A stretch of 62,917 nucleotides of DNA, counting the filler. It is 4 parts of 4 records of this genome, joined end to end, with 100 filler letters (N's around TTAATTAATTAA, not from the genome) between each part and the next. Parts side by side here need not be neighbours in the genome. Positions count along the whole stretch, not along the records: positions 1 to 18,470 come from SRR20825006_1736; 3 more parts are not named here. The stretch is one strand, 5' to 3'. The first letter of the stretch is position 1. Every line of letters begins with the position of its first letter. The translations under genes and the position numbers were made by a program. The notes below the pieces were generated by a model, which searched no databases, was not told where the DNA came from, and was given only the letters and a program-made list of their open reading frames with translations. Shown piece after piece: positions 1-62,917 of this stretch.

Positions 1-316
1 CAGTAGGCAGTCTTCAGTTTGCAGTAAGTTTATGGTTTACTACAAATTCGAAAAAGAGTTAGAATGCATCTATACTCTTTGCTCTTTATTCTTATCTCCT
101 GAATCCCAACTTCTTTCTCTATTCTTATTTCATCTTAATACTTTGTACTAAGTACTTAATACTATTTAGCCATTCGTGTATTTGTGGCAGAACAACTTAA
201 CAATGAAACAAAAAGATGTTAATATGATTAAAAATGAAGCTTTTTAATTATTAAAACCGCAAATAAGTTTCTTTAAATATTATATATTCGCAATCTAACT
301 TAAACTATTATTTGGC

Positions 317-1900
317 ATGGCAATACTTTCCTTTGTAGGATTTACGCTTCTTGTGGCAATAATCGCATATTTTGCTACAAAAAAAACAAACGAAAGCTCA
401 TCAGATGGATACTTTCTTGGAGGTCGGAGTTTAACAGCAGGAGTAGTAGCAGGCTCCTTATTATTAACAAATTTATCTACCGAACAGATAGTTGGTCTTA
501 ACGGACAGGCATATTCAGAAGGAATTCTAGTAATGGCTTGGGAAACTTTAGCAGCTATTGCAATGGTAATTACTGCTATTTACTTACTACCACGTTATTT
601 AAAAGGCGGACTAACAACGGTTCCTCAATTTTTAGAAACACGTTACGACAAAGGGACTAAAACAATAGCTTCAGGACTCTTTTTATTAGGGTATGTTGTT
701 ATTTTTTTACCAATTGTTTTATACTCTGGTTCTTTAGCAATTTCAACTATGTTCAACATCCCAGAAATGCTAGGCGTTTCGCTTAATACTTCTATTTGGA
801 TTTGTGTATGGGGAATTGGAATTATAGGCTCTATATACGCTATTTTTGGAGGTTTAAAAGCAGTAGCAGTTTCAGATACAGTAAATGCTGTGGGGCTTCT
901 AATAGGAGGTTTAATGATTCCTGTTTTTGGATTAATGATGATTGGAGATGGTTCCATGACGGAAGGGATTACAACCCTAATGCGAGAGGCTCCAGAGAAA
1001 TTCAAATCTATGGGAGATAGCTCAAGTTCTGTGCCTTTTAGTACTATTTTTACAGGTTTAATGCTTGTACAAATGTTCTATTGGGGAACAAATCAAGCTA
1101 TTATTCAACGTGCACTTGCTGCAAAAAACCTGAAAGAAGGTCAAAAAGGACTGTTATTGGCTGCTTTTATTAAAATATTAGGGCCGCTTATTGTTGTGCT
1201 TCCTGGTATTATTGCTTTTTATATTTTTGGTCCAGATTTGGAAACTCCAGATCAGGCGTATCCTTTATTGGTTAATAAAGTTCTTCCTACAGCTTTAATT
1301 GGATTCTTTGCTGCAGTACTTTTTGGAGCTATATTAAGTTCGTTTAACAGTGCTTTAAATAGTTCTGTAACCTTATTTAGTATTGATTTTTACAAGGAAT
1401 ATATCAATAAAGATGCTTCTGAAATTACCGTTATTAAAAATGGAAAGTATTTCGGGATTGTATTGGCAATTGCAGCAATGCTTATTGCTCCTTTTATTGC
1501 AAATGCTCCAAATGGATTGTTTGGATACCTACAAGAAGTTAATGGGTGTTATAGTATTCCAATCTTAACAATTATTGCGGTTGGATACGCTACAAAACGT
1601 GTTCCAGCCCTCGCTGCCAAAGTGGGAATTGCTTCTGGAGTATTACTGTATATTGTATATCTATTATTGAAGTATTTTGTTGTAGGAGAAGACAATATGC
1701 CGCATTACCTTCATGTAATGGCAATATTATTTGTTATCAATATCCTTATCATGTTGATTATTGGTAAAGTTGCGCCAAGGGAAACAGATTTTGAATTAGA
1801 ATACACTCAAAAAGTAAGTATTGAACCTTATAAATTCTTAGTGCCTGTAGGAATTACAATATGTGTTATTGTAATAGGAATTTATATGTACTTCGCATAG
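317..1900 (+). CDS. Solute:sodium symporter (SSS family), sugar/polyol-type
   Basis: 527 aa polytopic membrane protein; GYFLGGRSL, LSTEQIVGLNG, YWGTNQAIIQRALAAK SSF motifs. Confidence 0.9.
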   Translation: MAILSFVGFTLLVAIIAYFATKKTNESSSDGYFLGGRSLTAGVVAGSLLLTNLSTEQIVGLNGQAYSEGILVMAWETLAAIAMVITAIYLLPRYLKGGLTTVPQFLETRYDKGTKTIASGLFLLGYVVIFLPIVLYSGSLAISTMFNIPEMLGVSLNTSIWICVWGIGIIGSIYAIFGGLKAVAVSDTVNAVGLLIGGLMIPVFGLMMIGDGSMTEGITTLMREAPEKFKSMGDSSSSVPFSTIFTGLMLVQMFYWGTNQAIIQRALAAKNLKEGQKGLLLAAFIKILGPLIVVLPGIIAFYIFGPDLETPDQAYPLLVNKVLPTALIGFFAAVLFGAILSSFNSALNSSVTLFSIDFYKEYINKDASEITVIKNGKYFGIVLAIAAMLIAPFIANAPNGLFGYLQEVNGCYSIPILTIIAVGYATKRVPALAAKVGIASGVLLYIVYLLLKYFVVGEDNMPHYLHVMAILFVINILIMLIIGKVAPRETDFELEYTQKVSIEPYKFLVPVGITICVIVIGIYMYFA

Positions 1901-1933
1901 ATTATAGATATATAAAACTTTATAAATTATTAT

Positions 1934-1964
1934 AATAAGCTCCATTTTGGAGCTTATTTTTTTT
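1934..1964 (+). terminator. Intrinsic terminator after the SSS gene
   Basis: AATAAGCTCCA-ttt-TGGAGCTTATT hairpin followed by T run. Confidence 0.7.
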
Positions 1965-1995
1965 ACTATATTTATAAATGTAAATAAAGTATGAC

Positions 1996-3531
1996 ATGTT
2001 GAGAAAAGTTTTCGGTAGCTCAGTATTTGGAATTGAAGCCACAACAATAACTGTAGAAGTTAATATAGGGCAGGGGATAGGTTATCATTTGGTAGGGCTA
2101 CCAGATAATGCAATTAAAGAGAGTAATTATAGAATAGCTTCTGCACTTCAATTTAATGGCTTTAAAATTCCGGGTAAAAAAATTACTATAAACATGGCGC
2201 CTGCAGATATGCGTAAGGAAGGTTCTGCATACGATTTAACCTTGGCTATAGGAATATTAACGGCTTCAGAGCAAATAAAAGCAACGGGTTTAGAAGAGTA
2301 TATAATTATGGGAGAGCTGTCTTTAGATGGGACGCTCCAACCCATAAAAGGGGCTTTACCAATTGCTATAAAAGCTAAGGAAGAAGGCTTTAAGGGGTTT
2401 ATTTTACCAGATGAAAACGCTAAAGAAGCGGCAATAGTAGCAGGAATAAATGTATTTGGTGTAAAAGATATTAAAGAAGTAATTGCATTTTTTGATGAAG
2501 AAATTCCGCTGGAGCAGACCATTGTAGATATTAAAGAAGAATTTTCAAAAGCATTAGATTTTCCTGAGTTTGATTTTGCTGATGTAAAAGGACAAGAAAG
2601 TATTAAGCGAAGTATGGAAATAGCGGCAGCAGGGGGACATAATATTATTTTAATTGGACCTCCAGGTTCTGGAAAGACGATGTTAGCAAAACGTCTGCCT
2701 TCTATTTTACCGCCTATGACGTTGCATGAAGCTTTAGAAACTACTAAAATTCATTCCGTAACTGGGCGGACTATTAATTCGGGGATTATGAATTACCGTC
2801 CTTTTAGGAGTCCACACCATACTATTTCTGATGTTGCCCTTGTTGGTGGTGGTGCTTATCCGCAGCCTGGAGAGATTTCAATGGCTCATAATGGCGTTTT
2901 ATTTTTAGATGAATTACCCGAGTTTAAACGAAGTGTTTTAGAGGTAATGAGGCAGCCGTTGGAAGATAGAGAGGTAACCATTTCTAGAGCTAAATTTACA
3001 GTAACTTATCCGTCTAGCTTTATGCTAGTGGCTAGTATGAATCCAAGTCCTGGAGGGTATTTTAACGATCCAAATGCCCCAGTAACCTCCACTCCAGCAG
3101 AAATGCAACGGTATTTGAGCAAAATTTCTGGTCCGCTTTTAGATCGAATTGATATTCATATTGAAGTGACTCCTGTTCCTTTTGAAAAGCTTTCCGAAGA
3201 TAGAAAAGGAGAACGAAGCACAGTTATAAGAGAGCGAGTTACCAAAGCTAGAGAATTACAAACGCAACGTTTTAGGGAGTTACCAAACATACATTACAAT
3301 GCGCAAATGAATACAAAACAAATACGAGAGTATTGTAAACTCGAAGTTTCTTCGTTGGAGTTATTAAAAAAAGCAATGGAACGCTTAAACCTTTCCGCTA
3401 GAGCTTACGACCGTATTTTAAAAGTAGCTAGAACAATAGCCGATTTGGAGAATGAAACTTCTATCAATGGAAACCATATAAGCGAAGCCATTCAATATAG
3501 AAGCTTAGATAGAGAGGGGTGGTTAGGATAG
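1996..3531 (+). CDS. comM: YifB/ComM Mg-chelatase-like AAA+ ATPase
   Basis: VGLPDNAIKES, Walker A GPPGSGKT, RSPHHT, AHNGVLFLDE, LSARAYDRILKVARTIADL. Confidence 0.92.
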   Translation: MLRKVFGSSVFGIEATTITVEVNIGQGIGYHLVGLPDNAIKESNYRIASALQFNGFKIPGKKITINMAPADMRKEGSAYDLTLAIGILTASEQIKATGLEEYIIMGELSLDGTLQPIKGALPIAIKAKEEGFKGFILPDENAKEAAIVAGINVFGVKDIKEVIAFFDEEIPLEQTIVDIKEEFSKALDFPEFDFADVKGQESIKRSMEIAAAGGHNIILIGPPGSGKTMLAKRLPSILPPMTLHEALETTKIHSVTGRTINSGIMNYRPFRSPHHTISDVALVGGGAYPQPGEISMAHNGVLFLDELPEFKRSVLEVMRQPLEDREVTISRAKFTVTYPSSFMLVASMNPSPGGYFNDPNAPVTSTPAEMQRYLSKISGPLLDRIDIHIEVTPVPFEKLSEDRKGERSTVIRERVTKARELQTQRFRELPNIHYNAQMNTKQIREYCKLEVSSLELLKKAMERLNLSARAYDRILKVARTIADLENETSINGNHISEAIQYRSLDREGWLG

Positions 3532-3824
3532 TATCTAGTGTGGTTTTATAGATTCAAGACATGGATTAAATCCCTCATGTTGCTACTCTAAAATTTTAAA
3601 TCCCGATATTAAACTTACTTTTTTTGCTGAACTTACTAATAGTGCTTTAAGCAAGGAAATCAAAGATTTATTTGTGAATTAGTTACAAACAGAGCGGTTT
3701 AGTGAGATAAGGTTATTTTATAAATAATTTTCTAATTAAATTTAGTCATTCACAAAACTTACAGTATATTTATTCATAACGATTAGTACTTTTTAAAATC
3801 TTGTAATTAAAGGATTTGTAGAAA

Positions 3825-4553
3825 ATGGATGAAATTATCATTAATTGTGATTTAGGAGAAGGAATCGGGAATGAGGAACAGCTAATGCCTTACATCCAAT
3901 CCTGTAATATTGCTTGTGGGGGACATGCTGGAAATAGAGAAACCATAGAAAAGGTTGTGGAATTGGCAGTACAAAATAACGTTGCTATTGGTGCGCATCC
4001 TTCCTATCCTGATAAAGAAAATTTCGGGCGAGTATCGCTTTCTATTTCAGAAGAACAGCTTATTAATTCCATACAGCAACAACTAAACTTGTTCCAAGAG
4101 GTGTTGACTAAGAAAGGAGCTTCGCTACATCATATAAAACCTCATGGTGCATTATATAATGATATTGCTAAGGATGAAGATTTAGCAATGACTTTTTTAA
4201 AAGCGATTGGAGATTATAAAAATGAAATGGGAATTTACGTACCTTATAAAAGTAAGATTGCCAGAAAAGCCTTACAGGATGGATTCCGAATTTTCTATGA
4301 AGCTTTTGCAGACCGTGCTTATAATGATGATTTGTCGTTAGTAAGTAGAACGCTTCCTAATGCAATATTAACAAATAAAGAGGAAGTCTTAAAACAAGTG
4401 CTTCATATAGCAAAAAATGACAGTGTTGTTACTATCAATAATAAAATTGTAGCAACAGATGCTTCTACGTTTTGTGTACATTCAGATACTGAAAATGCAC
4501 AGGAGATTGTGGAATTTTTATATAATAACATACAAACAGCAACCATTGGATAA
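3825..4553 (+). CDS. pxpA: 5-oxoprolinase subunit A (LamB/YcsF)
   Basis: NCDLGEG, NIACGGHAG, GAHPSYPD, HIKPHGALYN, CVHSD. Confidence 0.92.
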   Translation: MDEIIINCDLGEGIGNEEQLMPYIQSCNIACGGHAGNRETIEKVVELAVQNNVAIGAHPSYPDKENFGRVSLSISEEQLINSIQQQLNLFQEVLTKKGASLHHIKPHGALYNDIAKDEDLAMTFLKAIGDYKNEMGIYVPYKSKIARKALQDGFRIFYEAFADRAYNDDLSLVSRTLPNAILTNKEEVLKQVLHIAKNDSVVTINNKIVATDASTFCVHSDTENAQEIVEFLYNNIQTATIG

Positions 4554-5280
4554 ATTCAAATTAGAATATCGGCAATACGGAAATAAAGCGTTGTTAATTG
4601 AATGGCCTCGAATGGTTAATGAAGCTATTTTAAATGATATTTTGAAGTTTAAAAACGCCATCCTTCAGGAAATAGATACTTTTGAGCTTATTCCTGCATA
4701 CAATTCTTTGACTTTAATTTCAACAACACCAATCGATTTTAAGTCGCTTACCTCACGCTTAAAGAAAGTGTACAAACAGAATTATACTTTTGAGAAAATT
4801 CAGAAAAAATTATGGCATATTCCAGTTTGTTATGATCTCGACTTCGGAATAGATTTAGAAGCTTTTTCCTTAGAAAAAAAGTTGAATATAGAAGAGATAA
4901 TTAAATTCCATTCCGAACCTTTATACACTATTTATTGTATTGGTTTTTTACCTGGCTTTATGTATTTAGGCGGACTTAATAAAACTCTTCATCATCCGAG
5001 AAGAGGAGTGCCTCGTTTGCAAATCCCGCAAGGTTCTGTAGGAATTGGAGGTGAGCAAACAGGGATTTATCCTCAAGAATCTCCTGGTGGATGGAATATT
5101 ATAGGGAATTCGCCTGTTAAAGTTTTTAATCCAAATAATGAAAATCCTTGTGGCGTTAGTGTAGGAGATAAAATTAAATTTTATCCTATTAATAAAGACG
5201 AGCACGAACTAATTACCATTCAAGTAGCTGCTGGAATTTTTCATTTAAAAACATATGAGTTAGATGATACAAATACATAA
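4546..5280 (+). CDS. pxpB: 5-oxoprolinase subunit B (KipI-like); probable TTG start at 4546
   Basis: IPVCY, IGFLPGFMYLGGL, GSVGIGGEQTGIYPQESPGGWNIIG; lies between pxpA and pxpC. Confidence 0.88.
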   Translation: MDKFKLEYRQYGNKALLIEWPRMVNEAILNDILKFKNAILQEIDTFELIPAYNSLTLISTTPIDFKSLTSRLKKVYKQNYTFEKIQKKLWHIPVCYDLDFGIDLEAFSLEKKLNIEEIIKFHSEPLYTIYCIGFLPGFMYLGGLNKTLHHPRRGVPRLQIPQGSVGIGGEQTGIYPQESPGGWNIIGNSPVKVFNPNNENPCGVSVGDKIKFYPINKDEHELITIQVAAGIFHLKTYELDDTNT

Positions 5281-6106
5281 ACCCGGGTTTTATTCTTCTA
5301 TTCAAGATTTAGGTCGGTTTGAATATCGAGATAAAGGGGTGCCTATTTCTGGTGTTATGGATATGATTTCTGCAAAATTTGCAAATAAACTTATTGGAAA
5401 TCCAGAAAAAGCGGCTGTTTTAGAAATAACGATGACGGGACCTGAATTAGAATTTAATGAAGAAACGCTTATAGCTATTAGTGGCGCTATTATCTCTCCA
5501 AAACTTAATGGAAATGATATCTATAATGACGAAGTTTATCATATAAAAAAAGGAGATATGATCTCTTTTGGGAAATTAAAAAATGGATTTCGTTGTTATT
5601 TAGCCGTTCAAGGCGGATTTAAAACCGAAACTGTTCTAGGAAGTAAATCGTGGTATGTTTCTTTAACCAACTATTCTCATTTGCAAAGGGGAAAAACATT
5701 GGAAATAGCTAAACGGAAAGAATATAAGGTAAAAGAACATTTACCAGGAATGAATCACGATTTTAATAATAAAGAATTGGAGGTTTACAAAGGTCCAGAA
5801 TTTAATTTACTGTCTAAAGACCAAGTAAACCAAGTGTTAAGCGGAATATTTAATGTTGCAAAGGAAAATAGCCGAATGGCATATCAATTAAAGCAACAGC
5901 TTTTTCCACATAAATATTCTATTTTAACCTCGTCAACCCTGCCAGGAACAGTTCAATTTACCCCTGCTGGAAAACTTATTATTTTAATGAAAGACGCACA
6001 AACAACTGGGGGATATCCTAGAATTTTACAGCTTACAGAAGAAGCTATAGCGCTGTTGGCGCAAAAACGTACAGATGAAGAAATTATTTTTTCATTAAAA
6101 GAGTGA
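5264..6106 (+). CDS. pxpC: 5-oxoprolinase subunit C (KipA-like)
   Basis: SIQDLGR, GVPISGVMD, LEITMTGP, DAQTTGGYPRI. Confidence 0.9.
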   Translation: MIQIHKPGFYSSIQDLGRFEYRDKGVPISGVMDMISAKFANKLIGNPEKAAVLEITMTGPELEFNEETLIAISGAIISPKLNGNDIYNDEVYHIKKGDMISFGKLKNGFRCYLAVQGGFKTETVLGSKSWYVSLTNYSHLQRGKTLEIAKRKEYKVKEHLPGMNHDFNNKELEVYKGPEFNLLSKDQVNQVLSGIFNVAKENSRMAYQLKQQLFPHKYSILTSSTLPGTVQFTPAGKLIILMKDAQTTGGYPRILQLTEEAIALLAQKRTDEEIIFSLKE

Positions 6107-6682
6107 TTTTTCTGAAGGAGAAATCTTTTCTTTTTGATGAATTTCTTCAGAAATTAAAATAATAATGTCGTTTTTACTCAAGGATTTAGAAACTAAAGTA
6201 GCTTTTTCCTTGAAACTATCATGGGTAAGAAAAAGTGTCCATAAACCGTTTGAAAAATCCGCAAAGTTTATTTTTTCTTGGTAATGAATCATATTACTGT
6301 CATAAGCCATACAAACCAATTCTTGAATAATTTTACGAGCCGTATTAATTTTGTTTTCTATAGGTTTTAAGGCGTTAGAAACAGTTTTTGTAATATTAGG
6401 AATTAAAGCGGATGCTTTGTCTAATTGAAACCTCTTTTGCGGAATACGTTGATCCAAAGCCCAACGTGAGGCTAATAATTCAATTCTATAGGTTGCTATA
6501 GCTGTAAATTCCGACAATTGGTTCCTTCGGAAGATATCTTCAATTTCATTTAAAAAACGGTATAATTCATCGGAAGCACTTAAATCGTCATTCTCAATTA
6601 AGTATTTAATTTTCCCTACAGAATGGGTGGTTTTGGAGTTTACACATTGGAAAACATCCAAATAAGAGGTAGTATGTGTCAT
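6095..6682 (-). CDS. Hypothetical helical protein (likely start MTHTTSY at 6682)
   Basis: ORF of about 195 aa co-oriented downstream of the muramidase; no recognised motif. Confidence 0.65.
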   Translation of the reverse strand: MTHTTSYLDVFQCVNSKTTHSVGKIKYLIENDDLSASDELYRFLNEIEDIFRRNQLSEFTAIATYRIELLASRWALDQRIPQKRFQLDKASALIPNITKTVSNALKPIENKINTARKIIQELVCMAYDSNMIHYQEKINFADFSNGLWTLFLTHDSFKEKATLVSKSLSKNDIIILISEEIHQKEKISPSEKSLF

Positions 6683-6791
6683 CTTGCTTTTTGTTTTTAG
6701 CAAAATAAAGAAAATATCCGCCAGTTAAAAGGGGAAAATACCTAGTTACGTTTTCGACCAAATGGGAGCTAAAAACGTTTATAAAAGGCAT

Positions 6792-7628
6792 TTAGCGCAA
6801 GTTAATATTTTTATATTTAAAGTATAGAAGCTTTAGTTGTTTGTCGTACTGATTACGTTTAAAAGAAGGGCCATTGTAGGCACGAGAAAAAGCTTCCCAT
6901 TGGTGATTTTTTAAGTAACCTATTAAATTATTTACCTCCAGAAATTTTCCAAAAGCTTTTAAATGTTCTCTTTCATGGGTTTGCATAGCCTCTACAAAAG
7001 CTGTTATAGATGGATATCCCAAAGATTTGTAATGATATCCCATTATTTGAAATGTTCCCCAAGAGGTTGCTGCGTGGGCACTTTCATAAAAAGCTGCATT
7101 AGCTTCTAGTGTTGCAGCAATTCTTAATCTATTGTATTCTCCTTCGCCACCAACATAATATTTTTTTGTCCACTTCTTGTAAAGTACATGTTTAGTATTT
7201 TCATTAACATACGGGGCTGGATCTATATTTCTTTTTACTAATTCTCTCCAAAAAACATGTCCTTCAAATAGTATTTTAGCTTTACCAGAAAGGAGAAAGC
7301 CTTTTCCGTTACTTTCAATCTCATTTATAGCTTTAACAGTAGCAAGTTCTATCTCAAACTTTTGTGCAAAATTAATTAAGTCTTTTTCAGAAAGTAGTTT
7401 GTCGGTATTATTAAAAAGCTCTCTTTCTATGCTTAATAATTTACTCCAAGTTTTTACTCCTACAATTCCATCTACAACTAAATCATTTTTTTGCTGAAAA
7501 TCTTTTACCGCATTATCGGTATCTTTTCCAAAGTAATTAGAAATATATATGGAGTATCCTAATTTAAAGAGAATTTGTTCTAAGAGATAAACTGCGGGGT
7601 CGGAAGATTTGTATTTGAGGACTTTCAT
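6792..7628 (-). CDS. Peptidoglycan-binding domain + N-acetylmuramidase (DUF3380-like)
   Basis: N-terminal FGKDTDNAVKDFQQKNDLVVDGIVGVKTW PG-binding domain; EIESNG, KILFEGHVF, SWGTFQIMGYHY, YNGP muramidase motifs; ATG at 7628. Confidence 0.88.
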   Translation of the reverse strand: MKVLKYKSSDPAVYLLEQILFKLGYSIYISNYFGKDTDNAVKDFQQKNDLVVDGIVGVKTWSKLLSIERELFNNTDKLLSEKDLINFAQKFEIELATVKAINEIESNGKGFLLSGKAKILFEGHVFWRELVKRNIDPAPYVNENTKHVLYKKWTKKYYVGGEGEYNRLRIAATLEANAAFYESAHAATSWGTFQIMGYHYKSLGYPSITAFVEAMQTHEREHLKAFGKFLEVNNLIGYLKNHQWEAFSRAYNGPSFKRNQYDKQLKLLYFKYKNINLR

Positions 7629-7846
7629 ATATGTTGTTTTTAATGAACACTTTAAGTTACTTATTTTAACTAGTATAATCAAAATAGTTTCTATTTAAAA
7701 ATGTCTTCAATAAGTAACGTTGTGCGAGGTTATAAGTATTTCATCAAAAAAATAAGGAAACCATCGGATATAAACGTTAAAATATATATTTTAGTGGACG
7801 AAAGAAAAATTTTTAACCTAAAACAAATAATTAAACCAACTACAAA

Positions 7847-8233
7847 ATGGCGAAAAAACCAAAAAAGTGTATTACACACAAAAAAGCGATAAAACTACAA
7901 GACAAGTACGCTAAAACTATTGAAAAAGCGCTTAAAAAAGAATTCGGAAAAGAATTTGCTAGTCAGTTTTGGTGGTCTTTAGAAGAGTTAGAAGAGTACA
8001 TTGCATATTTTAAACAAGAAGCAAAAGACAAAGGGTATAAAGACTTGGGGTTACGTTTTTCTTTAGGAAGATATAATGACGACGATAAAGAAGGAAATAT
8101 CTCTGGGTTTATTATGCCTACAGGTGTTAAAGACGTTCCTACTGTTGCAAAAAGCGCCAAAGCAGCTGCACCTGAAATGATTGAAGATGTAGATTCTTAT
8201 AATGATTCATCAATGGGATGGCCTCCTAATTAA
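7847..8233 (+). CDS. Small hypothetical protein, gene 1 of four-gene signalling cassette (copy 1)
   Basis: 128 aa; WWSLEELEEYI, DLGLRF, FIMPT and C-terminal NDSSMGWPPN match motifs in 28398..29105. Confidence 0.8.
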   Translation: MAKKPKKCITHKKAIKLQDKYAKTIEKALKKEFGKEFASQFWWSLEELEEYIAYFKQEAKDKGYKDLGLRFSLGRYNDDDKEGNISGFIMPTGVKDVPTVAKSAKAAAPEMIEDVDSYNDSSMGWPPN

Positions 8234-8256
8234 GTGGAGAAAATTAGTGAAGCTAT

Positions 8257-8976
8257 ATGTTATATTTACGAATTTTAATTTTTCTTTTTATTATAGCTGC
8301 TACTGTTATAGCAAGTATTACCTATAAAAAGTACCGAGATACCCCCAATCGGTACTTTTTGTATTTATTACTATTAACGTTAGGAACAGAATGTATAGGA
8401 TATAGTTATATCTATTTTCATTTTTTTCCTCAAACAACTTTCACCGTTTTTTTTAAGGGAATACTTCCAGAAGTAATTTCAGAACAAAATTATTGGGCAT
8501 TTAATATATTTCGAATAATTACCTTTTATCTTTATTTATACTATTTTTTAAGATTGTTAAAAAAGTTTAAGCATAGGCGGTATATCTATGTTATATTATT
8601 AATTTATACTGTTTTTGTGATATTAGATTTAACTTTAAGGAGTGAAGGTTTCTTTTCTAAAAGCTTAATGTGGGTTCGTATTTCAGGGACTTTATCGATC
8701 TTATTGGCTACCACCTTTTATTTTAATGAGATTTTTGATTCCGATAAAATTTTAAACATCTATAAAGAACTTTCTTTTTGGCTTATAATAGGCTCTCTTT
8801 TTTATTATTTAGTAACAGTACCTATAACTATTTTCACTAGGCTTTTTTACAATTTCCAAGGAATTTATGTTTCTATATTACTGCTTTCTAACATAGTGCT
8901 TTATGGCTGCTTTATTATTGGTTTTGTAGTGAATGCAAAAAAAAGTGTTTTAGAAAGGGGAAAAGCCCCCTATTAA
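8257..8976 (+). CDS. Stand-alone ~7-TM membrane protein (putative receptor), cassette copy 1
   Basis: Seven hydrophobic segments by eye; homologous to 29118..29765. Confidence 0.8.
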   Translation: MLYLRILIFLFIIAATVIASITYKKYRDTPNRYFLYLLLLTLGTECIGYSYIYFHFFPQTTFTVFFKGILPEVISEQNYWAFNIFRIITFYLYLYYFLRLLKKFKHRRYIYVILLIYTVFVILDLTLRSEGFFSKSLMWVRISGTLSILLATTFYFNEIFDSDKILNIYKELSFWLIIGSLFYYLVTVPITIFTRLFYNFQGIYVSILLLSNIVLYGCFIIGFVVNAKKSVLERGKAPY

Positions 8977-9073
8977 TGGAAGGTGTAAAATTTAAATTTG
9001 TCAGCAAATGTTTTATTTATAACAATTATTTAATGTTATTTATAAACAGAGAGAGAATCCTAAATTAAACTAT

Positions 9074-9099
9074 AATCAACTACCTCGAGGTAGTTGATT
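9074..9099. repeat. Perfect 26-bp palindrome AATCAACTACCTC|GAGGTAGTTGATT
   Basis: Sequence equals its own reverse complement; intergenic between 7-TM gene and kinase. Confidence 0.9.
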
Positions 9100-9138
9100 T
9101 ATCGAGGAATTAAATATTAGAAAAACTTATCCTAATTA

Positions 9139-9924
9139 ATGGAACACGAAGAGGAAATTGTTGGTTTAATTTTATATGTCAGTTTTATTATAATAATCGT
9201 TGTAATATATGCCACTAAATACTTTTTATCATATCAACAGAAAAAAACACAATTTTTACTAGAAAGAGTTGAGGATAAGCAAAACTATGAAAAGGAGCTT
9301 ACAAAAGCTCAAACAGAAATTCAAGAACAAACCCTTAAAAATATTAGTTGGGAATTGCATGATAATGTTGGCCAATTGCTTTCGGTAGCGAAGATGCAAT
9401 TAAATATGCTACAGAATGATATCTCTCCAGAAAAGCAAAAATTTTACGAAGAAGCCGTTTATGTTCTTGGACAGGGAGTAAGTGAAATAAGACAATTATC
9501 TCATACATTAAATACTGATTTTATTTCTAGAAGGGGCTTAGAAGAATCTTTAAAAATAGAAATTGACCGTTTTAAAAGGCTAAATTTTATTAGTATAAAC
9601 TATACAATTGAAGGCGATTTTTATGCTATTGATAAAAAAGACGAAATTATTATTTTTAGAATCTTTCAAGAGTGTTTTTCTAATGTGGTAAAATATTCTA
9701 AAGCGGCTAACTTGGCAGTGTTATTAAAATATACCCCTTCTTATTTATATGTAAAAGTTGTAGACGATGGTGTTGGTTTTGATGTTGAAGCAGCACAAAA
9801 TGGAACGGGGATTATGAATATGCAGATGCGAGCTAAATTAATTGAAGCAGATTTTTCTATTGAAAGTAAAAAGAATGAAGGAGTTTCTGTAACTTTGGTG
9901 TATCCAACTAAGCCAAAAGAGTAA
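9139..9924 (+). CDS. Histidine kinase, HisKA_3 (NarX/DesK) type, single TM, no sensor domain
   Basis: ELHDNVGQLLS H-box, QECFSNVVKYS N-box, DDGVGF, GTGIMNM. Confidence 0.92.
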   Translation: MEHEEEIVGLILYVSFIIIIVVIYATKYFLSYQQKKTQFLLERVEDKQNYEKELTKAQTEIQEQTLKNISWELHDNVGQLLSVAKMQLNMLQNDISPEKQKFYEEAVYVLGQGVSEIRQLSHTLNTDFISRRGLEESLKIEIDRFKRLNFISINYTIEGDFYAIDKKDEIIIFRIFQECFSNVVKYSKAANLAVLLKYTPSYLYVKVVDDGVGFDVEAAQNGTGIMNMQMRAKLIEADFSIESKKNEGVSVTLVYPTKPKE

Positions 9925-10568
9925 TGAAAAAATATGATATTGCAATTGTAGATGACCATTTGCTATTTGCTAAATCCCTAACTTCCCTAATAGATTCTTT
10001 TGATAAATACCAAGTTTCTTTCCATGCTGTTAACGGTCAAAGTTTAATAAACACAATACAGCATAAACCCATGCCAGATGTAATTTTGATGGATATAAAT
10101 ATGCCAGTTTTGAATGGAGTGGAGACAATGAAGTGGTTGTATAAAAATCATCCAGAACAAAAAGTTATTGCGCTTTCTATGGACGATAGCGAGGAGATTA
10201 TAATTAAAATGTTGTGTAATGGCGCCAAAGGGTATTTGTTAAAAGATATTCACCCAGACACATTGGAAAAAGCTATAGACGATGTTATCCATAAAGGCTT
10301 TTATTACTCAGATAGAATTACTAATGAGTTGTTGGACGCTGTTTTAAAAGAAGAAAATAAAGTGAATGGAGTGGAGCTTAAAGACCGTGAAATACAGTTT
10401 TTAAAATTGGCTTGTACTGAAATGACTTATAAAGAGATTGCTGCTGAAATGTTTTTATCTCCTAAAACAATAGATGGCTATCGAGAAAGTCTTTTTGATA
10501 AACTCCAAGTTAGGAGTCGTATTGGATTAGTACTCTACGGAATTAAAAACAAGTATATTAAATTGTAA
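9924..10568 (+). CDS. NarL/LuxR-family response regulator
   Basis: IVDDH, LMDINMP, GYLLKD, C-terminal HTH TYKEIAAEMFLSPKTIDGYR; TAATG overlap with kinase. Confidence 0.93.
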   Translation: MKKYDIAIVDDHLLFAKSLTSLIDSFDKYQVSFHAVNGQSLINTIQHKPMPDVILMDINMPVLNGVETMKWLYKNHPEQKVIALSMDDSEEIIIKMLCNGAKGYLLKDIHPDTLEKAIDDVIHKGFYYSDRITNELLDAVLKEENKVNGVELKDREIQFLKLACTEMTYKEIAAEMFLSPKTIDGYRESLFDKLQVRSRIGLVLYGIKNKYIKL

Positions 10569-10621
10569 ATAAAAGGAAGCTTTTTAAAAAGCACCATTTA
10601 TCATCCTTGTTGTATTTATTG

Positions 10622-10840
10622 CGTTATCCTAGGTTTGGTATGCTGTAGCCTTAAGTTATATTAGGATTGCGGTTTGTTTATCCTGAGCTTGCTGTTTATT
10701 ATCCTGAACTTGCCTTAAGTTCTCTTAGGGTTGCAAGTTGTTTATCCTGAACCTGTTGTACGTTTCCTGAGCTTTTCGTAAGCTATATCAGGCTTGCAGT
10801 TTGTCCGCTTGTCGAATGTCCTCCTGAGCTTGTCGAAGGA
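10622..10840. repeat. Degenerate ~64-bp tandem repeat containing TCCTGARCTTG REP-like cores
   Basis: Units start near 10649, 10713, 10777; array ends in CCTGAGCTTGTCGAAGGA. Confidence 0.65.
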
Positions 10841-10889
10841 TCTTGCATTATTTTAAAAACTTCCAGAAACTCAGTTTGACAGCTGTAAA

Positions 10890-12788
10890 TTAATTTTTAT
10901 AATACTCTAATAATTCTTTCAATTTATCGGTAGAATCTTCAAGTCCCCCTTCACGATTTCTAAGCAACCAAGTTTTCTTTTGATTTTCTATAATTGGCGC
11001 GAGTTCTTCCGCTAGTTTTTCTTTTTCTACTTCCGGAATGTTTTCCGTGGCATATCCTTTTGCTTTTAATCGAGCTTCTCCTAAATGAGCTCCATGTAAT
11101 GCAAGTTTGGCAGCCTGTTTTGTTTCTGCAATTACAATGGCAGCATCCTCAGAAGTTGGTTTCCCTTTATCAAGAATAGCTAAAGCGTTATTAATCTCAT
11201 TTTCTGCGGCTTCCAATCCTTTTATGGTTAGGTGTTTTGTTTGGTAGTGCCCTTTCATAGTCCATTTAAACCTTCGGAGCATTAAGTGGAAAGCATTGGC
11301 ATTTCCTGCAGGAATATCTGCTTTTAGATAAGCATCACCTAGCATTAAAATAGCTTTTCCTGTATTGGCTGTTTCGTCTTTAAACACATAATGATTTAAA
11401 TGAAAAGCTAAGTTATCAACAGATTTTTCTGAATAATTCCAAGAATAAGAAGCGCCAAGAAGCAGTGGAGCATAGGTAACAGATAATGGTTGAAAATGAC
11501 CAAAATCTCCCCAATTTGTGTTTAAAAAACCTTTTGCATTATTTTTTTGCCCTTCAATTGCAGCATTCTTAAGGTTTTCAAAGGCATTGGTGTTTCTTCC
11601 TATTTCAGAACGCCATGTAGAGGTTCCTGGGCACACATAAAATTCTAAACCTGCATTTTTAAACTTTGGTAAGTTTTCATCAAAAGGGTAGGTGGCATCA
11701 TATCCCCAAACTACCGCAGTCATATTTTTAGGAATTTCACTTATTAATTCTGGATGATTTAAAATAATATCTCCCCAAAACTGAGCTAATTTTCCTTGCT
11801 TATTAACTTCTTCATTGAGTTTAGTGAGGTAGTTTAAATATACGTGTCCTTTTCCAAGCTTTTCACATTCTTCTTTAGACTTTCCTAAACAAAGCTCTAC
11901 CGTTTCATCTCCGCCAATATTAAAATACTTACTCGAAAAATTTGGAAGTAATTCTTCATACAAACTCTTCATTAATTCAAAAGAAGCAGGGTCAGTCGGA
12001 TTTAAACTAGTGCGTTTTCGTTTTCCCCAAACAGTTTCACAATCTTCAGGACATTCAGCTAAATCTAAATATTCATCATGCTTTAACCAGTTTTCCATAT
12101 GCCCAAACGAATTTTGATTCGGCACTAAATCAATATGTCTTTCTCGACAATAAGCATCGAGGAGTTTAATTTCTTCCGCAGTAAACGGACTCGCATTTTT
12201 CCATACTTCCTCATGGTTTTTGTAGGCAAAGGTATGCTCAATATAAAGTTGTAATTCGTTTTGTTTCCATTCGGCTAACTTATCAATAAGTTGATAAAGT
12301 GTTTCCATAGTTGGCACTTTGTCTCTACTAACATCCAACATAACGCCTCTTCTTTCAAAATTTGGCCAATCTGTAATTTCTATACAAGGAAGCGATTTCC
12401 CTTCGGATATAGCATACGAAAGGAGTTGAGAAAGGGTTTGTTTAGCATAAAATAGTCCGGCTAAATTTTGCCCTGTAACTTGCAGCGTGTCTGTAGTTAT
12501 TTTTAAACGATATCCTTGAGGCTTTAACTGTAAAGAATCGATACTAAAATTGAGATGTAATTTTGAAAAACCAATCTTTTCTGCAATATCCATAGACCCA
12601 ATAAAATCCATGTTTGTAGTAATAGTAAGGAGTTTTTCAAGCTGACTAGCATTTGTACTTGTTAAAGAAACGCAAGAATCTAAAACTGTAATTTCTTGTG
12701 GCGGATTGATAAAGTATTTAGAGAAATCCTGAGAAAACCCATTAAAAACGGTAAAGGAAAGGAGAAGACTTAAAAAAATGCTTTTCAT
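10890..12788 (-). CDS. Secreted GH20-family glycoside hydrolase (beta-N-acetylhexosaminidase-like)
   Basis: Signal peptide; DWPNFERRGVMLDVSR, NSFGHM, FNIGGDE catalytic D-E pair. Confidence 0.85.
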   Translation of the reverse strand: MKSIFLSLLLSFTVFNGFSQDFSKYFINPPQEITVLDSCVSLTSTNASQLEKLLTITTNMDFIGSMDIAEKIGFSKLHLNFSIDSLQLKPQGYRLKITTDTLQVTGQNLAGLFYAKQTLSQLLSYAISEGKSLPCIEITDWPNFERRGVMLDVSRDKVPTMETLYQLIDKLAEWKQNELQLYIEHTFAYKNHEEVWKNASPFTAEEIKLLDAYCRERHIDLVPNQNSFGHMENWLKHDEYLDLAECPEDCETVWGKRKRTSLNPTDPASFELMKSLYEELLPNFSSKYFNIGGDETVELCLGKSKEECEKLGKGHVYLNYLTKLNEEVNKQGKLAQFWGDIILNHPELISEIPKNMTAVVWGYDATYPFDENLPKFKNAGLEFYVCPGTSTWRSEIGRNTNAFENLKNAAIEGQKNNAKGFLNTNWGDFGHFQPLSVTYAPLLLGASYSWNYSEKSVDNLAFHLNHYVFKDETANTGKAILMLGDAYLKADIPAGNANAFHLMLRRFKWTMKGHYQTKHLTIKGLEAAENEINNALAILDKGKPTSEDAAIVIAETKQAAKLALHGAHLGEARLKAKGYATENIPEVEKEKLAEELAPIIENQKKTWLLRNREGGLEDSTDKLKELLEYYKN

Positions 12789-13028
12789 CTATATTAAATT
12801 TTTACAAAAACGAATTGATTGTTAGTAATTTAAATTATTTATGTTGGTGTTGATTATTCTCTATTAAATGCCCATTGTGGGCTTTCATGTGTTGAAAATG
12901 AATTAAGGGAGAAAGATACTAAATCTTCGGATAAGTTTTGGAAGAGAAAAAGTGAAACTTATAGATAAAAGTGAAATGAAAATCTACAATAGCTAGAGGT
13001 TAAACGTAAAAATACAATTTGTTAATTA

Positions 13029-13043
13029 TGGCACGGGTATTGC
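13029..13043 (+). promoter_or_regulatory. Sigma54-type -24/-12 promoter upstream of lon
   Basis: TGGCACG-GGTA-TTGC, exact match to TGGCACG-N4-TTGC. Confidence 0.65.
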
Positions 13044-13173
13044 CTATACAGAATGATTAAAATGTTGGCAAGCTTAATTTGTATACAAACTATCAGTAAA
13101 TTAAGGCGCTAACGGACTACTGAAAAAGAAGAATTAAACCCATTCTGAATGACAGAATGACTTATAAAGAACT

Positions 13174-15624
13174 ATGAGTAATAACAAATTTTTAAATATG
13201 GACAGTTTGTCACTGCAAAATATTGATGATGATGCTGAATTAATTCCGTTAATGACTCCGGAAGATGAAGAGGAAATCAACAATGAGGTTTTGCCTGAGA
13301 CACTCCCAATTTTACCTCTTAGAAACACGGTACTTTTCCCAGGTGTTGTAATTCCGATTACCGCAGGAAGAGATAAATCGATTAAATTAATAAAAGATGC
13401 TTCTAACGGAAGTAAAGTAATTGGGGTAGTATCTCAAAAAGATGAAACCGTTGAAGATCCAGAAATAGCCGATTTAAATACTACAGGAACTGTAGCAAGA
13501 ATTCTTCGTGTTTTAAAAATGCCCGATGGAAATACAACCGTAATTATACAAGGGAAAAAGCGTTTTGAAATAGAGGAAATTACAACTACAGAGCCCTATT
13601 TTAATGCGAAAATTAAAGATTTACCAGAAGAAAAACCTGCTAATGAAGACGAAGAGTTTACAACTATTATAGACTCTATAAAAGACTTGGCTTTACAGAT
13701 TATAAAAGAGAGTCCAAATATTCCTTCGGAGGCTTCTTTTGCTATTAAAAATATAGAAAGTAACTCGTTTTTAATAAACTTTATTTCTTCTAATATGAAT
13801 TTGGAAGTAAAGGATAAACAAAAGTTACTAGAAACAAAAAATCTTCAGGAGCGTGCTTTAGCTACTTTGAAGTTTATGAATGTTGAATTTCAGAAGTTAA
13901 ATTTGAGAAACGATATTCAGTCTAAAGTGCAATCCGACCTTAATCAGCAACAGCGGGAATATTTCCTTCATCAGCAAATGAAAACCATCCAAGAAGAATT
14001 GGGAGGAGTTTCGTCTGAAGAAGAGATTGAGCAAATGCGCATAAAAGGAAATAAGAAAAAATGGGATGCCAAGGTAAAAGAACATTTTGAAAAAGAATTG
14101 GCTAAGCTACAGCGCATGAATCCGCAAGTAGCAGAATATTCCATTCAGCGTAATTATTTAGATTTGTTTTTGGACTTGCCATGGAATAAGTTTTCTAAAG
14201 ATAAATTTGATTTAAAGCGTGCTCAGAAAATATTGGATAGAGACCATTACGGACTTGAAGATGTTAAAAAGCGTATTATAGAATATTTGGCAGTATTGAA
14301 GTTGAGAAACGACATGAAATCGCCAATTTTATGTTTATACGGACCTCCAGGAGTTGGTAAAACATCTTTGGGGAAATCTGTTGCAGAGGCGTTAGGAAGA
14401 GAATATGTGCGTATTTCTTTAGGAGGATTACGAGACGAAGCAGAAATCCGTGGACATAGAAAAACCTATATAGGAGCAATGCCAGGAAGGATTATACAGT
14501 CGCTTAAAAAAGCAGGAACTTCTAATCCTGTTTTTATTTTAGATGAAATAGATAAACTCTCTTCTAGTCATAATGGAGACCCTTCTTCGGCTATGTTAGA
14601 AGTTTTAGATCCTGAGCAAAATAAAGAATTTTACGACAATTTCTTGGAAATGGGCTACGACCTTTCTAAGGTTATGTTTATTGCAACAGCAAATAATTTA
14701 GGTCCAATCCAGCCAGCATTAAGAGACCGTATGGAAATTATTAATGTTACGGGGTATACAATTGAAGAAAAAGTAGAGATAGGAAAACGCCATTTACTTC
14801 CAAAGCAATTAAAAGAGCACGGATTAAAACCAGCAGATTTAAAAGTAGGAAAAAAAGAACTTGAGAAAATTGTAGAAGGATATACAAGAGAATCTGGGGT
14901 ACGTGGTTTGGATAAGCAAATTGCTAAAATGGTTAGATATGCTGCCAAATCTATAGCAATGGAAGAGGAGTATGATGTAAAAGTAACTACGCAAGATGTT
15001 GAAAAAGTATTGGGAGTAGCACGTTTAGAACGCGATAAATACGAAAACAACGAAGTTGCGGGAGTAGTAACTGGTTTAGCATGGACAAGTGTTGGTGGAG
15101 ATATTTTATTTATTGAATCTATACTTTCAAAAGGTAAGGGAACGCTTTCTATTACTGGGAATTTAGGAAAAGTAATGAAAGAGTCGGCTACCATTGCGAT
15201 GGAATATATTAAATCTAATGCCGAAAGTTTAGGAATTAATCCGGAGGTGTTTGAAAAATATAATGTGCATATTCACGTTCCAGAGGGAGCAACACCAAAA
15301 GATGGTCCGAGTGCAGGAATTACTATGTTGACCTCTTTAGTTTCTCTATTTACTCAGAGAAAAGTTAAGAAAAGTATAGCTATGACTGGGGAGATAACCC
15401 TTAGAGGTAAAGTATTGCCTGTAGGTGGGATTAAAGAAAAAATACTGGCTGCAAAAAGAGCTCGTATTAAAGAATTGATTTTGTGTAATGAAAACAAGCG
15501 TGATATTCTTGAAATTAAAGAAGAATATTTAAAAGGACTTACTTTCCATTATGTAAATGAAATGAGCGAAGTAATAGGCCTTGCAATTACAGATGAAGCT
15601 GTTAAAAATGCAAAAGAGCTGTAG
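13174..15624 (+). CDS. lon: Lon (endopeptidase La)
   Basis: [41 protein letters not shown] catalytic Ser. Confidence 0.97.
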
Positions 15625-15780
15625 TTAGTAGGCAGTATTCAGTTGTCAATATTTTTACCCAGAGCATGTTGAGGAGCATGAAATTAAATTAAAAGGAATA
15701 TTACCCGAAGTAAATGAGGAATTGATTTTCCGATTTTGACAAAGTAAAAGCTCTGTTTGAATGAATTTTAAAAGTTTTTA

Positions 15781-16470
15781 ATGAAAAAGATAACCATTGC
15801 CATAGACGGATTTTCATCCACAGGAAAAAGTACGATTGCTAAACAATTAGCAAAAAAGCTAAATTATGTATATGTAGATACTGGAGCCATGTATCGTGCG
15901 GTGGCTTTATTTGTGCTTAACAATGGTTTGATAAATGAAGCTGGAGAAGTTAAAAACTTAGTGGAGAAATTGCCAGAAATAACTTTGAATTTTAAGCTTA
16001 ATGAAGAAACTGGGAATGCAGATATGTACTTAAATGGCGAGAATGTAGAAAAAGAAATTCGAACCTTAAGAGTGTCAAATGTAGTGAGTACGGTAGCTGC
16101 CATTTCTGAAGTTAGAAAAAAGTTGGTAGAGCAACAAAAAAAGATGGGGGCAGAGAAGGGAGTTGTTATGGACGGAAGAGATATTGGAACGGTAGTTTTT
16201 CCAGATGCTGAATTAAAATTATTTATGACTGCCTCTGCTAAAACAAGGGCTCACAGACGTTATAAAGAATTAGTGGATAGAGGCGAAGAAGTAACTTTTG
16301 ATGCGGTTTTGAAAAACGTACAAGAAAGAGACCATTTAGACTCAAATCGTGAAGATTCTCCTTTAATTCAAGCAGAAACAGCTATTGAGTTTGATAATAG
16401 CGATATGGGCTTAAAAGAACAATTTGAACGGATTTATAATTTTGCACTTAGAATTATTGAGAAACAATAA
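15781..16470 (+). CDS. cmk: Cytidylate kinase
   Basis: IAIDGFSSTGKST, DTGAMYR, MDGRDIGTVVFPDA. Confidence 0.96.
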   Translation: MKKITIAIDGFSSTGKSTIAKQLAKKLNYVYVDTGAMYRAVALFVLNNGLINEAGEVKNLVEKLPEITLNFKLNEETGNADMYLNGENVEKEIRTLRVSNVVSTVAAISEVRKKLVEQQKKMGAEKGVVMDGRDIGTVVFPDAELKLFMTASAKTRAHRRYKELVDRGEEVTFDAVLKNVQERDHLDSNREDSPLIQAETAIEFDNSDMGLKEQFERIYNFALRIIEKQ

Positions 16471-16506
16471 TTATTATAGTTTTTTGATATAAATTGTAAG
16501 AAATGG

Positions 16507-17679
16507 ATGAGTGAGAATAAGGGATTGCCAAAATCACTTTTGTATTTAATGGCATTTGGGGCTGGACTAATAGTAGCTAATAATTATTATAACCAGCCTT
16601 TACTTGGATTAATGGCACGTAGTTTTCAAGTTTCAGAATCAGAAGTAAGTAATATTCCTTTATTTACACAGGTAGGCTATGCTTTTGGTTTGTTATTTTT
16701 AATTCCGTTAGGCGATAAATTCAATACAAAGAAACTGATATTAATAGACTTCATATTAATTATACTTTCATTATTAATTGCCGCTATAGCGCCTTCTCTT
16801 GTTGTTTTAATAATAGCAAGTTTCCTGATAGGATTTACTTCAGTAATTCCTCAATTTTTTGTTCCAATGGCTGCTCAATTAGCAAATCCTAACCAAAGAG
16901 GAAAGGCTATTGGCGTTGTCATGAGCGGATTGTTAATTGGAATACTTGGAAGCCGTTTTATGAGTGGGTTTGTAGGAGAATATTTTGGATGGCGTTCTAT
17001 GTATTATATAGCAGCTTTGGCGGTAGCTTTGTATTGGGGATTAATTTATTATAAGCTTCCTGCAATTACTTCAGAATTTAAAGGAACGTATAAGGAATTA
17101 ATGACATCTTTATGGTTTTATTTTAAGTCTGATAGTAATCTGCGATTAGCATCTTTCCGAGGAGCATTGGGTTTTGCAGGATTTAGTGCTTTTTGGACCA
17201 CTCTTGTTTTTTTACTAGAAGATGTTTTTAATTATGGTAGTGGTATAGCTGGTACCTTTGGAGTATTGGGGATTTGTGGTGCATTGGCAGCAAATGTAAT
17301 GGGGAAATTAAGCGACCGTATAAATAAGAATAAAGTAATTCTAATCGCAATTTTGATTATGATAGCTGCGTGGTTAGTGTTTTACTTCTCTACAGCTTCA
17401 ATTATAGGTCTGATTATCGGAGTTATTTTACTCGACATGGGACTCCAATCTTTGCATATTACTAATCAAAGTATTATTCTCTCTGGCAAATCAGAAGCAG
17501 GAAATCGTATCAATACAATATATATGGTTATCTATTTTATTGGGGGAGCACTTGGTACTATTACAGGCGCTCAGTTATGGGAAATGTTTCATTGGAAGGG
17601 AGTAGCAGCTTTAGGAATACTATATACCTTATTAATTTTAATTTTCCATTTACTATACAAAAAACCAATTACCCAATAA
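16507..17679 (+). CDS. MFS transporter
   Basis: About 12 TM segments; ANNYYNQPLL, PLGD, RGKAIGVVMSGLLIGIL. Confidence 0.88.
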   Translation: MSENKGLPKSLLYLMAFGAGLIVANNYYNQPLLGLMARSFQVSESEVSNIPLFTQVGYAFGLLFLIPLGDKFNTKKLILIDFILIILSLLIAAIAPSLVVLIIASFLIGFTSVIPQFFVPMAAQLANPNQRGKAIGVVMSGLLIGILGSRFMSGFVGEYFGWRSMYYIAALAVALYWGLIYYKLPAITSEFKGTYKELMTSLWFYFKSDSNLRLASFRGALGFAGFSAFWTTLVFLLEDVFNYGSGIAGTFGVLGICGALAANVMGKLSDRINKNKVILIAILIMIAAWLVFYFSTASIIGLIIGVILLDMGLQSLHITNQSIILSGKSEAGNRINTIYMVIYFIGGALGTITGAQLWEMFHWKGVAALGILYTLLILIFHLLYKKPITQ

Positions 17680-17849
17680 TCAAAACTTAACTACTCCTTA
17701 GTTTTCTTCGTTATTAATCTGTAGTAGTTTAATACACAAAATAAGACTAGATAATTTTATTATTCTTTGTTCTTTGCTCATCTAGCGAAGCTGTTTTATG
17801 TTTCACTTGTACATTAATCATAATCTTTAAACATTTATCTTTGTAATTA

Positions 17850-17880
17850 TTTGAAAATCAAAAATTAAGTTGTAAATTTG
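17850..17880 (+). promoter_or_regulatory. Bacteroidota primary-sigma promoter for rpsA
   Basis: TTTG (17850-53), 19-nt spacer, TAAATTTG (17873-80), matching the -33 TTTG / -7 TAnnTTTG consensus. Confidence 0.7.
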
Positions 17881-18005
17881 CACTCCTTTTTAGCAACCCC
17901 AAGAGGGAAAAGGGATTGAAAATCAATTATTTATATAAACACCTTCTGTTATTGAATGTTGTTAACCTCTTGATTTAAAGCAGAATACAAATTATTATCA
18001 GCAAC

Positions 18006-18470
18006 ATGGCTGAAGCAAAAGAAAACACAGCACAAAAAGAAACTATTTCTCAGGAAGAGTTTTTACAAAATTTTAACTGGCACAACTACCAAGAAGGTAT
18101 TGACCAAGTTGAAGATGCTAAATTAAAAGAATTCGAAAATTTAGTTGAAGAGAACTTCGTAGATACAGCTGATGAAGAGGTTGTAGAAGGAACTGTAGTT
18201 CACTTAACAGACAGAGAAGCGATTATTGATATCAACGCGAAGTCTGAAGGGGTAATCTCTTTAAATGAGTTTCGTTACAATCCAAACTTAAAAGTTGGAG
18301 ACAAAGTAGAAGTTTTAATCGACGTTCGCGAAGATAAAACTGGTCAGTTAGTATTATCTCACCGTAAAGCCAGAACTATCAAGGCTTGGGATAGAGTTAA
18401 TGCTGCACATGACAAAGCAGAGATTGTTAACGGTTTTGTTAAATGCAGAACTAAAGGTGGTATGATTGTA
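18006..18470 (+). CDS. rpsA: 30S ribosomal protein S1 (truncated by contig end)
   Basis: IDINAKSEGVISLNEF, LVLSHRKAR, RTKGGMIV S1 repeats; downstream of cmk. Confidence 0.95.
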
Positions 18471-18570
18471 NNNNNNNNNNNNNNNNNNNNNNNNNNNNNN
18501 NNNNNNNNNNNNNNTTAATTAATTAANNNNNNNNNNNNNNNNNNNNNNNNNNNNNNNNNNNNNNNNNNNN
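18471..18570. other. Artificial contig linker
   Basis: N44-TTAATTAATTAA-N44; identical to the other two linkers. Confidence 0.97.
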
Positions 18571-19099
18571 ATATATGACCGACGATCAGCGTTTTGCTGC
18601 GCGCCGTCCAGATGTTTTGGTTTTTGAAACGCCTATTCTTACTGAAGATGTAACAATGGCGGGTCCAATTTTGGCAAAATTAAACGTTTCAACAACTGGA
18701 ACAGATGCAGATTGGGTTGTAAAAGTGATAGATGTTTTTCCTAGTGATGCAGAAGATTTTCCTGAAACACAAGCGTATTTAAAAATGGATAATTATTTTA
18801 TGATGGTCCGAAGTGAAGTAATGCGCGGACGCTTTAGAAATAGTTTCAGTACTCCGGAAGCCTTTATTCCAAATGAAAAAACGACTGTTTCAATTAAGCT
18901 TCAAGATGTAAATCACACTTTCAAAAAAGGGCATAAAATTCAAATTCAAGTACAGAGTACGTGGTTTCCATTAATCGACTTGAATCCGCAAACTTTTGTG
19001 CCAAACATTTTTGAAGCCAAAGCAACTGACTTTAAAAAGCAAACGCATCGTGTTTATAATGATTCGTCAATCGAATTTACAGTTTTGAAAAAAGAATAA
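18571..19099 (+). CDS. CocE/NonD-family hydrolase, C-terminal part (5' truncated)
   Basis: DDQRFAARRPDVL, STTGTDADWVVK, RGRFRNS, VQSTWFP. Confidence 0.85.
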
Positions 19100-19115
19100 A
19101 ATAGGTGTAAAATAA

Positions 19116-19143
19116 AATCCCGACCAATGGCCGGGATTCCTTT
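19116..19143 (+). terminator. Probable terminator hairpin
   Basis: AATCCCGACCA-a-TGGCCGGGATT stem just after the stop codon; weak U-tract. Confidence 0.5.
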
Positions 19144-19342
19144 AACAAACCTAACTTAGTAAACTTTAATGTGCATATAGAATATTCTTTATCCCCACAA
19201 AAAATAATCTCAGATGCATTATCCACTAATTCTATTTTTCAAATATAACTCATGAAAACGGTCAATACTATACGTACTAACACGTATTTTTATATAAAAA
19301 CTGTATTTTATAAGGTAAAAAAGCATTAAAAATTTCCTACAA

Positions 19343-39416: not shown

Positions 39417-40693
39417 TGATTGCCTTGGTAGATTGCAATAGTTTTTACGCTTGCTGCGAGCAAGTTTTTCGCCCCGATCTTTTGGGCAAACCCGTGGTGG
39501 TACTTAGTAATAATGATGGTTGTATAATTGCAGCCAATAAAGAAGCTAAAGCCATTGCAGATATCCCCATGTTTGAGCCTGTTTTTAAAATTAAAGAACA
39601 GTTAATAGCACATAAAGTGAATTTTTTCTCTTCCAATTATACACTTTATGGCGAAATGTCGCAGCGAGTAATGAATATTTTAGGAGCATTTTCTCCAAAT
39701 GTAGAAGTGTACAGTATCGACGAAGCTTTTGCAGATTTATCTGGAATTAAAAATGTTACTTTAGAAGAATACGGGCATCAAATAAAAGATACTGTTTTTA
39801 AGAACACAGGATTGCCGGTTGGAGTGGGAATTGCCCCGACAAAGGGACTGTCTAAACTTGCCAATAAAATGGCAAAGAAAATAGCGAAAAGCAACCATGT
39901 TTTTGTAATTGATTCTGAAGAAAAAAGGATAGAAGCATTAAAGTGGTGTAAAATTGGTGATGTTTGGGGTATTGGTAACAAGCATGCTAAACGCTTAAAA
40001 AATATAGGCGTTTTTGATGCTTTTCAGTTTACGGAATTACCGTTACAATGGGTTCGAAAAGAAATGACTGTGGTAGGCGAGCGTACATGGCGTGAGCTTA
40101 AAGGCGAATCGTGTACTGAATTTGTAACCCAGCCACCCCCCAAAAAAGGAATAGGAACTGCAAAATCCTTCGGCATAAAATTGCCCGATTTAGAGCGTAT
40201 TGAAGAGGCTTGTGCCTATTACATTAGTGAAGTAAGTGAAGTGTTACGTGCTCAAAAATCCTGTGCTACCCATATTCAGGTTTTTATTGTAACTAATTAT
40301 CATAGCAACGTAGATAAGCAATATTCAAACAGCTTGACAATTACTCTGGACATTCCAACAAATGATACGTTTAAGCTTATTTCCGCTGCACGAAAGGCTT
40401 TAATAGCAATTTATAAACCGGGATATCGCTATAAAAAAGTAGGGGTGAACCTTACAGGAATACTTCCGCAGGATTATGTACAGGGCAATTTGTTTCATCA
40501 ACCCTCAAAACTAAACAATGAAAAGCTAATAAAAACCTTTGATGCCATCAATCAGAAGTTTGGAAAAGCTACAATATCTTCTGGTTTGGTGGGAACACGC
40601 GTTAGTGAGTGGGAACTTATTAAAAAAGAACGAAGCTCACGCTATACTACGCAGTGGGGGGAGCTTCTAAAGATAAATTCTAAAAATAATTGA
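39416..40693 (+). CDS. umuC: Y-family DNA polymerase (UmuC / Pol V)
   Basis: ALVDCNSFYACCE, VLSNNDGC, SSNYTLYG, YSIDEAF, SSRYTTQW. Confidence 0.93.
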   Translation: MIALVDCNSFYACCEQVFRPDLLGKPVVVLSNNDGCIIAANKEAKAIADIPMFEPVFKIKEQLIAHKVNFFSSNYTLYGEMSQRVMNILGAFSPNVEVYSIDEAFADLSGIKNVTLEEYGHQIKDTVFKNTGLPVGVGIAPTKGLSKLANKMAKKIAKSNHVFVIDSEEKRIEALKWCKIGDVWGIGNKHAKRLKNIGVFDAFQFTELPLQWVRKEMTVVGERTWRELKGESCTEFVTQPPPKKGIGTAKSFGIKLPDLERIEEACAYYISEVSEVLRAQKSCATHIQVFIVTNYHSNVDKQYSNSLTITLDIPTNDTFKLISAARKALIAIYKPGYRYKKVGVNLTGILPQDYVQGNLFHQPSKLNNEKLIKTFDAINQKFGKATISSGLVGTRVSEWELIKKERSSRYTTQWGELLKINSKNN

Positions 40694-40781
40694 ACGAGCA
40701 TTGATATTTGAAATTTAGCGCTTGACTATTGCTATTACTACTTTTTAATGAATCTCTGCCATCATGTCATAATCTTTTCGC

Positions 40782-40796
40782 TGGCACAATCATTGT
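40782..40796 (+). promoter_or_regulatory. Sigma54-like promoter upstream of dnaK
   Basis: TGGCAC-AATCA-TTGT; -24 GG intact, -12 GC replaced by GT. Confidence 0.5.
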
Positions 40797-40853
40797 CTTA
40801 TACAGTCCGTAAATAAAAAATTTAGAAATAAATAATAACAATAAACAATAGAT

Positions 40854-41225
40854 ATGAGTAAAATAATTGGAATCGACTTAGGTACAACCAACTCCTGTGT
40901 TGCCGTAATGGAAGGTAGCGAGCCAACGGTTATTCCTAATGCCGAAGGAAAAAGAACAACCCCTTCTGTAATTGCATTTGTGGAAGGCGGCGAAATTAAA
41001 GTAGGAGATCCTGCAAAGCGTCAGGCGGTTACAAACCCTACAAAAACAATCAGCTCCATAAAAAGATTTATGGGGAATAAATATTCCGAATCTAAAAATG
41101 AAGCGGAACACGCAGCATATAAAGTTGTAAAAGGTGATAATGACACTGCTCGTGTAGATATTGACGGACGTTTGTACACACCACAAGAATTAAGCGCGAT
41201 GATTCTTCAAAAAATGAAGAAAACT
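40854..41225 (+). CDS. dnaK: DnaK (truncated by contig end)
   Basis: [32 protein letters not shown]. Confidence 0.97.
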
Positions 41226-41325
41226 NNNNNNNNNNNNNNNNNNNNNNNNNNNNNNNNNNNNNNNNNNNNTTAATTAATTAANNNNNNNNNNNNNNNNNNN
41301 NNNNNNNNNNNNNNNNNNNNNNNNN
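41226..41325. other. Artificial contig linker
   Basis: N run with central TTAATTAATTAA. Confidence 0.97.
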
Positions 41326-41513
41326 CTCTTGCAGCGAAGCGGTCTTGTATTTTTATTCGGACATTAATGGTTTCAAATATTCTGATTATCAGTTATTTAT
41401 GATTTTATTTTTTTAAATTGAAGAAAAATATAAAGGCATAAAAAAGTTATAACAATATTTAACGATTCTTATCTTGTAAGAAATTGACTCTTTTTGTAGT
41501 TTTAGCCCCGTAA

Positions 41514-41930
41514 ATGAAACTACTCTATAAAATATTAATATCTTTCATTGTTGTCCTTATAACTGGCTACAGTTTACTGTTTGCTAATAGTAATAAGGAA
41601 GAATGTGGTATTTCTATTATAAATGGTATTGAAAGCTCTACACATTCTGGAGTTGAACTTATTAAAAATGCACAATCTTTAAGTGCATATTCTTTTTCTA
41701 ATTCAGAAAAAAAGAATCACAGATTAGAAATAATAGAAAGCGAAGTTGAGGAAGAGGTAACTTCTTATAAAAAGCAAGTAGAGTTAAATAATTTTATTAA
41801 TTCTACACTTTTCTCTTTAGCACTTATAGCTTTCTTTCCTTTTCCAAAAAAACATTTATTTCACTGTAAGAAATTACCTAACTCATTATCTTACAGATTG
41901 TATGTCATATTTCGAGTATTCCGAATTTGA
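41514..41930 (+). CDS. Hypothetical upstream ORF with signal-like N-terminus and C-terminal YVIFRVFRI
   Basis: 138 aa; hydrophobic N-terminus, acidic EEE linker, second hydrophobic patch; precedes RND operon. Confidence 0.7.
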   Translation: MKLLYKILISFIVVLITGYSLLFANSNKEECGISIINGIESSTHSGVELIKNAQSLSAYSFSNSEKKNHRLEIIESEVEEEVTSYKKQVELNNFINSTLFSLALIAFFPFPKKHLFHCKKLPNSLSYRLYVIFRVFRI

Positions 41931-42095
41931 TTTTAAAGTATTAGAAGGGCAAGAGTCATTGTCTTTCACTTCCGTTTAGTTAAAATTTAAACACAAAGTT
42001 ATTAGCAACAATTAAGGTTGCTATAAGCATCTGCTGTGTTTTTCAAATTTTTAAATAACCTTAAATAATCCTTACGCTTTAAAAGCAAAATTGTT

Positions 42096-43181
42096 ATGAA
42101 GAATACGCTCATAGTGATGAGCTTGTTTGCCTTGTTAAGTCATACAAGTTGTTCATCAAAAAAAGAAAAAGAAAAGAAGGAAGAAGTTAAATTTGCAGTA
42201 ACTACTCCTAAAGTTAAAGACACAATTATTACCGAAGATTATGTGTGTCAAATACAATCCATTAGACATATAGAATTAAGAGCCCAAGAACGTGGGTATT
42301 TACAAAAAATATATGTAGATGAAGGTCAGCATGTAAAAAAAGGCCAATTATTATTTCAGATAATGCCAAAATTATATGAGGCAGAATTTGAGAAAGCAAA
42401 GGCTGAAGCAAATTTTGCAGAAATAGAATACAATAACACTAAAAATTTAGCTGATAACGATATTGTTTCGCCAAACGAATTAGCAATGGCGAAAGCAAAA
42501 TGGGAGAAGGCTAAAGCTGAGTTGGCGCTATCTAATGTTCACCTTCAGTTTACAGAAATTAGAGCCCCATACGACGGAATTATAGACCGTTTTCTTGTAA
42601 GAGAAGGAAGTTTAGTAGACGAAGGAGAATTACTTTCGAGCCTTTCTGATAATAGTGAAATGTGGGTATACTACAATGTACCAGAAGCAGAATACTTGAA
42701 TTACACTACTAGTTTTAGTAAAGAAAATCCTATAGATGTTAATTTATTGATGGCAAATAATCAACTGTTTAAGCACCAAGGAGAAGTAAGTACTATTGAG
42801 GCTGAATTTAATAATGAAACAGGGAACATTCCATTTAGAGCAACATTTCCAAATCCTGAAGGATTGCTTAGACATGGAGAAACAGGAAGTATTATGATGG
42901 AAGTTCCATTTAAAGACGCTATGATAATTCCTCAAAAAGCAACCTTCGAAATTTTAAGTAAGAAGTTTGTTTTTGTAATTGATAAAGATAATAAAGTGAG
43001 ACAAACAGAGGTAAGTGTAAAAGCCGAGTTACCACACTTGTTTATTATAGATAAAGGTCTTTCCGCAAACGATAAGATATTACTCGAAGGGATCCGAATG
43101 GTTAAAGATGGTGAAAAGATAGCGTATGAGCTTGAAAAACCAGATGCTGTTTTAGCAAACTTAGATATGTACGCAGAGTAA
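42096..43181 (+). CDS. RND efflux periplasmic adaptor (MFP), lipoprotein
   Basis: TSC lipobox; ELRAQERGYL, EIRAPYDG, RATFPNP, IPQKA. Confidence 0.93.
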   Translation: MKNTLIVMSLFALLSHTSCSSKKEKEKKEEVKFAVTTPKVKDTIITEDYVCQIQSIRHIELRAQERGYLQKIYVDEGQHVKKGQLLFQIMPKLYEAEFEKAKAEANFAEIEYNNTKNLADNDIVSPNELAMAKAKWEKAKAELALSNVHLQFTEIRAPYDGIIDRFLVREGSLVDEGELLSSLSDNSEMWVYYNVPEAEYLNYTTSFSKENPIDVNLLMANNQLFKHQGEVSTIEAEFNNETGNIPFRATFPNPEGLLRHGETGSIMMEVPFKDAMIIPQKATFEILSKKFVFVIDKDNKVRQTEVSVKAELPHLFIIDKGLSANDKILLEGIRMVKDGEKIAYELEKPDAVLANLDMYAE

Positions 43182-43206
43182 TTCAAACCCATAAAATTAC
43201 AACAAA

Positions 43207-46200
43207 ATGTTTAGTAAATTTATAAAAAGACCCGTGTTGGCTATTGTCATATCGGTGGTCCTCGTTTTTACGGGATTACTGGCTATGAAGCAATTGCCAA
43301 TATCGCAATTTCCGCAAATTGCACCAACTACTGTTAATATCTTTATTGCATACCCAGGAGCAAGTGCAGATGTATTAGTAAATTCAACCTTAATTCCTTT
43401 AGAAACTTCTATAAATGGGGTACAAGGAATGCGTTATATAGCTTCAGATGCAACCAGTGCAGGAGAAGGAACTTTACGTATTATTTTCGAACCAGGTACA
43501 GACCCTAATCAGGCTGTAGTAAGAGTAAAAACTAGGGTTGACCAAGTAATGCCCTTACTTCCAGAACTAGTACAAAGAGAAGGGGTGGTAATTACCCCTG
43601 TACAGCCGAGTATGCTTATGTATGTTAACTTGTTTAGTAAGAATGAGAATAACGATGAGAAATTTCTATACAACTATGCATACACTAAAATAGTTCCAGA
43701 AATACAGCGTATAAAAGGAATTGCAAGTGCTAAAATTTTGGGAAGTCGTAAATATGCAATGAGAGTTTGGTTAAAGCCAGACCGTATGAGAGCTTATAAA
43801 GTTTCTGCTGAAGAAGTTTTAGAGGCTATGGACGAACAAAGTATTATAGCTAGGCCAGGAAGATTAGGTAGAAGTTCGGGTAAAAAGGCACAAGCTTTAG
43901 AATATGTGCTTACCTATCAAGGAAGGTACAATGAACCTGAAGATTATAAAAACATTATCATTAAAGCCAATGAAGATGGGGAGGTTTTAAAATTAAAAGA
44001 TATAGCCGATGTTGAATTAGGAAGTGAATTTTTTGATATTTACTCCAATTTAGATGGAGATCCAGCGGCGTCTATAGTTTTAAAGCAAACCTTTGGAAGT
44101 AATGGTAGTGATGTAATAAAATCTGTAAAAGATAAACTTAAAGAGTTGGAAGCAGATTTACCTCCAGGGGTAGATTATCAAATTGGATATGACGTATCAA
44201 ATTTCTTAGATGCTTCTATTGAACAAGTAGTACATACCTTACGAGATGCTTTTATTCTGGTAGGAATTGTTGTGTTCTTGTTTTTAGGAGATTGGCGCTC
44301 CACGCTGATTCCGATTATTGCAGTACCTGTATCTTTAATAGGAACCTTCTTTGTTATGCAAATGTTTGGACTCTCTATTAATTTAATTACCCTCTTTGCA
44401 TTGGTATTGGCTATTGGTATTGTGGTAGATAATGCTATTGTGGTGGTAGAGGGAGTCCATGTTAAAATTCATGAAGAGAACCTCACGCCATACAAAGCCT
44501 CATATGCCGTATTAGAAGAAATGGGAGGAGCTATTGTTGCTATTACCCTTGTAATGGTTTCCGTATTTATTCCAATTTCCTTTATGTCTGGACCAGTGGG
44601 AGTTTTCTACCGTCAATTCTCTATAACAATGGCGGCTGCCATTATTTTATCGGCGGTTGTAGCATTGACGTTAACCCCAGTTTTATGTGCTATTTTATTA
44701 AAAAACAATCATGGTAAAAAGCGTAGATCTCCTGTAGATAAATTTATAGATTGGTTTAACTCTAAGTTTGATAAGCTTACAGGAAGGTATGTAAAACTAC
44801 TTACATTAATAGTTAATCGTAGAGTAATAACTTTCGGACTTTTAACAGCTTTCTGTGTAGGGATATTCTTTACTAATCAGGTGTTGCCAGCAGGATTTAT
44901 TCCGAATGAAGACCAAGGAATGATTTACGCCATTATTCAAACTCCTCCAGGAGCAACATTAGAGCGTACAAATGAAGTTGCAAAAAAGCTGCAAAAGATT
45001 TGTGAAGAAACCGAAGGAGTAAAATCTGTGTCCTCATTGGCAGGTTATGAAATTATGACCGAAGGTAGAGGGTCAAACGCTGGGACTTGCCTTATTAACT
45101 TAAAACCATGGGATGAGCGCCAACACAGTGTTCATGAAATAATGGAAGAGTTAGAAGAAGAAACCAAAGACCTTGGAGCTGTTATTGAGTACTTCGAGCC
45201 ACCTGCGGTACCTGGTTTTGGATCTTCAGGAGGTTTTGCAATGCGTTTACTCGATAAAACAAGTTCAACAGACTTTCATGAGTTCGAAAGCGTAAATAAC
45301 GATTTTATGGATGCATTGAGAAAGCGACCAGAAATTACAGGTTTATTTACCTTCTTTGCTGCCAATTATCCACAATATGAGTTAGTAATTAATAATAAAG
45401 CTGCTATGCAAAAAGGAGTTTCTATTGGAAAAGCAATGGAAAACCTTAATATATTAATTGGGAGTACGTATGAACAAGGATTTATTAAATACGGAAGATT
45501 TTTTAAAGTATATACACAGGCAGCTCCAGAATATAGAGGAATGCCATCCGATTTAGAAAAGCTGTATGTTAAAAATGAAGAAGGAGAGATGGTTCCTTAT
45601 TCTGCTTTCATGAAAATGGAAAAGAAATTAGGACCTAATGAAATTACCAGATACAACTTATATAATTCTGCCGCAATTAGAGGACTTCCAGCTAAAGGTT
45701 ATACCAGTGGAGATGCTATTAAAGCTATCCGTGAAGTAGCCGAGCAAACGCTGCCAAGAGGATATGATATAGGTTGGGAAGGTCTTTCTTATGATGAAGC
45801 TTCTAGAGGAAATGAATCTTTATACATTTTCGGAGTCGTATTAATATTTGTGTATTTAGTACTTGCTGCTCAATATGAAAGTTTCTTATTGCCATTGGCA
45901 GTTATTCTTTCTTTACCTGTAGGGGTTTTTGGATCTTTCTTATTATTAAAATTAACAGGGTTAGCAAACGATGTGTATGCACAGATTGGAGTTATTATGC
46001 TGGTTGGATTACTGGGTAAAAATGCCGTATTGATTGTAGAATTTGCAGTTCAAAAAAGGCGACAAGGATCTAGTATTATTGATGCTGCTATTGAAGGAGC
46101 AAAAGTTAGGTTTAGACCAATTTTAATGACCTCCTTTGCCTTTGTTGCTGGATTAATTCCTTTAGTAATTGCAACTGGAGCAGGGGCAATAGGAAACAGA

Positions 46201-46449
46201 ACTATTGGGAGCTCTGCCATGGGAGGAATGCTTATAGGAACTATTCTAGGGGTATTAGTTATTCCAGGGTTGTACTTTGTTTTTGCTAAAATGTCCGACG
46301 GACGTGAGCTTATAAAGGATGAAAATACGGAGCCTGTTTCAGAAGAGTTTATGCGTACCGGAGAAGGGGAGAGAAAAACAGAAATGAAGCTTCGCAGAAT
46401 TGATAAACTCATGAAAAAATTAATGAAAAAATCTGACGATGAACAATAA
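43207..46449 (+). CDS. RND efflux permease (HAE1/AcrB-like)
   Basis: FIKRPVLAIV, IGIVVDNAIVVVE, GKNAVLIVEFA, RFRPILMTS. Confidence 0.95.
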   Translation: MFSKFIKRPVLAIVISVVLVFTGLLAMKQLPISQFPQIAPTTVNIFIAYPGASADVLVNSTLIPLETSINGVQGMRYIASDATSAGEGTLRIIFEPGTDPNQAVVRVKTRVDQVMPLLPELVQREGVVITPVQPSMLMYVNLFSKNENNDEKFLYNYAYTKIVPEIQRIKGIASAKILGSRKYAMRVWLKPDRMRAYKVSAEEVLEAMDEQSIIARPGRLGRSSGKKAQALEYVLTYQGRYNEPEDYKNIIIKANEDGEVLKLKDIADVELGSEFFDIYSNLDGDPAASIVLKQTFGSNGSDVIKSVKDKLKELEADLPPGVDYQIGYDVSNFLDASIEQVVHTLRDAFILVGIVVFLFLGDWRSTLIPIIAVPVSLIGTFFVMQMFGLSINLITLFALVLAIGIVVDNAIVVVEGVHVKIHEENLTPYKASYAVLEEMGGAIVAITLVMVSVFIPISFMSGPVGVFYRQFSITMAAAIILSAVVALTLTPVLCAILLKNNHGKKRRSPVDKFIDWFNSKFDKLTGRYVKLLTLIVNRRVITFGLLTAFCVGIFFTNQVLPAGFIPNEDQGMIYAIIQTPPGATLERTNEVAKKLQKICEETEGVKSVSSLAGYEIMTEGRGSNAGTCLINLKPWDERQHSVHEIMEELEEETKDLGAVIEYFEPPAVPGFGSSGGFAMRLLDKTSSTDFHEFESVNNDFMDALRKRPEITGLFTFFAANYPQYELVINNKAAMQKGVSIGKAMENLNILIGSTYEQGFIKYGRFFKVYTQAAPEYRGMPSDLEKLYVKNEEGEMVPYSAFMKMEKKLGPNEITRYNLYNSAAIRGLPAKGYTSGDAIKAIREVAEQTLPRGYDIGWEGLSYDEASRGNESLYIFGVVLIFVYLVLAAQYESFLLPLAVILSLPVGVFGSFLLLKLTGLANDVYAQIGVIMLVGLLGKNAVLIVEFAVQKRRQGSSIIDAAIEGAKVRFRPILMTSFAFVAGLIPLVIATGAGAIGNRTIGSSAMGGMLIGTILGVLVIPGLYFVFAKMSDGRELIKDENTEPVSEEFMRTGEGERKTEMKLRRIDKLMKKLMKKSDDEQ

Positions 46450-47890
46450 AAAGGGAATTATGTTACACTCTAAAAAAACGTATCTGGTTGGGATTATTGC
46501 TATAACAACCCTTTATTCTTGTGTTCCAACTATTAAAAGTATGGAAGCAGATAAGTCGGTTCCAGAGCAATTTAAGAATCAAACTACAGACAGTTTGAAT
46601 ACCGCCCAAATTAAATGGAAGGAGTACTTTACCGACCCATATTTGGATAGCTTGATTGGAATTGCTTTGGAAAACAATCAGGAATTAAATATTACGTTAC
46701 AAGAAATCCAAATTGCTAAGAGTGAAGTGAGAGCCAAAAAAGGAGAGTATATGCCTTCAATTGGACTTGGAGCTGGAGCAGGGCTTGAAAAACGTGCGCG
46801 TTATACAAGTTTAGGAGCTAATGATGCCACTACAGATATTAAACCAGGAGAAGAAATGCCAGATCCGCTTCCAGATTTTATGCTGGGAGCGCATGCCTCT
46901 TGGGAAGTAGATATTTGGGGTAAACTACACGATGCTAAGAAAGCAGCAGTGAGCAGGTATTTATCTTCTGTGGAAGGGAAAAATTTTGTGATTACTAATT
47001 TAATTGCTGAAATAGCTAACTCTTATTACGAATTATTAGCTCTTGATAATCAGCTTGAAATTGTAAAACAGAATGTTGAGATTCAATCTAATGCTTTAAG
47101 GATTGTAAAACTTCAAAAAGAAGCTGCTAAAGTTACAGAGTTAGCAGTTCGTAAATTTGAAGCAGAAGTGCTTCATACAAAGAGTTTACAATTTGATATT
47201 CAGCAGAAAATAACAGAAACGGAGAATAGAATTAATTTCTTAACAGGAAGATATCCTCAGCATATAGAGAGAGATTCAAAATCGTTTACAGAATTATCTC
47301 CTAGTATGATTCATACTGGAGTTCCCGCACAATTGCTAGAAAATCGTCCAGATATTAGACAAGCAGAATTGGAATTAGCAGCTTCTAAATTGGATGTTAA
47401 AGTTGCCAAAAAAAGATTTTATCCTAGTCTAGATATTACAGCAGGGATTGGATATCAGGCTTTTGATACCAAATATCTTTTTACTTCTCCAGAATCTCTA
47501 TTGTATAATGTTGCAGGAGAGTTAACAGCGCCTTTAATTAATAGAAGTGCTATAAAAGCAACATATTACAGCGCAAACGCACAGCAAATACAAGCTGTTT
47601 ATAATTATGAACAAACGGTTTTAAATGCGTATGTAGAAGTGGCAAATCAGCTAGCAAAAATAGATAATATTAAGCAAAGTTATGACCTTAGATCTCAGGA
47701 GGTAGCTGCGCTTACCAGATCAATAGATATTTCTAATATTCTGTTTAAATCTGCCAGAGCAGATTATATGGAAGTGTTGTTAACGCAACGCGATGCATTA
47801 GAGTCTAAGTTTGATCTTGTTGAAACAAAAATGGAACAAATGAGTGCGATGGTAGAAATGTATCGCGCACTTGGTGGCGGATGGAATTAG
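46439..47890 (+). CDS. TolC/OprM-family outer membrane efflux lipoprotein
   Basis: LYSC lipobox; WEVDIWGKL, LLENRPDIRQAE, YRALGGGW. Confidence 0.93.
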   Translation: MNNKKGIMLHSKKTYLVGIIAITTLYSCVPTIKSMEADKSVPEQFKNQTTDSLNTAQIKWKEYFTDPYLDSLIGIALENNQELNITLQEIQIAKSEVRAKKGEYMPSIGLGAGAGLEKRARYTSLGANDATTDIKPGEEMPDPLPDFMLGAHASWEVDIWGKLHDAKKAAVSRYLSSVEGKNFVITNLIAEIANSYYELLALDNQLEIVKQNVEIQSNALRIVKLQKEAAKVTELAVRKFEAEVLHTKSLQFDIQQKITETENRINFLTGRYPQHIERDSKSFTELSPSMIHTGVPAQLLENRPDIRQAELELAASKLDVKVAKKRFYPSLDITAGIGYQAFDTKYLFTSPESLLYNVAGELTAPLINRSAIKATYYSANAQQIQAVYNYEQTVLNAYVEVANQLAKIDNIKQSYDLRSQEVAALTRSIDISNILFKSARADYMEVLLTQRDALESKFDLVETKMEQMSAMVEMYRALGGGWN

Positions 47891-48058
47891 CATTCGTAAT
47901 GATTAATTAATCCTGAATTTAGTGTTAGTAAGGTTCCCTCATTCTTACTTTAAAAATAGGATTAGTTTTTTTTGATTAGTGTTTGGTTGATGTCCATTTT
48001 GGATGCAACCAAAAGAACAGAATAGTGGTTAGAGATTAGTAAAACTATCTGTTTAAAG

Positions 48059-48092
48059 AAGCCTTCAGCATTTTTTTTGCTGAAGGCTTTTT
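48059..48092 (+). terminator. Intrinsic terminator of the RND operon
   Basis: AAGCCTTCAGCA-T loop-TGCTGAAGGCTT followed by TTT. Confidence 0.8.
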
Positions 48093-48201
48093 GTATGTTA
48101 AAAAGATGAAAAAGAGTGCTAAAATTTTGATAAACCAACTGAATATTATTGTGTTACGGTTTTATGATGTGTAAATTTAAGTAACCAAAAAGTTAGAAAT
48201 T

Positions 48202-48525
48202 ATGAAAAAAGAAGCGTTAATTTCCATATTATATAAATGTGTTGCCAAATGTTACCATTGTGCAGATGCTTGTTTGGAAGAACCAATGGATATGAGTAAC
48301 TGTATTCGATTAAATAATGTATGTGCTACTACATGTAATGCTTTAGCAGAAGTATTATCAACCAATTTCAAGGAAACCTCAGGGTTGATTAATTTCTGCT
48401 TCTTTGTTTGTCAGCAATGTGAAAAGGAGTGCGAGCAACACACTAATAATCATTGTCAAGTTTGTGCACAGGCTTGTAAGGAATGTGCTAATGCTTGTCA
48501 GGAATATCTACAAGAACACGATTAA
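48202..48525 (+). CDS. Cys-rich four-helix bundle copper-binding protein (DUF326/Csp3-like)
   Basis: Repeated CxxxC/CxxC motifs (CVAKCYHCADAC, CQQCEKEC, HCQVCAQACKECANAC); no signal peptide. Confidence 0.85.
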   Translation: MKKEALISILYKCVAKCYHCADACLEEPMDMSNCIRLNNVCATTCNALAEVLSTNFKETSGLINFCFFVCQQCEKECEQHTNNHCQVCAQACKECANACQEYLQEHD

Positions 48526-48549
48526 ATCCCTCATTGAGGGTTTTATTCC

Positions 48550-48649
48550 NNNNNNNNNNNNNNNNNNNNNNNNNNNNNNNNNNNNNNNNNNNNTTAATTA
48601 ATTAANNNNNNNNNNNNNNNNNNNNNNNNNNNNNNNNNNNNNNNNNNNN
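48550..48649. other. Artificial contig linker
   Basis: N run with central TTAATTAATTAA. Confidence 0.97.
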
Positions 48650-48687
48650 CTCGACTCCGCTCGATGTGACAGCTCGACCTCGTAATT

Positions 48688-49662
48688 TTAAAATACGCCT
48701 GCTTTCAACAACAGACCTTCGGTTTCGGGGAAACCGAACATTAGGTTCATATTTTGTACTGCTTGTCCCGATGCCCCTTTCAATAAATTATCAATGGCCG
48801 ATGTAATCAAAAGAATATCATTGTGCTTGTGCAAATGGATGTGGCACTGGTTGGTGTTCACTACTTGTTTTAGATGCAGTTCTTCATCCGACATGTGGGT
48901 GAATACAGCGTTTTTGTAAAAATCGTTGTACAGCTTCTTTGCATCCTCCAAGTTGCCGTTGTATTTGGTGTACGCCGTGGCCAAAATTCCACGGGTGAAG
49001 TTGCCTCGATTCGGTAAAAACATCAATTTGCCCACGGAATTTCCGAAGGAATTCAAGCTTTCACCGATTTCGCCCAAATGCTGGTGCGTAAAAGGTTTGT
49101 ACCATGAAACGTTGTTGTTCCTCCAGCTAAAATGTGAGGTGTCGGACAGTCCAACGCCAGCCCCAGTGCTGCCTGTAACGGCATTGATATGGACGTCATC
49201 ACTCAATAAACCTGCCTTTGCCAAAGGCAACAACGCCAATTGAATGGCAGTAGCAAAACAGCCAGGGTTGGCAATGGCCTCCGCGGATTGTATGGCAGAC
49301 TTGTTCAATTCGGGAAGGCCATAAATAAATCGTTGCCCCTTAAAATTGGAATCCGCTTGTAACCTGAAATCATTGCTGAGGTCAATGATTTTTGTTGATG
49401 CAGAAAACTGGTTCTCGTTCAAAAACGATGTTGAATTGCCGTGTCCCAAACAAAGAAAGACCACATCGACCTTTGGATTTATCTCCCCTGAAAATTTCAA
49501 TTCTGTTTGTCCCAGCAAATCCTGGTGGGCGGAGGTAATCGGCTTACCAGCTCTCGTGGTGCTGAAAACAAAGTCAATTTCGGTTTGGGGATGATTGAGC
49601 AAGAGTCTGATCAGTTCCCCACCTGTGTAACCCGAACCTCCTATGATTCCTGTTTTGATCAT
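48688..49662 (-). CDS. argC: N-acetyl-gamma-glutamyl-phosphate reductase
   Basis: GGSGYTGGEL, IDLSNDFR, ANPGCFAT, IDNLLKGASGQAVQNMN. Confidence 0.96.
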   Translation of the reverse strand: MIKTGIIGGSGYTGGELIRLLLNHPQTEIDFVFSTTRAGKPITSAHQDLLGQTELKFSGEINPKVDVVFLCLGHGNSTSFLNENQFSASTKIIDLSNDFRLQADSNFKGQRFIYGLPELNKSAIQSAEAIANPGCFATAIQLALLPLAKAGLLSDDVHINAVTGSTGAGVGLSDTSHFSWRNNNVSWYKPFTHQHLGEIGESLNSFGNSVGKLMFLPNRGNFTRGILATAYTKYNGNLEDAKKLYNDFYKNAVFTHMSDEELHLKQVVNTNQCHIHLHKHNDILLITSAIDNLLKGASGQAVQNMNLMFGFPETEGLLLKAGVF

Positions 49663-50846
49663 GAATCTTGGTTTACGTGGTTGGCTATTTTTCCTGAGTT
49701 GGACAAAATTTTGATAAAGCCCTTGGCATCGTCAGCGGTCCAACCTTTGTTCATTTCACCATAACTTCCAAAGGAAGCGTTCATCAAATCGTGTTGTGAA
49801 GTGATGCCGTTCAAGTCGAATCGGTAGGGGTGCAACGTGACGAAAACATCGCCTGATACATGTTTCTGGGTGTCGGTCAAAAAGGCTTCGATGTTTCGCA
49901 TCACCTCGTCCAAATAGTTACCTTCGTGCAATAGCATGCCATAAAAATTGCCCATTTGCTCTTTCTGATATTGTTGCCATTTGCTCAAGGTGTGTTTTTC
50001 CAACAAATGGTGCGCTTTTATAATGATCAATGGGGCCGCGGCTTCAAAACCGACCCGTCCTTTGATTCCGATAATCGTGTCTCCCACGTGGATATCTCTA
50101 CCAATGGCGTATTTGGATGCAATGGCGGACAATTTTTCGATGTTGGCCACAGGAGTGTCCTGCTCGCCGTCCAATGCAACCAATTCACCATTTTTAAAGG
50201 TCAACTTCAACTCTTTGGATAGTTCTTTTTCCAATTGGCTCGGGTACGCACTTTCTGGTAATGAAAGGTGAGAAGTCAAGGTTTCATCGCCTCCCACGGA
50301 CGTGCCCCATAATCCTCGGTTTACGGAATATTTGGCTTTTTCCCAAGAGTAATCGATACCGTTTTGTTGTAGGTAGTTGATTTCTTCCTCCCTGGCCAAT
50401 TTTTTATCTCTTATTGGTGTGATGATCTTGATGTTCGGAGCTAAGATTTGAAAGATCATATCGAACCTAACCTGATCGTTTCCTGCTCCTGTGCTCCCAT
50501 GGGCGATGTATTTGGCGCCAATTTTTTTGGCGTGGTTCACAATCTCGATAGCCTGAACGATTCGTTCTGCGCTTACGGAAAGGGGATAGGTGTTGTTTCG
50601 GAGCACATTTCCGAAGATGAGATATTTTACCACTTTCTCATAAAATGTTGCAACGGCGTCAATAGAGGTGTAGCTGGTTGCGCCAAGGGCAAGCGCTTTT
50701 TCCTCGATTTCCTCGATTTCAGTTTTGCTGAAACCGCCTGTGTTCACACTTACGGCATGCACTTCAAAACCTTCTTCTTGTGATAGGTATTTGGCACAAT
50801 ATGACGTATCCAATCCACCACTATATGCTAAAACTAATTTTTCCAT
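49659..50846 (-). CDS. argG: Argininosuccinate synthase
   Basis: LAYSGGLDTS, AHGSTGAGNDQVRFD, GIKGRVGFEA. Confidence 0.96.
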   Translation of the reverse strand: MEKLVLAYSGGLDTSYCAKYLSQEEGFEVHAVSVNTGGFSKTEIEEIEEKALALGATSYTSIDAVATFYEKVVKYLIFGNVLRNNTYPLSVSAERIVQAIEIVNHAKKIGAKYIAHGSTGAGNDQVRFDMIFQILAPNIKIITPIRDKKLAREEEINYLQQNGIDYSWEKAKYSVNRGLWGTSVGGDETLTSHLSLPESAYPSQLEKELSKELKLTFKNGELVALDGEQDTPVANIEKLSAIASKYAIGRDIHVGDTIIGIKGRVGFEAAAPLIIIKAHHLLEKHTLSKWQQYQKEQMGNFYGMLLHEGNYLDEVMRNIEAFLTDTQKHVSGDVFVTLHPYRFDLNGITSQHDLMNASFGSYGEMNKGWTADDAKGFIKILSNSGKIANHVNQDS

Positions 50847-50926
50847 TTTTCTTTTATTTTATCGTTCCTGCAATTCGCTTTGCTCAGCATAAACTCCAGC
50901 AGGGATCTGTTTGTGTATTCTCAATG

Positions 50927-50970
50927 GTTCGACTGATCCTTCGACTGTGCTCGGGATAATAGCTCGGACC
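50927..50970. repeat. Degenerate REP-like element (TTCGAC...GCTCG); similar fragment at 48650-48671
   Basis: TTCGACTGATCCTTCGACTGTGCTCGGG in the GNAT-argG spacer; TCGACTCCGCTCGATGTGACA after argC. Confidence 0.45.
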
Positions 50971-50975
50971 AAAAA

Positions 50976-51590
50976 TTAACTATCTTTCTTTTTTAGGAAA
51001 AGGTGTTCCTTAATGCTTTTCAGCCTTTGAAACGCTTTTTTATTGAGTTTTTCAGGCTCGTGTTTTTTTGTATTGGGGTCGTACAGCATGCCAGTGCACA
51101 GGCACATCTTTTTTTCTGTGCGTGTTAGAATATCAAAGTTCTTACAGGTCTGACAACCTTTCCAAAATTCGGGATCGTCCGTAAGTTCGGAAAATGTAAC
51201 AGGTTTATAGCCCAGTTCGTAGTTCATTTTCATTACGGCAAGTCCCGTGGTGATACCAAATATTTTGGCTTCAGGGAATTTTTTTCTGGATAGATCAAAA
51301 ACTGCCTTTTTGATTTTTTTGGCAAGTCCTTGGTTTCTGTAATCGGGATGTACGATCAAACCGGAGTTGGCCACAAAATCCTTGTTTCCCCAGACCTCGA
51401 TATAGCAGAAACCCGCAAATTTATTGCCATCCAAGGCAATGATGGCGTTTCCGTTCTGGAGGCGTTTTATAATATATTCGGGAGTACGTCTGGCAATACC
51501 TGTACCGCGGACTTTGGCCGATTCGGTAATGGTATCGCTAATGATCTGTGCGTATTTAAAATGTGATTCGTTAGCAACAATAATTTCCAT
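50976..51590 (-). CDS. GNAT acetyltransferase, probable short N-acetylglutamate synthase heading the arg operon
   Basis: SGLIVHPDYRNQGLA acetyl-CoA motif; FWKGCQTC, CLCTGM; first gene before argG-argC. Confidence 0.8.
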   Translation of the reverse strand: MEIIVANESHFKYAQIISDTITESAKVRGTGIARRTPEYIIKRLQNGNAIIALDGNKFAGFCYIEVWGNKDFVANSGLIVHPDYRNQGLAKKIKKAVFDLSRKKFPEAKIFGITTGLAVMKMNYELGYKPVTFSELTDDPEFWKGCQTCKNFDILTRTEKKMCLCTGMLYDPNTKKHEPEKLNKKAFQRLKSIKEHLFLKKKDS

Positions 51591-51681
51591 TGCAAGCGAT
51601 TGTTCTGTAAAAAATTAAAAAAATAGATTTGGTCGTTCTGCGGAAATGGACTCACCTATTTCCAATAGATATGAAGCACCC

Positions 51682-51765
51682 TTACGGGCGACGACGACGG
51701 GGAGTAAATGGACTGATAGGAGCAGCGATGCTCAAAGTAAATGGTATGTACTGGTATCCTTTCAT
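51682..51765 (-). CDS. Arg-rich leader peptide MKGYQYIPFTLSIAAPISPFTPRRRRP (27 aa)
   Basis: Hand-translated: ATG at 51765, CGT CGT CGT CGC CCG TAA ending at 51682, 91 nt before the arg operon. Confidence 0.8.
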   Translation of the reverse strand: MKGYQYIPFTLSIAAPISPFTPRRRRP

Positions 51766-51811
51766 TCTGAAGCTAAAGTACAAATTAATTCGAATTGTAC
51801 TAAAGTTGAGG

Positions 51812-53164
51812 TCACTTTTTGAGGAAATATAACTTTTTAGGCCTACTTCCTATTATTTCATAAATAAAAAACCCAATTACCAAAATGTATTCAATGGCCA
51901 ATAACCAAAGGTTTTCTTTGTAATCGGGATTAGAATATGCATAGTAACTCAGAACAACGGCGAAGGACCACACGAATGGGAACCTGTAATCGGTAAACAC
52001 GGCAATGCCCAAAAGGAACACCACATACCAAGGATGCACGGTGCTGGAGAGAAAATAATAGCAGGCCAATGCTAACATTATGGATGTGATGACGCTTTCC
52101 AGTTTTTGGTTTTTCCGAAGGAAAGCAAGCAGCAAAATGATAACGACCACCACTCTTTGTATTACTGAACCATAGGAATCGATCAATTCCCAAGGTTTGG
52201 CTTCATAATAAGTGACCGCAATCTTTTTAACGACATTGTATATGCTGGCATTGAACTCAAAATTGGTGAACCATAGCCCAACGGTATCCGAATAATTATC
52301 GATAAATACGGAGGAATAAAAAGGAAACAGCAAAGCCCCGCACCCCAATAGTATCAAAGCGTAAAAAACAACACTCTTTTTTAGCCCGAAGTATTTTACA
52401 AAAAGCGGCAGGAACATCAGGGGCATTAGCTTTACCATGATGGAAATGGCATATATCGGGGTTGACCATAACCATTTATTTTTGGCAATGAGATACAGGG
52501 CCCAAACAAAGAAAAAGAGCATTACACCTTCAAAATGCAGGTTGCCCGTGAGTTCGATGATGACCAATGGATTCAAAAAGTACCAAAATGCCAAATGGTT
52601 GGCCTTGTTCAGGTGCTGTAAAAGCTTTCTTCCAAAATAAAGCACACCTAAATCCGCAAGAATCACTATCAACCGCATGGCAATGGTGGAACCTAAAACG
52701 CTTCCTCCTCCCAAAATTGATGCAATGGCAAAAAGAACTTGGTTGATTGGGGGATAATTGCTGTAGTGACGTGCATTGAGGTCGGTCATTCCTTCATGCA
52801 GTTCCTTCATGCTGGGGAATGATACCGTGCCCTGCTCCATAATTTGGTCGGGTGTGTACAAATACGGGTTGATGCCGTTTTTGATGAGTTCACCATCCCA
52901 AATGAACCTATAGAAATCCTGTGAAAGATTGGGTTCGGCAATCAAAAATACCAACCGAAAAAGTATTCCAACGACCAATAGGAACTTAAAGTTCCATTTT
53001 TCGAACTGGATAATTTTGGAAGTAAGGTAAAAAAGTGCCCCATAGAGCATGAACAACTTAATGAAGTCCGTACGGACCAAGTTGTATGCAAAACTCCAGT
53101 AGAACAGAATACAAGCGACAGCAAAAAGTATCGGGTATTTGTGCAGTCGCCAATAAGATTGCAT
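51812..53164 (-). CDS. GT-C membrane glycosyltransferase (GT87/mannosyltransferase-like)
   Basis: LSQDFYRFIWDG, NPY, YPP, LNPLVIIE..GNLHFE, VHPWY. Confidence 0.82.
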   Translation of the reverse strand: MQSYWRLHKYPILFAVACILFYWSFAYNLVRTDFIKLFMLYGALFYLTSKIIQFEKWNFKFLLVVGILFRLVFLIAEPNLSQDFYRFIWDGELIKNGINPYLYTPDQIMEQGTVSFPSMKELHEGMTDLNARHYSNYPPINQVLFAIASILGGGSVLGSTIAMRLIVILADLGVLYFGRKLLQHLNKANHLAFWYFLNPLVIIELTGNLHFEGVMLFFFVWALYLIAKNKWLWSTPIYAISIMVKLMPLMFLPLFVKYFGLKKSVVFYALILLGCGALLFPFYSSVFIDNYSDTVGLWFTNFEFNASIYNVVKKIAVTYYEAKPWELIDSYGSVIQRVVVVIILLLAFLRKNQKLESVITSIMLALACYYFLSSTVHPWYVVFLLGIAVFTDYRFPFVWSFAVVLSYYAYSNPDYKENLWLLAIEYILVIGFFIYEIIGSRPKKLYFLKK

Positions 53165-53173
53165 GGTGTTTGT

Positions 53174-54658
53174 TTATGCCTTGGAAGTTAAGGATTTAAA
53201 GAATACAAATCCAAAGCCTAGGAACAACATTAAGTGGAACGGGAACAATCCGTAGTCGTTCAATGGTATGGCGCTGTACATCCCAAAAAGGAAATAAATC
53301 ATCAAGGCAAACTCCAAGATCATGTTTGGCGACAATTTATCGGTTAAATATTTGTTGCCTTTCCAGGTATCCTTAATACTGTTGATGTTGAACTTTGGAG
53401 TTCTTACAAATTCACTTCGTTTGCCCAAATGTCCTTCCAAAACTGCGACGGTATTGTGCAAAGAAAAGCCCAATGCCACGGAGAAAAAGGTAAAGAACAG
53501 TTTGATGTAATCCACGAAATTGTCGAAACTACTGCCCTGAATACTTTTGTACGTAAACCAATAGCATACAAACAAGATGATGGTACTTAGAATGAAGAAG
53601 CTTGTCACCTCGAACACCCAACCCAAATGGCCATAGGTGTTTTTAATGTACAGCATGGGAATGCTCAACAAGGCTACGGTGAACACGCAAAGAAACATAG
53701 AGCTGTTCAAGAGGTGCATTACCCCATGGAATTTTGTTTTGAAAGGTATGTTTTTGGCGGTAATAACGCTCAATACCGTTTTTCTGAAGTTTTCGGCACC
53801 ACCTTTATTCCAACGGAACTGTTGTGAACGAGCGGCGCTGATCACTACGGGAAGCTCTGCGGGAGTTTCCACATCTTCCAAATACTTGAACTTCCAGTTT
53901 TTTAATTGGGCACGGTAGCTCAAATCGAGGTCTTCGGTAAGGGTGTCGCCCTCCCAATTGCCCGCATCGAAAATGCATTCTTTTCTCCAGATGCCTGCGG
54001 TACCGTTAAAGTTGATAAAGTGTCCTTTGGAGTTTCTCCCAACTTGTTCCAAAGTAAAGTGGGCATCCAAAGCAAAGGCCTGTATACGGGTCAAAGTGGA
54101 GTAATCCCTATTGATGTGTCCCCAGCGGGTCTGTACCACACCGATTTCCTCATCCTTGAAATAAGGAACTGTTTTTTTGAGCCAGTCGGCTTCTGGAAGG
54201 AAGTCGGCATCAAAAATGGCGATAAAATCACCTTTGGCAATTTCCAGTCCTTCTTTGAGGGCACCTGCTTTATAGCCTTGTCTGTTTTCCCTACGGATAT
54301 GCTTAATGTCCAATCCAGTTTCTTGGAGTTCCTCGATCCTTCTGGCGGTTTCCACTACGGAATCGTCCGTTGAGTCGTCCAGCACTTGGATTTCCAGTTT
54401 GCTTTTTGGGTATTCTATCTTGGCAATGTTTTCCAACAAACGTTCCATTACATATTCCTCGTTGTAAATGGGAAGCTGAATGGTAACGAACGGGATTTCT
54501 TTGGGATCGAGAAGATTAAATTTTGGAGCTTCCTCGTTCCGTTTTTTATAGCCCAGATAATTGACCAGTAGATTCAACTGGGCCAGACTGTAAAAGAATA
54601 TCAAAATTAAGGCTGTACTGTAAATAGCAATGATGATGTAAGCGATAGCAAGTCCCAT
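53174..54658 (-). CDS. GT2 cellulose-synthase-like processive glycosyltransferase
   Basis: IQLPIYNE, DDSTD, KAGAL, FDADF, TED, QQFRW (QxxRW). Confidence 0.9.
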   Translation of the reverse strand: MGLAIAYIIIAIYSTALILIFFYSLAQLNLLVNYLGYKKRNEEAPKFNLLDPKEIPFVTIQLPIYNEEYVMERLLENIAKIEYPKSKLEIQVLDDSTDDSVVETARRIEELQETGLDIKHIRRENRQGYKAGALKEGLEIAKGDFIAIFDADFLPEADWLKKTVPYFKDEEIGVVQTRWGHINRDYSTLTRIQAFALDAHFTLEQVGRNSKGHFINFNGTAGIWRKECIFDAGNWEGDTLTEDLDLSYRAQLKNWKFKYLEDVETPAELPVVISAARSQQFRWNKGGAENFRKTVLSVITAKNIPFKTKFHGVMHLLNSSMFLCVFTVALLSIPMLYIKNTYGHLGWVFEVTSFFILSTIILFVCYWFTYKSIQGSSFDNFVDYIKLFFTFFSVALGFSLHNTVAVLEGHLGKRSEFVRTPKFNINSIKDTWKGNKYLTDKLSPNMILEFALMIYFLFGMYSAIPLNDYGLFPFHLMLFLGFGFVFFKSLTSKA

Positions 54659-55347
54659 TATTTTAAACTGTATTTAAAGATCCAACCTAATATTTTTATG
54701 CCAGCAAATATAGTACCTTTTACCGTACCTGATACTTTTGACACCCCGATTCTTCGTTTGTAACGCACTGGTACTTCGATATATGACATTTTTTTTCTCA
54801 AAATTTTCAATTGCATTTCCACTGTCCAGCCATAAGTGGTGTCCTGCATTCTTAATTCTTTGAGCTTTTCATATTTTATCGCCCTAAAAGGTCCTAGATC
54901 CGTAAATTTTGACCTAAAAAACAATCGCATTAAAAATGTGGCCAATTGGTTCCCAAAAACCTGCTGTGGGGTCATGGAACCAGGTTCGCGAAGTGATTTT
55001 TTTCGCGCTCCCACCACAAAATCGATGTCATTTTCCAAAATTGGGGCGACAATCTTATCCAATTCCTCTGGATAATCTGAATAATCTCCGTCGATAAATA
55101 CGATGATGTCGGGTGTTTTAGATCGTTCGGATATGTAATTTAATCCTCTTAAACAGGCGAACCCATAGCCCTTGCGGTTTTCCGTGATTACAGTGGCGCC
55201 AGCTTTTTCTGCATTGGCTACGGTATCGTCTTCGGAACCGTTGTCCACGACCACAATTTCGGACACATGGTCGGGAATTTCCGAGACCACCAAACCAATG
55301 GAATCTCCTTCGTTGATCGCTGGGATGATGACCTTGATATCCGCCAT
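54658..55347 (-). CDS. GT2 glycosyltransferase (DPM-synthase-like)
   Basis: IIPAINE, VVDNGSED, GYGFAC, DGDYSD, TDLGPFRAI. Confidence 0.9.
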   Translation of the reverse strand: MADIKVIIPAINEGDSIGLVVSEIPDHVSEIVVVDNGSEDDTVANAEKAGATVITENRKGYGFACLRGLNYISERSKTPDIIVFIDGDYSDYPEELDKIVAPILENDIDFVVGARKKSLREPGSMTPQQVFGNQLATFLMRLFFRSKFTDLGPFRAIKYEKLKELRMQDTTYGWTVEMQLKILRKKMSYIEVPVRYKRRIGVSKVSGTVKGTIFAGIKILGWIFKYSLK

Positions 55348-55439
55348 TGGTCAGATGTTGTTTTGGTTAGTGTTAGAGCTCGCCAAAACTAAAATTTTCC
55401 AAGGATATTTGATTGAAAATCTTCAAAAAGAAGGGAAAT

Positions 55440-57050
55440 CTATTTTTTGTTCACCAATGTCATCAGGTCCACATCATTGCCCAACAGCACTTGATTGCTA
55501 TCGATTCTACCTTCCAACGGACCGTTTTCCAGTTTAAGGACGCCCCGTGGACAAACTGCCGAGCAAATTCCACATCCCACACAGCTCGACCGAACGATGT
55601 TCTCTCCTTTCTGGGCGTAGGCCCGCACATCGATGCCCATTTCGCAGTATACCGAACAGTTGCCACAAGAAATACATTGCCCACCATTGGTGGTAATTCT
55701 GAACCTGGAAAACAATTTCTGCTGAAACCCTAAAATGGCGGCCATGGGGCAACCGAAGCGGCACCACACCCTGCTCCCAAAGATGGGGTAGAACCCTGTT
55801 CCGATGACTCCAGAAAAAATGCTTCCGATCAAGAAAGAGTACGATTTACGAAGTGTTTCGGATTTAAAAAGAAAAATTTGTCCGTCCCCGCTAAAAAAAT
55901 GAAACCCGATCAGCGCTATAATGATCACAAAATAACCGATGGCTCCGTACTGCGCATCTTTCTGGAGTTGATTTCTTTTAAAAATCATGGCCCAACCGAA
56001 CACCAAGGTCAGTAAAACGGCCACCCCGATTAAAAAAGAGCTCTTGGTCAGCCAATATTTACTGGTATCCGTTCCCAAGTAGGAATAAATGACCGCGGTG
56101 GTCATCAAAGTCACAAAAACTACGACACTGTGCACCACCCAGCGTTCTACTTTCCATGCAAATGTAGATTTATCGCTCAACTGCCTGAATGAATCCCCAG
56201 CGGTTTCTGCCAATCCACCACACCCGCAGACCCAAGAGCAGTACCATCTTTTACCATATTTGTAGGTAAGGATGGGAGTTATCACAAAAATGGAGAGGAT
56301 GCCAAAGATCAATAGGGCAAAACCGATTTCCCCCGAACTTAAAAACGCTTTAATGCGATACCCTTCAAAATTATAATAGTTGAGCGGCCAAATATTTTTG
56401 AGGTCGTAATAAGGCAAACTGCCCCCGTCCAAAATTTTATCGCCGTTCAAACGGGCCATCAATTCTGGGATGATGAACGCAAAAGCGGTTTGAAAGAACA
56501 TGACGCTCCAAGTGCGCAACCTTTCGTATCGGTTATGGCGATATTTCCAAAGGAACTTGATGCCAAAGGCCAAAATGGCCACCGTATAAAGTGTGCCGTA
56601 AACAAACCACTGACTGGCGGGGTTGCCGCTCAAAAATTTACTGAGCGGGTCAAAAAGCCCAATAACCCCTTTATTGTCGCCATCGTTCACCAGACCGAGA
56701 TATTCAGGATAAAAATAGAGTACAATGTAGAAACCTGTCAAGGACAAACCTGCCACCCATCCCCATAAACCGCGACTGGAAATCGACTTGAACCAAACAC
56801 CATCATTTTTGATCCCAGGGATTTTTTTGGAATAGGCATCCCAGGAAAACCAAACAATCCCGACGGTGATAGCCAAAAGAGACAAGGTCAACCATAAGGT
56901 CCTATTCGGAAAATTGACATTGAAAACGGCCAAAAGCAGAATGCCCAGCCCAGATAATCCCAAAAAGACAGCGAGTTTTTGACTTATGCTCAAACTTTTT
57001 GGTGGTTCGCCTGTCAGGGCCATGCTTTTATGATAGGTTTGACTGTTCAT
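55440..57050 (-). CDS. Membrane 4Fe-4S binding protein (NapH/YccM-like)
   Basis: Multiple TMs; CSWVCGCG, CRFGCP, CISCGNCSVYC, CVGCGICSAVCP. Confidence 0.88.
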   Translation of the reverse strand: MNSQTYHKSMALTGEPPKSLSISQKLAVFLGLSGLGILLLAVFNVNFPNRTLWLTLSLLAITVGIVWFSWDAYSKKIPGIKNDGVWFKSISSRGLWGWVAGLSLTGFYIVLYFYPEYLGLVNDGDNKGVIGLFDPLSKFLSGNPASQWFVYGTLYTVAILAFGIKFLWKYRHNRYERLRTWSVMFFQTAFAFIIPELMARLNGDKILDGGSLPYYDLKNIWPLNYYNFEGYRIKAFLSSGEIGFALLIFGILSIFVITPILTYKYGKRWYCSWVCGCGGLAETAGDSFRQLSDKSTFAWKVERWVVHSVVVFVTLMTTAVIYSYLGTDTSKYWLTKSSFLIGVAVLLTLVFGWAMIFKRNQLQKDAQYGAIGYFVIIIALIGFHFFSGDGQIFLFKSETLRKSYSFLIGSIFSGVIGTGFYPIFGSRVWCRFGCPMAAILGFQQKLFSRFRITTNGGQCISCGNCSVYCEMGIDVRAYAQKGENIVRSSCVGCGICSAVCPRGVLKLENGPLEGRIDSNQVLLGNDVDLMTLVNKK

Positions 57051-57157
57051 TGTTTGTTGTTTCTTTGTTCTGATATTTTCGAATGGGACATGACCTCTCC
57101 AGTTTTTCGTACAATTTAAACTCTTTAATAAACCATTAACCCTGAGCCATCAACCAA

Positions 57158-58507
57158 TCAATTCAGTTGGAAGATGCGTTTTAGGTTTTTCTTTTTCGGG
57201 TTGATGGATTTTCCGAAATTGGAATTGTATTTCGACACGATCTGAGGTTCAAAACTTTTATAAAACTCAGGGTCGAAATTGGCGTCTCTAAGATGTTCCA
57301 TCACATAATCAATGGTTCTTTTTTCACTGAGCCATCTATCAAAAACTTCGTGCCGCAAACGAATGCCAAAGGTGTTGATGCCCAACACAGTTTCAGAATC
57401 CTTATCAAACGCAATGGTGATACAAAGTTTTTCTTTGGAATGTCTCCAATGGAAATGGGCCTCGTTTTCTTTTTTCTTTCTCTCTGGGAACACCCAACCA
57501 TAGGTTTGGTACTCAATGTCCAGAAACTTGGCGGAGTTGAACCAGTGTCCGGGGTTGTATTCCATTCGATTGCCACAAATGGTCTGGGCCAGGGTTTCGC
57601 CCATCATACGGCCCGTGTACCAAACAGCTTCAATGGGGCGTCGATTTCCAATGGCTTCGTGCTGTTCCGCACAATCGCCAATGGCGTATACGTGTTCAAC
57701 ATTTGTCTCCAAAAACCGATTTACCTTTACTCCTCTACCTAATTCTATATCCGAGTCTTTCAAAAAATCAATATTTGGGGTAACACCTGTGGTCAATCCC
57801 ACCAAGTCACATTCAATTTCTTCTCCAGTTTCGGCCAGTGTCACGGATTTTACCCTTCCATTTTCATCAGGATTGATTTGCTTGAGCGAAGCACCTAACC
57901 GCAAATCAATATGGTGCTCGTGGATATGTTCGTTGATCATTTCTGATTCGCCAGAAGGCAAAACACTGTTCCAAAAGCTGTTTTCACGAACCAAAAAAGT
58001 CACTGGGATATCACGAGTACGTAGCATTTCGGCCAATTCGATGCCAATAAGCCCACCACCAATGATCACTGCCCGTTTGCAAACCTTGTTATTGGGTGCG
58101 TTGTCTTCCAGCAGTTCCAGGTCTTGTTTGGAATAAAGCCCTTGAACGCCATCCAAATCCTGTCCGGGCCAACCGAATTTATTGGGTTTGGATCCTGTGG
58201 CAATAATCAATTTATCGTAGTCGAGGTCTGGAGCACCATCAAGATGAAGCAATTTTTCTTGGGTGTTGACCTTGGTCACGTACGCTTGTACCAAATCTAT
58301 TCGGTTCTTTTTCCAGAAGTGGTTCTCGTAGGGTTGGGTATGCTCAAACCTCATGTGGCCCATGTACACATACATCAAAGCTGTTCGGGAGAAAAAGTAC
58401 TCGGATTCTGCGGAAACAATGGTGATTTTTTTGTCGGAAAGCTTTCGAATGTGCCTTGCAGCGGTTACACCTGCAATTCCATTTCCAATAATGACAATGT
58501 GCTCCAT
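57158..58507 (-). CDS. FAD/NAD(P)-dependent oxidoreductase (pyridine nucleotide-disulfide family)
   Basis: IGNGIAG, IATGS, IGGGLIGIE, YAIGDCA. Confidence 0.88.
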   Translation of the reverse strand: MEHIVIIGNGIAGVTAARHIRKLSDKKITIVSAESEYFFSRTALMYVYMGHMRFEHTQPYENHFWKKNRIDLVQAYVTKVNTQEKLLHLDGAPDLDYDKLIIATGSKPNKFGWPGQDLDGVQGLYSKQDLELLEDNAPNNKVCKRAVIIGGGLIGIELAEMLRTRDIPVTFLVRENSFWNSVLPSGESEMINEHIHEHHIDLRLGASLKQINPDENGRVKSVTLAETGEEIECDLVGLTTGVTPNIDFLKDSDIELGRGVKVNRFLETNVEHVYAIGDCAEQHEAIGNRRPIEAVWYTGRMMGETLAQTICGNRMEYNPGHWFNSAKFLDIEYQTYGWVFPERKKKENEAHFHWRHSKEKLCITIAFDKDSETVLGINTFGIRLRHEVFDRWLSEKRTIDYVMEHLRDANFDPEFYKSFEPQIVSKYNSNFGKSINPKKKNLKRIFQLN

Positions 58508-58635
58508 GGGTTGGGTTTGATTGTTCTATGTGTCGAGGTTTATCGTAAAAACTTAACAGAAAGATGAAATTTAATAAGAATTTGGCGGTCGGATGATGTT
58601 TTAAAATGATTATTTTTAAAGCGTTCGCAATCATT

Positions 58636-59649
58636 ATGAAAAAGCTGATTTATTTATGTGTGCTTGTTTTTGCCTCTTGCGCAACTAGCAAGTTTGATAA
58701 AGTCAATGGTGTCAGTTTTGTCGCCTCGGGGGAGGAAGTCGCCCAACACCATATCGACCCCGTTCTTAAAGTGGGCGCCAATTATGCCGCCGTGATGCCG
58801 TTTGGATTCATTAGGGATTTGGATTCCCCCGAACTGATTTTTAATACGGATAGGCAATGGTATGGTGAGCGCAGGGAAGGAGCAAAGCAGTACATAGAAA
58901 AGTTGCATCAAAATGGGGTAAGCGTGATGGTAAAACCCCAAATATGGATTTTTGATGGTCAATTTACTGGTAACATGAAAATGCCTTCAGAAGAAGATTG
59001 GGAAAAACTGGAAGCATCCTACGAAGCATTTATTCTACTTTATGCCGAGATGGCGGAAGAAACCCAAAGCGACATATTTTGTATAGGAACTGAGCTAAAA
59101 ACCTTTGTGAACGAACGGCCTGGGTTTTGGAACGATCTTATTAAAAAGGTAAGAGAAGTGTACACGGGCAAGATTACCTATGCCGCCAACTGGGACGAGT
59201 ATGCAAAAACACCTTTTTGGTCGGATTTGGATTTTATTGGTGTGAACGCCTATTTTCCGCTTTGCGAACGGGAAAACCCTACGATAGAAACGCTAACGGA
59301 AGGTTGGCAACCCTGGAAGACCAAAATGCGGGAACTTGCCAAACAGGAAGATAAACCTATTCTTTTTACAGAGTTTGGGTACCGAAGCATGGATTTTACG
59401 GGCAAAAAGCCTTGGTTGGTGGACCGTAACCAAATGAATGTGAACCTCAAGGCACAAGCCGATGCCACACAGGTTCTTTTTAATGAGTTCTGGAGCGAGG
59501 ATTGGTTTGCCGGGGGATTTGTCTGGAAATGGTTCATGCAGCACGATCAAGTTGGCGGACATGCGGACAATCGATTTACGCCCCAAAATAAGCCAGCGGA
59601 ATCCATCATTAGAAGGCAGTACACCCAGGTCAAAAAATCAAGTCTTTAA
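58636..59649 (+). CDS. GH113-like TIM-barrel glycoside hydrolase, lipoprotein
   Basis: FASC lipobox; MVKPQIW, CIGTEL, TYAANWD, LFTEFGY, GGFVWKW. Confidence 0.8.
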   Translation: MKKLIYLCVLVFASCATSKFDKVNGVSFVASGEEVAQHHIDPVLKVGANYAAVMPFGFIRDLDSPELIFNTDRQWYGERREGAKQYIEKLHQNGVSVMVKPQIWIFDGQFTGNMKMPSEEDWEKLEASYEAFILLYAEMAEETQSDIFCIGTELKTFVNERPGFWNDLIKKVREVYTGKITYAANWDEYAKTPFWSDLDFIGVNAYFPLCERENPTIETLTEGWQPWKTKMRELAKQEDKPILFTEFGYRSMDFTGKKPWLVDRNQMNVNLKAQADATQVLFNEFWSEDWFAGGFVWKWFMQHDQVGGHADNRFTPQNKPAESIIRRQYTQVKKSSL

Positions 59650-59749
59650 GAACAAGTAAAGGTTTGTCGGAAATTTTGGACTAATTCGTAACCATGCTAT
59701 ATGTTTTTTCCCCATATTTGCAATACATCCCACCCAAAAACATACAGTA

Positions 59750-60682
59750 ATGAAACTAAAATTATCCCTTCTTTTTTGGGTATGGGCCTGTACATTTATG
59801 TTGGGACAGGAAAGTACCTATTACAATGTGGTTGCCGAGCAGGGCGACGGTATTTTTTCGCTGCTGCGCAAACAAGGTCTTGACCCTGCCAAACACTACG
59901 GGGAGTTTTTGGAATTGAATTCTGATAAAATAACGGAAGGTACTGCCCTCAAACTGGGTGAAGCGTACAGGGTTCCTTATGCGGATGATTCCTTAAAGAA
60001 AACTGGGGTAATGGTCGAGACGGTAAAAGACTCTGAAGCCCCTATTTTTGATAAGGAACTGGCTGAAATGTCCCTTAAAAGTGATAAGCTGAAAGATGCT
60101 GTATACTATCTTATTGCTGAGAATATCTCTGGAACGGAGAATGGTTTTGTGAATGATGTTACACAACGTATTGCAGGAGAATTGATGTTGAATGGAGCCC
60201 ATGTGTATGTCATGGGTGATGACTTGTTACGTGACTCTGAAGACGAAGGAATTTCGGTAGACAATACTTTTGGGGACTATGTACAGGTCATCAATAAAAG
60301 ATACATAAAGAATACTGGAAAATACCAACGGGTTTTGTTGATTCGGGCTGAAAATGTAATCGAGACTGGTAATATGGCAGTGGCTGTGTACCATTATGAT
60401 AAAAGTGCCCAAGGCCAGCGTTTTGCAGAGAATATACAGAATGTGTTTAAGGAGAACAACGTTTCCAGTACTACCATTGATGAATCCAGTTTGGTTTTTG
60501 AGGACAAAAACAGCTTATATTTGGCTACAAACATTCTTCCCGCCATCAGTATAATGACGATAGAGAACACGAGTCGGACATCAAAAAGCAAGATATCACT
60601 CAAACCAAACAAAAAAGAATTTGCCGATCTAATTAGTAATGGCATTATTAATGATTATGTTGATTTAGAATTTGAGAATTAA
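59750..60682 (+). CDS. Degenerate amidase_3 paralog (zinc ligands missing)
   Basis: Aligns by eye end to end with 60683..61705 (GDGIFSLLR, LKDAVYYLI, NTGKYQR, SLYL..NILPA) but lacks the H/E ligands. Confidence 0.75.
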   Translation: MKLKLSLLFWVWACTFMLGQESTYYNVVAEQGDGIFSLLRKQGLDPAKHYGEFLELNSDKITEGTALKLGEAYRVPYADDSLKKTGVMVETVKDSEAPIFDKELAEMSLKSDKLKDAVYYLIAENISGTENGFVNDVTQRIAGELMLNGAHVYVMGDDLLRDSEDEGISVDNTFGDYVQVINKRYIKNTGKYQRVLLIRAENVIETGNMAVAVYHYDKSAQGQRFAENIQNVFKENNVSSTTIDESSLVFEDKNSLYLATNILPAISIMTIENTSRTSKSKISLKPNKKEFADLISNGIINDYVDLEFEN

Positions 60683-61705
60683 ATGAGACTTAATTGGTTT
60701 ACGCCATTGCTGGGCGTTTTGTTTATATTTCAGTCCACCTTATGGGGCCAAGAGGATTTTCCCAAAGTCATGGCGGAAGAAGGTGATGGTATTTATTCGT
60801 TACTGCGAAGACACGGGGTGAGCCCAACAAAACACTACAACAACTTTGTGAAACTAAATGCAGAGGATTTGGGCGAGGATGAATCCTTGATTTTGGGCAG
60901 GCATTATATGCTGCCCGATACTTTGGAAACAAAAACGGTTGAAACGGTGGAAGAGGGAATCACGTACTCCATTTTTGGGGAGGATTTTAAAAAAGTAGAT
61001 AAGGCAAGTTCGCGCTTAAAGAACACCGTGTATTATTTGATTTCTGGCCATGGTGGCCCCGACCCGGGAGCCATAGAAAAACATAATGGAAAATTGATAG
61101 CTGAAGATGAATATGCCTACGATGTGACCTTGCGATTGGCCCGCGAGCTTATATCCCACGGGGCGGAAGTACATATCATTGTCCAAGACGGAAACGATGG
61201 CATTAGGGACAAAAGAATCCTTGAACTGGATACGGACGAAACTGTTCAATCACAGCCTATCCCGCTAGACCAATTGGAGCGTTTGAAGCAACGTACCAAA
61301 GCTGTCAATGATCTATATACAAAGAATACGGGTAAATATCAACGTCTTTTGGTCACCCATGTGGATAGTAGGGGCGAGGGTACCAATATTGATGTATTTT
61401 TCTACCATCACGAAAAGAGTACCAACGGAAAAAGGCTTGCGGAAAGCATTCACCAGACATTTTTGAGGAAGTACAAAAAATTCCAGCCCAACCGATTGTA
61501 CAACGGTACCTTTATGGAAAGAAGCAGTTTGTACGTAGTTAAAAACACGCTTCCGGCCATGGCTTACATTGAAATAGGCAACATCAGAAACAAAAAGGAC
61601 CAACGTAGAATCCTGGACCCCGATAACCGACAGGCATTGGCCAAATGGATTTCCGAGGGGATTTTATTGGATTATGAATCTCCTAAAGAAGCTATTTCAA
61701 AATAA
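60683..61705 (+). CDS. N-acetylmuramoyl-L-alanine amidase (Amidase_3)
   Basis: ISGHGGPDPGA, EDEY, THVDS, YIEIGN. Confidence 0.88.
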   Translation: MRLNWFTPLLGVLFIFQSTLWGQEDFPKVMAEEGDGIYSLLRRHGVSPTKHYNNFVKLNAEDLGEDESLILGRHYMLPDTLETKTVETVEEGITYSIFGEDFKKVDKASSRLKNTVYYLISGHGGPDPGAIEKHNGKLIAEDEYAYDVTLRLARELISHGAEVHIIVQDGNDGIRDKRILELDTDETVQSQPIPLDQLERLKQRTKAVNDLYTKNTGKYQRLLVTHVDSRGEGTNIDVFFYHHEKSTNGKRLAESIHQTFLRKYKKFQPNRLYNGTFMERSSLYVVKNTLPAMAYIEIGNIRNKKDQRRILDPDNRQALAKWISEGILLDYESPKEAISK

Positions 61706-61706
61706 A

Positions 61707-62672
61707 CTAGCAACACCCGCCACCGTTGTAGTGGTATGTACTTTCACTTATAAAGATTTCATCCGAAGCACTAGCCAAGGCAGCAGCTGTTTTGTCACAT
61801 ACCGCCAAAGGTTGGTTTTGTAGTAGTACATGTCCCTTCTTATCATCAAAATATGCCTCGTCTCCAAAATAAATAGCTGTTTTTCCCGTAAAAACGCAGG
61901 GACCATCGGCTGGCATCGGGTCTTTTATGGCGGCTATTTCGATGGATTCAATATGAATGAGCTCTTTGGTGGGGTAATGGTTCGGCGATAACACCCTGTA
62001 CGATCGTTTGCCTCTGATTTCTATGGTGCCAAAACCGGCATCCGTCAACACTTTTACATAATCTTTCAAGGGAATGCTACCGCTCAGACATTGTGCCCTC
62101 AAGCGGTCATCGTTGCGCAGCTCGCCGCTCATGGGCTGCTCGCAAATGGGATCGCTCATCACCAATCTTCCGTGAGGCTTCAGTACGCGGTACATTTCGG
62201 AAACGGCTTTTTTAAGGTCATCTATCTTAAAAATATTGAAAAGGCAATTCTGTGCTGCCACGTCGATACTTTCATCCTCCACGGGAAGGTTCAATGCATC
62301 ACCTTTCACCAAATTCACGTATTCGCTCTTGAACCAATCGTTTTCTTCTTCGGCTATTTTGAAGTTCTTTCGGGAAGCCTCCAACATCTCATCTACGGAA
62401 TCCACCCCGGTTACACCACCCATCTGTCTGGAAAAATAAGAGAATTGCAGCAGTTCCATTCCGCCTCCTACACCAACATATAGAATTTTGGGATTGTTGA
62501 CCAAATCCTGTGCGGAAACGGTGCTTCCACAGCCATAGTTCATCTCTTGCATGATCTTGGGAATGGAAAGCCCGGGGAACTGCCAAATGGGGTTGGTGGT
62601 GCAGCAAAGCCCCACATCGGGTGTTAGGGCCGCTTGTTTGTATAGGTCTTGGGTGGCGTCTAAATAGCTCAT
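61707..62672 (-). CDS. arsM: ArsM-like SAM-dependent arsenite methyltransferase (arsenosugar-cluster type)
   Basis: LCCT, NYGCG, YVGVGGG SAM motif, NCLFN, CLSG, C-terminal GGGCC; ATG at 62672. Confidence 0.75.
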   Translation of the reverse strand: MSYLDATQDLYKQAALTPDVGLCCTTNPIWQFPGLSIPKIMQEMNYGCGSTVSAQDLVNNPKILYVGVGGGMELLQFSYFSRQMGGVTGVDSVDEMLEASRKNFKIAEEENDWFKSEYVNLVKGDALNLPVEDESIDVAAQNCLFNIFKIDDLKKAVSEMYRVLKPHGRLVMSDPICEQPMSGELRNDDRLRAQCLSGSIPLKDYVKVLTDAGFGTIEIRGKRSYRVLSPNHYPTKELIHIESIEIAAIKDPMPADGPCVFTGKTAIYFGDEAYFDDKKGHVLLQNQPLAVCDKTAAALASASDEIFISESTYHYNGGGCC

Positions 62673-62917
62673 AGTTCTTTGATTAGTTCTTTGAATAGTT
62701 TGATCATTTTGGGTTCCGTTTGCCCTGCAATCTTCAAAATTTCCTGTACTTCGACAGGTTGCAGGTTGTCGGGGTCGCATTCATCGGTCAATACCGATAC
62801 CGCTACAATGGGTAGTCGTAAATGATTCGCAACAATTACCTCGGGGACGGTGCTCATTCCCACGGCGTCGGCACCCATGATCTTGAGCATTCGGTATTCT
62901 GCCTTGGTTTCCAGTTG
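62669..62917 (-). CDS. Purine-nucleoside phosphorylase, C-terminal part
   Basis: GADAVGMSTVPEVIVA; runs off the window end. Confidence 0.88.
   Translation of the reverse strand, partial: QLETKAEYRMLKIMGADAVGMSTVPEVIVANHLRLPIVAVSVLTDECDPDNLQPVEVQEILKIAGQTEPKMIKLFKELIKEL

Follow-up and report, generated by a model that had tools for sequence, protein, structure and literature searches.

Two loci of the window (the whole stretch of 62,917 nucleotides analyzed here, made of four contigs with N spacers between them at 18471-18570, 41226-41325, and 48550-48649) each carry four co-oriented open reading frames (ORFs) in the order g1-g2-HK-RR, where g1 is a protein of 128 or 235 aa, g2 a polytopic membrane protein, HK a histidine kinase with a single transmembrane (TM) segment, and RR a NarL/FixJ-type response regulator. 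We lean toward the reading that these two loci (copies 1 and 2) are paralogous members of a widespread Bacteroidota signaling cassette in which g2 would be the membrane co-sensor of the kinase and g1 an accessory modulator. What was observed here is which genes and domains the loci contain, that the cassette is conserved, and that the kinase has a one-TM architecture; the features are these:

Copy 1
7847..8233, + strand: g1, 128 aa (ORF), without an N-terminal hydrophobic segment
8257..8976, + strand: g2, 239 aa (ORF), seven-helix membrane protein (AlphaFold2)
9074..9099, no strand: perfect 26-bp palindrome in the 162-nt g2-HK spacer
9139..9924, + strand: histidine kinase (Pfam) with one N-terminal TM, coiled linker, HisKA_3, and HATPase_c
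9924..10568, + strand: NarL/FixJ-type response regulator (Pfam and NCBIfam) with REC and GerE helix-turn-helix

Copy 2
28398..29105, + strand: g1, 235 aa (ORF and alignments), with an N-terminal hydrophobic segment
29118..29765, + strand: g2, 215 aa, multi-TM, same family as copy 1 g2
29744..30526, + strand: histidine kinase (Pfam) with one TM, HisKA_3, and HATPase_c
30523..31164, + strand: NarL/FixJ-type response regulator (Pfam) with REC and GerE

Gene order and spread of the cassette

An earlier note on this DNA had proposed a four-gene cassette present in two diverged copies on separate contigs, and the ORFs (found at the coordinates it gave), the Pfam domains, and pairwise BLASTP all agree with it: copies 1 and 2 align at 27% over 63 aa for g1 (E 7e-4), 31% over 72 aa for g2 (E 3e-5), 30% for the kinase (E 7e-32), and 40% for the regulator (E 4e-66). 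A third, diverged copy of the cassette is found in G001, the nearest genome compared. In copy 2 the kinase ORF overlaps g2 by 22 nt and the regulator overlaps the kinase by 4 nt; in copy 1 the regulator start overlaps the kinase stop by 1 nt and a 162-nt gap separates g2 from the kinase, so that tight translational coupling is not universal.

A g2 profile retrieves 5866 cluster representatives at E<=1e-3, the best 150 of which are all stand-alone proteins of 152-253 aa, and g2 matches are found in 191 of 301 genomes from the same family (sampled at one genome per genus, apparently Flavobacteriaceae) and in 61 of 401 genomes of the phylum. Flavobacterium proteins are among the named relatives, and a genetically workable host may therefore exist. 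The earlier note had made its proposal depend on general linkage of g1 and g2 to two-component genes, and such linkage is what we find: i) among 79 unique g2-centered loci, 42 read g1-g2-HK-RR and 14 read g1-g2-HK, with g1 adjoining g2 in 75, in the promoter-proximal position, a kinase within the examined flank in 72, and a regulator in 51; ii) in five genomes all 13 g1 genes lie beside g2, 12 directly and one split from it by an inserted transposase gene; iii) in 12 loci the sequence continues for 2.6 kb or more past the kinase without reaching a regulator, yet both g1 and g2 are kept; and iv) in loci from families outside the class to which the window belongs, all three kinases checked are one-TM PAS+HisKA+HATPase_c proteins (Pfam) with g2 still adjacent, and the ORF upstream of g2 ends in C-P-P and gives a weak match to the g1 profile in two of the three. 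The loci under iii) show g1 and g2 keeping company with the kinase rather than with the regulator.

The same gene order recurs in several families and in at least two classes of the phylum despite protein identities of 20-30%, and a genome may hold several diverged g1/g2 pairs, including tandem g1-g2-g1-g2 or g1-g2-g2-g2 arrays. This persistence, together with the multiple paralogues per genome, the swap of kinase type, and the fact that g1 is never found away from g2 in five genomes, argues against the view that the gene order is simply inherited and that g1 and g2 serve some unrelated membrane process, which we regard as very improbable even though 7 of the 79 loci have no kinase in the examined flank and at one distant locus (L104) g1-like and g2 genes occur without an adjacent kinase. 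A literature search found no paper describing the cassette. Judged from sequence, it is a large, unnamed, and uncharacterized Bacteroidota signaling module.

A one-TM kinase without an input domain

Pfam scores for copies 1 and 2 are 33.0 and 40.4 bits for HisKA_3 (cut-off 24), 33.3 and 45.1 bits for HATPase_c (cut-off 26.4), 82.5 and 79.2 bits for Response_reg, and 44.1 and 53.0 bits for GerE; both kinases are thus of the HisKA_3 type and both regulators of the NarL/FixJ type. Hydropathy analysis by script places a single TM segment ahead of the H-box in each copy; the H-box lies at residue 72 (copy 1) or 71 (copy 2), preceded only by a TM helix and a coiled linker, with no input domain. The best NCBIfam matches of the copy 1 kinase are MctS, UhpB (second), LiaS, and NarQ, all far below cut-offs; LiaS appears among the top matches for each of the two kinases, at E 5.6e-22 and 5.2e-28, again far below the family cut-off.

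The description of the kinase as a sensor-less one-TM HisKA_3 protein beside a detached 7-TM protein extends well beyond the window. Exactly one TM segment precedes the H-box (median position 76) in 84 of 86 HisKA_3 kinases adjacent to g2, the remaining two being upstream-extended ORF calls, and the g2 and kinase ORFs overlap in 75 of the 86 pairs. Intramembrane-sensing histidine kinases have a pair of TM helices connected by a short linker on the outer side, and no extracytoplasmic or cytoplasmic input domain from the membrane anchor to the kinase core; the cassette kinases share the lack of an input domain but differ in having, in those 84 of 86 cases, one predicted TM helix instead of two.

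The g2 membrane protein

The AlphaFold2 model of copy 1 g2 has seven membrane-length helices (mean pLDDT 93.9), with the N-terminus predicted outside and the C-terminus inside; the long second outer loop of this protein is missing from copy 2 g2. Motifs that the earlier note had seen in both copies of g2 prove to be features of the family: across 41 sequences F174 and P189 are invariant, and L38, L166, F219, and F223 nearly so. The same alignment contains no invariant catalytic-type or protease-like residues. The conserved stretches lie mostly in loops that are cytoplasmic by K/R bias, beside the predicted point of emergence of the kinase linker, and the positive-inside bias is the same in all 91 g1/g2 pairs.

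Among VIA-align matches of g2, the top 50 consist entirely of 7-TM receptors, rhodopsins, and designed GPCR-like folds, at Z 9.7-11.7 and an rmsd of about 4-5 A across ~200 residues, although Z below ~13 for helical bundles may reflect a common arrangement only; the best Foldseek E-value is 0.065. No Pfam family was found in any of the 41 g2 members, no 7TMR-DISM or 5TMR-LYT model at E<=0.1, and no match to PDB sequence profiles. With conserved, predicted cytoplasmic loops, a predicted fold that resembles 7-TM receptors, and no catalytic-type invariants, g2 looks like a receptor or scaffold rather than an enzyme. It stands alone in every case seen in profile-search matches and locus surveys; a fused g2-kinase protein, which would prove that the two act as one unit, was not found, since none of 8000 longer candidates scored (weak evidence) and all open frames in the genome surveys were of 111-290 aa. 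A prediction of the g2 and g1 complex, run with alignments unused and no controls, gave scores of 0.29 and 0.02, the mark being 0.34, and weighs on neither side of the question of binding.

The g1 protein and its tail

The two g1 proteins share core motifs and a C-terminal tail, N-x6-PP-N in copy 1 and Q-N-H-G-G-L-Y-P-P in copy 2. Here too the shared motifs noticed earlier belong to the family and are not due to chance: G68, R70, Y72, Y76, P91, T92, N119, and P126 (copy 1 numbering) are near-invariant (90% or more) in a 51-sequence alignment. Proteins of the g1 family are of 120-250 aa, folded, and often lipid-anchored or cytoplasmic; the closest relatives of copy 2 g1 are 35-59% identical hypothetical proteins, and "hypothetical protein" is the source name of all g1 relatives seen. 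Neither copy of g1 nor any of 31 members scanned belongs to a Pfam family, g1 and g2 of both copies fit no NCBIfam or PADLOC family, and g1 has two chance-level matches only (E 0.15 and 0.74) to PDB sequence profiles. AlphaFold2 models copy 1 g1 (mean pLDDT 82.5) with an alpha-alpha-beta-hairpin core, to which we assign no fold given a best Foldseek E of 0.33 and a best VIA-align Z of 4.0; kinase ATP-binding domains appear among the low-Z structural matches but are tied with unrelated ones, and we dropped any suggestion of kinship.

An N-terminal hydrophobic segment is present in 55 and absent from 36 of the 91 g1 proteins paired with g2; copy 1 lacks it, and that of copy 2 would be a signal or an anchor. 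Exported g1 relatives carry lipoboxes or uncleaved anchors, and as lipoproteins or membrane-anchored proteins they would not diffuse but stay on the producing cell. Since this signal comes and goes while g2 topology is constant, g1 is predicted to lie on one side of the membrane in some systems and on the other side in others, and no one binding model accounts for both predicted locations.

These properties bear directly on the earlier note's proposal that g1 or its tail is a secreted signal read by the detached 7-TM g2 in the manner of quorum sensing or of another channel between cells, with a layout like that of agr or comQXPA. The tail is indeed the most widely conserved feature of g1 (N-x-G-x3-PP in Flavobacteriaceae, C-P-P variants in distant lineages) and follows a variable, low-complexity linker in the alignment, the predicted fold of g2 resembles that of receptors, and the several diverged g1/g2 pairs per genome and the tandem arrays would suit private ligand-receptor pairs. 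Yet about a third of g1 proteins, copy 1 included, have no export signal, and the exported forms would remain on the producer; the tail of copy 1 docks on its own core in the AlphaFold2 model (mean pLDDT 88 for residues 111-120); no processing enzyme or exporter was found in the cassette in the neighborhoods examined; and g2 has no protease-like invariant residues. The secreted-ligand idea is thereby weakened, for copy 1 by the apparent absence of an export signal and the predicted packing of the tail onto the core, and we now think it improbable.

A nondiffusible version, which we also doubt, would make g2 a GPCR-like receptor whose agonist is the PP tail of its partner g1, feeding two kinase classes: an envelope or cytoplasmic cue would free the tail from the g1 core, the tail would insert into the seven-helix bundle, and the bundle would then switch the single-helix kinase across the membrane. 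The diverged g1/g2 pairs within one genome would be private, insulated ligand-receptor channels.

Upstream elements and RNA coverage

The 14-mer GGGGAAAAACACCC occurs exactly once in each of five genomes, upstream of g1 and in operon orientation. The more general pattern GGG-N5-9-CCC lies upstream of g1 in 27 of 79 loci, compared with 0.054 per 250 nt in the remainder of those loci, which are mostly coding; we rejected it as a general operator, since A-run/T-run flanks surround many of its occurrences, which could be small terminators of the ordinary kind, and, unlike it, the exact 14-mer alone is genome-unique. The 26-bp palindrome between g2 and the kinase of copy 1 occurs once in the window, is matched in 0 of 100 shuffles, and is kept in the 99%-identical locus of G001 but absent from two more distant orthologous spacers. 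Scans of copy 1 give 13 sigma-70 promoter-like sites where 15.9 are expected (with a consensus unsuited to Bacteroidota) and one terminator-like site where 1.4 are expected, and Rfam has nothing inside the cassette. RNA-library contigs cover copy 1 g1 in all four metatranscriptome runs examined, and one such contig bridges g1 and g2; the contigs leave 8328-9887 (most of g2 and the kinase) uncovered, which has no bearing on the expression of these genes.

It could be that g1 and g2 are not partners of the kinase but regulated effectors, as liaIH are in front of liaGFSR, with the one-TM kinase sensing membrane or envelope perturbation alone and the regulator serving chiefly to induce its own operon and so raise g1 and g2. 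The single GGGGAAAAACACCC upstream of g1 in each of the five genomes is what a private operator with a self-contained regulon would give, 75 of 79 loci have g1 and g2 nearest the promoter, and the RNA coverage of g1 in four of four runs is a weak hint in the same direction. We nevertheless consider this arrangement unlikely, given that g1 and g2 are kept with the kinase in the 12 loci that have no adjacent regulator; that they are retained when the kinase class swaps, as expected of kinase partners rather than regulon members; that g2 and kinase ORFs overlap in 75 of 86 pairs, suggesting co-translation in fixed proportion; and that copy 1 has no GGGGAAAAACACCC upstream and copy 2 a degenerate form only. 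Output and co-sensor roles are not mutually exclusive, and BceAB-type modules are both sensor and output.

Relation to known signaling systems

In LiaFSR and VraTSR of Firmicutes, the membrane protein LiaF controls the HisKA_3 kinase LiaS. The cassette resembles these systems in its sensor-less HisKA_3 kinase, NarL-type regulator, and an upstream membrane protein, which in the cassette would likewise be needed for control, but it belongs to Bacteroidota, has the additional g1, and has a kinase with one TM rather than two; g2 and LiaF share no detectable family. In UhpABC, the membrane sensor UhpC, a 12-TM transporter homologue, signals to the HisKA_3 kinase UhpB and the NarL-type UhpA. The likeness is a detached polytopic membrane protein (here the candidate g2) as receptor for a HisKA_3 kinase, but UhpB itself has many TM helices, whereas the cassette kinase has one, and g2 is a 7-TM bundle that belongs to no known family. 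Both agr and comQXPA share the four-gene layout of small protein, membrane protein, kinase, and regulator. AgrB is a membrane endopeptidase with conserved catalytic His/Cys and AgrD a short propeptide; in contrast, g2 lacks protease-like invariants, g1 is folded, and the kinase has one TM instead of a polytopic receptor domain. We rejected membership of the agr type (AgrB/AgrD) on the grounds that only F174 and P189 are invariant in g2, g1 is folded, and neither has a Pfam match.

Fused 7-TM sensor kinases (LytS-type BtsS and 7TMR-DISM) use a seven-helix bundle with its N-terminus outside as the input module (PMC10653868). There the bundle is fused to the kinase, whereas g2 is a separate gene in every case seen, with no corresponding Pfam match. 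Accessory proteins that modulate kinases have been reviewed (PMC12691602). SaePQ-SaeS of Staphylococcus aureus comprises the lipoprotein SaeP, the 4-TM SaeQ, and an intramembrane kinase in one operon; SaeP, SaeQ, and SaeS form a ternary complex in which SaeS phosphatase activity is switched on, and SaeS has two TM helices and a HAMP domain (PMC5083920). SaePQRS and the cassette, a putative operon in which one RNA-library contig bridges g1 and g2, are alike in having a small protein, a polytopic membrane protein, a kinase without an extracytoplasmic sensor, and a response regulator, with the helpers upstream. As for a lipoprotein like SaeP, many g1 relatives have lipoboxes and copy 2 g1 a hydrophobic N-terminus, while copy 1 g1 has no signal. 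The differences are that g2 has 7 TM and SaeQ 4; that the cassette kinase is a one-TM HisKA_3 protein whereas SaeS has two TM and HAMP; that the cassette order is helpers-HK-RR; that a third of g1 proteins are not exported; and that no sequence family is shared, as judged by Pfam scans of 31 g1 and 41 g2 members. The earlier statement that no characterized example is known holds for homology, g1 and g2 having no Pfam, NCBIfam, or PADLOC family, but not for logic, where SaePQ-SaeS is a precedent and LiaF-LiaS and UhpC-UhpB are further functional ones.

A model for the cassette

On the evidence above we are inclined to see g2 as the membrane co-sensor of the kinase and g1 as the accessory modulator of a one-TM, sensor-less kinase that would depend on two dedicated partners encoded just upstream. 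The seven-helix bundle of g2, GPCR-like in its predicted arrangement, would pack against the lone TM helix and juxtamembrane segment of the kinase and act as its membrane input device; g1, a small alpha/beta protein that in many systems is a lipoprotein or is held by a membrane anchor, would modulate the g2-kinase complex; and g1 and g2 together would set the balance of kinase and phosphatase activities, and hence how far the NarL-type regulator is phosphorylated in loci that encode one. We infer both the g2-kinase contacts and the direction of control. Such logic would match SaeP/SaeQ-SaeS, LiaF-LiaS, or UhpC-UhpB, and not a diffusible quorum signal.

Implications

The sensory input of Bacteroidota two-component systems is poorly understood, and it is a question what kinases that have no sensor domain respond to; the cassette offers a testable answer for a large group of these, in the form of two partner families unnamed in Pfam and NCBIfam. 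The g2 protein, with its predicted receptor-like seven-helix fold, is present in about two thirds of the same-family genomes sampled as well as in other lineages of the phylum, and naming the g1 and g2 families would annotate thousands of "hypothetical proteins" and flag a new class of kinase co-sensor. That one and the same g1 domain is predicted inside the membrane in some systems and outside it in others could point to an unusual way of controlling a kinase and, if the g1 tail does prove to be the g2 agonist, the cassette would be a tethered-agonist receptor system in bacteria.

Two diverged copies of a four-gene cassette

Four co-oriented genes recur in the same order on a different contig, as the earlier note had described, with open reading frames (ORFs) at 7847-10568 (copy 1) and 28398-31164 (copy 2). 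The window consists of four contigs joined by N spacers (paired runs of N at 18471-18570, 41226-41325, and 48550-48649), so copy 1 and copy 2 are on separate contigs, and because the joins are artificial the distance between the copies carries no meaning. The genes encode g1, a small protein with a C-terminal N..PP tail; g2, a seven-helix membrane protein; a histidine kinase; and a response regulator.

7847-8233, plus strand: g1 of copy 1, ORF of 128 aa
8257-8976, plus strand: g2 of copy 1, ORF of 239 aa
9139-9924, plus strand: kinase of copy 1, ORF of 261 aa
9924-10568, plus strand: regulator of copy 1, ORF of 214 aa
28398-31164, plus strand: copy 2, same order (g1 235 aa, g2 215 aa, kinase 260 aa, regulator 213 aa)

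Both kinases (HisKA_3 + HATPase_c) and both regulators (Response_reg + GerE) score above the curated Pfam cut-offs; the closest NCBIfam models are MctS, UhpB, LiaS, and NarQ for the kinases and MctR and NarL for the regulators, all far under the equivalog cut-offs. No Pfam or NCBIfam family matched g1 or g2 of either copy. In BLASTP comparisons of copy 1 with copy 2, g1 aligns at 27% over 63 aa (E 7e-4), g2 at 31% over 72 aa (E 3e-5), the kinase at 30% (E 7e-32), and the regulator at 40% (E 4e-66).

The g1 motifs that had been picked out from these two copies prove to be features of the family: G68, R70, Y72, Y76, P91, T92, N119, and P126 (copy 1 numbering) are near-invariant in a 51-sequence alignment. 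In g2, F174 and P189 are invariant and L38, L166, F219, and F223 near-invariant across 41 aligned sequences. The nearest genome compared, G001, has 31% of the window's sampled words in common and carries copy 1 at 99% identity, together with a different, third copy of the cassette in which a DDE_Tnp_1 transposase gene lies between g1 and g2 (L005:5437-6315, on G001 contig 2); the g1 encoded in this third copy is a lipoprotein that keeps the core motifs and whose tail ends in N-E-G-E-M-A-P-P-P.

Distribution and linkage

Of 1.84 billion cluster representatives, 5866 matched a g2 profile at E<=1e-3, and 2005 did so at E<=1e-10; the 150 top-scoring proteins of the 5866 are all 152-253 aa long. 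Among 301 genomes of the same family, one taken from each genus, it was positive in 191, frequently at 2-5 copies per genome. In a sample of 401 genomes from across the phylum it was positive in 61: some families were rich in matches (19/29, 15/21, 6/7, and 3/3 genomes), and in others the profile found none (0/87 and 0/61). Every named relative is annotated "hypothetical protein"; because these relatives belong to Galbibacter, Olleya, Aquimarina, Flaviramulus, Lacinutrix, Dokdonia, and Flavobacterium, the family with 191 positive genomes appears to be the Flavobacteriaceae. We found no published description of the cassette in the literature.

Linkage was assessed by scoring the ORFs of 80 fetched loci with g1, g2, kinase, and regulator profiles, leaving 79 after removal of one duplicate. 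Specifically, i) the order is g1-g2-kinase-regulator in 42 loci and g1-g2-kinase in 14, the remainder being variants with duplicated g1 or g2; ii) g1 adjoins g2 in 75 of 79; iii) in this g2-centred census the kinase lies inside the flank in at least 72 of 79 and the regulator in at least 51 of 79, both lower bounds because most flanks are just 1.5 kb; and iv) viewed from g1, all 13 matches in five genomes lie beside g2.

The kinase partner

Exactly one transmembrane segment is predicted before the H-box (median position 76) in 84 of 86 distinct HisKA_3 kinases adjoining g2, the other two being over-extended ORF calls. The g2 and kinase ORFs overlap in 75 of 86 pairs, a count somewhat inflated by taking ORFs from the most upstream start; the junction is a 22-nt overlap in copy 2 and a 162-nt spacer in copy 1. 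Twelve g1-g2-kinase loci have no regulator despite at least 2.6 kb of sequence past the kinase (L038, L039, L041, L043-L046, L049, L051, L052, L054, and L055); g1 of this subfamily is membrane-anchored with a tail mostly ending G-Y-P-Q rather than PP, and the housekeeping neighbors look alike in the three loci with flanks listed (L038, L051, and L054).

Twenty lower-scoring g2 loci from other families extend the comparison. A one-TM HisKA_3 kinase stands beside g2 in 13 of them, and outside the window's class, in the same phylum, all three kinases scanned (L099, L102, and L106) are one-TM proteins with PAS, HisKA, and HATPase_c domains (Pfam); both regulators scanned at such loci (L102 and L106) are of the REC+GerE type. 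The ORF upstream of g2 is g1-like in 18 of the 20 loci (a g1-profile match in 9, a C-P-P end, judged by eye, in 12, and both in 3), including the three PAS-kinase loci, where it has the C-P-P end. The distant loci thus indicate that g1 and g2 accompany a one-TM kinase irrespective of kinase class. By eye, L100 and L105 appear to share the PAS-kinase arrangement, and two long one-TM ORFs besides the three scanned kinases overlap g2.

Structure and membrane topology

In the AlphaFold2 model, g2 is a seven-helix bundle predicted with confidence (mean pLDDT 93.9, pTM 0.88); the second outer loop and the cytoplasmic loop joining TM5 to TM6 carry short helices. Foldseek gave no match at E<=1e-3, the best being a bitter-taste GPCR at E 0.065; the top 50 of 48,161 chains in VIA-align are exclusively 7-TM receptors, rhodopsins, and designed GPCR-like folds, at rmsd of about 4-5 A over about 200 residues and with Z of 9.7-11.7, below the caution mark of about 13 for helical bundles. 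In view of the Foldseek result and of Z under that mark, we term the modeled helix arrangement GPCR-like and claim no kinship with GPCRs. Counts of Lys and Arg place the N-terminus of g2 outside and its conserved parts (K-Y-K-x-T, the K-K loop, the amphipathic S-D-x-I-L stretch, and the C-terminus) in the cytoplasm. The g1 model (mean pLDDT 82.5) has two helices and a long beta hairpin, and beyond a disordered linker the tail region comes back to the core, forming short strands (pLDDT averages 88 over residues 111-120); neither Foldseek nor VIA-align found a structural relative.

Three forms of g1 occur: lipoproteins, N-terminally anchored proteins, and proteins with no hydrophobic N-terminus, copy 1 being of the last kind. 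Among 91 g1/g2 pairs a hydrophobic N-terminal segment is present in 55 g1 proteins and absent in 36, while the positive-inside bias is identical in all 91 g2 partners; in some operons (L010:2246-3354 and L014:1022-2778) a g1 gene with a signal or lipobox and a second g1 gene lacking both stand in tandem before the same g2 and kinase. From such mixed N-termini and constant g2 topology, the same g1 domain is predicted to sit on both faces of the membrane. The earlier note had inferred a module in which a detached 7-TM receptor reads a protein or peptide ligand; for copy 1, the prediction of the domain on both sides speaks against a simple extracellular ligand, and a diffusible signal is the least likely of the readings considered here.

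Expression and candidate regulatory sites

This stretch of DNA is present in marine DNA and RNA libraries. Contigs cover g1 in all four metatranscriptome runs, one (8155-8313) spanning the g1-g2 junction, and the regulator is partly covered in two; such libraries can contain DNA, so this coverage is a weak hint that copy 1 is expressed.

A perfect 26-bp palindrome (9074-9099) occurs once in the window, in the g2-kinase spacer of copy 1, and has no conserved counterpart outside the near-identical locus of G001. Relatives carry the 14-mer GGGGAAAAACACCC some 77-155 nt upstream of g1 (L008:649-662, with equivalent sites in L011, L015, L016, L033, and L083); each of five genomes (3.1-4.6 Mb) has exactly one occurrence, at this place and in operon orientation. 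Degenerate forms are found in L005, L009, L012, and L017 and in the g2-kinase spacer of L013. Upstream of copy 1 the 14-mer is missing, and copy 2 is preceded by just a degenerate look-alike, at 28290. The 14-mer is a candidate operator at which the regulator of the cassette itself would bind.

Neighboring genes

6792-7682 and 10890-12788, both minus strand: cell-wall or glycan enzymes flanking copy 1 (an N-acetylmuramidase with a PG_binding_1 domain and a family-20 glycosyl hydrolase)
26897-28144, minus strand: Cys-rich 415-aa protein with no Pfam family, divergent from copy 2
26846-26885, 28166-28201, and L008:472-506, all minus strand: matches to DUF805b RNA (Rfam)
L005:7463-8320 (plus strand), L008:2-451 (minus strand), L020, L068, and L086: protein with no Pfam family, encoded divergently from g1 in relatives

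The Cys-rich protein has a D-x-S-G-S stretch resembling, by eye, a von Willebrand A metal site. The three DUF805b matches (42-49 bits, gathering score 35.6) precede minus-strand genes of no known family that are divergent from g1, at copy 2 and in a relative. The protein encoded divergently from g1 in relatives (at least four genomes, 39-74% identity) has an acidic N-terminus as well as two further stretches, one hydrophobic and rich in Gly/Ala and the other rich in Arg; it may belong to the regulon.

Interpretation

The reading with the best support is that the cassette kinase depends on dedicated membrane partners, g1 and g2: g2 would serve the kinase as its co-sensor or input device, and g1 as its accessory modulator. 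LiaF-LiaS and UhpC-UhpB follow the same partner-dependent kinase logic. So do SaePQ and SaeS (PMC5083920). The main rival is that g1 and g2 would instead be the induced output of the system. The liaIH genes, an induced output, offer the parallel. On the preferred reading, dependence of the kinase on g1 and g2, the type of logic is already known; what is new in the cassette is its partner families and its architecture.

What the first reader, a model, noticed from the sequence alone, without database searches (positions are those of the whole stretch)
51591..51765. Unannotated arginine leader peptide (…PRRRRP-stop) upstream of the arg operon
Seen: a 27-codon minus-strand ORF, below the ORF-track cutoff, with four consecutive Arg codons (CGT CGT CGT CGC) then Pro and stop. 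The stop lies in a hairpin CGCCC-GUAA-GGGUG with a GNRA loop, followed by a second hairpin AUCUAUU-GGA-AAUAGGU and a U-rich tract before the GNAT start. Established: runs of cognate codons in leader peptides are the hallmark of ribosome-mediated attenuation (trp, his, thr, leu), whereas arg genes in model bacteria are controlled by ArgR. Inference: arginine-sensing attenuation in Flavobacteriaceae. No classical strong terminator is evident, so it may act through Rho or translational control.
Basis: partly seen in the sequence, partly recalled or inferred. Interest (0 to 1): 0.78.

Follow-up and report, generated by a model that had tools for sequence, protein, structure and literature searches.

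The report
Arginine leader peptide with conserved RNA hairpins
A tiny arginine-rich gene and two conserved RNA hairpins sit at the very start of the arginine-synthesis messenger RNA in most Flavobacteriaceae, which lack the usual arginine repressor, and probably let the cell sense arginine supply through the speed of the ribosome.

Summary
Window 51765..51682 (minus strand) encodes a 27-codon ORF ending P-R-R-R-R-P-stop, 91 nt upstream of GNAT-argG-argC. A covariance model of its 3' end finds one strong copy in 92 of 151 sampled genomes of the family. All 92 have argG (92 of 101 argG-positive genomes), and no argG-negative genome has a strong hit. The ArgR C-domain was found in 0 of 151.

The module has five conserved parts:
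- a near-leaderless uORF ending RR(R)(R)P;
- hairpin P1, which holds the stop codon in its loop;
- a 13-16 nt U-rich linker;
- hairpin P2, with a covarying stem and an invariant top;
- a G-poor spacer of about 49 nt before the first gene.

I found no intrinsic terminator and no antiterminator/terminator alternative in the window's type.

Best reading: a leader peptide senses Arg-tRNA charging, and its output runs through the P1/P2 fold (Rho or RNase) rather than a classical terminator. The sensor is well supported; the output step is inferred. Seven literature searches found no description of it. I rate it a new variant of a known kind.

The parts
51773..51780 (-). Promoter -7 box TACTTTAG (Bacteroidota type TAnnTTTG, last T replaced by A); the ATG follows after 7 nt, so the leader ORF is nearly leaderless.
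   Evidence: Sequence. All 24 leaders classed type A have such a box; a 7-8 nt gap was part of that selection. The same box sits at -15..-8 or -16..-9 in most of the 79 named loci. In F. johnsoniae the TSS lies 4-5 nt after the -7 element (PMC6847099, passages seen). The TSS here is inferred, not measured.
51682..51765 (-). Leader ORF (uORF), 27 codons plus stop: MKGYQYIPFTLSIAAPISPFTPRRRRP*.
   Evidence: Translation. Frame conservation is 72 of 99 against 9 and 4. In 79 of 80 named relatives it is present, and 70 of those 79 have 25-27 codons. Indels next to the Arg run are 3 or 6 nt.
51720..51733 (-). P0: small hairpin inside the uORF (GAGCA-UCGC-UGCUC).
   Evidence: Most of the 22 type-A leaders fold a hairpin at this position, with different stem sequences such as GAGCA/UGCUC, CAAGGUU/AACCUUG, CUGGG/CCCAG and UGGCA/UGCCA. 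Covariation was read by eye, not counted formally.
51688..51699 (-). Run of four Arg codons CGT CGT CGT CGC; the presumed sensing codons.
   Evidence: Sequence. In the last 8 codons of 72 uORFs, Arg codons are CGC 126, CGT 121, CGA 4 and AGA 1. CGY makes 38% of Arg codons in the window's long ORFs and AGA 30%.
51677..51690 (-). P1 hairpin CGCCC-GUAA-GGGUG. The 5' arm is the last Arg codon plus CC of the Pro codon, and the stop UAA is in the loop.
   Evidence: Of the five P1 pairs, the four inner ones are paired in 95-97 of 100 rows and the outermost in 72. One pair changes C-G to A-U in 4 sequences, which also turns Pro into Thr. The stop follows directly after CGC-CCN in 90 of 99.
51664..51676 (-). 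Linker CUUCAUAUCUAUU: single-stranded, U-rich, of conserved length.
   Evidence: Linker length is 13-16 nt in the alignment. Mean composition is U 57% and G 8%. Its pairing with P2 is no better than shuffles.
51642..51663 (-). P2 hairpin GGAAAU-A-GG-UGAGU-CC-AUUUCC: lower stem covaries, top is nearly invariant.
   Evidence: All 6 lower-stem pairs show compensatory changes. GG:CC becomes GA:UC in 5 sequences. Overall 96.5% of cells are paired and 0 of 500 shuffles reach the covariation score (20-sequence version).
51591..51641 (-). Spacer between P2 and the GNAT start: A/U-rich, G-poor, of conserved length.
   Evidence: The distance from the end of P2 to the ATG has median 48.5 nt and interquartile range 47-52 (n=96). 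Mean G is 7%. No conserved U-tract or hairpin.
48688..51590 (-). Regulated genes: GNAT acetyltransferase 51590..50976, argG 50846..49659, argC 49662..48688.
   Evidence: NCBIfam matches: argG TIGR00032 at 270 bits and argC TIGR01850 at 315 bits, both above cut-off; the GNAT matches an N-acetyltransferase model only weakly, below its cut-off.

Best explanation
This is the leader of the arginine-biosynthesis mRNA of a Flagellimonas-like flavobacterium. Transcription starts 2-4 nt before the AUG of a 27-codon leader ORF.

Its last sense codons are CGU/CGC Arg codons followed by Pro and a stop. The last Arg codon, the Pro codon and the stop are built into a stable hairpin (P1). P1 is followed by a U-rich linker and a second hairpin of fixed top sequence (P2).

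I propose that the ribosome's speed over the CGY codons reports the charging of the CGY-decoding Arg-tRNA.
- When arginine is scarce, one or more ribosomes stall on the C-rich Arg tract. They hold P1 open and cover the 5' part of the transcript, and the operon is expressed.
- When arginine is plentiful, the ribosome runs to the stop in the P1 loop and leaves. The naked leader then folds into P1-linker-P2, and this ribosome-free leader is shut off.

The shut-off is not an intrinsic terminator. Most likely it is factor-dependent: Rho loading on the exposed C-rich tract, or RNase E/G or Y cutting the AU-rich linker between the two hairpins.

Shown: the conserved ORF, codon bias, hairpins, linkage to the arg operon, and absence of ArgR and of a terminator. 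Inferred: that arginine is the signal, the direction of the response, and the effector.
For: Conservation and linkage:
- One strong copy per genome in 92 of 151 family genomes, always just upstream of GNAT/argG. That is 92 of 101 argG-positive genomes and 0 of 50 argG-negative genomes.
- Only one copy in the 62.9-kb window.

Coding signal:
- An in-frame ATG ORF reaches P1 in 72 of 99 sequences, against 9 and 4 in the other frames. The median open frame is 39 codons against 14 and 15.
- uORF length is 25-27 codons in 70 of 79 named relatives, although the peptides differ.
- Gaps beside the Arg run are 3 or 6 nt.

Codon choice: 98% of Arg codons near the C-terminus are CGY, against 38% in the window's genes.

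Stop placement: the stop directly follows CGC-CCN in 90 of 99.

Structure: P1 and P2 are supported by covariation.

No ArgR: PF02863 was found in 0 of 151 family genomes, with positive controls.

Related leaders use ordinary attenuation:
- Relatives of type B carry an extra upstream leaderless Arg-rich uORF. A terminator-like helix forms in 17 of 17 folds.
- Another family has MILYRRRPVRV* followed by a hairpin and a U-run.

Effector candidates exist: Rho, RNase E/G and RNase Y were each found in 5 of 5 relatives.

The uORF's 3' part is C-rich: 34.5% C on average and 43.5% in the window, against 19% for the strand.

Precedent: in Salmonella speF orf34, consecutive Arg codons work with Rho and RNase G outputs (PMC6386406, abstract read).
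Against: - No experiment and no usable RNA data. The RNA runs are held only as contigs.
- 27 of 99 homologues have no in-frame ATG. Among 27 short-type leaders, the codon at the Met position is ATG in 13, a near-cognate start in 4, and GTA, GAG or ACT in 10. So the P1/P2 module can persist where translation from that site is doubtful.
- The invariant top of P2 and the conserved distance from P2 to the ATG are not explained by a Rho or RNase model.
- A stalled ribosome and a terminating ribosome both open P1, so the switch geometry is not obvious.
- C-richness follows largely from CGY and CCN codons and is not independent evidence for a rut site.
- Masked-ribosome folds show no consistent change in start-site accessibility.
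Confidence: 0.6

Rival explanations
1. Nascent-peptide arrest that senses free arginine. The ...F-x-P-RRRR-P peptide would hold the ribosome at the stop codon when arginine is bound, in the manner of TnaC with tryptophan or the fungal arginine attenuator peptide. The stalled ribosome would then set the fate of the leader.
For: - The C-terminal RR(R)(R)P-stop is the most conserved peptide feature. Tallies: RRRP 37, PRRP 15; TRRRP, PRRRP and RRRRP in 56 of 79.
- A Phe 5-8 residues before the stop recurs in all architectures and in other families, as ...FF.RR*.
- The stop position is fixed in 90 of 99.
- Pro before a stop is a poor termination context (recalled knowledge).
Against: - Pro is replaced by Thr in 4 sequences together with a compensatory change in the P1 3' arm, so RNA pairing rather than Pro is what is kept.
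- The number of Arg codons varies from 1 to 4.
- The rest of the peptide is not conserved, and its length ranges from 8 to about 47 residues.
- The strict CGY codon choice is not needed for a peptide effect.
Confidence: 0.12
2. RNA-only cis-regulator. P1-linker-P2 would be a riboswitch-like or protein-binding element (for arginine, a guanidinium compound or an unknown RNA-binding protein), and the ORF would be secondary.
For: - Both hairpins covary, and the top of P2 (A-GG-UGNGU-CC) is nearly invariant, as expected for a specific contact.
- Linker length and the P2-to-ATG distance are conserved.
- 27 of 99 lack an in-frame ATG.
- In type-B leaders the module sits downstream of a separate attenuator, so it may have its own function.
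Against: - The excess of in-frame ORFs (72 against 9 and 4), 3-nt indels and conserved uORF length point to translation.
- There are few conserved unpaired nucleotides for a ligand pocket, since the linker is not conserved in sequence.
- No Rfam family matches at E up to 10.
- The tandem CGY triplets are in register with the stop codon.
Confidence: 0.12
3. Classical trp/his-type attenuation in the window itself: a hidden intrinsic terminator and antiterminator chosen by ribosome position.
For: - The same family uses canonical leader-peptide terminators. In type-B arg leaders a terminator-like helix forms in 17 of 17 folds.
- F. psychrophilum has ilvE and hisG leaders of this kind (supplementary file 8 of PMC9723704, rows seen).
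- In the window, the 5' codons AUGAAAGGAUAC can pair with CUAUUUUUUUAA, which is followed by a U-run.
Against: - 0 terminator-like sites were found, and there is no conserved U-tract after P2.
- Anti-P2 pairing is at chance level.
- The long-range helix between the 5' end and the spacer is no better than shuffles in 22 type-A leaders (mean z -0.05; the window's own z is +1.86).
- RNAalifold on 22 type-A leaders finds only P1 and P2.
Confidence: 0.07

Closest known systems
Leader-peptide transcription attenuators of amino-acid operons (trp, his, leu, thr, pheA; in this family the ilvE and hisG leaders of Flavobacterium psychrophilum)
   Same: A short ORF at the 5' end of a biosynthetic operon, with a run of codons for the operon's end product. 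It is conserved across orthologous operons, and RNA hairpins overlap the end of the ORF.
   Different: The amino acid is arginine, which is textbook-controlled by ArgR. In the window's type there is no intrinsic terminator and no antiterminator/terminator alternative. The stop codon is built into a hairpin loop, the ORF is nearly leaderless, and there is a second hairpin with an invariant top.
Salmonella speF leader orf34 (PMC6386406, abstract read)
   Same: Consecutive Arg codons in an upstream ORF make ribosome progress depend on arginine. The outputs are Rho-dependent termination and RNase G-sensitive RNA folds, not a classical terminator.
   Different: It controls ornithine decarboxylase, not arginine synthesis. 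The peptide and RNA are unrelated, it is SD-dependent in enterobacteria, and it has two Arg codons within a 34-codon ORF.
tnaC leader of the E. coli tryptophanase operon (recalled)
   Same: The leader peptide ends in Pro followed by a stop. A ribosome held at the end of the leader ORF masks adjacent RNA from Rho.
   Different: tnaC senses the free amino acid through the nascent peptide and induces a catabolic operon. Here the Pro can be replaced when RNA pairing is kept, and the operon is biosynthetic.
Fungal arginine attenuator peptide (arg-2/CPA1 uORF) (recalled; it appears in the search listing only through uORF reviews)
   Same: A uORF upstream of an arginine-biosynthesis gene that responds to arginine at its termination codon.
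   Different: It is eukaryotic and blocks scanning, and it depends on peptide sequence, not on codons. There is no sequence relation.
Staphylococcus aureus rbfL (PMC13009471, passages read)
   Same: A small unannotated leader peptide senses arginine limitation through Arg codons read by a particular tRNA.
   Different: It uses rare AGA/AGG codons, acts by occluding the next gene's ribosome-binding site, and lowers expression of a biofilm regulator when arginine is scarce.

Membership tests
Classical ribosome-mediated transcription attenuator (trp/his type) | Short leader ORF with a run of cognate codons upstream of the biosynthetic operon | tested here: met
   27-codon ORF with 4 tandem Arg codons, 91 nt upstream of GNAT-argG-argC.
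Classical ribosome-mediated transcription attenuator (trp/his type) | Leader ORF conserved upstream of orthologous operons | tested here: met
   72 of 99 evenly sampled homologues and 79 of 80 named relatives carry it.
Classical ribosome-mediated transcription attenuator (trp/his type) | Intrinsic terminator (GC-rich hairpin plus U-tract) between the leader ORF and the first gene | tested here: not met
   0 sites in the scan of 51400..52000. U count after P2 is spread from 0 to 6 of 9, with 0 in the window. A terminator-like helix is present only in type-B relatives, upstream of the module.
Classical ribosome-mediated transcription attenuator (trp/his type) | Mutually exclusive antiterminator and terminator pairings selected by ribosome position | tested here: not met
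   Linker:P2 pairing has mean z +0.19 against shuffles. RNAalifold finds only P1 and P2.
Classical ribosome-mediated transcription attenuator (trp/his type) | Expression responds to charging of the cognate tRNA | not testable with these tools
   Needs reporter or RNA measurements with and without arginine.
Rho-dependent leader control (tnaC type) | C-rich, G-poor unstructured RNA next to or in the leader ORF that a stalled ribosome can mask | tested here: inconclusive
   The uORF's last 46 nt have C 34.5% and G 19.9% (window 43.5% and 17.4%). This follows from CGY and CCN codons, and part of it is sequestered in P1.
Rho-dependent leader control (tnaC type) | Rho present and required | tested here: inconclusive
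   The rho gene is found in 5 of 5 relatives. Whether it is required is not testable here.
Regulatory arrest peptides acting at termination (TnaC, fungal AAP) | Conserved peptide sequence needed for arrest, independent of codon choice | tested here: inconclusive
   Only the C-terminal F..RR(R)(R)P is conserved. Pro is exchanged for Thr together with an RNA-compensating change. Codon choice is strictly CGY.
Known riboswitch or cis-regulatory RNA families (Rfam 15) | Match to a curated covariance model | tested here: not met
   No relevant match at E up to 10 in 51200..52200.
ArgR-operator control of arg genes | ArgR repressor encoded in the genome | tested here: not met
   PF02863 found in 0 of 151 family genomes and 5 of 151 class genomes; the control rings in 8 model genomes. 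The window's own genome is not held.

The most novel reading that the evidence does not exclude
The P1-linker-P2 module would be a new kind of attenuator effector. It would be an RNA domain whose folding is gated by a ribosome terminating inside its first hairpin loop, and whose invariant second hairpin recruits a factor (Rho, an RNase or an unknown protein) or binds arginine directly. Flavobacteriaceae would then control arginine synthesis by a termination-coupled RNA switch, without alternative hairpins, without an intrinsic terminator and without ArgR.
Probability: 0.2. Interest if true: 0.9.

Novelty: new variant of a known kind. Interest (0 to 1): 0.74.

Why it matters
Arginine biosynthesis is the textbook case of repressor (ArgR) control, and leader-peptide attenuation is usually listed for Trp, His, Leu, Thr, Ile/Val and Phe but not Arg. 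Here a whole bacterial family that is abundant in the sea lacks ArgR and carries a conserved Arg-codon leader on its arg operon.

The leader is easy to test: it is about 190 nt, near leaderless, and has three small hairpins. It does not fit the terminator/antiterminator scheme, so it could reveal how Bacteroidota, which do not use Shine-Dalgarno sequences, couple translation of a leader to gene control.

It also gives annotators a covariance model for an unannotated element that is present once per genome.

Tried and rejected
- **Own genome search:** I worked with relatives instead.
- **Rfam:** only two chance-level hits, SNORD41 and a plastid 3' UTR motif.
- **Single-sequence fold of the leader:** not more stable than shuffles, z +0.65.
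- **Translational sequestration of the GNAT start:** mean unpaired probability of -20..+10 is 0.50 for the full leader, 0.52 with a ribosome on the Arg codons and 0.55 with a ribosome on the stop, in 41 leaders. There is no consistent shift.
at chance level.
- **Long-range helix between the uORF 5' end and the spacer U-run in type A:** mean z -0.05 in 22 leaders.
- **U-tract after P2 as a terminator tail:** not conserved.
- **A four-segment model for the window** (the uORF stretch AGUCCAUUU repeated in the P2 3' strand; GGAAAU repeated at the GNAT start): seen by eye. It is not kept in genus g1 or in type-B leaders, so I dropped it.
- **P1 GUAA loop docking on the GG:CC of P2:** the rule is recalled, not tested. 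The loop varies (UUAA, CUAG, GUAG, UUGG), so this is not general.
- **SD-like reading of GGAG/AGGUG in P2:** rejected, because the stem covaries away from these letters and GG:CC becomes GA:UC.
- **RNA-seq:** 22 runs were listed, all kept as contigs. Four were laid. One is a 22-kb contig in an RNA library, probably DNA. One metatranscriptome contig ends at 51656 inside P2. Neither shows starts, ends or levels.
- **Literature:** searches found no description of an arg leader in Flavobacteriaceae or Bacteroidota. Subscription journals and bioRxiv supplements are not covered.

Full report
**1. What is in the window.**
On the minus strand, 51765..51682 reads MKGYQYIPFTLSIAAPISPFTPRRRRP-stop. The four Arg codons are CGT CGT CGT CGC (51699..51688), followed by CCG TAA. 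Ninety-one nt downstream starts a 204-aa GNAT acetyltransferase (51590..50976), followed by argG (50846..49659) and argC (49662..48688). A terminator scan of 51400..52000 finds nothing. The single-sequence fold is not unusually stable, with z +0.65. No Rfam family matches.

**2. Conservation.**
The window's own genome is not held, so I used relatives.

The GNAT protein was found in 23 of 41 relatives. Upstream of it, nearly all same-family loci have a small ORF ending ...RRR(R)P-stop. Twenty such leaders share a 65-nt core. A covariance model of this core was run on 151 genomes of the family, covering 150 genera:
- It gave one strong match (E 6e-8 or better) in 92 genomes.
- Three genomes had weak-only matches.
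- Two genomes had an extra weak second match.

argG was found in 101 of the same 151 genomes. By comparing the two lists, all 92 motif genomes have argG, 9 argG-positive genomes lack the motif, and none of the 50 argG-negative genomes has a strong match. In the rows I compared, the motif lies about 0.7-2 kb upstream of argG on the same strand.

At class level the model hits only the reference genome of the family, plus one weak match, in 151 genomes. The RNA module is therefore family-specific.

Named records show which family. The window's GNAT is 96% identical to those of Flagellimonas (Muricauda) species. Of the 80 best named loci (Flagellimonas, Zobellia, Maribacter, Arenibacter, Eudoraea, Muriicola, Sediminicola and others), 79 carry both the motif and an in-frame ATG ORF. 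The 80th differs by one base in the P2 top.

**3. The RNA structure.**
On 100 aligned matches (99 true ones plus one weak extra site, L114):
- 96.5% of cells form standard pairs.
- 9 of 13 pairs show compensatory changes.
- No shuffle out of 500 reaches the covariation score.
- Sliding the partners by 1-3 columns drops pairing to 27-61%.

P2 has a 6-bp lower stem in which every pair covaries. It also has a bulged A (sometimes 2-3 nt) and a nearly invariant top GG-UGNGU-CC. That top changes to GA...UC in five sequences, which shows it is paired.

P1 is almost invariant (CGCCC/GGGUG). It changes to CGCAC/GUGCG in four sequences. This change keeps the helix and turns the Pro codon into Thr.

The linker is 13-16 nt, 57% U, and not conserved in sequence.

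In the window's subgroup a third small hairpin, P0 (51733..51720), sits at a fixed place inside the ORF. Its stem sequences differ between genera.

**4. Evidence that the ORF is read.**
- An ATG-initiated ORF in the frame of the Arg codons reaches P1 in 72 of 99 leaders, against 9 and 4 in the other frames. The median open frame is 39 codons against 14 and 15.
- The stop follows CGC-CCN directly in 90 of 99 (TAA 84, TAG 14, TGA 1).
- The Arg codons in the last eight positions are CGC 126, CGT 121, CGA 4 and AGA 1. In the window's 27 long ORFs, CGT is 25%, CGC 12% and AGA 30% of Arg codons.
- Peptides differ widely but all end in RR(R)(R)P or a close variant, with a Phe a few residues earlier.
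- Gaps beside the Arg run are 3 or 6 nt.

Against this, 27 of 99 have no in-frame ATG. Among 27 short-type leaders, the codon at the Met position is ATG in 13, a near-cognate start in 4, and GTA, GAG or ACT in 10.

**5. Two architectures.**
Type A is the window's type. By my criteria it covers 24 of the 99 evenly sampled leaders and nearly all 79 named close relatives. A Bacteroidota -7 box (TACATTTG; TACTTTAG in the window, 51780..51773) is followed after 7-8 nt by the ATG. In F. johnsoniae the TSS lies 4-5 nt after the -7 element, and 87% of transcripts have leaders longer than 10 nt (PMC6847099, passages read). The leader ORF would therefore start 2-4 nt from the 5' end, which is unusual. 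This TSS is inferred.

Type B (17 leaders found) has an additional upstream uORF:
- It is truly leaderless, with mostly a 4-nt gap after the box.
- It has 22-24 codons and ends ...RNRRR-stop or similar.
- Its A-rich first codons pair with a U-rich stretch after its stop. This terminator-like helix forms in 17 of 17 MFE folds.

About 70 nt further on come a mini-ORF (M/V/I)RRxFxRRP-stop, P1 and P2. The family therefore does use ordinary attenuator terminators for arginine, but the window's type has lost or never had one.

Outside the family, Arg-rich uORFs recur upstream of the GNAT gene:
- MILYRRRPVRV* followed by a hairpin and a U-run in another family of the order.
- ORFs ending ...FF.RR-stop, with the stop in the loop of an ACGC...GCGU hairpin, in several families of the class. 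Of 29 loci examined, 13 have an ATG ORF of at most 60 aa that contains RR.

One genus of the same family (3 genomes) has the GNAT but no such leader.

**6. ArgR.**
The ArgR C-terminal domain was found in 0 of 151 family genomes and 5 of 151 class genomes. The same search rang in B. thetaiotaomicron, E. coli, B. subtilis and five others. In two of the five class genomes, argR sits right next to the GNAT gene. Other regulator types were not excluded.

**7. Mechanism.**
The sensor part is well supported: tandem CGY codons in a translated leader on the arg operon of organisms without ArgR.

The output is not the classical one:
- No terminator.
- No alternative pairing.
- No change in predicted start-site accessibility.

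What differs between a ribosome stalled on the Arg codons and a ribosome that has terminated and left is twofold: whether the C-rich tract and P1 are occupied, and whether P1-linker-P2 can fold.

I therefore favour a factor-dependent shut-off of the ribosome-free leader. One candidate is Rho loading on the exposed C-rich tract, as at tnaC (recalled). The other is endonuclease attack on the AU-rich linker between two hairpins, as for speF orf34, where uninterrupted translation at high arginine allows an RNase G-sensitive fold (PMC6386406, abstract). Rho, RNase E/G and RNase Y genes are present in 5 of 5 relatives.

This model leaves two things unexplained: the invariant top of P2, and the conserved 49-nt distance to the start codon (median 48.5, IQR 47-52). 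Both hint at a specific partner or a role in initiation.

An arrest-peptide reading is weakened by the Pro-to-Thr exchange with RNA compensation. An RNA-only reading is weakened by the frame statistics.

**8. Novelty.**
Seven full-text searches found no description of this element.
- The F. psychrophilum transcriptome paper reports leader-peptide attenuation upstream of amino-acid operons. Its supplementary table lists ilvE and hisG leaders, and 'argG' does not occur in its supplements.
- The Breaker-lab survey of 26 genomes describes other uORF motifs, none for arginine in this phylum.

I could not search subscription journals. I rate the element a new variant of a known kind: leader-peptide control, but for arginine, with a distinct conserved RNA module and no terminator.

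Noticed in passing
window 39380..48525: Directly downstream of argC lie accessory genes on the opposite strand: Csp1-like copper storage protein, a three-part RND efflux pump, a 139-aa N-terminal DnaK fragment and a UmuC-like polymerase. The arg operon here stops after argC, and the other arg genes are not in the window. This looks like an inserted block that cut the operon.
   Followed up: partly
whole window, compared with genome G001: The 'nearest' held genome shares 31% of the window's 31-mers, yet its GNAT is only 73% identical, while Flagellimonas GNATs are 96% identical. Part of the window may be recently shared or mobile DNA.
   Followed up: no
L010, L028, L053, L061, L068-L070, L076, L080, L081, L084, L093, L096, L098, L102, L103, L108 (type-B leaders): A second, truly leaderless Arg-rich uORF (22-24 codons...RNRRR*) lies about 200 nt upstream of P1. 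Its first codons form the 5' arm of a terminator-like A-rich/U-rich helix, in 17 of 17 folds. These are tandem arginine sensors in one leader.
   Followed up: partly
L132, L133, L138, L140, L144 (other families of the class): These loci carry a different conserved arg leader. The uORF ends ...FF.RR-stop, with the stop in the loop of an ACGC-UGAU-GCGU hairpin. A downstream UACGCGGA could pair with GCGUA, which would be a possible classical switch.
   Followed up: partly
L117-L119 (one genus of the same family): The GNAT gene is present, but there is no Arg-rich uORF and no P1/P2 upstream. How this genus controls arg genes is open.
   Followed up: partly
L114 (G116:C1:629453-629509): A weak second match of the model (E 5.5e-6) consists only of a P2-like hairpin, AAAGUC-AGGUGAUUCC-GAUUUU. 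Its context was not examined.
   Followed up: no
window 51704..51712 and 51644..51652; 51585..51590: In the window, AGUCCAUUU occurs both in the uORF just before the Arg run and in the 3' half of P2. GGAAAU occurs both in the P2 5' strand and at the GNAT start (AUGGAAAU). These repeats could allow alternative pairings, but they are not kept in other genera (comparison).
   Followed up: partly
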